Notes under the pieces: generated by a model
The model's input: the letters and a program-made list of their open reading frames with translations, nothing else
Database searches by the model: none
Told to the model about the DNA's origin: nothing
Program-made: the position numbers and the translations under genes
NCBI GenBank assembly: GCA_900088475.1
Contig: FLMG01001402.1
Location: 1 to 41,030 of the forward strand
Direction: 5' to 3'
Source: Hyphochytrium catenoides
Taxonomy: Eukaryota; Protista; Hyphochytriomycota
Length of the DNA stretch: 41,030 bases
Shown here: piece after piece, positions 1-41,030 of the stretch
How positions within the stretch are numbered: position 1 is the stretch's first letter
How the letters are laid out: each line of letters starts with the position of its first letter

Positions 1-1460
1 CCGGATGGAGGCTGCTATGAAGGATGAGGTTGAGGCCAAGGCTCGAACATCTCACCTGCGTATGCGGGCATACCAAGAAGCGAGACGAAGATATGAAGGA
101 GGAGAAAAGGTGCCTCCATCACCAGGTCGGTCGTGAAGCTTTTCTTTTTTCTTTTGCTCTCTTCACGTCTTTCAGCCTTTCCGACCATAAAACTGTGTGT
201 TCCAATTGTGGCTAACTCCACAGGCAGGCACTTCTGACATCCCTGAGGATTATATCGCTCAAGCATTAGAGTCTCTTCGCTTGATCGATGAAGCTAAGCG
301 AAAGAAGGACGAGGAGAATGAGAAGAACAGACTAAGATATGAGCAAATTCGACAGGTCACCAAGGCTCTTCCGTTCGCATAAGATTTTCTCTTCAACGTG
401 TCAGCTTGGTCCTTACCTTAGGCATCCCTTTCCCCCAACGTGCTTTGGAGTTTTACTTAAGCGTAGCTCTCCATGTTCTTCTTCGCATTCACAGGCTGAA
501 CTGGCGAGAAGGGAAGAAGAGTTAGCACGACGGAAAGCGCTAGCAGAGAGGAGCCAGAGACTACGGCTACCCTACCCTTGGAAGGAGGTTGTTGATGAAG
601 AGACAGGTAAGACGCGGCAAGTAAAGGCTCTCGAGACGAATCCACTCTAACGCTGTAACTGGCACAGGAAAGCCTTATTATGTGAATGAGTTGACGCAGG
701 AGACGCAGGTGCCATCTAGTCTTCCAAGCACTTTCTGTGCGCCCAGAATCACAGCGATCACCACTAACACACAGCCCATCCCGATCCCCCTTCTAACCTC
801 GTTCCACGCTCACCGAAGTGGGAGAAGCCCAACCCGACACGTTCGAAAACAGTGAGTCAACGGAGCGCAAGGGGTAAGTAGGGACTCTTGGAATAGGTGA
901 CCTTCAGTCTCTCTGGTTGACATCAACCCCTCCCAGTCACGAGGACTGCACTCTCGGTCGTTGACATGGAGGCACATCAGGAGAGTCCATGGGAGGAGCT
1001 TGTGGACGAGGAGACTCAAAAGCCTTACTACTACAATGCCCAGACCGGAGAGACGTCGTGGGAGCCTCCTAAAGTGTCTCTCACGATATCGACTAGGACT
1101 GACGAGCTGGTCCAGGTAAGAGTTAACAGAAAGATAAGTAGGTCATCCCCGGGTAACTACTGACAACTGTTTTCTTATCAAGCAGAGCGAAATAAGGGGT
1201 AAGTAGCACTGTCCTAAGCAACATGGTGCCAACCCCATCTGTGGGCTTTCTATTTTTGCTTCCCCTGCAATCCTCTCCGTCTCCTTTCCTGCTTTGACTC
1301 TTTGTCTAAACGCTAGCTCTCGACCGTTTGCCCTTCGTACGTGTCTCCTACAGATATAGCTGCGGATGGCTGGGAAGAGCTGGTGACCCAGGACGGCGAA
1401 ACTTACTACTATAATGCTGCCCTAAATGTGACCCAGTGGGAGAAACCCGGTAGCCTTTAG
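1..1460 (+). CDS. Multi-exon coiled-coil protein with three WW domains (5' end probably outside the window)
   Basis: Spliced reading gives WW1 PYPWKEVVDEETG/KPYYVNELTQETQ/WEKP, WW2 SPWEELVDEETQKPYYYNAQTGETSWEPP and WW3 DGWEELVTQDGETYYYNAALNVTQWEKPGSL, ending at TAG 1458-1460. GT-AG introns separate the exons, and the upstream part is charged and coiled-coil-like (AELARREEELARRKALAE). Confidence 0.85.
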
Positions 1461-1675
1461 AGAGACCTTGAGCTCTGATAGAAGTTAGCAACGGAAGGAA
1501 GCCCATCATCTAGTTCTCTGCCTCCAAAATCCTCCTTCCAGAGCTCATTTATCGTGAAGGATACATCTTGCATCGCACGCAGAGAAGTTTACAAGTAGAG
1601 CCACTACTTCTTGGCGCTTTGCGTGAGCACTTTCGTCTCACTGAGCGTCAAGCTTCTGCTTGGGCGTTCAACCCC

Positions 1676-4600
1676 TCAACGCTCCAAGATGAGAACCAGT
1701 TCGCAGTGTGGAGTTAACGGGAACAGATCCACAGGAATAGCAGCCGTTGGGCGGAATGGCTCTCCCCTAACATTCTGACTCTTTGGACCGCATAGTCTGC
1801 AGTGACATTGCAGTCAGACGCTTTACTCGTCACCGTAACATCTCCTGGCCTCCTAGTATGCTCTACTATGTCTTACCTTCTGATGTCGTCAACAAGAGAA
1901 CCGGTGGGGTTGCAGGAGACATAAACGAGGCGTTTGATTGGTGAGCAAGCCCGAATGGCCCTAAAAGAAGAAGTAGACGGGGTCAGGGCAGTGGAAGGAC
2001 ACGCGAAGGCCGGTAAGATAGGAGTACCCCTTCTAGGACCCTGTCCCGAAGATGAATAACCACTATCCAACGCTTACTTCATCAAGAGCCTTGGTCCACC
2101 TCTCTCTCCCTTCCTTATCCCCTGTCCAATTTCGTCCCGCCACGTTTACTTCCAGATGTTCCTTCTTATTTTGTTGTCCAGACGGCCTTACCGAGTGCAG
2201 TCATGGTGCAATCCACTTCGTGGTGGATCTACGATTGCGGAGATGGGCTTCTTCCTTTCCTGACTCTCCTTTCCTTGAGCCTTTAGTAGCTTATCAAGCA
2301 CAGCCTCAGCCTGAGTAGGAACAAAGTGCAGTGCAATAGATGAGAAGGAAAGTCCATGGTGGGAGCTCTATCAAATAAGGAAAGGTCATAGGAGTTGTGC
2401 CAGAAAAGGAGTGAGTTAGGTCATAAGAAGCAGGACAAGCACGCACTCGGGAGCAGATAAACTCTGCATTGGTGATCTCGTTCAGCTTGGCATTTGCTTC
2501 GGCATCTTCGGTAGCAGCTTTACACAGCTCAATGCCAACAACCTAGCCACATAACACACATCGAATAGTGGGGTGAGGATTCGATGAGTGGCATATCTAC
2601 GGTGCAGTTAAGAGGGACTCTTGGTGAGCATCTGACAAGAATATTAGTTAGGTATCCAATCAGGGACGACCTCCGAAACTGGAAATAGGCAGCTGCAAAC
2701 ACGTTCAGAGTAGGGTAGCATCAGGTTACTCCTGGGCATCAAACCTTCTCAACTTCCTTTGCGGTGCATAGACCGATGGTGCCCGTGCCACAACATACGT
2801 CGTAGACAGTGCTTTCATGACCCAATGCAGCATTGTCCCGTACCAGCTTGTAAAGGATCTCCGCAGCTGGAGTGTTGACCTAAATCCCATGAAGGAGGTA
2901 ACGTAGCAATGAAAGGGGTTAACAAAGGTTTACTTTCAATAACCCCGGATTGCCCCCTGCCTTGTGTCTTCAAAACAATGACCTTCACTGCTGCCTTTAC
3001 CTGGAAGAAAGCGTCTGGCGATACTCTGAACTTCAGCCCTGGCCAATGGAAGGATGAATCAGAAACAATTGTTAGAAACAAGCAAGGGACACAGACAAAC
3101 GGACATGCCAGTGGTTGAATGCAAGCCGGTCAACCAAGAAGGTGTAGGTGTGCCCCTTCCTACAGCTTACCCATGAGCTCTTCTAAGATAAACTCGTCGC
3201 CCCAAAGCCTTTCCATTGGATGGTCAGTGGGAGGACTGGACAATCCTTGATAGTCCTAAAAGGCACACATGGTTGGAAGCACACGAATAGAAGAGGGGAT
3301 GAGAATACGGAAATGCCGGTCGAGCAGACTTGAGAGTCTCGTAGCAGAGAGGAGTGAAGAATCAACGCAAAAGCACTCTGATTCCGAACGACACGTTTTC
3401 CGAACCTGCAGATACAGGGAGGTGAGCTTGAAACCAGAGCCTTCATCCGTCAGATACTCTTTCAGCGCTTGCTTTAGACCATTGACATCCTCATCTGAGA
3501 CCCCCTGCAGGTTCACCTGTATGGATACATTAGATCATTGTCATATCTGGTAATAATGTCCTCCTCTCGATCCCGTCCTGAGCTGAAGGATATGCCCGCT
3601 AACTAGGAGCCTCTTTCGTCAGAGTAGGACGAGTCCGACCTGTATTATGGCCATAAGTCCTCCGGTTCGCTCGCTGTTCCTGGCCGTAAGCTGTCTCCAG
3701 ACTCCCTGATGGGTGAGACGATTGTAGGGAGCGAGGGAAGACTGACGTACGCACTCCTGAAAGCGTGCGCATAGGGCTTTCATCACGGAGGGAACATTAG
3801 GACAATTCTGGGTACAAAGCGTTGTTAAGTGACGGACGTACAAAGTAGTGGCTGCCCTCAGCCAAGAATAGTGAAGGCGGCTGTACTACGGCACCAGGAT
3901 AGGGAAGGAAATGGAGTGCAGTAGGAAAGAAGAAGCATTCTGGGCTCAGCTCGATGAAAGAAGTGCCGTCCTACCTCGGGCGACTCCACCGTAATGGACC
4001 CTTCCTTGTACAGACCCACACGGAAGCCGACGCAAGGCTAGTCCAATGACAACAATAAAGCAGCAATGATAGGCGGATATAAGCAATGATCAGGAAGCAG
4101 AACCTGGCATCTAGGCTTCTTATTCCGGCCTCTCTTTCTCAACGCCTCGTCTTCTTCCCCATTTAACTCTCCATTCAGGAATCGGTACCAGAAGTCCTCA
4201 GAGTCTCTTTGTCGGTACTCACCTGTCCATGAAGGTCGTATCCTGCACTGAACTCGCACTTGTTTCTATAGCCTGTAACTACCGGCGAGGGAACAATGTC
4301 TCTCACCGCTACGGTCAAACCGTTATGGTCTGCCAAGAGTGGCTTCTCGCCCTTTTGAAGAGGTAGTGGAGGCAGAGCGAGAGAGGGAGAGAGCTCTTCC
4401 AACTCTAGTTCATTGACTTCGACACGTAAGGGCTGCTTTAATTGACGGACTTCGCCAGACTTCAACACAACGAGTATTTGACTCGAATGCGACACTACAG
4501 AGGAAGCCTCGGCAAGCCCAACCCAGGAAGCGGTCTCCATGGCGTCTTTGCAGATTTGTACATCAAGATTAGATAAGTTACTGTTGAAAAGGAGTCTTGG

Positions 4601-6882
4601 GAGAGGGGGAGTATGAAGCCAAGGGATTTAGGGAGGGAAGGTGATATGAGCCCTGTAGCACCATGATGGTCAAGGTGAGAACCAGAATGTCGGGGCAGGA
4701 TGTTCAAGAAGAGAGAGAACAACAAGATGATAGAGAACCATACAGATGTACAAGGAAAATGAAAAATTCGCAGGCACAGGTTGTTATCTTTGACACTCGC
4801 GACTCACCGCTCTTTCCTTCTAGGAATGCCCCATTTATCTGGACTAGAGCTCCATCCTTCTTGAGGGCCAACAGGTCACCGCTATGAGAGCAAAGAGACA
4901 TGAAGCCAGTACCTTCCTTGAGCTCGTTCCACTTGTGCGAAGGTCCGGCGTGAAGCAAGTCAGAGGTATAGAGCTGGGATGAGCCTCCGTTAGTTAGCGG
5001 CAATTTAACAAAGCACCCGAAGACAGGAAGGAATCGGGCTTATGCACTCACCGTGCCCTCTACGGATACGGCGACAACCAATCCTCCGTGAAGAGCCGCA
5101 GTCTCAAATGGGGCTGGGGATGTCGCCAATGCAGCCCACTGGGCGCTGCCCCCACTTTCCAGTCCCTTGTCTTCATCCCTACCATGATCTTGCACATCTA
5201 TGGCTACTATGGATCCAGAAGGGGTCACAGCTAAGAGGCGCCCCTGATATGAAAAGAGAGAGGTGAACTCTCCTCCCTCGGCTACACGGGACCAGGTATT
5301 GTCAGCTGTGAAGGAGACACACATAAACGGACAAGTTATTAGTATGGGGTCATGAGGGCTTAAGTCTTAGCTAGAGAGATAGCACGGCCAAGGAATGAAG
5401 GCAGAAAAGCTCACTGCAAGAAAGTGGGCCAACTTTAGACTATGGAATCGAATTTGCTGACTGTCTTTCTATTAAGCGAGGGCCGGAAAGTGAAAGAACT
5501 ATTCAGGTTGCCAAGGTGTGATCTTCCTACCTTTATCTCCTTCTGATTCTGCTCTACTACGGTCCTGCGTGTTGACACGGAATAGGCCATTCCGCCCTGC
5601 AGTGTAGAGATAGCAGCCACTTTGTAGCCAGGATGGCAGCTCAATAGCAGCACCTCCCTCTTTTTCCCCTCCTCCTTTTCTTTGCCCCATCCTGCCTCCT
5701 TTGTTCTTTCCGCCCTGCCCTCCTCCACTCTTCGCCCTCTTTATGAACTCTTTTCTGGTTGCTCGAATAATCTTTATCAATACCCGTCGCATGTTCACCT
5801 CCTTCTGAGCCAATTGACGGTCGTAGGGGACATGGCGCCAGGGGGCAACAACATCTGCAACATCCTTGGGTTCTGCGGTCCCAAGAGAGAGAGACGTGCC
5901 TTCATCTTCCTCGTCTCCTGCCTCTTCTTCATCACCATCTCTAGAGCCGGACTTCTCTTGAGTCTTCCGTCTCTTCTGACTCCTGTCGTCCTGTCTTTCT
6001 CCGCCTTTGGCTTGTCGCTTGGCATGGGCGAACTTCCTAGGGGGTGCGACCTTAACCTCCAGCAGCTTTCCCTTATAAGTCGTCTTGTTGAGTATCTGGC
6101 CGGGAAGGTAATGGATATATAAGCGTAGAAAGTTTCAGTGGACAAAGTGCCAGCAGATGGAGGCAGATGTCCCTTGAAATAGAGAGACAATGACGAAAGT
6201 GAAAGATTGAAGAGTCAGCGTAGAGAGAGATACCACTTCCAAATGCGTAAGGAAGAGTAGGGCCTGGGTCTACGTTCAGAAGACAGCGGATAAAGGAGGG
6301 GAGCGCAAAGCCAAGCAGACCTCCATCCCTCTGGTTCTTGCGTCCACAGAGTCAAACGTCACAAAGCCATAGGAGTCCGTCCGGTTCTGCCGCGAAAGAG
6401 CAAGGTCAGAGAGACTACGACTGAGGGGAGCTTACCCCTCTCTTTTCCTTCGTAGGCCGGAAGGCTGACTCCTATTAGACCTGACGTTCTTGTTCAACTT
6501 TTCACTCTGAATGCTTTGAGAGATTGGTATCATCCTGTCCCTCGCCTACCCTTACGTTATGCCACATTCTCCATCCTGGTCCTATCGTTTGCTTGGTCCT
6601 TCCTCCAGCCTTCCGACTATCGTCCGCCCTGACTCTCTTGCTGTCTGTTCTGCTTCAGGTGCATGTTACCTTATGGACATTTCTGTACTGTAGACCCTCG
6701 AGTTTGTTTAAGAAGTCCCTTAGTTTGCTCTTGTCCGTCCACTTGCCAAAGTTCAGGATACATGCCCGAGGATAGGCATCCATGGGTGTGTCCTCTGCTT
6801 CTGGATTCTCCGCGGGCTCCTCTACCCCATCTACAGCACTCCCCTCGTTCTGTGGAACAGGGACCTGCTCCGCGTCGTCCAT
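1676..6882 (-). CDS. TRMT2A: tRNA (uracil-5-)-methyltransferase, TRMT2A/Trm2 family, with N-terminal RRM and an internal propeller-like insertion; many introns
   Basis: Motifs occur in order across exons: RRM (ACILNFGKW...; RNP1 YGFVTF), DVADVVAPWRHVPYDRQLAQKE, SPVVTGYRNKCEF, VSPDAFFQVN, SAM motif YDVCCGTGTIG, VGIELCKAATEDAEANAKLN, DPPRSGLH, LVYVSCNP (catalytic Cys) and PVDLFPLTPHCE. ATG is at 6882 and TGA at 1676-1678. Confidence 0.93.
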
Positions 6883-7794
6883 TCTGTGCGCCAAGGAAGG
6901 TCTACGCTATATAGAGCTAAAGGAGATGTGACACTTAAGGCACATGAGGATGTCAAAGGAAGGAACCTATAACCCGGCGACCGGACAAGTCAGAAGACGG
7001 CCAATGCTTAAGAGTTACTGAGAGCGAGAGAATAGAGAGCTGGGGAGGACGAGCTGTGCACAGTCATCAGGAGCACGGAAGAGGCAGTAGTTGGAGGCGT
7101 GGTGAGGGTGAGAAGGAAGCATCCATGAGCGGAAGCTGGTTGGCATCTCTTGGTGATTTTATGTTCTGATCCTGCCTCCCTGCCATCTGCATCCAGTGAT
7201 TATTCCTCCATCAGTCCGGCAAGGAGGCCCTATTAGAGGAAATACAAAGCGTTCCGTTCCGAATGTCGGTGGGTAGCTGAGCAATTGAGTTTCTTCATAT
7301 GATGCGCAGTACAGTAAGTGAAATGCGGGAGACAGAGGGTTGAATCTATGGTTATAAATACGGCTAAGGAGATAGAGATGGCCTTTCACTTGGTGTGCAG
7401 CTGGATTGAGACTCGAGACTGAAGCCACCGCTCATTCAGTGTCCTCTGGGTCAGATGGTTGCAGGCTCATTTCAGAGACTCATTAGACCCCATAAAGGTC
7501 AGACATCCCGTCACAGAGCCAACGGAGGCCGCATTGTGCCTCACCAAGCTCAATGTCGCAGACTAACTCATCCAGGAAGCATAGACTCTTTCCTCCTTGT
7601 CACTGTCTGCAGGGCCTTGCGTAAGCTCTATCTAGCAGATGCAGAGAATCCGCAGTGTAAACGGCCGCGATCATCCTGCGCATTCAATGAGGGCTGGACA
7701 GTTATAAGAGAGGGTGATAAACGTAGCTGAGGCCAAAGGATACCACCGCACAACGATCCGTCCACCTTGTTTGACAAGTCGCATTACGGGTGCA

Positions 7795-8553
7795 ATGAAG
7801 AGCCTGTCAAACACTAGCAAGAGTCGACTGGATGAAGTTCGGCGCGCCGTCGCCAGAGACCTTTACACCAGCGATGCTCAGGCAAGAAAAAGAGGGCTTG
7901 GAGGAGCCTCAAAACCTATGAAGCGAGTGAAATAGTGAGTTGATCTCTTTCTTTTGTCCCATTACCTCCGACCTAAGAGTCTGCCCCTGTCAATAGCGAC
8001 CTCGTAGATATCGTGCAGGAACCTCCACTGCCCATGCCACCACCATCTGTCGAGGAGCTGCAGCTGAGAGAAAAAGTGCGCGCAGCAGCCTTCCGACGCT
8101 TTAGCCAAAATGCAAATCTCTTCAATGACATATTTAGCGAGGACGAGTCCACCGAACGGGGCCCACATGCCATGACGAACAAAGTCAAAAGCCAGAGCTC
8201 TGTCAAGAATGTGATGAAGCAAGAAGACCATTACTCCTTGACGGTCCTAATCAGTAAAATAGCTGAATGCGACTCGGAACTAGTTCAACTGGAAGGCAAA
8301 CAGTCAAAGCTCAACCATAGAGCGGAGAACCTGAAAAGGTAGAGTCGTAGGCCGTCAGACCCGCATCCTCTAAGCTTCCTCAGTGCATTTGCTGACAGAC
8401 TTCTGGCGTGGCAGGTATGAAAATATCAAGAAAGCAATTGCAAGCTCAAGGTCTCCAGCGACCATTCAAAAGCTATCAGAGAATATCGAAGCCGCCCTAA
8501 GAAAGCGGGATAGAGTCAGTGAGGAGGAGAAGCAGAGCATTATCTATTTATGA
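7795..8553 (+). CDS. Small three-exon coiled-coil protein; possible distant SMARCE1/BAF57 (NHRLI)/Snf6-like SWI/SNF subunit
   Basis: Phase-compatible exons are 7795-7934, 7997-8338 and 8415-8553 (donors GTGAGT and GTAGAG). The product contains AAAFRRFSQNANLFNDIFSE followed by a coiled coil. The family assignment is tentative. Confidence 0.65.
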
Positions 8554-8879
8554 GGAGTGGGACCGAGCAGAGACCATAAGTTCCCAAGCTTGAGCTGGTG
8601 CTATTTATTGACCTCTAAACTTGACACGCTCGGCCAGCATCAACCATGTACCTTTCCTATTCTTAAGGAGAGGCTTGTCGGGCCACTCTTTCCCATAAAG
8701 GTTATTGACTTATTGCCTGCTATGATGTGGATATGGGCAGTGGTGGACGACGCAGCGGAAGAAGAGAATTAAGTCATAATCTCCCGCTGAAAGAAAAAGA
8801 CGGGCAAAGGTGGTTGATGATGCCAAAGAGAGCTATAAATAGGATTATCTGTAACAAGGTGATGGCTATTCTCCTAAGC

Positions 8880-10145
8880 CTATCGCCATCTCTTGTCCTG
8901 ACTGTGGACCGCTAAGATATTGCCTGAGGCTGCCCGGAACATCCGATCAAATACTGCCAGCGTGTGCTCGTGCTGCGACCGGGAGACATCAGCCAAAAAA
9001 ACATGCGTCGCACCCTTAAACTCCTCTGTCCATCTAAGGACACCAAATAGACTGTTGGCAGCTTCTGACACAGAACCTTCAGGAGAAAGGTCTCTGTAAG
9101 CCAAGACCTTGCTTTTCAGGTGTGCTAGACTACCGTTGAAGTCCACGACTACCGCTTTCGCTAGATGCGAGGCAACATAAGACTCGTTTGCTAATTTGAC
9201 TTCCTCAGATGACTCCTCTGCCGAGTCAAAGGAAATAATGAATGTCTCCAACCCTGCGGGGGCATAGTGCGTGATCAAACCTCCTGGAGCTTGTTGGCTC
9301 TGGGAGGTATCTGCTGCGCGAGTCACGCTAATAACCTTTATCCTAGCCAATCCTGCTGCATCCAGGGCTTCACGTAGGGCTTGGTCCGACACCCCGCCTC
9401 GTCTAAACAATATCAGCTCGTTGGTGTCGTCGCAAATTTTGGCGACTGTCGATTCTATTCCAACTTGACAAGTACCGTGGCCATCCTCTTCACCGTTGAT
9501 TATACTGATAGGGCAGCGGCCAAGGTCAGCTAGCACATGACGGGCGGAGGTCGGACTGACATGGCCGAACTTGTTCGCACTTGGAGCGGCGATGGGCACC
9601 TTAGCTGCCGCTAGCAGTCGCTGAGCTATAGGATGTGCAGGAACCCTTATCCCCACGAACCCAGTGTGAGCAGTGACATCAGGAGGAATTTTGCTGCTTG
9701 CCTTGGAGATCAGCGTGAGTGGGCCTGGCCAGAAAGACTGGGCCAAGTGTATGAATATCTTACGACCCTGTTCAGTGAGCTCTAGCAGTGGGAACGCCTC
9801 TTCTAGATAGCTCACATGAACAATCAGCGGATCGGTCAGAGGCCTTCCTTTGTACTCGAAAATTTTGAGCACCGCATCTCGCGAAAGGGCATTAGCACCC
9901 AGACCATAAACAGTCTCCGTTGGAAAGGCCACACAATTCCCAGAGCGTAGCTCCTTGCCAGCTTGGTTGAAGTGCTCCTCACTAAGGGAGAGGAGCTTTG
10001 CTTCGCTGTGCTCCATCGCAATTAAGGCCCTTCTCGTCGTACTTGTCGTTCGACCCCAGAGTTGCCGTCCGGGCAGCTCGTTGACGAATGTGCGGATGAC
10101 TCTATGACAGGGTCTCTCCTTGAGGTGCAGGAAGCTCCTCAGCAT
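8880..10145 (-). CDS. SUA5: Threonylcarbamoyl-AMP synthase (Sua5: YrdC domain plus C-terminal SUA5 domain)
   Basis: Intronless 421-aa ORF with VAFPTETVYGLGANA, KGRPLTDPLIVH, FWPGPLTLI, VGIRVPAHP, PIAAPSAN, GIEST and linker APGGLITHYAP, followed by a C-terminal SUA5 domain. Confidence 0.96.
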   Translation of the reverse strand: MLRSFLHLKERPCHRVIRTFVNELPGRQLWGRTTSTTRRALIAMEHSEAKLLSLSEEHFNQAGKELRSGNCVAFPTETVYGLGANALSRDAVLKIFEYKGRPLTDPLIVHVSYLEEAFPLLELTEQGRKIFIHLAQSFWPGPLTLISKASSKIPPDVTAHTGFVGIRVPAHPIAQRLLAAAKVPIAAPSANKFGHVSPTSARHVLADLGRCPISIINGEEDGHGTCQVGIESTVAKICDDTNELILFRRGGVSDQALREALDAAGLARIKVISVTRAADTSQSQQAPGGLITHYAPAGLETFIISFDSAEESSEEVKLANESYVASHLAKAVVVDFNGSLAHLKSKVLAYRDLSPEGSVSEAANSLFGVLRWTEEFKGATHVFLADVSRSQHEHTLAVFDRMFRAASGNILAVHSQDKRWR

Positions 10146-10319
10146 ACTCGTCAGGTACCCTTTCCTCCTGACGGTTGATGTACAGCCAGACTCACATAGG
10201 AGTTACCCTGGCATGAACTCTGGATATGTGACGTGAAGCTCGTTCGGTCAGCGTCACACAGTGGCCCTTGCGGCTTCATTCACCCCAAGCGACACCGCTC
10301 CAAATAGATAAAGAGGGGT

Positions 10320-10682
10320 GTACTCTGTCTGTTTACCTCGCTTCCTCTCCCTGGCTCATCTCTCCTCTTCTTTCCCTCTCTCTCTCTCTGTCTGTCTGTC
10401 TATCTGTCTGTGTCTCTCTGTCTCTCTCTCTCATCTCTCTGTCTCTCTGTCTGTCTGTCTGTCTGTCTCTCGCTACCACACTCACACTCACACACTCATT
10501 CTCTTGGTTTTTAATTCACGCTCTCTTGGTCTCTGCCCTCCCTCTCTTCTCTCCTATCTCGGCCTCCTCTGTCTCCCTCCGTTCCCCCCTTTCTCCCTGA
10601 CTTTGCATCTATCTCTGTTTATCTCTTTCCCGCTCTCTTTGTCTCTCTCTTCCACTCTGCTTCTCTCCCTCTCTGTCTCCTC
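10320..10682. repeat. Imperfect CT/CTGT microsatellite (polypyrimidine tract) between divergently transcribed genes
   Basis: (CT)n, (CTGT)n and CA-rich runs are visible directly. They explain the spurious Ser/Leu-rich ORFs here. Confidence 0.9.
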
Positions 10683-11248
10683 CAGTCCGATGAAGCATCA
10701 GAACATTCTCATCCCAGCGCACCAACCAACCAACATCGGTCACCCAAAGAAGCACCGAAAGCTCTAGTGGTCCCCTAACAATGCTTAGACCAGAAACCAT
10801 CACATAGACCGCCTGTTCCATATCTATTCAGGATCAATAAAGACGTGATAAGAATTGAATGATCTTTATACGGAATACCACCAAAAGGACGCTTCCTCCT
10901 ACCCCGGAGTAAATGGCGGTTATTGAGCAATTGTGTAGTAGATAGGTATCGAGAAGAAAGCGCAGTGGCGCTGGCTACCCTAGCTGGTCCATCGGGAAGG
11001 TCCCCCTTAGGTGTACAGCTAGCGTAGTTCAACTCTAACAACAACAACAGTAGAACCTTCGGCATTGACACATCACTTCGATCTTTTGATCAGAACTTCC
11101 TGCACCGATCTGAAGCCCCACGTCATCACTGCAGTCGGATCTGAAGCTTGTGAAGATCTCAATCTTCAAATAGTGGGAGCAACCACATTATTGATTCTTA
11201 GTAGCGTCAAGCATCGGCAAGACTCCTTAAAAAGTGGACCGGTCAAGG

Positions 11249-12372
11249 ATGTCGGGCCCAAAAGCTAATGGAAGTGACTCTGCGCGGCAAGCGGAACAAC
11301 AGCCCCGGACGGAATCTGGCCGGGCCCGTTCCGTGCATGTGATAGTCAAAGATGCAACTGACCTACTCATAACGGAGTATGGAAGGAAACAGAATCCGTA
11401 TGGTAATTGAGAATAAGTGATACCTACTTTGCTTTATACTAAGCTGATATGTTTATGTGCAGCTGTTCTTAAGCTTGCAGATATTCCAGAAGAGCAATCG
11501 CCTCGTGTCTGGACTGGTCGCGTTCCAAATGGCGGCCAAAATTTCAACTGGACGGAGGAGCACAATAATCATGTCTACCTACATCTTCCGGGAACCTATA
11601 CAGGGCGCCGAAAGCTCATTGTTGAGCTCTGGGACGGCAACCCAGTCAATGATTCCATGATCGGGGTAGGCGAAGCGGATATCACAGATATCGTCTTAGA
11701 CACCACTTCAGGTAAAACGAAGCCCGGAATCTCTTGAGGCTATGGTATTGCACTAACTATGTACCTATAGGCAATCAGAAGGAGGTAGCAGTACACGAAG
11801 TAGGAGTGAACCTATCTCATAGCCGTGGGGCAAGGGATATTCGAGGACGCGTTGACCTATGCGTCTTCACGGGTCCTCCCATGCGACCGCTAGTGTGGAC
11901 ACTTCATCATTACCTGCGGCGCGCTTGGGAAGTCAGAGACGCACTGGCCCTGGCTGTGAATAACTCTAAGGATCAGGCGGTTTCATCGGCCCGTAAAGCA
12001 GCTCTACATTACTGGCACCGCACACCTCTTAGTCGGATGGATCGCAAAGCATTGCTTCTTGTATCACTCGGTGTGACAGCTGTCTTTGCTGGTCTAGGAG
12101 GCCTCGCCCTTTTATTACTTCTGCCTTTGGCAACAATTGGGATCATTACATTTCCTATGTGGATCATGCCTACTCTTGGCATCGCCCTCGTATCCAGTCC
12201 AGTCTGGCTACCATTGATCCTCATCTCCTTTGTCGTAGCGTCAACAGCACTGGGGCTGTTGCTAGTCTTTCACTTGACGAGGCAGCAGTATCGGGCCCTC
12301 GTGATACGAGCATACTGCTCTTTCAGAGAATCCACGATTGGTCAGAGGCTTCTTCTACAGCCCGAGAGATAA
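11249..12372 (+). CDS. C2-domain protein with a long C-terminal hydrophobic hairpin (oleosin/lipid-droplet-like)
   Basis: Exons are about 11249-11402, 11464-11711 and 11771-12372. C2 motifs are VHVIVKDATDL...QNPYA, GGQNFNW and KLIVELWDGNPVNDSMIGVGEADI. A stretch of about 77 residues without D/E/K/R follows and contains SPVWLP. Confidence 0.8.
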
Positions 12373-12830
12373 CAAAATGTAGGTATATTTGCCCTTATCC
12401 CTGGTCTGAATATGAAGAACATGGACCATTTTGGAAACTATGGATTATGTGTTGTTATCAGGGGACTAACCATTATCTACTACATCTATATAGCCGTCAC
12501 TATGAGTAGACGCAATCTATAGTGTGCCGGTTAACGGGTTTGTGACACGAATTCTGAGGGCTGGTGGGGCTTCAAGAAGTGTTCCACGTCCCGGTAGTCT
12601 TGGGAAATCTCCAGATACAGGTTGGGCAGCTAGTACATTGATCAAATACGTCTACCACCAGATAGGTTCCAAATACGCTTTTAGAAGGGTAAGAAGGCGG
12701 GTTGTGTCCTTTCAGCAAAAGTGATATTATCTTTAGAAAACTGGTATAGTTGTCATTGAGTGTAGGAGGTTCTTACAATCATATGTCACCTCACGGTGGT
12801 GTGACATGAAATAGAAGCTTCCAAGTCCCT

Positions 12831-14114
12831 TTAGTTAGGGAAGACCTCTAGGTACTGTTGAGCGATCTTCTTGAGAACGATGCCCATTCTGTAGCCCCCT
12901 AGCGCCACTCGGTTCCTGAGAATTGCCTTCATATTGTTGATGTAGGAGAGAGGCGGACATTCCAGAGTCTTGTTGGCATTGAGCTCAAACTTTATGTCTG
13001 AACGATATACGTTCTCAATGGCGAGAGCCATAGATTCGTTGATAATCCTGTCAAAGATCTTTTCTGAACCAATGTAGCTGGCAAACTGATTGAAGCTCAT
13101 GTCTTCGGCTTTGGCAAGATTCAAGCTGTCTACAATGGATTCGCTGGCAAGAAGTGACGAAGCGTTGCCACGCACCATTTCTAACACCTGCTCAAGTCCG
13201 TGGCCCACAGGAGACCAGTTGTACGTCATAGTGCCACCCACGGAGTCAGTGAGTTTGTGGAGGTTGTCCACTCCCGAGGGAAGTCCCGGGCATGACGGAG
13301 GCAACCGCCACAGGTTACATCCTTGGTCACCTCTTGGGTATACGGAGCTGAAGGAGGAGACAGAGTGGCATGGGTTGTGGATATCTCCCATGATGTGGAT
13401 GAGCATACGAAGCTGAAAGTTCCATGCCCATTTGGACTTGGAAGTTCTGAAGCTGTTAACAATACCAGATAGTGCCTTAGCTGCATGTGCCTCTTCACCT
13501 AGAGCATTAATCTGGTTAGGAGGGATCTTTGTTGTGTCGTAACCGTTGAGCCCGAAGGCAGTACTGGTGAAGTGGAAGACGGACAGAAAGCTGACAGAAG
13601 GGGTGCTCGGGTCCGGGCAGAACGGTGCAAGAGTGTTACACTTGATAAGATCTGGCCAGATAGCGGCGCCTGGTGCTGTACTGGTGCCTGGAAAATCGTC
13701 TTCCCATGGAGCCAATATTTTTTCAATGGTTGCCGCCTCCAGCTTTGCGCTCTGGAGCCTCCTAACTGTAGGTAGGTCCTTCTTCTCCTCCTTGTCAAAG
13801 TCTTCATAGTCCTGATCACAGTTGCTATCGCCATCAGCTGGGGGTGCAGGTGTGGCAGGAGTTGGGGCAGCAGTTGGGGCGATTGTAGGGGCTACTGTTT
13901 CTGGTGCTGGGGTAGGTGTTGGAGTTGGAGCTCCAGTAGGAGCCGGAGAGGTGATTGCAGGTGGCTCAGGAGTTAGCGGCAGAGGAGCAATGACTCCATT
14001 CAGATAGTCTACGGCAATCTGTGCAGTTACCATGTGACCTGCATCCCACCATGCTTGGACGGAATGAGTGCAGGACGCTGCCACGATGGCCACTGCCAGT
14101 GCCGTGACCTTCAT
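12831..14114 (-). CDS. Secreted S1/P1 family nuclease (3'-nucleotidase/nuclease)
   Basis: A signal peptide ending VQA precedes mature WWDAGH. Zinc-ligand motifs are AIWPD, FHF, HIMGDIHNPCH, DQGCN and NLHKLTD, and the C-terminus has ALGGYRMG. Confidence 0.93.
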   Translation of the reverse strand: MKVTALAVAIVAASCTHSVQAWWDAGHMVTAQIAVDYLNGVIAPLPLTPEPPAITSPAPTGAPTPTPTPAPETVAPTIAPTAAPTPATPAPPADGDSNCDQDYEDFDKEEKKDLPTVRRLQSAKLEAATIEKILAPWEDDFPGTSTAPGAAIWPDLIKCNTLAPFCPDPSTPSVSFLSVFHFTSTAFGLNGYDTTKIPPNQINALGEEAHAAKALSGIVNSFRTSKSKWAWNFQLRMLIHIMGDIHNPCHSVSSFSSVYPRGDQGCNLWRLPPSCPGLPSGVDNLHKLTDSVGGTMTYNWSPVGHGLEQVLEMVRGNASSLLASESIVDSLNLAKAEDMSFNQFASYIGSEKIFDRIINESMALAIENVYRSDIKFELNANKTLECPPLSYINNMKAILRNRVALGGYRMGIVLKKIAQQYLEVFPN

Positions 14115-15582
14115 TGCTGGTTTGAACTATAAGCTTGCGTATACAGCTGATGCACAAGGAAGAAACTACAACTCTGGCAGTCTGGAGGTCTGCTGCAACG
14201 CTGCTGTGGAGAGCCAGACACAGAGGGATAGTGAAATGGTGTGATGTCGTTCAAGTGGTAGATGGAAGCACACCTCCAGCGATGCATTTCAACTCTGCCC
14301 AGACTCCTATTCTTGACTAGTGATACGCAAAGTAAGACTTACTACTAGGAACTTTTCAGCGCTCGGATAACTTCCCCTAGGGACACACTTTCTACGGAAG
14401 CAGCCTCGGCCATGCTCCTTTGACCAGCAACAGACATCTTCCCCTCAATGAGCAGTACTGGTGGAGCAAACAGGCCCATCATCGGACATGCAGGGATGGA
14501 CTGCAAACAGCGGCACCATCATCCTAAGCCCAGGCCTGCATCCTCACATCGCTCAACAGATTCATGCAGGTTGCCCTTTTATCAACCGTCAGAACGCTTG
14601 CTTGCTGTGAGAGAACGAATCTGGCACTTCCAGAATAAACTTTCATTTCGCATCTTGAACCGCCAAAAACCTAAAGGATCCAGAATAATATGCGAGGAAT
14701 GGGGATATAATCTGTTCAGATGACCGCTCTATCTGGAATCTCCTCTGGTCGGACTGAGGCCTGTCTCATATAACCTGCAAAGCCTCTTTCTTATTCACAG
14801 ATAGAACATACTTCTATATGAGCAGAATTGCAAGTGAAGTCTTCTCTTTGTGAAGCAAGAACTACTTTGTGTACAGAGCTTGGTCATAACAAGAACCAAC
14901 ACCCTCAATCTAAATGAAGCCCACAAAAGCTAGTGTTGTTCAGGATAAAGTTCACAGCAGAATCTCCAAGAACATCGAAAACTGACATAAATACCCAAAC
15001 TTAAGCGAGAGCCGAATATAGGCCGATTTTGACTCCAAGCCTTCCTAAGGTAAGGAGAGGAGAGTCCTAGGAAAGGAATTATAAAAGGAGACAAGGAGAC
15101 TGACCATGAATAACGTTCCTAGCGGCCGCAAATAGCGTTGCCCTTGCCGAGTAAGGTTATTAGGAACAACATGGCTTATTTCTGGGAAGAAGTAGGTGCA
15201 GTAGATGTTGGCGATACTGTATCATCTCATCAATAAGCCAGGTCTCCAAATTACCGATAGAATTTCTAATAAACACTTGGGACTACTACAAGGGAAGGAG
15301 TTGAGCATACTTCTCAAGGGTAATTGCTGTCTGCACAACCAGGCGCCATCACCAGCCAGTTCGTTATCTGGGCGGTTCAACATGGCTGATGAGTTGCTTC
15401 GTGCCCAAAACTTGACTGAAGTTCATTGAAGGCTTTATAGATAGATGCTTTGATGTTATACTAATACTCTAACTAACTAATGATTGAGCAAGTAATAATA
15501 AGGACATCAAGAGATGATGCTGATTGAACTGGAAAGGACCCAAAGGTGATGGGAAAAGATCATTGATCTTGGTCCGCGTTCT

Positions 15583-15616
15583 CTCCTCGCTCTGCTTTTC
15601 TCCTCGCTCTGCTTTT
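15583..15616. repeat. Perfect 17-bp tandem duplication
   Basis: ctcctcgctctgctttt occurs twice in tandem (15583-15599 and 15600-15616). Confidence 0.85.
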
Positions 15617-17394
15617 CCTTACAAGAAGTGGAACGCCTACTTTCTTAGTACTGTCGGCAGTCACCATGCAGTAGCTCTGTGGTTCTTCCCTGGCCCCACC
15701 AAATTGTAGGAAGATGTTGTTGACCTGCGTAGAGAAAAAAAGGGGCCAAGAAGAGGAGTCCCGTCTTTGTGTCTCTTCATCCAACAAGGACCATTTTCTT
15801 TGTGAGTGCAGTCTTGGTCTGAACATTACTATAAAGAGTTCCTGCAGAAGATAGAGGGTGGCACACTTCTCATTCGAGAGATACAACAAGGAAGATGACA
15901 ACCGGCACAAATAATGTAGAAGAAATGGTTGCCTAGCTTCTGGGCTGCTGGTGTTTGTCAGTGTAGTAAGGCATTCCTAGCTTCTTTGCAGTAATTTCTT
16001 GCCATCCATTCTTCCGGGCATTCCTGTGAGGACTGGGCAGTAGTGATGATTGATGATGACAACCCTTTGATGGATGCCAGGAGTGGAAGTCTCCTGCTGC
16101 GACATGCGATCTTGATGTGTAGTTGAGCTAATCGAGGATCGAGGATGGTTACCAAGGGCAAGCAACATGTCGTAGCTTCATCAGAAATAGATTTCAGCTC
16201 TATTTACATTGTTTCACAACGGCCGGAGTCGATCTGAATGATGGCGGTCACACGTACACCACTTCTAGATGAATGATTGAGGAGGCCAAAGCAGCGGCAA
16301 AAACGAATAAAGCTCTTCAGAGCAATGGATGATGAAGATCATAACGTCGGACCAACCTTCGTGGTGCCTGTCAGGTGGATAATGGCAGATAATGGAAGAT
16401 CTACTTGCAACAAGGGCGTAGTGATTAAGCGAGCACCATCATGCACTGTGGGCCATGCCCTGTTGTTTCAATTGTTTCCACCATCATCATCATCATTCTT
16501 CGACACCTTGGATAATAAATCGTAATATCCTACTGAATTGCAGGTGCAAGAGATCATCAGATAATCTTGTTAGCTTGTTAGGCTCTCAGCTAATAAGCCA
16601 ACCACGCACCATCACCCGGGTTAATTCTTGCTATTCCTTCTTCACTTTATTGCTTCCCCCTGTTGTTTGTTCGTTGCTGTGGCTGCCTGCTGCTGCTTTT
16701 TTCCCTACGTTGATGAAAAGAAAGTTCAAGCAGAATCCCCATGGCATAGAACTACAAGTATCGTACAAGTTCTGTTACTGATCCAGGGTTTACAAGTACA
16801 AGTACATGTTGTACTTGTGATTCGAGTACATTGTAACCAAAGATTACCTGTACAAAAGTACCTATTCTGAGTATTCCTTTGACAGGTTAAGTATCAAGTA
16901 CCGTACCTATTGGATGGTGATTACCTACAAAACTCTTAAGAACTATTTGACCCCTCGAGTCAAGGCGCCGCTGTCATTTGACAGCCTGTTTTAGCTCTGT
17001 GTCCCTTTACTAGAGATGCCTCTTGGAAGAGATCAGTTACATGCACCTAAACGCCACGATATGGCGCTCAGAATAACCCTTGGCTTGCCTCGCTGCCTCT
17101 CGCTACTAGTGAAGACTCACTGCTGGCTCTCCAGCTCAACCGGCGACCACCGGCATTCTTCATGTTCTCTGTTCGCTGTTCACTCTTTTCCTCCACTATT
17201 AGAGTACAGTGACCTATTACTGTGGACCATCTCGTTTATGGCAGATGCATGTACCTCTGTGGTGAAGCCATCATGGTTTCTTCATGCATTCCCGTCGTCG
17301 GCACCCAGTAGAATGAGTTAGCTTGTCATACAAGCTGTCACCTGTACCCAAGCTTAGAAGCTGGTTCTCTTCCGTCTACTTACCTAAAGTATCG

Positions 17395-18279
17395 ATGGAG
17401 GGCTATTTGATCATCCTGAAGGATGCGGAACGCAAAATACACTTTCCTGTGGTCCGTTATTTCAAGTTTGTGGACGGAACCCTGGTCTATTATGCAAGCC
17501 GAACAACCAAGGACCGTTTAGGGCAGGTCGACCTCACTGGCCATAAGGTGGCCATTCGGAAGGTACATGACCAAGAAGACACGACAGTCGCAAGTTTCCC
17601 TTCTCAGTTCCGAATAGACACCCAGCCCGCGAGCTGTGGACGTGGAGGCAGGAGCCATCGTGGAGCTCTCTCGATGAAGCTTCTCCTTAGTGCATCATCA
17701 GATGAAGTAAAAGATGAGTGGTGCAGGGCCTTAAAAGGCTGGAGAAGGCGATTCTGGGCTGAGAGCTACGTTATCTCTGGGCACGGGATGCTTGAGTCTA
17801 TGGTGCTTCTAAAAATGACTCGCCGCTGCTGGAGAGGTCCTTTGACAGAGGCCGTGGAAAACACAAGGCAAATCAAAAGCAATCATATACTGGGAGAGCC
17901 CAAGGAGAGTGAACGTAGGCCACGGGATGTTTGCGAGATGGTGAAGGGTGTCCTTGGAGTCAGCACTCCATCTTCCAATCGTGCTTGTGGCCCGTCAAGT
18001 GTAGCATCGTCACTGGATAGCTTTACCTCCGGAGAGGACGGACTGAGTTGTGCCTCGAGCCACGAGTCAGATACATTCCAAGAATGCATGTCGATTGCCA
18101 CACCTGCAACCTCCATGGAAGAGGGTAGTTCGGACACATGCTGTGTCGAAACAGTAAGTCCAGAGATGTCAGCCATTCCGACCTCAAAGAAACATCAACC
18201 TGTCACATATCGGGAGCAGGAACCTTTATCTTCTTCAGGCAGACGCTCCTCGTCTAACTCTGCGCCTCCTGTGGCGTGA
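17395..18279 (+). CDS. PH-domain protein with Ser-rich disordered C-terminus
   Basis: MEGYLII...RYFKFVDGTLVYY...LGQVDL...LSASSDEVKDEWCRAL fits the PH beta1-3 strands and the C-terminal Trp helix. The first in-frame ATG is at 17395. Confidence 0.8.
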   Translation: MEGYLIILKDAERKIHFPVVRYFKFVDGTLVYYASRTTKDRLGQVDLTGHKVAIRKVHDQEDTTVASFPSQFRIDTQPASCGRGGRSHRGALSMKLLLSASSDEVKDEWCRALKGWRRRFWAESYVISGHGMLESMVLLKMTRRCWRGPLTEAVENTRQIKSNHILGEPKESERRPRDVCEMVKGVLGVSTPSSNRACGPSSVASSLDSFTSGEDGLSCASSHESDTFQECMSIATPATSMEEGSSDTCCVETVSPEMSAIPTSKKHQPVTYREQEPLSSSGRRSSSNSAPPVA

Positions 18280-19616
18280 TTAGCCATCTGCTGTCGCACA
18301 TCATGCGCATGCGAGTAGATGCATATAAAAAACCCCAACCCTACTTAGATTGCCTGGACGTATACTTATTGTTCAGCAGAAACGGAAGATGCAAGACTCC
18401 TATCTAAGGTCTTGGCAGGCAGCACCGATACCAACTCTATGTTGTTGACGCTGTGTCATCCACCCCGACAAAACGGGGCTTCAATACCCCGAGCGGACGT
18501 ATGAAGGGAGGCCAACGCCCATCTACTAGAGCACTGCATACCGCTTCACGCCATGCTATCATGAAGCGGCCTATCCCGTCATGCTTATGTGTCGTACAGT
18601 ACGAGTAAATTAGAGGAATAAGGCAGTTCTGTTAGTCAAACAAAAAATCAAAGCCATCGCTTGCTTGGTTCTTTTCGCAGTGACTACACCTACCGCCCGT
18701 CTTACAGAATGGGCAATATCAGTTTTTTAGAATAGTACGATTGGCTGTCCAGAATAAACAAGCTGAGCCATTTCAGAGGATGACAGAGCATCAGCAGTCA
18801 CAATGATCAAGGCTGGTATTTTTCGACCTCACAATTCTTTCGCGATAGGGGTGCGGCGCGAGAGAGCTTATCTTCTCCCTTTGCCCACAGCCCTCACTGG
18901 CGCAAGCATCAGACAGCAGGTAGTGCTCTGAGAGAACGAGACAATTCCTAGCCATCCCAGTGACGACTGTTGGGTCTGCTGTTGCCTCATCAATGAGAAT
19001 GTTGAAGATCATCAGCGTCTATCAACCCCAACACAAATGGGTCCAGGCTTCTGACATCAATAGTTCTTCAACTGAAACCTTCAAAACCTTTCAGCTCAGG
19101 TCCAGTAATAAAGCTACGGTAATCAGGTGGGATAGTTTCCGAAGGTTTCAGTGATACGGTAATATTCGGTCCGTACTTTTCTGATGACAGTCCACACCTC
19201 GCTGGACTTCTAGTTCTATCATAAGCCCAGACAGTAGGGTTCTCATCGCCGCTTCGCTACTTTTCTTCTTCTCCGTACCTGATGTGGCTCGCTAGCAGCT
19301 TGGGCAGGAAATAGATTCTATGCATGCCTGCCGCTGCCCCACGCTCATGCTTCATTCGGGCAAGAAGTTGATACAGTCTGAGCCTAGGAAGTAGTAAGTG
19401 GTCTTTCGCAGGCGACGGGTTTTGGAAGGCAAATGCAACAGTGGGCCTCTTTTGGACTGTGTTCGCTTCTGTTAGGTCAAGGTTGGAAGTGCACGTGATC
19501 GGTGTATTAGAGTTTCCCATCTTCGCCCCCAATCTGTCACAGTCTTCCTATCACACTTGAGGCTGCGACGAGTAGTTTGATATAGAAATGAAGACCTAAC
19601 GGGCTTCGAGCTAACG

Positions 19617-20995
19617 ATGTTTCTCAGTGTCGACGAAACGAAAATAAAGGTCAGTGGCTTGCTTGCTCGTGTAGACCAGCAAGACCTGGTTCATAAGAAG
19701 CTAATCTTCTCCTGTCAGGTCCAAGGCTTACCACCTCCAAGGGCAAACCTGCTACGTCAACTGTGCACCAAGTCGGGCTATCTGCAAGTGCAGGAAGCAG
19801 GCTCTAAAGCTTGGAAAAGTCGCTATGTTGTGGTCAAGCCCACAACCTTCGTTTACTTCTTTGAGTCAGAACGCGACACAGAGCCTAAAGGCATTGTAGA
19901 CTTGGAATATTACACGAAGGTAGAGTATTTGGGCTCCGAAGATGGAGAGGTTTCTCCAGAGACGATATTCCGCATGGCCCCAGAGGATAAGTTGGCAGCA
20001 GCCGGTCTGCGGTCTTATCTCTTTGACTTGGAGCCAACTGCTGGCAGCGGTAGTCCCGAAGAGCGGTCTAAAGAAAGAAATCGCTGGATACGTTGCCTAC
20101 AGTCACATAGATATGATGTCCTACTCCAGCAGCGAGAGACATTGCTAAGAGGCTTGGGAGATCGCAGAAACTGGAAGGATAAACACCTTCTAGACCGAGA
20201 CCGAAGCCGCAGTGCACTAAGCTACGTTAATAGAGTCGACCCTCAGCGGCAGCTCAGTCGAACAAGCAGCATAGAAGAATATTTACCCATAGCAAGAGAA
20301 TCGTTAGGACATCTAATGGAGGTTCTGGAGCTCCTCCAATTGGGGTCCTGGCAGTCCCATTACCTCTCACCGGAAGACATGGATCAAAGCCAAGTCATGT
20401 ATACTCTAAAGTCAAGCTCTAGCAAAATAGTCGGAACCGTGCGGCAACAAGTCGCAGACTTGGCAGCACTGCGTCTAGAGCTCCAAGCGCTGAACATGGA
20501 GAAGTCTTCCCTATCCCAAGAGCATAAAGCCACAGAGACGAAGCTTGAAGAAAGTATGAAGCTGATTAAGGAGCTACAAGAGGAAAATAAGCGATTAGCT
20601 GAGCAGAATGCCCATCTCGAGCAGAGCCGGGCTCAGCTCTTGAACGAAGTAAGAGAGGTGAAGGGTCTAAGCCCTATCACTGAACATAAAGCCACGACAG
20701 GCAAATGGGACAAAGGGACCTCAGGGTCTGAGGGCCCATTTCGTGAAAGAAGTCTACGGCCTGCTCCACGCCGAGGTCAGTATATTTCTTCGTTGTAAGA
20801 CAGTCTTAAACCTCCTTCGTTTTCCCTTTAACCCGGGTAACCTCTGCAGGTGACTATGAGAGCAAAAGAGACGAAGAGCAAAACCCGGGCCCAAAGCAGG
20901 GGTCAAAGTGGGGCGAGGTACTCAACGGAGTGATGGAGGTGGCAGGCAGAGCGCGCGGGAAAAGCACGGAACGGACTAACGGCAGCAAGCGTTAA
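19617..20995 (+). CDS. PH-domain plus coiled-coil protein (5' end uncertain)
   Basis: TKSGYLQVQEAGSKAWKSRYVVVKPTTFVYFFESERDTEPKGIVDLEYY...ERNRWIRCL is followed by a long heptad region. An intron at about 20776-20849 joins a last exon ending at TAA 20993-20995. An in-frame intron at 19650-19718 is possible. Confidence 0.85.
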
Positions 20996-21262
20996 GTTCA
21001 TTCCAAGGATTTTCCTCAAGCTAAGACGTAGTCACTTGAGGAGAGGCAGATACGCTGGGTGACGGTTTGAGGCATTGGGCCTCATTGCATACACTATACT
21101 ATTAGAGAGAGAGTTGTTACCATTCTTCTGTACCATACTCTATAGATAACGCCATCGTATGGACGTGGCTTACATGCAATAACACCAAAAGCTGCGCTAG
21201 ACAAAGGCACCCCAGCAATGTGCCTCTTGGTTTTGCGATGCCGCCGCTAGGGTACTGACCCT

Positions 21263-21886
21263 TCAGGATGAGATGGAAAGCCAGGGGTGCTGGGTTCTGA
21301 CCCTCCTTCGTTCTTCTTCTGAAAAGTCGTTGTCGACTCCAAACATTTGACAAATCGCATTTGGTGACCTTCCCGCTAGTAGTGTGGCCAGCTTAGCGCA
21401 CACTGCGTTGTTGAGATATGTGAACCCAATTGCTTCAGCTATGGCAGCAAGCTCTAGAAGCTCCTCTGCTTCCATATCAAGAAACTTCACCATCCAGGGG
21501 GACATAGTCTTTTCCAAATTAGGACTCTGTAGAGGCCTAATAGCGATCACTTGTTGGAGGGCAGGGCTTGGTGAATCCGGGGATGCCTCACACTCATAAA
21601 CAAGCCTTCCTTCTCGTAGAAATGCTAGCACTCTCCCTAGCATGCGGCTTGACATCAGAGGAACAGCAACCACCATTGCCTTTTGCTCCTCAAGTTTTGG
21701 GTCGCTCAAAATGGCATCCCCACGCCCTGTTTGCGCACGCGCAAGCTGCAGGAGTTCTGGCGCAGTGCACCCTAGCACCTTGCTGCCTTCTTGCAGTGTC
21801 GAAGCGAATCGTTGCCCGTCGTTAGCTACCAGTGTTAACACTATCTGGTACTGTTCACCTTTCAACTTCTGTCGCGTCTCCTGCAT
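21263..21886 (-). CDS. Divergent SKP1-like protein
   Basis: The N-terminal POZ-like part has LTLVANDGQRF and VPLMSSRMLGRVLAFL. The C-terminal Skp1 part reads WMVKFLDMEAEELLELAAIAEAIG...CAKLATLLAGRSPNAICQMFGVDNDFSEEE...HPW. The in-frame ATG is at 21886, but an upstream exon is possible (acceptor-like tract near 21924). Confidence 0.82.
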   Translation of the reverse strand: MQETRQKLKGEQYQIVLTLVANDGQRFASTLQEGSKVLGCTAPELLQLARAQTGRGDAILSDPKLEEQKAMVVAVPLMSSRMLGRVLAFLREGRLVYECEASPDSPSPALQQVIAIRPLQSPNLEKTMSPWMVKFLDMEAEELLELAAIAEAIGFTYLNNAVCAKLATLLAGRSPNAICQMFGVDNDFSEEERRRVRTQHPWLSISS

Positions 21887-24800
21887 GTTCAGATGTAAGC
21901 CCGTAGTCCCAATCACACTTGCCTAAGGGTAAAAAAGAGCTATGGCAAGGGCAAGTGAAGAGGCTTCTATTGCTTTGTCCCTGCTTTTGCAGGACGCTAA
22001 AAGTGCTGGGTAACAGACTTGAACTTGAAGGACTGGTGGCATAGAAGGTTCGCTCAAGTCAGGAAGTAACGACTGTAACTCTCCTTGTTAGCTGCTGGGG
22101 AGGGAAGGTAAGAGTTGAGATGATGGCTTGAGGGAGGACGAGGCTACACTACTACTGCTGCTGCTTCCCTTCTGCAATGGCCTCAAAGAAAGTGGGATCA
22201 TGTGTCCTCCAAGTAAGGAAAAAGAGGCACAGCAGTGATCAGCTATAGAAGAGTACCAGCAGAAAGAACAAGTGGTGGATCTTGAGATGTTCTCTCTTAA
22301 CCTCACTGGGAAGCAGACACAAGCCTCCTGCCTCTCTTTCTGGAGTCTTCTTTTGGTCTCTCTCCCTTCCTCCTCTTTCCCCAGGCCGATCACCTCTTCT
22401 TCTTCTCTCTCTGTGTGTCTGTCTCTTCACTCTCTTTGGCCCCCTGTCTGCCCCTCTTCTCCCTTCACAACTCTTCCTCCGTTGTCTGCCGCTTAGTTAT
22501 ATTCGGCTGTTTCCGAGAATACGGTCCGTTACATTACATCAACAAGAGAGTAAGCGGCGGCGCTTCTTCGCTGTCGGAGAACTAGATCTCCTCTTCCCGT
22601 CACTGAGACGCAGCACCACACCATCATCATTGGCCTCCTCCGTCTCACTTCTTTGTGGTGCAGGAGAACAGGTGATGATGGTGTTCTTACTTGGTGATTC
22701 TCGATATAAATGGGTAAGCCCTCGTTCAACATTCACCAGACCACCTCGCTCGCGCGCCTCCCACCACCATATCATACCTTATCCAGGTCTTTTTGGGATA
22801 GAAGAGGCAGGAGGACTTTGTGGTGGAGATACGCAGGGGTGCAATAGCTTCTCTTCTTTTCTTTTGTGCCGGCATTATTAGTACGGAGCGACATACTAAG
22901 CAATCTAGTCTGGTAGAAAGAGAAGATGATGAGTGAAGTACGATGATATAATAAACGACTCATTGATAAGTGCTTGCCGTCATCGCGATTGGTGACCAGA
23001 TTCTTCTTTGATCGTCCTCCAACAAACATCCAGTTGACTCAGCATACAAAGTGAAAATCATTGCTCAATAGCAGGAGGAGGAGAGGAACGGAACTGATGG
23101 CCCAAGCAATGCATGTGATATCAGTTCCTAGTCGGAAGTCCCTTTGTATCAATAAGGAGGACTGCTCTTGTTGTAGCAATTGGCCCCCATCATTGAAACT
23201 CAACATTCAACTGCGAAGAGGAAGCCTCAGGTGCCAAAACGTCGACACGTGCTAAAGTTGCCGGCGCGCAAACCTACTACCTTGATAATCTCTATGGCCT
23301 TTCACAGGGCCTCGCATCAGTGCTGCTCGTTGTGCTTCCAATGGCAATAATATCTCTATCACTACCCAGCATCAATCCGCACTTCTCCCTGCCTGCCTGG
23401 ACTATCCTGGATTAACCCGCTTCTCTTAGAAGGGTTTTGAAAATGCTGCCTGTCATCACTAAGACAGAAGACATCATTCTACATAATTACGAGTCTATCT
23501 CGGTTCTCTTTCGCGCTACGTCCGTTGACAGATGGGTGGGATACGCAAGTCTCGCTCTTGCCTCTCCAATGTCCGAAAGAAATATGTCTGGGTAACGGAC
23601 TCAGCCGTTCGAGACCAGATGAGAGCTTAATATTACTATGGACTTCGAAGGGACCCAGGTCTTCTTCCCATAGAACCGCAAAACCGCACATTTTTTGCCA
23701 GCATGCTTGGAGCTCCATAAACAATGACCGCTCTCCTTCCCAGAGTGTAACCACCCATTCCCAAGAAAGCTGTCTTAGTACAAAGAAGGAGAGGGGACAA
23801 GAAGGGAGTGCTGAAGAGACCAGAATAATATGGTGCAAATCTGAAACAACAGCATTGGCTGTGTCAAGGTGCGAGGTTTGGATAGGTCGTCTCTTCTTCT
23901 GGAAGAGGGCTGAGCTACTATGAAGACTATATACTTGAAGGGCAGCCCTCCTTTCACTTCTTCCACGTCATCACTCCTAGGCATATTATGACTGGAAGGC
24001 ACGGAAGTCACACTCTCATCAGTGTAGCCCTTCAAGAGACTGGAGAACATTGAGTTGACCGAGACAAGTTTAGAACTAAAAGGCGGCACGCTGAAAGGAT
24101 AAGGAAACGGCAATCCAATGTGCAATGTGGTGTCTTCTGCGGCTTGTATAGAGGTAGAGACGAGAGGAGAGAGTGAGAAGACAGGGAAGAAGGGGTGAGG
24201 AACAATTATGAATTATGAGGAGTGGCAGAGAGGAGTAAGCAAAGGGTAGGAACTAGAGAGAATAGAGACGGAGAGAGAGAGACAAAGAGAAGGACAGCCA
24301 GAAAGAGAGCGCGCTGGAGAACAAGGGGATGAGGAAAAAAGGAAGTGCAAAATCTGAAACCCCCACTCCACATCACTTTGGGCGTTACAAAACATATATT
24401 CGGAATGATATAATAGTTTATGCAGCATGTCAAATATATCCCAAGTCTTAATTAAGGATCAGTACGTCTCGTTGGGCATGATGGTGGCCCCAGAGTCAGG
24501 AAGATGATGAACGGAGTCAGCCCGACGTCGATGCTTCTGCTGCTCGCCGCCTGGGCTGGGCTCTACCATACAACTCTCTTCCTCCACTCCGTCATCTCCT
24601 CCTCCTGCCCCTCCTCCTATTATGATGCCGTCTGTTTCTTCCTCGTCTTCTTGCCTTTTATTACCTTCTTGGGCATAATAATGATGATGTCCCGTGAGCT
24701 GCACAGCTAGCACCAAGTTTCATCAGCTTTGTTGCTGGTACCCTTGTTACACTTGCTTGAACGGCGCGTATCGCAATGTAATAATATGCTGATAGTCCAG

Positions 24801-25357
24801 TGATGGAGGTATTGGAGGAGGAGAAGTCCACTTGCCTGTTCTCTTCTCCCGCATCATAGACTTTCCCCTGACCCATCTCGGCCTCCTAGGTCACTCCCAA
24901 ATGTTAAAGAGGAGGTCTCGTCTTCGTCTTCTGTCACCGGTACTACTTGGCCCTCTATCCCTTACTACACCGACCCTCCTCGGCCCATGTCTTGGAGCAA
25001 GGTAAGGCCCTTATAGCTGCACTGCTGGGTCGAAGATTCACACCTCCTGCTAATATTTAGCTGGGAATAGCGGGGCATGGCTCAAACTTCTTGAAGACCA
25101 TTTGGGAGTAACCTTGTGGAGAAGTATCAATCAATGGGGTCTAGATAATTTCCGCAACTACAAAGTCTTATTCCTTCAACGACGTACTCGGTACTAGAGA
25201 CTGTTAGTCCCCTTAGACAGTCTGCATCTGTCAGCTCCATCAGGTCAATCCTTTAGCTCAGCCAGCTGCCCACGGTACGGCGGCGTAGGGTCTGACGTTC
25301 TTTCACCTATTAAAAGTTGAAGAGCATTAACAGGTGTTGCTGGAGAAGTCATCGACG

Positions 25358-28300
25358 ATGGCGGGGCTAACATCGCGCCCTCTTGGCCGGTTTGCCTACG
25401 GTCTCTTGTTCGCAATAACTCTGATTATTGTCCCTTGTGTCTTCAAGGCAGCCCTGGCAGCCGACACAGCTGCTGTGCCCCCGTTGATCGATCCTGACCT
25501 CTTAAAAGTCCAGTATCCAGATCTTACGGTTGCATCAGGCGTCGGGAGCTCCAGTTCCATGGCCATGATGAGGGATCTGACCTTTATCTACAGAACAGCT
25601 AAGCCTGGAGTCTTCATCAACCATGTGACTGACAGGCAGCTTCGAAGCCCCAGCACGAGAAGTGAATACCTTAACGGAAATGTGGACTATCTGCTCTCCA
25701 TCACGCTGCTCTCCTCTTCAGATATGGCCAAGGTTAGTGACACGCAGAACTATCCTCTAGTCGTGTCCGGCCTGGTGCCGATGGTCAACCTTCCTGAGCT
25801 CGATGATAACGAGGACATCTGGCTGGACAGGAAAAATATGCTAGAAATCTTTAACGGCACCCTGTCAAAGTGGAACGACCCTTCTATCCTCCAAACCAAC
25901 TTGAAAAACCCCGCATACGCCAAAATCGCAGCGTTGAACAAGAAGATAGAGGTCATTGTACGAGCGGACTCCTCCTCGACCACCAATGTCTTTATCAGGA
26001 CACTAATCTCTTTTTCCAACAACACCTTGTCATTTGCGGACAGTGTCTCTCTGTCCAAGTTTCCAATGCCTGACTCCAACTACATCGATCCAGACACAGG
26101 CAAGACCCGTATCCGCCGGTATATCGAGACAGAAGCTTGTCTAGCAGCCCTTCAGACCACTCCTTATGGCATCTCGTACATGCTTTGGACTACCGCCACC
26201 GCCAGCACCTCTAAGGACACCTCAAGGCGTTACAGAGTGAAAGTGGTGCCTTTAATCAATAAGTTCGGTAACCTGGTCCGCCCCACGGTGGAGACCATAC
26301 AGTCAGCGATGGTGGAGAAGTCACAGGCTCTTCTCTCCCCAATCACGAAAGACGTGACTCTCTTCGATGGTGCCAGCCCTGAGTCTTGGCCCATTGCCTA
26401 TATCAACTACTTACTCATCAGGAAAGACTTCGTGCGACCAAAGACAAACTGCGATACCCGTGCCGCCACAGCTGAATTCTTCCATTGGTTCTACACCTCC
26501 TCCTCGGGCACACCAATCGCTGAAAGGTATAACTATCTGATGCTGCCAGAATCTGTGCGACTGAAGCTCGGAGGGTACGTGCAGCAGAATACACTGTGCT
26601 CTGGTGGGAAACCTGCATTTTTCTTTGGGATCAATGGTAAGGGCCCAGAAGAAGTTAACGCTGTACTGCCAGTCTACACAGCCATGTACTCTATCAAGGA
26701 TCCAGCTGCCGCGATTGGCCTTGTCGCTGGTTGGGATGGGGAGAGTGTGGATGCGCTCAGTCAAGTTGCCAATGGCCTAATTCCCTTTGCCGTGCTGCCC
26801 TCAAGCGAAGTCACCAGGGCTTCTGAATCACTGCCCGAAAATGAGAGGGAGCTACTAACTTCAGGACCCATCTTCCTTGCTTCACTGGGGGTTTTCTATA
26901 ACCATCCGGACTTTGATGGGACTAACGAGACGTCTCTTCTTACACTTTCCATGGACACCTTGGCTGGCATACTCTCGGGGTCGATCACGAAGTGGAATGA
27001 TATATCGCTGAGGCGTCTAAACTCTAATGAAGCGGGAGACAAGTTGTCCAAAGCGGAAACGATCAAGATTATTCTCTACGACTCACCCGTGAGATGGGAA
27101 TACACCGCACTCTATCATGCCCTTGCCCGATTCCCAAGCGTCCAAGCTAAGATTTTCCAGCAGTCAACCCTACCCGGAGGGGCACCAAGTCTTCATCTTC
27201 CATCCGAGGTGGAGGCTTACACAGCCGCGTCAGATTCGAACACCCTAGAGTCGCTAATTCTTCAGAACCCTTACTCCATTGGTCTCAAGTTCAGAGTCGC
27301 CAAGCGGGATCCTTTCGTCCCTATAGCCCGGATGATCAGCTCTTCTAGCTCTGTTATCTCGTCCGCGTCCAGCTTGAAGGCTCTCGTGGGAAGCCCATCG
27401 CAGTTAATGGCCTGTGGCCACGACATTCGCATGCCTGTTGAGAAGCCAGCTTCTTTGCTCCACGATGTTAATCTTTCCAGGATTGTGTCCCCCTTCTCCG
27501 CCAGCAATGAGACAGACTGTTGGCCCTTAACTGACAGCTTGTCAGTGGTTCTCAGACGCCAATACGCCGCCGCAACTTGTAGGTCTGTCGCCCATCCGCT
27601 CTTAGGCTTCTGGGGCTGGTATACTGATCCTTCTACTTCGGGAGAAGTGTTTGAGCGCTACGGTCTGTCCTCTCTTTCTGAGGATGTGAAAGCGTACACG
27701 AGGGAGATAATCCTCAGGTCCATCACCTGCGCTAACTCTCCAAACGTCATCTTGAACACGGGTACCTGCATCCCAGCCCATATCAAGGCAAGCGTGGCGC
27801 CGCAGTGTGTACAAGACGGCCCGGTGACCGTCCCTGTACACTTTGAATGGATTGAACCTAAGACTTGTGATGGCGGGCAAACCCTACTCCCGGACCACTC
27901 CATTTGGTGCGACTATTTACCAGGGGGATCAGATTGGGGCCTGGCAATGAAAGCCCACCTCGGTATCTCCCTGAGCTTTGGCGTTGCGCTCGCCACGAGT
28001 GTTATCTTCCTCCGCCATCATCCAGCCATCTTGCTCGCCAACTATACCCTTATGCTTACAATCCTTACCTTCGGCACCCTAAGAATGCTTGCGAGTATCG
28101 GCGTCCTCCTTCGTCCAACGAACCTTAGCTGCGGCTTCTCTTCTTGGCTGGATGACCTGTTTCTCAATGGACTCCTAGACCTTCTCATCGTGCCGACAAT
28201 GTTACAGTGGATTGGTTTCCGAAGCGGAAGATCTGTTCCTCGGGGCCAAGCGATTGTACTTGCTGCTCTGATACCTCTTGGTCTGTTTCTGATAATAACC

Positions 28301-29365
28301 ACCGCCCTAGTAGCGACGAGATCTCCCAGGATAAGGTCTGATCGCGCAGTGACGGTGATGCGTGACTGGACTGCCATGGTGCCGTACTGCGAGCCTACAA
28401 CCGGCTACGGGCTCTACGTGAGCACCTGGACCATCCTAACAGCCACCGTTGGAATTGTAGGCAGTTTCTACTCCTGGAGAGACCAAAAGCACATTCCAAA
28501 TGGGCGCATATCCATTGTCGCACTTTTGATCCTCTTCTCCTTTGAGATAGCGAAGAGAGCGGTGCAAAATAGTGTTGGGAAGCTTGGCGACGCCGCTGTG
28601 GTTCCGGAAGCTGTGGGAGCTCATCTTTTGCTTCTCGGTACCTCCCTCTGTCTATTTACGTTAGTCGCTCCAAAGCTCTACACAGCGCTCACGGTATCCA
28701 AGAGTGAGCGACGGTTCCAAGCGCTGTAAGTCTCCGAAAGCTTTTGCTGCATCTTCTCTTCCATTATCATCTATTATCATTTCTTTATTACAGAGGCTAG
28801 CCTTCGTCGCTCTCCCTACTTATTTATCGCTCTCTCCTCTATGCCCCATCGACTAACCAGACACTCTCTCTTCTTATACGTCTGTTTATGCAGAGACACC
28901 TCATCTTTGACGAAGATAAACTCCACGGAAGCTCTCCTCAACGCACTTCACGGAAATAGCATGGTTCGGTCCAAGTTCCGTGACTACCTCCAGGCCGAGC
29001 ACGCTGAGGAGAATCTGATGTTCTTGGAGATGGCAGATCGTCTAGAAGAAACGTCTGATCCTAGGAGGCGACTCACTTTATTCCAAGATATCCTCGATGA
29101 GTATATCCGACTGGGATCTCCATACGAAGTAAATGTCTCGGATGCTCTGCGAAAGGAACTTATGATGTTCGAAGAAGCAACCTCTGTGGATTCGAAGGTG
29201 CTTAGTGCCACGAAGCAGCAAGTTCTCAGACTTCTGCTAGATTCGTTCATGAGATTCAGCAGAGCTGAGGCACTAGCTTCAATGTCAGCAAGAAGGAAGA
29301 CCCTCTCGAGCTCCCAGGTGGCAGCATTGATGCAGGAGATTGGAGGGGACAAGAAGAAGCCTTAA
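25358..29365 (+). CDS. Receptor: signal peptide, two PstS-like phosphate-binding-protein domains, Cys-rich stalk, class-C-like 7TM and RGS domain (two exons, about 1279 aa)
   Basis: Exon 1 is 25358-28725 and exon 2 is 28894-29365. The intron runs 28726 GTAAGT...GACTAAC...TGCAG 28893 and is phase 2 at both ends; the total of 3840 nt is 1280 codons. PstS motifs are IFNGTLSKWNDPSI, VIVRADSSSTT and WPIAYINY, repeated as ILSGSITKWND and WPLT. Seven hydrophobic helices end in APKLY. RGS motifs are FRDYLQAEHAEENLMF, YIRLGSPYEVNVS and LDSFMRF. Confidence 0.9.
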
Positions 29366-29569
29366 GAAGGAGCTGTTGCATAAGAGTAGCTGTTGCATGT
29401 TAACACTAATCGATATACTACTATACATATTTCCTAGACGCGGTGTGCCCATACACTTAGCATTGACGGTCGCGGCTTATAGATGGTACAATGATATGGT
29501 TCAGACCACGTCCACACTCGCGATCAAGTTGGCCTGATCGACTCTAGAAGAGCTGTTCCTGACTCAGTG

Positions 29570-30140
29570 ATGACGACAGCTGATGTAGAGCCGCTGCGCA
29601 GCGACGCATCGATGCAGAGTGCTTTCCAGTGCGGTTGACTGTTTACTTTCAGTTCGTTGAGATAGCTCTGCGATGACGCCGGAGACTCAAGTGTTTATGG
29701 ATTAGTGCTGAAGAAGAATTTGTACATCATGTGGCACACTTGCGCTATGTGAGATAAAGTTGTTATATCTCGAGTTTGGAACATGATGACCGGACTTGTT
29801 TCTGATGTCAGGGCGCAGGAGTTACATTCTGACTGTCGTCAGGCGACGGAAGTCAAGGCGCTGCGGACGCATATCGACAAGGAAGTGCAAAGATTCAAGG
29901 GGAAAAGCAGCGGGAGCGGAGAAGAGGGAGGCAAGGCTGAGGTACCACGGATCTCTCCCTTGATCTCTTTTCTAATACTCCGGAGTAATAGTTCTAATGT
30001 GTGTGATTGTAAGGATGGCCGGCGGCCAAGAGATGATGCCGCTTGAGGAAGAGGAGGAAGGGGAATGCTTTCCCGTCCCTGATCCTGTCGATCCTGCTAT
30101 CATCACCTCGAAAGGCCCCACTTCAACATCCACCAACTGA
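29570..30140 (+). CDS. Possible small multi-exon hypothetical protein
   Basis: Codon-like segments (LCDDAGDSSVYGLVLKKNLYIM; AQELHSDCRQATEVKALRTHIDKEVQRFKGK) are flanked by splice-like sites. No single unambiguous exon chain or recognisable domain was found. Confidence 0.3.
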
Positions 30141-31520
30141 CCTACACTTTTCCATCACCAGCCATACCTACCCTAGTCGGTCGCACTGACCGCCCGTGCT
30201 ACGGGCTCCTAATAAGAGAAACATGATCATAGATCCTGACACCGGCTATTCTCCGTCTTTCTTACCATTGAAGATGGATCTTTGGGCTATTCCCTCTGTA
30301 GACCTGAGGAGGAGGAAACATCGTGCCTGACCAGCAGAGGTGGCTGCTTCTCCTTTTCCCTTCCTTCGGTTGCTGACGTGCTGGGGCCGCAGCGCTGGCG
30401 TGCCAGGGCCTCGATCTGGCGTCAGTGACCCCTCGGCCATCTGAGAAATAGGCAGAAAATAAGGACCAGCGAAACCTTTGTGGGGAATCCTTCATAGAAT
30501 ACTTTCAAGATAGGCAGCAGTTAACATTTGCCATTAATTTCGCTTGCAATAATCTCATTCTTTCACAGGAAAAATGCACGGTACAATCAGCTCATCTCGC
30601 TCACCTATGCGAATAGAATAGGTAGGCGTTTGCCTTATAACTGCTAGAGGAGGTTCCCAGCCTTCCAGTGATAGACATAAATCAATAGTCAGGACTATGG
30701 GGTAGTTCTTAAACGAATAAATACAGACGACGCGAAAGATCGTCTTTATGTTGGGGCTGTTTCCTTGTTGAAAGGATTTGGTCGGTCTATTCTTGGGGTC
30801 TTGGTTCTATTTTTAGAGGTTCGTGTTAGCTGACAAGTAAGAGCTACGGTGAGATAGAACTAATTGGTATCCAAAGCATGGGATCCCTACGAGACAGAGT
30901 AGGTTAAGAGGCACGTTATCGAGTCTAAAGATTTAGGAAAAGACAGAGGTGGTTGTCCCTGTCGTCTAAAGTCCTTTTGCTGAAGGATAGGCTAGGCATA
31001 AGAAAGGAAGTAGAAGCAGTAGCCAAAAGGTGGCTGAGGAGTCAAGGAGCAGCAGTAGCCTGGATCAGAGAGGAGATGACCAGCCATCAGCCATCATCTA
31101 AGGGAGGTCTAATAATGTATATACACTTTTGACGGGCAGGACCTAAGAGAAAGGTAACAAGTGGACAGGTAGCTCTAGAGAGAGAGAGAGAGACAAGTGC
31201 TGCAAGCAGGAGAAGGGGATGAGTGATGTTTCGTAAGAGAATAGATCGACAGAGATGATTAGCTGTGAGAAGAGAGAGGTGTGGCAGAGAGAGGAACATT
31301 AATTAGCTACCAATGGATTAAAGGTGAGATGACGAGATGCGAGGCTCTCAAGATACCGCAAGCTGTTCTCCCCATCGCCATACGCTTCCACTAGCCCGAG
31401 ATATCTCGATAGGCAGCATTCTCCGTTTTCCTCGACCATCCACACCACGAGGATCACGCGGCAAAGATATACTCCATAGCGATAGAAGGCGATCTCAAAC
31501 ACTGTCGCCGAGAATCGAAC

Positions 31521-33098
31521 ATGAAGATGAGCAAAGCAATGTTGAGAGCACTGCAAGTGTTAGCGATATTCGCGGCCCTCACTAAAGATGGCGTCAGTGC
31601 AGATTGTCGGCTTACAGCTCCAAGCACAGCTAAGGCGACATATCATTCATACAGCAAGACTGATCCCGACACTACGACTGCTTGTCAACTTCAGTTCCCG
31701 CAAGGTCCAGGACCGCTGATGGTTACGGCAGTCGATGCCACTCTTTTCAAAAGAGGCTTGTCTTGCGGTGATTGCTTGAAAGTGACCAACACACTGCCCG
31801 GAGGCTCCTCAGCCATCGTACAAGTAGTTGATCTTAAGGGAGCAGCAGGACTAGATATGTCGCCGGACTCTTTCAGGGCCATCGCGGGCGCCTCCAACCT
31901 CATTGACTTGGGCTCTGCTGATGTTACATTCTACAAAGTCCCTTGCACTTCCCTGCTGAGCTCACCCAACATCAAGTACAGGTTCAAGGCAGGAAGTGAT
32001 GGAAATCCTTACCTTGGATTCATGGTAGTTGACCATTTAGTACCCATGAAGAGCGTAGCGATCGCACCTAGCAAAGATGGACCCTTCACTTCTTGTTCTA
32101 TGGATGCCAACAATTGGTGGATTTGCTCCAACCATGCAAAACTCAACATTGGAGGTTACGGACCTATCTTTCACGTCAAAATGGAGTCAACCGAGAACAC
32201 TGTTATCTACGATGCCATTCATGAGCTGGACGGGTCCAATGAGGCTCGTGTTTTCTCTTCTAGCGTCCAATTTCCTTCACCATCCAACTGTGGGGGTACC
32301 AAAGCTGAATACTCTCCTAGGGCAGTTCCTACACCGTCGCCGTCAAGCAAGCCAATACCTACCCAAGCAGCTCCAACAACTAATTCTACTTCGCGTTCGC
32401 ATAGAGACACTGACCACGACCTGGACAAACACGGGTCTGACGGTATGAAGAATGACAAATCTAGCTTGGAAATCAAAGAGAGAAACTCAACAGAAAGCTC
32501 TACCGCTGTTACTTCTACCGGAGAAAATAAGCCTTGTCTGGCCACTGGAGCCCTTGCTGGCAATAAAGACGCCGATGCATGGTGTGCCACAGTGGCTGGT
32601 GATGCTAGCGCCACAGCTTGCACCTGTGGTTCGGTACAAACAACGGAGAGTGCCGCCTCAGAGGTGACATGTACTGCCCTAAATGAATATTCCGACCAGG
32701 CCAGTGGATGGTGTAAACTGCAGTGCAGCACTGGTCTCTGTCCCCAGGATCTTTGCCGTTGCGAGACAGAACAGTCGTCACTGACGTCAGATGTCATGGG
32801 ATCAGAGGACGACGGGAGGAACAGTGATAAGCTAGAAAACTCGAACTCAAACGCAGCGACAAAGGCAGCTGATGGATCCTCTTCCGGTATTCCCACAGGA
32901 GGCATAGTAGTCATTGTCGTTGTTGCTGTGGGCATGGTTGTCGTTGCTGGGGCGCTGGCGGTCAGCCGCTTCCGAAAGCGCAACGAAGAGAGTGACGACG
33001 ACGCCCCAGATGTTTGTCAAGTGACCCCAACGGCTGGTGAGTTTCAAGGCCAATACGCCCGCTACCCTTCCCTAGACCACGCTTCTTATAGTATCTAG
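31521..33098 (+). CDS. Expansin-like protein (DPBB + CBM63) with Ser/Thr linker, two small Cys-rich modules and a C-terminal transmembrane anchor
   Basis: Signal peptide, then KATYHS, GLSCGDCLKV, VQVVDL...GLDMSPDSF (compare B. subtilis EXLX1 VTDL...ALDLSPNAF) and IKYRFKAGS...VVDHLVPMKSV. The TM helix GIVVIVVVAVGMVVVAGALAV is followed by RFRKR. Confidence 0.9.
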   Translation: MKMSKAMLRALQVLAIFAALTKDGVSADCRLTAPSTAKATYHSYSKTDPDTTTACQLQFPQGPGPLMVTAVDATLFKRGLSCGDCLKVTNTLPGGSSAIVQVVDLKGAAGLDMSPDSFRAIAGASNLIDLGSADVTFYKVPCTSLLSSPNIKYRFKAGSDGNPYLGFMVVDHLVPMKSVAIAPSKDGPFTSCSMDANNWWICSNHAKLNIGGYGPIFHVKMESTENTVIYDAIHELDGSNEARVFSSSVQFPSPSNCGGTKAEYSPRAVPTPSPSSKPIPTQAAPTTNSTSRSHRDTDHDLDKHGSDGMKNDKSSLEIKERNSTESSTAVTSTGENKPCLATGALAGNKDADAWCATVAGDASATACTCGSVQTTESAASEVTCTALNEYSDQASGWCKLQCSTGLCPQDLCRCETEQSSLTSDVMGSEDDGRNSDKLENSNSNAATKAADGSSSGIPTGGIVVIVVVAVGMVVVAGALAVSRFRKRNEESDDDAPDVCQVTPTAGEFQGQYARYPSLDHASYSI

Positions 33099-33731
33099 AG
33101 TCGCCAATGTAGCACCCAATCGCCACCCCTACGCCGGAGGCGCTTCTTCTATTTATTGCTTTATGCTAAGGCACACAGCACAGGTTAATAATAATAGATC
33201 GGGTCTACAGTCCCACACACATAATGACTCAATCTTAGATAGCAGCATACGCAATAAATAAGAACTTTGCCTGCACTCTATTGCTAGTCTTCTTGAGGCT
33301 GTCCGCTTCTCATTGTGCCACTGGCAAAGTTGTTCACTGCCGGAGCGGCGGCGCTTATCCGTTTCTGATCTTTCTTGGCGTTAGCGGTCATTTGCGGGAG
33401 GAAGGGCTTTGTGTTTGTATCCGAGGAGGTCCAGAGTTTGCCGTTGCTGTTGTTGTTACGGTTACAGAGACACCTCAGATCGCTAGACAGAGTCAGCAAT
33501 CTTTATAGTTATAATAGCAAAGGGCGGTCACAATAGAGGAATCAGAGACCAGGATACGACGCTGAACACCACAGAGAAAAATCCACTTCGTCTAGCCAAT
33601 TCTTTGCCTTCGTACTGTACAAGTACCTGCGAAGGAACCAGAAGGCCGTCACGTCGTCACGACCTGTTTGTGCTGACAGAGAACAGAGAACTGATAGGAA
33701 CATTTTTAAGAGAGATTCGCCGGCAGAGTAG

Positions 33732-33765
33732 TGCTGAGAGATCTGCTGCTGAGAGATCTGCTGCT
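33732..33765. repeat. 15-bp tandem duplication
   Basis: tgctgagagatctgc occurs twice in tandem. Confidence 0.8.
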
Positions 33766-34056
33766 GCCGTTGCGCTCTTACATTGGAGGGACGGGGGTCC
33801 AAAGGAAGAAGAGACAAGGGAGAGCAAGGCTAGGTCACCATTTTCCCAGTGCCTGCCACTTTGCTGCCAGTATCTTGTCATTCTTACTTGTGCTGAAGCG
33901 TTGTGAAGACTTGGTACCCCTAACAGAAACGTTCTTCCCTTGAAGCAGTATATGTTCAGCTTCAGATTCAGAGATTGATGCTCTGCCGGGTATCCCTTGC
34001 TGATAGCGCTTGTTCATTCTCTCAGATCTTACTTGCTTCTCAACCATCGTCTGACA

Positions 34057-35530
34057 ATGGCGAGCCTAGGGATGCAGGCTGCGGCCGAACTGATCGGTAC
34101 ATGGTGGATTCTTGCTGTAGGCAATTCCCTTATCGCCAACGAAGTTCTAGCCAGCACAAAGGGAAATAAGATGGGCTTTGGATTCATTGCTCTCTACTTT
34201 GGCTTAGCTTTCTTCTTGCCACTGATATGCTTCAGCGATGTTAGCGCCACATTCAATCCTGCCTCAGCGATCTTCAAGTGGGTACTAGGACGGATCTCAA
34301 CCTCTCAGTTCTTTGTCTTCTGTGCTATGGAGCTTGCCGGTGCATTCTTAGGAGGCGTCACCGCTTGGCTCTATCACATTGGCCACTTTAACCTGAAGCC
34401 TAAGCCACCCCTCAGCCCGCATTGGACTGATGCTTTTCTAAGACCAATGGAGAGACGAGAAGAGACTGCGGCCACGTACACTTCCTTTGCTGGTATACCG
34501 TTTCCGGAGAGATTGCGCTTTCGCAAGGCTACAAGCGCAGACGAGGAGTTACAACGCAATCGTGCAGCCACTAGCCCCAGGGCTCCAGGTTCCCAGGATC
34601 TGGATACAAGCGCTGTGGCCACGAACAGCAGGGCTGAGACAAAGAAGGTGCAATCCCTAGCGCAGGAGATCACAAAGCCAAAGCGCAAGTATGGGATGAC
34701 TGACAGTGACTTAATGGAAGGACTACATGACGCTTATGAGACGCTGTCGGCAGAGGACTGGGCCTACACAGCGAACGTCATTGCTGATCAGTCGTCCAAA
34801 CTTAGTGTCTTTGCAACGCGGCCAGCAATATTTAACTGGTGGCAGAACCTACTGACAGAGACACTGGGAACAATGCTACTGATCTGGGGTGCCTTCACTT
34901 TAGAAGATGTCGTCGAGCTACTTCCAGTGGAGTTCAGACCTCTCTACCTCAAAGCTATATTCCCATTCTACCTTTCCCTGTATGTCGTCGCTTGCGTTGG
35001 TGCCCTGGGCGGACCGACGGTAGGTGGTGCGGTCGCTGGCTTAAACAAGTGTACTTTTCCTCAAATTTGTTAAGATTTATAGTGCGAATGAAAGCGCAGC
35101 GTATTGCTCCGTTCGTGTCTCTTCAATCAACCTTTCTCCCCCCTTCTTAGCTTTCACTATTCTTTCAGATTAACCTGCTTTCCCTCTTGCAACATCAACT
35201 GATTAACTAACTCTCACCACTCTCCATGCTGCGTGCACCTGGACGTGTCACTCCACGCCTACTCTGTCCACAGGGCTATGCAGCCAACCCAGGTATGCTC
35301 AGTGGTGTACGGAATGCGGTCATCGCGGGGGTGCTAACTGACCTGCCTGTTTTGTCTTTTCAGCAAGAGATCTAGGTCCTAGGCTAGCTCATTGGATCTT
35401 GCCCATCCCCAACAAGGGCTCATCCGAGTGGCACTACGCGTGGATTCCTATCGTAGGACCATTTCTGGGAGGTCTACTAGCAGCTGCACTCTATGAAGGC
35501 ACTTCAAGGGTGATGCTGACGAATAAGTAG
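34057..35530 (+). CDS. Aquaglyceroporin (MIP family, GlpF type) with an expanded loop C
   Basis: Exons are 34057-35019, 35274-35292 and 35364-35530. Motifs are AELIGT, the first NPA (TFNPAS), [13 protein letters not shown] and spliced [43 protein letters not shown]. The Asp in NPARD marks glycerol facilitators. Confidence 0.95.
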
Positions 35531-35734
35531 CACATCAAAGAGGAGTTAAGGGTTGTGCTGCTAGAACTAATTTATTGAGACGTCTCCCTATGTAACGAAT
35601 TAATAGCGGTGATAAGGGATAAAGGTACATTGATGCCACGGAGGCACATGAAAAATAGTAAGAGCAGCTAGCAATGGCGGTAATGTGCCAAACCTCTCTA
35701 ACTGCTCCTGTCTTTGCTTGGTTCCTTGGTCCTA

Positions 35735-37788
35735 TCATACTCTAGTACCCTTGAGTCCGCGCTTGGGATAAGCTCTGGCCCTATCAGAACGAACGACACC
35801 AAGTTCGTCATCTTGTTGCAAGTCCAATTCATCATGACCAAGGTCAGCACCTACATCGGGGGGTGGGATCTCTAAAGCCAACAGCTCTTGGTCCGTGAAC
35901 CAAATGCCGCCAGAGTCCATAACGCTAGGGTTCTCAATGCGATGATACTGGAATACGCCGACTAGCTTAGAGGCTCTTTCGCTCTTCAGTAAATGACTCA
36001 CAGGAGTTCCGGTCACTGACTCCAAAAACCCAAAGGCCTGGGATCGCTTTTCTGATGATAGGGAATGCGATCGCGGCGAAGCTGAAGGCTTCATCGCCAT
36101 CAGCCTGTTCACCAGCTCCAAGAGCTTTCGAGGGGCATCTCCAGCAAAGGAATTCCACCACGCATTGGCATCAGTCTTTTCGGCGACATCCCAAAGAATT
36201 TCGCCTGCAAACCTGCCCGCGCGGCCCCTGAAGTTGATGACCTCCGCACAAATGTCCGCGGTCTCGCCCTCTGTGGCGTTATCTGCTGCAACTTGGTCCT
36301 TAAGGAACTTCAATGTCTCTGCATATTCTTCATTGGACAAAGCTGACCCTGCAAACCTAGGGTCGAGGAGGTATGCGAGCTGCATCACTGGGTGTCTGAT
36401 CCTTCCCCAGTATGAATTCAGCTTCTCGTGGATGAAGGCCTTAAGTTTGGGCGTGAAGTCTTTGCATGGCCCATCAGGACTAAAGTAATAGTTGAGCTCT
36501 GTGAAGACGTGGAATACTTGCGAAACCGATGCGGAATCAGACTGAAGGCTGATTATATGTTGGCCAAGGACCTCAAGGACCCGATTCTGCGAATCCACCA
36601 TGCTCCAGAACTCCTCGTCCATTGTAAGCGCTCGGATTTCATGTGGGAGAAGTCGGTTTTCATCAAGAAATGCTGATCCCGCAATGATACCGTCCCTGTT
36701 GCTCATTAGGGACTGGTACATCTGAGAATAGGAATGCCAGCTCGTCGTCATGGGCACGCTTGGTAGCGGAGTATCCTTGGTTCGGTCGGCGCGTTGGCGG
36801 AGAGTGGCCTTCGCTGCATCATTATCTCGGAAGAAGGAGGACACGCGTTTGGCTTTCTCAGCAGCGGTAGCGCAGTAGTCAGTCCCCAGAATGTCATCCT
36901 CGGTTAGGCGGATGAGGGCCGTAGAAGCGCAGCCATAGAAACTGATCCGCGGATATCGGGGTGCTAGGATCTTCCAAGCAGCCTTAATCTTGGGACCCAC
37001 GTCAGATACAACCGAGACAACTTTATGGCGTCCAACTTCTTCAATAATCTTGGCAATCCCTGCCGCTACCCCTTCTGCAGTTTGAAAATCTGGATTAGCT
37101 GCTATGGCTCTGTAAAATATTGGCTTAGGAGTCATGACCATAAAGTTAATGAGGCCTTCCTCGCCGTCGGCCGCCCTATATATCAAGGTAAGAAGAAGAG
37201 GCAAAATGTTAGCTAGAGGGAAGAAATGGGGAGGGACAGAGATGAGACTTACCAGGCGTCTGCTGTGACGGTCACCGCCTTCGCCTGAGAGATAAGGCTT
37301 GTAGTCTTTTCTCTGATAAATGCTGATTCCTTATCCAGCAATACGTCAGCTACCTGCTCCCGGCTTGGCACCGGAGCGTGAGGGTTGAGAGATTTTATCA
37401 TCTTAACAAACAATGGGTGCTCCACCACTGAGAAGGGAATGCCGGTTCCATATATCATACGCGCGATGGCAAGACTGACATCTTCACTGCCTCGCTTGTC
37501 TAACGCATAGCCCGCCTTGCGCTTGCCGCCTATTAGCTGCTTCGACTTACGATCATCGTCAAACTCACCGCTACCTGGCTTGCCATAGTTCATCTTCTTC
37601 TTGCTGAACTGCTCTTGCGCGACGGCTGAAGGTGCATTGGTGCAGACTCTCATGTGGTCCGCGGCTCGAGTAGCATTGGCGAGGAGCTCTTTCCCGCAAT
37701 AAAGGCAGATAGCTCTACCTTTCTTCCCATCCATTGGGGGAGCTTCCATCTTGTAGTGCTTCCAGACATCACTTGGCAACCGTGGCAT
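35735..37788 (-). CDS. hAT-superfamily transposase-derived protein (BED finger, DUF659-like core, hATC dimerisation region), probably domesticated
   Basis: BED finger VWKHY...CLYC...HMRVC, then IARMIYGTGIPFSVVEHPLF, TADAW (across the 77-nt intron 37176-37252), VVSD, AYLLDPRF, AWWNSF and ERASKLV. The two-exon ORF is intact. Confidence 0.88.
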
Positions 37789-38799
37789 GGCTCCCAGAAG
37801 GTTGGATATAAGATCAGCCTCTGCCGGGACGTGCTGCAGGAGATCCACAGGGATGGACTTATCCTCTCTATCTAACACTTCCCCGGATGGTCAGCTATAA
37901 TAGAGGGATATCTTCCAGAGCTTCTGATTGCCCTTGAGGCACTCAAAATCCGTGGAACAGCAAGAGTCTGAAGTTTCCTTTTCAATTTGGCCCTGTCGAA
38001 ATGTTCCAGAGCAAGAAAGAGACGCGCCGATAATTCCCAGGAGCGCGGATTATTCCGTTGTGAGGGTGGATTGCCTTCCAATCGGGCGGCCTGTGAAACT
38101 TTCCTGTGACAGTTCCAGGGAGATTTTAGACTGCAGCAAGGTCATATCTAGTGTGAGGTAACACTAAACGAGAGCCAAGCCTGGTGTATACCAGCAAGGA
38201 TTTAAAATTGTAGCTTAACGTGCTGCTTCTCGGGAGGTTCATCTCTGAGTGTTTGATTTAGGCGAAAAGCCCAGGCCAGGAATTGTTCAAAGCATAGTCC
38301 TGTGGCCTTGTAACATCAAAATGGCCATGAGATTAGGGTTGCAGCCCGTTTCTCATTCAGGGAGGGAGGATAGTTGGGGGGCTAATGCCTGAAGACCTGT
38401 TGTTGCCATTAAATGTCAAAGCACTAGAAGAGGGGTTTGGGAAGAATTTTACGAGGTGTAGAATTGAATATTTAAATGCGGTTTCTTCCCTTCCAAATAC
38501 CTAATCCAAGCGTAATATAGCTGGTAAGTGACTAGCAATCGTTTCCTACTTTGCATTTTCGGGTGGGTGGGACGTCGAATGGTTGTGTGGCGATTCCAGG
38601 CAATTTGAAACAGGAACATTCAAAGGCTAAAACTTCGAAGCCGTCACTTTGGTTGCCGGAATTATTTCTCCAATTTTCGGTCGTTTCAAACTTGCAGGTA
38701 TCTTCCACGTTTGAATTTGTTGTGGGGATGAAGTCTCTTGTCTCTTGACTTGCCAGATCCATCATTCCATCTTTTTTGTTGTTGGTGTGCTAAAAATTG

Positions 38800-41030
38800 A
38801 AAAAATAATTATTGGAGGATACTGCACTACTATCTACTAGTTCCTACCAAGAGATAGTATTGCTGATGATGATGACGTGTGATGACCAAGAGGGAGGAGG
38901 AGGGCGGCTAAGGCGGCGCCTTCGTTGTTGTTTCAACTAATAACTCCTTTTTGGCCTGCTACTACTAGCTGCTCGTGGTGGTGGCGGCAGCGGCGGCGGC
39001 GGCACTACTACTGCTGCTGGTGGTGGTAATAATGATGATGATAGGGATGATAATACTACGCTGTTGGGTGGGGCAATGATAGCAAGAAGAAGAAGAGGAA
39101 GCAGCAGCAGCACCTCACACTACCACTACTACTATTACACTATTTTCTTCAAACAACAAGAAGTCATCATCATCATCATCGTCATCATCATCAGGATCTT
39201 TTTGGATTTTTTTGTTTTGTTTACTATCATGATGATCAAGCAAACACTCAAGAGTGAAGCCCTGGTAGTAGTACTACTACATATAACCTCCTCCTTTTCC
39301 TCCTGCCAAAACGCCACAACAACTCCATCAAACCATCTGCTGTCCTTTCACTGCGTCTGTGTCGTTCTCCCGACGGTGAAGCGCACCACCGCCATTGATG
39401 ATCGATATCATACATCATTCGGAGATTGCTTTTTGTTATTATTGCTTCTTTTTTTTTTATTTTATCATCATCATTGGGCTCATCTTCTACGACATCATCA
39501 TGTCCTCTTCTTCAGCTGCTGCTGTCATTCAGCGCTTCCTCTTGAATGAGGAGGTAGCAGCAGCAGTAAGAAGGAGGAGCAACATAATGCAAATTCTCTT
39601 GCTCTTCCATCATTGTTTCCATTATTCTCCTATTATGTGATCACCCTCACAAACATACAGGAGCAGGAGGAAATATTCCCGCAACAGTAGCTGCTGCCAT
39701 CAGTGCTGCTAATGCTATGAATATAATGTACATATATATATATATTATAATAGCCGACCACCCTCTATCATCATTTGAACTCGATTTTTTGATGAAGAAA
39801 AGCACGTCTTTTGCCCTCCACCATTATTGCTCGAATAGTGTTTTCTCTTTCATGGCGGTGTGATTGGCGATGGTGACCTGAGACTGCCGGGAGGTTGCAT
39901 CGAGACTGCGCTAGCTGCTACTACCCCTTGGCATGGTGAGCCCATCAACCCTCTCTATCTACTCTACATTATTAATAGTTTTTTTTGTCATCAACAACCG
40001 GATTAGCAGTAACAATAATCTTCTTTTTCAACAACAACCTTTGTTAGTTGTTTGTGTTCTATGTTGTCGTTGGTATCTTGTTCTTGTATTCAGTGGCGTA
40101 AGTTGTTGCTGCTCGTACCGAGTTGCGCCTAAATAATGATGACGACAATAGTAGTAGGAGTTGTCGGCGGATTCTCATTGTGGGTACTTGCTTCTTGTTC
40201 TTATTAGGGGCGGAAGTACCTACTAATCCTAGCGACCAAGTAAGAATTTGTCGCAAATCCTCCTTGGTCGTCGTCGGTACATATCAAAGGCGTTGCCGTT
40301 CAATAAGAAGGATGGCGATTATTCGCCTCCTCCGACCTTCTTCCTTCCCCGTAACTTCCTAGGGGCTAATAAGTTTTGATGATATCGATGATGCACCAAA
40401 CTACTACGGGCTGTGCCGTCACTGAATGATTATGATTCATCATAGTCACTACTCCATCCGTCTATCCATATTTATTGCCCCATAACATCGTTGTTTCTTA
40501 TGGGGCTATTTGGACTGTGCTAGGGTGATGAGGTTCTTCCCATATTATTCTATCACTGATGACCCAAAGCAACGGGCAACAATCAGCCAACGGTAGACAA
40601 ATACTGAGGAAAGCACCTGAAGAAGAGACCAGAAGAAGATGCCTCTCCCCTCCGCTGCTGCTACTATGTGGCGACAGAAGATTGAAGTAAGAGACCTCAA
40701 TCTTGTTCTTCATCATCAAGCATGGACCAACAACGTATGAAGGATGGCACCTGGATAAGAGTATTATCCAAGACACAACCGATCAAAAGAGACTCCTCTT
40801 CTCTACCATCGTTCCTTTTGATGCTAGATATGTGACGCCCAGCTGGTGAGGATAGAGGATAGATGAAGACATTGATTTGCTTGGTAGCAAGAAGGATGGA
40901 ATCCACCGGTAATACTAGCTATACTACACAAAACGTGAAAGGAAGGGCTATGCACCACAAATGGAGAGGACAGAAAAGAAGAAACGGAAGTAAAGTAGTC
41001 CTTGTTGCTCTTACCACAACCGTGAACATA
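38800..41030. other. Low-complexity region rich in trinucleotide repeats, with no intact ORF; possible decayed gene or repeat
   Basis: Short CAT, TAC, CTG and GGC runs, a TA run and poly-T are abundant. It appears more AT-rich than the flanking genes, and only short ORFs are present. Confidence 0.5.

What the first reader, a model, noticed from the sequence alone, without database searches (positions are those of the whole stretch)
25358..29365. Tandem-PstS / 7TM / RGS fusion receptor: candidate nutrient-gated G-protein off-switch
Seen in sequence: the 1131-aa and 174-aa ORFs join through a canonical, phase-matched 168-nt intron into one protein. It has a signal peptide, two repeats matching bacterial PstS (about 25520-26600 and 26625-27730), a Cys-rich stalk, seven TM helices (about 27935-28680) and an RGS box (about 28930-29260) that keeps EEN and the catalytic Asn of EVN. 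Established: class C GPCRs normally use a type I PBP Venus flytrap, whereas PstS has a type II PBP fold. 7TM-RGS proteins such as Arabidopsis RGS1 act as receptor-GAPs but lack such an ectodomain. Inference: a bacterial-type solute-binding module is wired to a G-alpha GAP, giving a one-polypeptide sensor that would tune G-protein signalling to phosphate or a related ligand. I do not recall this complete architecture being characterised.
Basis: partly seen in the sequence, partly recalled or inferred. Interest (0 to 1): 0.92.

Follow-up and report, generated by a model that had tools for sequence, protein, structure and literature searches.

The report
PstS-type class C receptor with RGS tail
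This eukaryotic gene most likely encodes one membrane receptor that joins two bacterial-type phosphate-binding folds and a class C seven-helix domain to a G-protein "off-switch" (RGS) domain; each half of this design is already catalogued, but I found no published description of the full combination.

Summary
ORF1 (ATG 25358) and the RGS ORF join through a 168-nt GTAAGT...ACTAAC...CAG intron (28726-28893), in phase, giving a 1279-aa protein.

Domain evidence:
- PstS: Pfam PBP_like_2, two stretches; TIGR00975 1e-36; fold TM 0.87 to PstS crystal structures.
- 7TM: 7tm_3 5e-8 at 33.3 bits, just under the 33.5 cut-off. It has the TM7 PKxY motif and a structural match to the CaSR 7TM.
- RGS: 6.5e-13, with the G-alpha contact residues kept.

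It rests on splice signals, two homology-verified introns in the same window, and one foreign protein with 7TM and RGS in a single uninterrupted ORF.

Novelty is overstated. PBP_like_2+7tm_3 receptors are published for Spizellomyces and Plasmodiophora. 7TM-RGS proteins, some with large ectodomains, are known in plants, Naegleria and others. This scan had already noted PstS-class C clusters and many 7TM-RGS genes elsewhere in this genome.

The triple fusion is rare. Only 1 of 50 PstS-7TM representatives (P0059) carries an RGS, and it also carries a G-alpha.

Domain 1 keeps most of the phosphate pocket but has Asp56→Ile. Domain 2 is degenerate. The ligand is unproven.

Verdict: a new variant of known kinds, of moderate interest.

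The parts
25358..28725 (+). Exon 1 (1122 codons + 2 bases): signal peptide, two PstS-like domains, Cys-rich stalk, 7TM
   Evidence: Continuous ORF; Pfam and NCBIfam hits; AF2 model, mean pLDDT 76.9
25358..25459 (+). Signal-peptide-like N-terminus (aa 1-34, hydrophobic core aa 16-34)
   Evidence: Kyte-Doolittle peak 2.43 at aa 16-34; lone N-terminal helix aa 8-34 followed by a low-pLDDT linker. No dedicated signal-peptide predictor was available.
25526..26617 (+). PstS-like domain 1 (aa ~57-420). Pocket: S65 S66 S97 I115 R202 D204 S206 S207 T208, matching E. coli PstS T10 F11 S38 D56 R135 D137 S139 G140 T141
   Evidence: phmmer to E. coli PstS structures at 2e-15; Foldseek TM 0.84-0.87 to PstS crystal structures; MAFFT column mapping with E. 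coli PstS
26630..27727 (+). PstS-like domain 2 (aa ~425-790), degenerate pocket (E431 E432 S463 S482 Y574 S576 R579 W580 E581)
   Evidence: Pfam reports two PBP_like_2 stretches, location of the second not printed. Alpha/beta pattern parallel to domain 1 in the model. No PDB sequence hit. Pocket mapping.
27728..27922 (+). Cys-rich stalk (Cys 791, 804, 817, 837, 851) with short beta strands
   Evidence: weak ELAPOR1_C match, E 0.11; the same element scores 3.4e-6 in P0059
27932..28693 (+). Class C-type seven-helix domain (aa 859-1112). TM7 motif APKLY (PKxY), TM3 Cys925 / ECL2 Cys1011, ECL2 beta-hairpin
   Evidence: 7tm_3 5e-8, full profile coverage, 33.3 bits vs 33.5 cut-off; 7 helices; Foldseek to the CaSR 7TM 9axf_R at 3e-7 and to AFDB 7tm_3 protein A0A835ZKG5 at rmsd 3.6 over aa 803-1111; nearly invariant C925, C1011, P1105 in the family alignment
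28726..28893 (+). Predicted 168-nt intron: GTAAGT donor, ACTAAC branch site at 28852-28857, CT-rich 3' half, CAG acceptor
   Evidence: Read directly. The frame stays open only with in-phase acceptors. The same signal types occur in two homology-verified introns of the aquaporin gene in this window. No RNA evidence.
28894..29365 (+). Exon 2 (157 codons with the split Leu, plus stop at 29363-29365): linker, RGS domain, basic tail
   Evidence: ORF; translation
28949..29263 (+). RGS domain (exon-2 residues 19-123, about aa 1142-1246). E39/N40, N80, D116 and R120 of the piece match RGS4 E87/N88, N128, D163 and R167; A37 replaces S85
   Evidence: Pfam RGS 6.5e-13, 49.5 bits vs 23.9 cut-off; 20 PDB RGS chains matched, with alignments

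Best explanation
This is one two-exon gene encoding a ~1279-aa type I-oriented membrane protein. Its parts, in order, are a signal peptide, PstS-like domain 1, PstS-like domain 2, a Cys-rich stalk, a class C-type 7TM domain, a linker of roughly 30 aa, and a cytosolic RGS domain.

Shown: the folds, their order, the topology logic (an outside N-terminus plus seven helices puts the RGS inside), and intact RGS residues for binding G-alpha.

Inferred mechanism: domain 1 is the only domain with a near-complete oxyanion pocket. Its type II clamshell closes on a small anionic ligand, phosphate-like but with altered specificity because the Asp56 equivalent is Ile. Domain 2 is degenerate here and in almost every family member, and acts as a transmission or pseudo-partner module. 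The movement passes through the stalk to the 7TM bundle. This changes how the tethered RGS reaches G-alpha-GTP at the membrane.

The protein would then be a ligand-regulated GTPase-accelerating receptor. It would be a cis version of what AtRGS1 does in plants, and of what the class C receptor GPR158 does in trans with RGS7.
For: Gene model:
- Phase-matched GTAAGT/ACTAAC/CAG intron.
- The first AG after the branch site that is not too close to it is the proposed acceptor.
- Two homology-verified introns in the same window use the same signals. They have GTAGGT and GTATGC donors. The 71-nt intron has CTAAC 26 nt before its CAG; the 254-nt intron has CTAAC about 63 nt before its acceptor. Together they rebuild an aquaporin NPA motif.
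- The alternative ATG at 28841 would add a peptide translated from the polypyrimidine tract.
- RGS helix 1 starts within a few residues of the exon boundary.
- P0059 carries 7tm_3 followed 48 aa later by an RGS in one uninterrupted 1608-aa ORF.

Domains.

Pocket: 89 shows domain 1 keeps R202, D204, S206 and T208, with S65 for Thr10 and S97 aligned (less securely) to Ser38, while most family domain 1s keep all nine positions. PDB entry 1ixi shows a D56N PstS still crystallised with phosphate (title).

Functional analogues: AtRGS1 (PMC3386157), Naegleria 7TM-RGS proteins with demonstrated GAP activity (PMC9283941), and GPR158-RGS7 (PMC8611064).
Against: - There is no transcript evidence for the splice.
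- The upstream CAG at 28793 follows a good pyrimidine tract and would give an RGS-less product.
- The 7tm_3 score is just under Pfam's gathering cut-off. This 7TM does not match an HMM built from mainstream PstS-7tm_3 receptors.
- The single-sequence RGS model was poor (pLDDT 61.6, TM ~0.3 to RGS structures), so the RGS assignment rests on sequence profiles.
- Asp56→Ile and the degenerate domain 2 leave the ligand open.
- Nothing shows that ligand binding alters GAP activity.
- The cognate G-alpha is unknown.
Confidence: 0.6

Rival explanations
1. A bifunctional GPCR. The class C-type 7TM still activates a G-alpha (GEF) when the ectodomain is liganded, and the tethered RGS shortens the life of the G-alpha-GTP it produces. 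The result would be fast, spatially confined, self-terminating signalling rather than a pure off-switch.
For: The 7TM keeps class C hallmarks: PKxY in TM7, the TM3-ECL2 cysteine pair, the ECL2 hairpin, and a structural match to G-protein-bound CaSR. P0059 strings 7tm_3, RGS and a full G-alpha in one chain, which suggests a receptor acting on its own G-alpha with a built-in GAP.
Against: This 7TM and that of P0059 are the divergent ones in the PstS-7TM set. Ours has no hit to the family 7TM HMM, and P0059 scores only 3.5e-4. That would fit relaxed or altered coupling. No sequence test for GEF competence exists.
Confidence: 0.25
2. Two products, not one. The PstS-7TM receptor ends at TAA 28727-29, either unspliced or spliced to the 28793 acceptor. 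The RGS ORF is then a separate small gene starting at ATG 28841, or an unexpressed remnant.
For: No RNA data could be obtained. ATG 28841 is in frame with the RGS. CAG 28793 is preceded by a pyrimidine-rich tract. GTAAGT is not enriched in the window (8 and 6 copies per strand vs ~10 expected).
Against: - Only 111 nt separate the stop from ATG 28841, whereas the next long ORF (at least 200 aa) on this strand starts about 2 kb beyond the RGS stop.
- The 18 extra residues are a translated polypyrimidine tract.
- No CTRAY branch motif lies upstream of 28793, whereas a perfect ACTAAC lies 37 nt before 28893.
- The RGS contact residues are intact, which argues against a remnant.
- 7TM-RGS in one chain is seen in P0059 and in a Zoopagomycota cluster.
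Confidence: 0.1
3. A ligand-independent membrane-anchored GAP. The ectodomain has lost ligand binding (Asp56→Ile, Gly140→Ser, degenerate domain 2), and the protein only places an RGS at the membrane or serves in adhesion or dimerisation.
For: Pocket changes. An earlier follow-up in this genome (s1-331040) reported paralogous PstS-class C genes with lost phosphate-binding residues.
Against: Domain 1 here keeps Arg135, Asp137, Ser139 and Thr141, has Ser at the Ser38 position by alignment, and has a conservative Ser for Thr10. Phe11 and Gly140 contact phosphate through backbone NH groups (established PstS structural knowledge), so their side chains matter less. A 2.3-kb ectodomain kept as an open frame argues for function.
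Confidence: 0.05

Closest known systems
Eukaryotic PBP_like_2 (PstS-type) + 7tm_3 receptors, e.g. Spizellomyces punctatus SPPG_06488 (PMC3251606) and Plasmodiophora brassicae 7tm3-SBP/PBP proteins (PMC4815078); database clusters in Chlorophyta, Discosea, Chytridiomycota
   Same: Tandem PstS-type ectodomain, Cys-containing stalk and class C-type 7TM. Domain 1 is pocket-bearing and domain 2 degenerate. The exhaustive search hits are all at 24-39% identity; the best (P0001) is 28%.
   Different: Those proteins have short or unassigned C-tails, and none of those published carries an RGS. Our 7TM is too divergent to hit an HMM of their 7TMs. Our domain 1 has Ile at Asp56, where 23 of 35 family domain 1s keep Asp.
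7TM-RGS receptor-GAPs: Arabidopsis AtRGS1 (PMC3386157), Naegleria fowleri 7TM RGS1-4 (PMC9283941), and those catalogued in chytrids, filastereans, ichthyosporeans and many bikonts (PMC3971589)
   Same: A seven-helix domain followed by a cytosolic RGS in one chain. The RGS keeps the canonical G-alpha contact residues. The Naegleria members also carry large ectodomains.
   Different: The 7TM here is class C-type (7tm_3, PKxY). The ectodomain is a solute-binding-protein fold with a recognisable small-ligand pocket, rather than absent (AtRGS1) or adhesion-like with EGF, lectin and GPS modules (Naegleria).
GPR158/GPR179 (class C orphan receptors that scaffold RGS7-Gbeta5; PMC8611064)
   Same: A class C 7TM without a type I Venus flytrap, whose output is termination of G-alpha signalling through an RGS.
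   Different: In GPR158 the RGS is a separate protein recruited in trans and the ectodomain is Cache-like. Here the RGS is covalently fused and the ectodomain is PstS-like. The resemblance is functional; no homology beyond the 7tm_3 fold was shown.
P0059 (L001:53-4879, unannotated Logan contig ERR6349783_97853)
   Same: PBP_like_2 x2, Cys stalk, 7tm_3, RGS, in the same order and with a similarly short 7TM-RGS linker.
   Different: P0059 continues into a complete G-alpha domain, and no G-alpha lies downstream in this window. Pairwise similarity of the 7TM and RGS parts to ours is not significant, so common descent of the fusion is unproven and it may be convergent.
Bacterial PstS (E. coli PstS, PDB 1ixh/2abh)
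   Same: Same fold (TM 0.85-0.87). Arg135-Asp137 and the Ser139/Thr141 loop are conserved in domain 1.
   Different: It is not a periplasmic partner of PstCAB but a fused receptor ectodomain present in two copies. Asp56→Ile. It scores below the TIGR00975 equivalog cut-off (126.5 vs 205).

Membership tests
RGS domain family (PF00615) | Profile match above the curated cut-off | tested here: met
   49.5 bits vs 23.9, E 6.5e-13, profile positions 6-110 of 117; 20 PDB RGS chains at E<=0.01
RGS domain family (PF00615) | G-alpha switch-contact residues (RGS4 E87, N88, N128, D163, R167) | tested here: met
   AEENLMF, YEVNVS and DSFMRF align to SEENLEF, KEVNID and DSxxRF of RGS5/16/2. S85 is Ala.
RGS domain family (PF00615) | Nine-helix RGS fold | tested here: inconclusive
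   The single-sequence AF2 model is all-helical but low-confidence (pLDDT 61.6). The best Foldseek hits are RGS16, RGS8 and RGS4, but at E ~0.04 and TM ~0.3.
RGS domain family (PF00615) | GAP activity on a G-alpha | not testable with these tools
   Needs a biochemical assay
Class C GPCR 7TM (PF00003 7tm_3) | Profile match at the gathering score | tested here: inconclusive
   33.3 bits vs 33.5 cut-off, E 5e-8, covering profile positions 9-251 of 251
Class C GPCR 7TM (PF00003 7tm_3) | Seven helices, TM7 PKxY motif, TM3-ECL2 cysteine pair, ECL2 hairpin | tested here: met
   Helices at aa 859-1112 and strands 988-993/1008-1013. APKLY lies in TM7. C925, C1011 and P1105 are nearly invariant in the family alignment. 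That PKxY is a class C hallmark is taken from established structural literature, not tested here.
Class C GPCR 7TM (PF00003 7tm_3) | Structural similarity to solved class C 7TM domains | tested here: met
   Foldseek to CaSR 9axf_R at 3.0e-7 and 9asb_Q at 3.3e-7; AFDB 7tm_3 proteins; the Atlas nearest clusters are all 7tm_3
Class C GPCR 7TM (PF00003 7tm_3) | Type I PBP Venus flytrap (ANF_receptor) plus NCD3G ectodomain of the animal receptors | tested here: not met
   No ANF_receptor or NCD3G hit. The ectodomain is type II PBP (PBP_like_2).
PstS phosphate-binding protein (TIGR00975 equivalog) | Score above the equivalog cut-off | tested here: not met
   126.5 bits vs 205: a homologue, not an equivalog
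PstS phosphate-binding protein (TIGR00975 equivalog) | PstS fold | tested here: met
   TM 0.84-0.87 by target to 5wnn, 2abh and 1ixi
PstS phosphate-binding protein (TIGR00975 equivalog) | Phosphate-ligating residues T10, F11, S38, D56, R135, (D137), S139, G140, T141 | tested here: inconclusive
   Domain 1: S, S, S, I, R, D, S, S, T, with only Asp56 clearly lost. Domain 2: E, E, S, S, Y, S, R, W, E, i.e. lost. The S38 column is less securely aligned.
7TM-RGS receptor-GAP (AtRGS1 type) | 7TM and RGS in one polypeptide | tested here: inconclusive
   Predicted by a phase-matched canonical intron. Transcript evidence was unobtainable.
7TM-RGS receptor-GAP (AtRGS1 type) | Cognate self-activating G-alpha and ligand-dependent regulation | not tested
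Eukaryotic PBP_like_2 + 7tm_3 receptor family | Tandem PstS-like domains, stalk and 7TM in this order | tested here: met
   AFDB A0A433Q4L3 aligns over aa 24-1111. The Atlas cluster 7tm_3+PBP_like_2 scores 0.95.
Eukaryotic PBP_like_2 + 7tm_3 receptor family | 7TM recognisably of the family's own type | tested here: not met
   An HMM built from seven family 7TMs finds 50 of the 150 hits but not this protein at E<=1e-3

The most novel reading that the evidence does not exclude
This is a natural single-chain switch in which an oxyanion bound in a structurally predictable PstS pocket controls a covalently attached RGS through a class C 7TM. It would be the first 7TM-RGS receptor whose ligand site can be read from sequence. 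Together with P0059, which adds the G-alpha itself, it would show that protists have repeatedly hard-wired receptor, GAP and even G-alpha into one polypeptide behind bacterial-type solute-binding domains.
Probability: 0.3. Interest if true: 0.75.

Novelty: new variant of a known kind. Interest (0 to 1): 0.55.

Why it matters
How 7TM-RGS proteins sense anything is unresolved. AtRGS1's glucose response has no defined binding site, and the Naegleria receptors have no known ligands (PMC9283941). A 7TM-RGS with a PstS-type clamshell offers a pocket with known chemistry. Ligand candidates can be tested directly by ITC or thermal shift on the ectodomain, and their effect on GAP activity can then be measured.

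It also adds a cis-fused counterpart to the mammalian GPR158-RGS7 arrangement. It shows that the eukaryotic PstS ectodomain is a portable sensor joined to many outputs: 7TM, cyclase, kinase, PDE, PARP, and now RGS.

The value is tempered because both halves are catalogued, the genome holds many paralogues of each, and nothing functional is shown.

Tried and rejected
- The search for homologous proteins, three times (whole exon 1, the 7TM piece, alignment A2): no useful hits, because the word index is insensitive for this protein.
- The look-up of encoding contigs for the three ORF products: not on record.
- Metagenome scans with our protein and with P0059: no relatives.
- phmmer of our RGS and 7TM pieces against the 150 representatives: no hits. 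P0059's RGS was found by a motif regex and then Pfam.
- tblastn of P0059 against the window: no G-alpha exon downstream. The idea that this gene also continues into a G-alpha was rejected.
- Single-sequence AF2 model of the RGS piece: too poor for a fold test.
- Domain 2 against PDB sequences: nothing.
- Literature: no paper combining PstS/PBP_like_2, class C/7tm_3 and RGS. Anantharaman et al. 2011 (Gene) could not be opened. The supplements of de Mendoza et al. 2014 are not held. A mention there cannot be excluded.
- The Skp1-like ORF was examined as an intron control and rejected because it is a single divergent ORF. The aquaporin gene was used instead.
- The organism was not identified. Organism fields were masked in the AFDB output.


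Full report
**Observation**

The two ORFs exist as described: 25334..28729 (1131 aa from GTG; 1123 aa from the ATG at 25358) and 28841..29365 (174 aa).

Reading the junction shows the following:
- The donor GTAAGT begins at 28726, and the in-frame TAA of ORF1 (28727-29) is part of it.
- A perfect ACTAAC lies at 28852-28857.
- The 3' half of the gap is CT-rich.
- The acceptor TGCAG ends at 28893.

The intron is 168 nt. Exon 1 ends after two bases of a codon (CT), and the first base of exon 2 (A) completes a Leu. The frame then runs directly into the RGS domain, giving 1279 aa.

An enumeration of GT/AG pairs shows that, with this donor, acceptors 28800, 28860 and 28893 all leave the RGS in frame. 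So the fusion does not depend on the exact acceptor. The upstream CAG at 28793 would give a stop after two codons.

The AG at 28859-60 lies only about 4 nt after the branch A. The next AG is 28892-93, which is therefore the expected acceptor.

**In-window control for the intron signals**

The aquaporin (MIP) gene at 33979-35527 needs two introns to rebuild its second NPA motif. The junctions read ...GGPT | GYAANP(A) | (A)RDLGPR.
- Intron 35020-35273: GTAGGT...CAG, 254 nt.
- Intron 35293-35363: GTATGC...CAG, 71 nt, with CTAAC 26 nt before the acceptor.

The proposed intron falls within the size range of these two (71-254 nt) and uses the same kinds of signal. Earlier first-reader notes on this genome also describe CT-rich acceptor halves (s1-360159 and others).

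**Domains**

- Pfam gives PBP_like_2 at 5e-17 (two stretches), 7tm_3 at 5e-8, and RGS at 6.5e-13 on the exon-2 piece (49.5 bits against a 23.9 cut-off).
- The 7tm_3 match covers profile positions 9-251 of 251 but scores 33.3 bits against a gathering score of 33.5.
- NCBIfam TIGR00975 (PstS) scores 1.1e-36, below the equivalog cut-off.
- An AlphaFold2 model of exon 1, built with a 35-sequence alignment, has mean pLDDT 76.9. It shows two alpha/beta lobed domains, a beta-rich stalk, and seven long helices at aa 859-1112 with a beta-hairpin in ECL2.
- Foldseek matches PstS crystal structures at TM 0.84-0.87 by target. It also matches the human calcium-sensing receptor 7TM (9axf_R, 3e-7).
- AFDB matches include tandem-PstS proteins and 7tm_3 proteins.
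- TM7 carries APKLY, the class C PKxY motif.
- Cys925 (start of TM3), Cys1011 (ECL2) and Pro1105 fall in nearly invariant columns of the family alignment.
- An N-terminal hydrophobic helix followed by a disordered linker fits a signal peptide. An outside N-terminus plus seven helices then places the RGS in the cytosol.

**RGS domain**

phmmer against PDB sequences finds 20 RGS chains, including RGS5, 16, 2, 17, 8, 4 and GAIP. In those alignments:
- AEENLMF matches SEENLEF, so RGS4 E87 and N88 are kept and S85 is Ala.
- YEVNVS matches KEVNID, so N128 is kept.
- DSFMRF matches DSxxRF, so D163 and R167 are kept.

A single-sequence AF2 model of this piece was helical but poorly packed (pLDDT 61.6). 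It matched RGS structures only weakly. The RGS call therefore rests on sequence profiles.

**Ligand pocket**

I aligned E. coli PstS (L002) with domains 1 and 2 of this protein and of 34 family members.

| E. coli PstS | T10 | F11 | S38 | D56 | R135 | D137 | S139 | G140 | T141 |
|---|---|---|---|---|---|---|---|---|---|
| Domain 1 | S65 | S66 | S97 | I115 | R202 | D204 | S206 | S207 | T208 |
| Domain 2 | E | E | S | S | Y | S | R | W | E |

- In domain 1 the Arg-Asp pair and the Ser/Thr loop are kept.
- Two changed positions (F11, G140) bind phosphate through backbone NH in PstS; this is established structural knowledge.
- The specificity-conferring Asp56 is Ile in this protein.
- Most family domain 1s keep all nine positions (D56 in 23 of 35, R135 in 28 of 35).
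- Domain 2 is degenerate, as in nearly all members.
- PDB entry 1ixi (D56N with bound phosphate, title) shows that losing the carboxylate need not abolish binding. Ile is a larger change.

I conclude that domain 1 plausibly binds a tetrahedral oxyanion with altered specificity, and that domain 2 is a non-binding partner. This agrees with the sibling first-reader note s1-360253. It differs from what the follow-up on the paralogous cluster reported for those copies (s1-331040).

**Relatives**

An exhaustive phmmer of exon 1 against 1.84 billion representatives found 859 hits. None of the 150 listed exceeds 39% identity, and the best-scoring hit (P0001, 3.4e-54) is 28% identical. This protein and any close orthologue are therefore absent from that collection.

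Of the 73 hits of at least 950 aa, the C-terminal 560 residues carry:

| Domain | Proteins |
|---|---|
| 7tm_3 | 38 |
| Guanylate cyclase | 12 |
| Protein kinase | 8 |
| Glutaminase | 2 |
| PDEase | 1 |
| PARP+WWE | 1 |
| RGS | 1 |

An HMM built from family 7TMs recognises 50 of the 150 listed hits.

The single RGS-bearing hit is P0059 (1608 aa). Its order is PBP_like_2 x2, a Cys stalk, 7tm_3 (803-1010), RGS (1058-1174) and a complete G-alpha (1223-1560). It is encoded as one uninterrupted ORF on a 5.1-kb Logan contig. The PstS-7TM-RGS order therefore recurs elsewhere.

P0059's 7TM and RGS are not significantly similar to ours pairwise. There is no G-alpha downstream in this window. The two fusions may be independent.

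Our 7TM fails to hit the HMM built from mainstream PstS-7tm_3 receptors, and P0059's 7TM barely does. The nearest Atlas clusters for our 7TM are 7tm_3-like proteins of Zoopagomycota (0.92). A 7tm_3/RGS cluster with 83 members exists there. These Atlas results are leads only.

**Literature**

- Type II PBP ectodomains on class C 7TMs, PBP_like_2 among them, were reported in 2012 (Spizellomyces SPPG_06488; PMC3251606) and in 2016 (Plasmodiophora; PMC4815078).
- 7TM-RGS proteins are catalogued in many bikonts, chytrids, filastereans and ichthyosporeans (PMC3971589).
- The Naegleria members have EGF, lectin and GPS ectodomains and demonstrated GAP activity (PMC9283941).
- GPR158 is a class C receptor without a Venus flytrap that ends G-alpha signalling through RGS7 (PMC8611064).
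- I found no paper describing PstS + class C 7TM + RGS.
- Two likely sources could not be read: Anantharaman et al. 2011, and the supplements of de Mendoza et al. 2014.

**Context**

- Neighbouring genes are ordinary and unrelated: Sua5, an S1/P1 nuclease, PH-domain proteins, a Skp1-like ORF, a Barwin-like ORF, MIP and DUF659.
- Earlier notes of this scan report, elsewhere in this genome, several PstS-class C genes (s1-331040, s1-356917, s1-343113, s1-354447). They also report many 7TM-RGS genes, including a tandem array of four (s1-347879, s1-331123, s1-356935, s1-343122).
- I could not read those sequences.
- A plausible origin is a shuffle between these two expanded families across the single intron. 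That intron sits exactly between the 7TM and the RGS. This is inference only.

**Mechanism and verdict**

Most likely (about 0.6) this is one receptor in which ligand-driven closure of domain 1 is relayed through domain 2, the stalk and the 7TM bundle. The relay would alter access of the tethered RGS to G-alpha-GTP, making a ligand-regulated GAP.

| Reading | Estimate |
|---|---|
| Ligand-regulated GAP (best explanation) | ~0.60 |
| Combined GEF+GAP receptor | ~0.25 |
| Two separate products | ~0.10 |
| Ligand-blind membrane-anchored GAP | ~0.05 |

The architecture is real on present evidence. It combines two catalogued designs and appears rare and undescribed.

Noticed in passing
L001:53-4879 (protein P0059; Logan contig ERR6349783_97853): One uninterrupted 1608-aa ORF encodes PBP_like_2 x2, a Cys stalk, 7tm_3, RGS and a complete G-alpha domain. 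That is receptor, GAP and G-protein alpha subunit in one chain. Its RGS keeps the SEN and VNIS contact motifs. The source organism is unknown, and no relatives turned up in the JGI metagenome scan.
   Followed up: partly
Proteins P0001-P0150 (hits): Eukaryote-type PstS ectodomains are joined to many different outputs: 7tm_3 (38 of 73 long hits), guanylate/adenylate cyclase (12), protein kinases (8), glutaminase (2), a PDEase (P0040), PARP+WWE (P0003), and a 2386-aa protein with four PBP_like_2 stretches plus a TRP-like channel region (P0001).
   Followed up: partly
window 33979-35527 (+): The aquaporin/MIP gene has a 19-nt micro-exon (35274-35292, encoding GYAANP) between a 254-nt and a 71-nt intron. 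Splicing rebuilds the second NPA motif (NPARDLGPR).
   Followed up: partly
window 28726-28960: With the GTAAGT donor, three acceptors (28800, 28860, 28893) keep the RGS in frame, whereas CAG 28793 gives a stop after two codons. Intron retention also stops at once (TAA 28727-29). Alternative splicing could therefore yield an RGS-less receptor isoform. This is untested.
   Followed up: no
window 35738-37204 (-): A 489-aa ORF matches DUF659 (3e-13), with a second 209-aa ORF directly upstream on the same strand (37252-37878). It was not examined further.
   Followed up: no
window 21263-21916 (-): A 217-aa ORF has only the C-terminal Skp1 dimerisation domain recognisable (3e-11). The N-terminal POZ part was not detected, so this is a divergent Skp1-like protein.
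   Followed up: no
window 31521-33098 (+): A 525-aa ORF has a weak Barwin-family match (2.4e-4, aa 80-142), at the gathering threshold.
   Followed up: no
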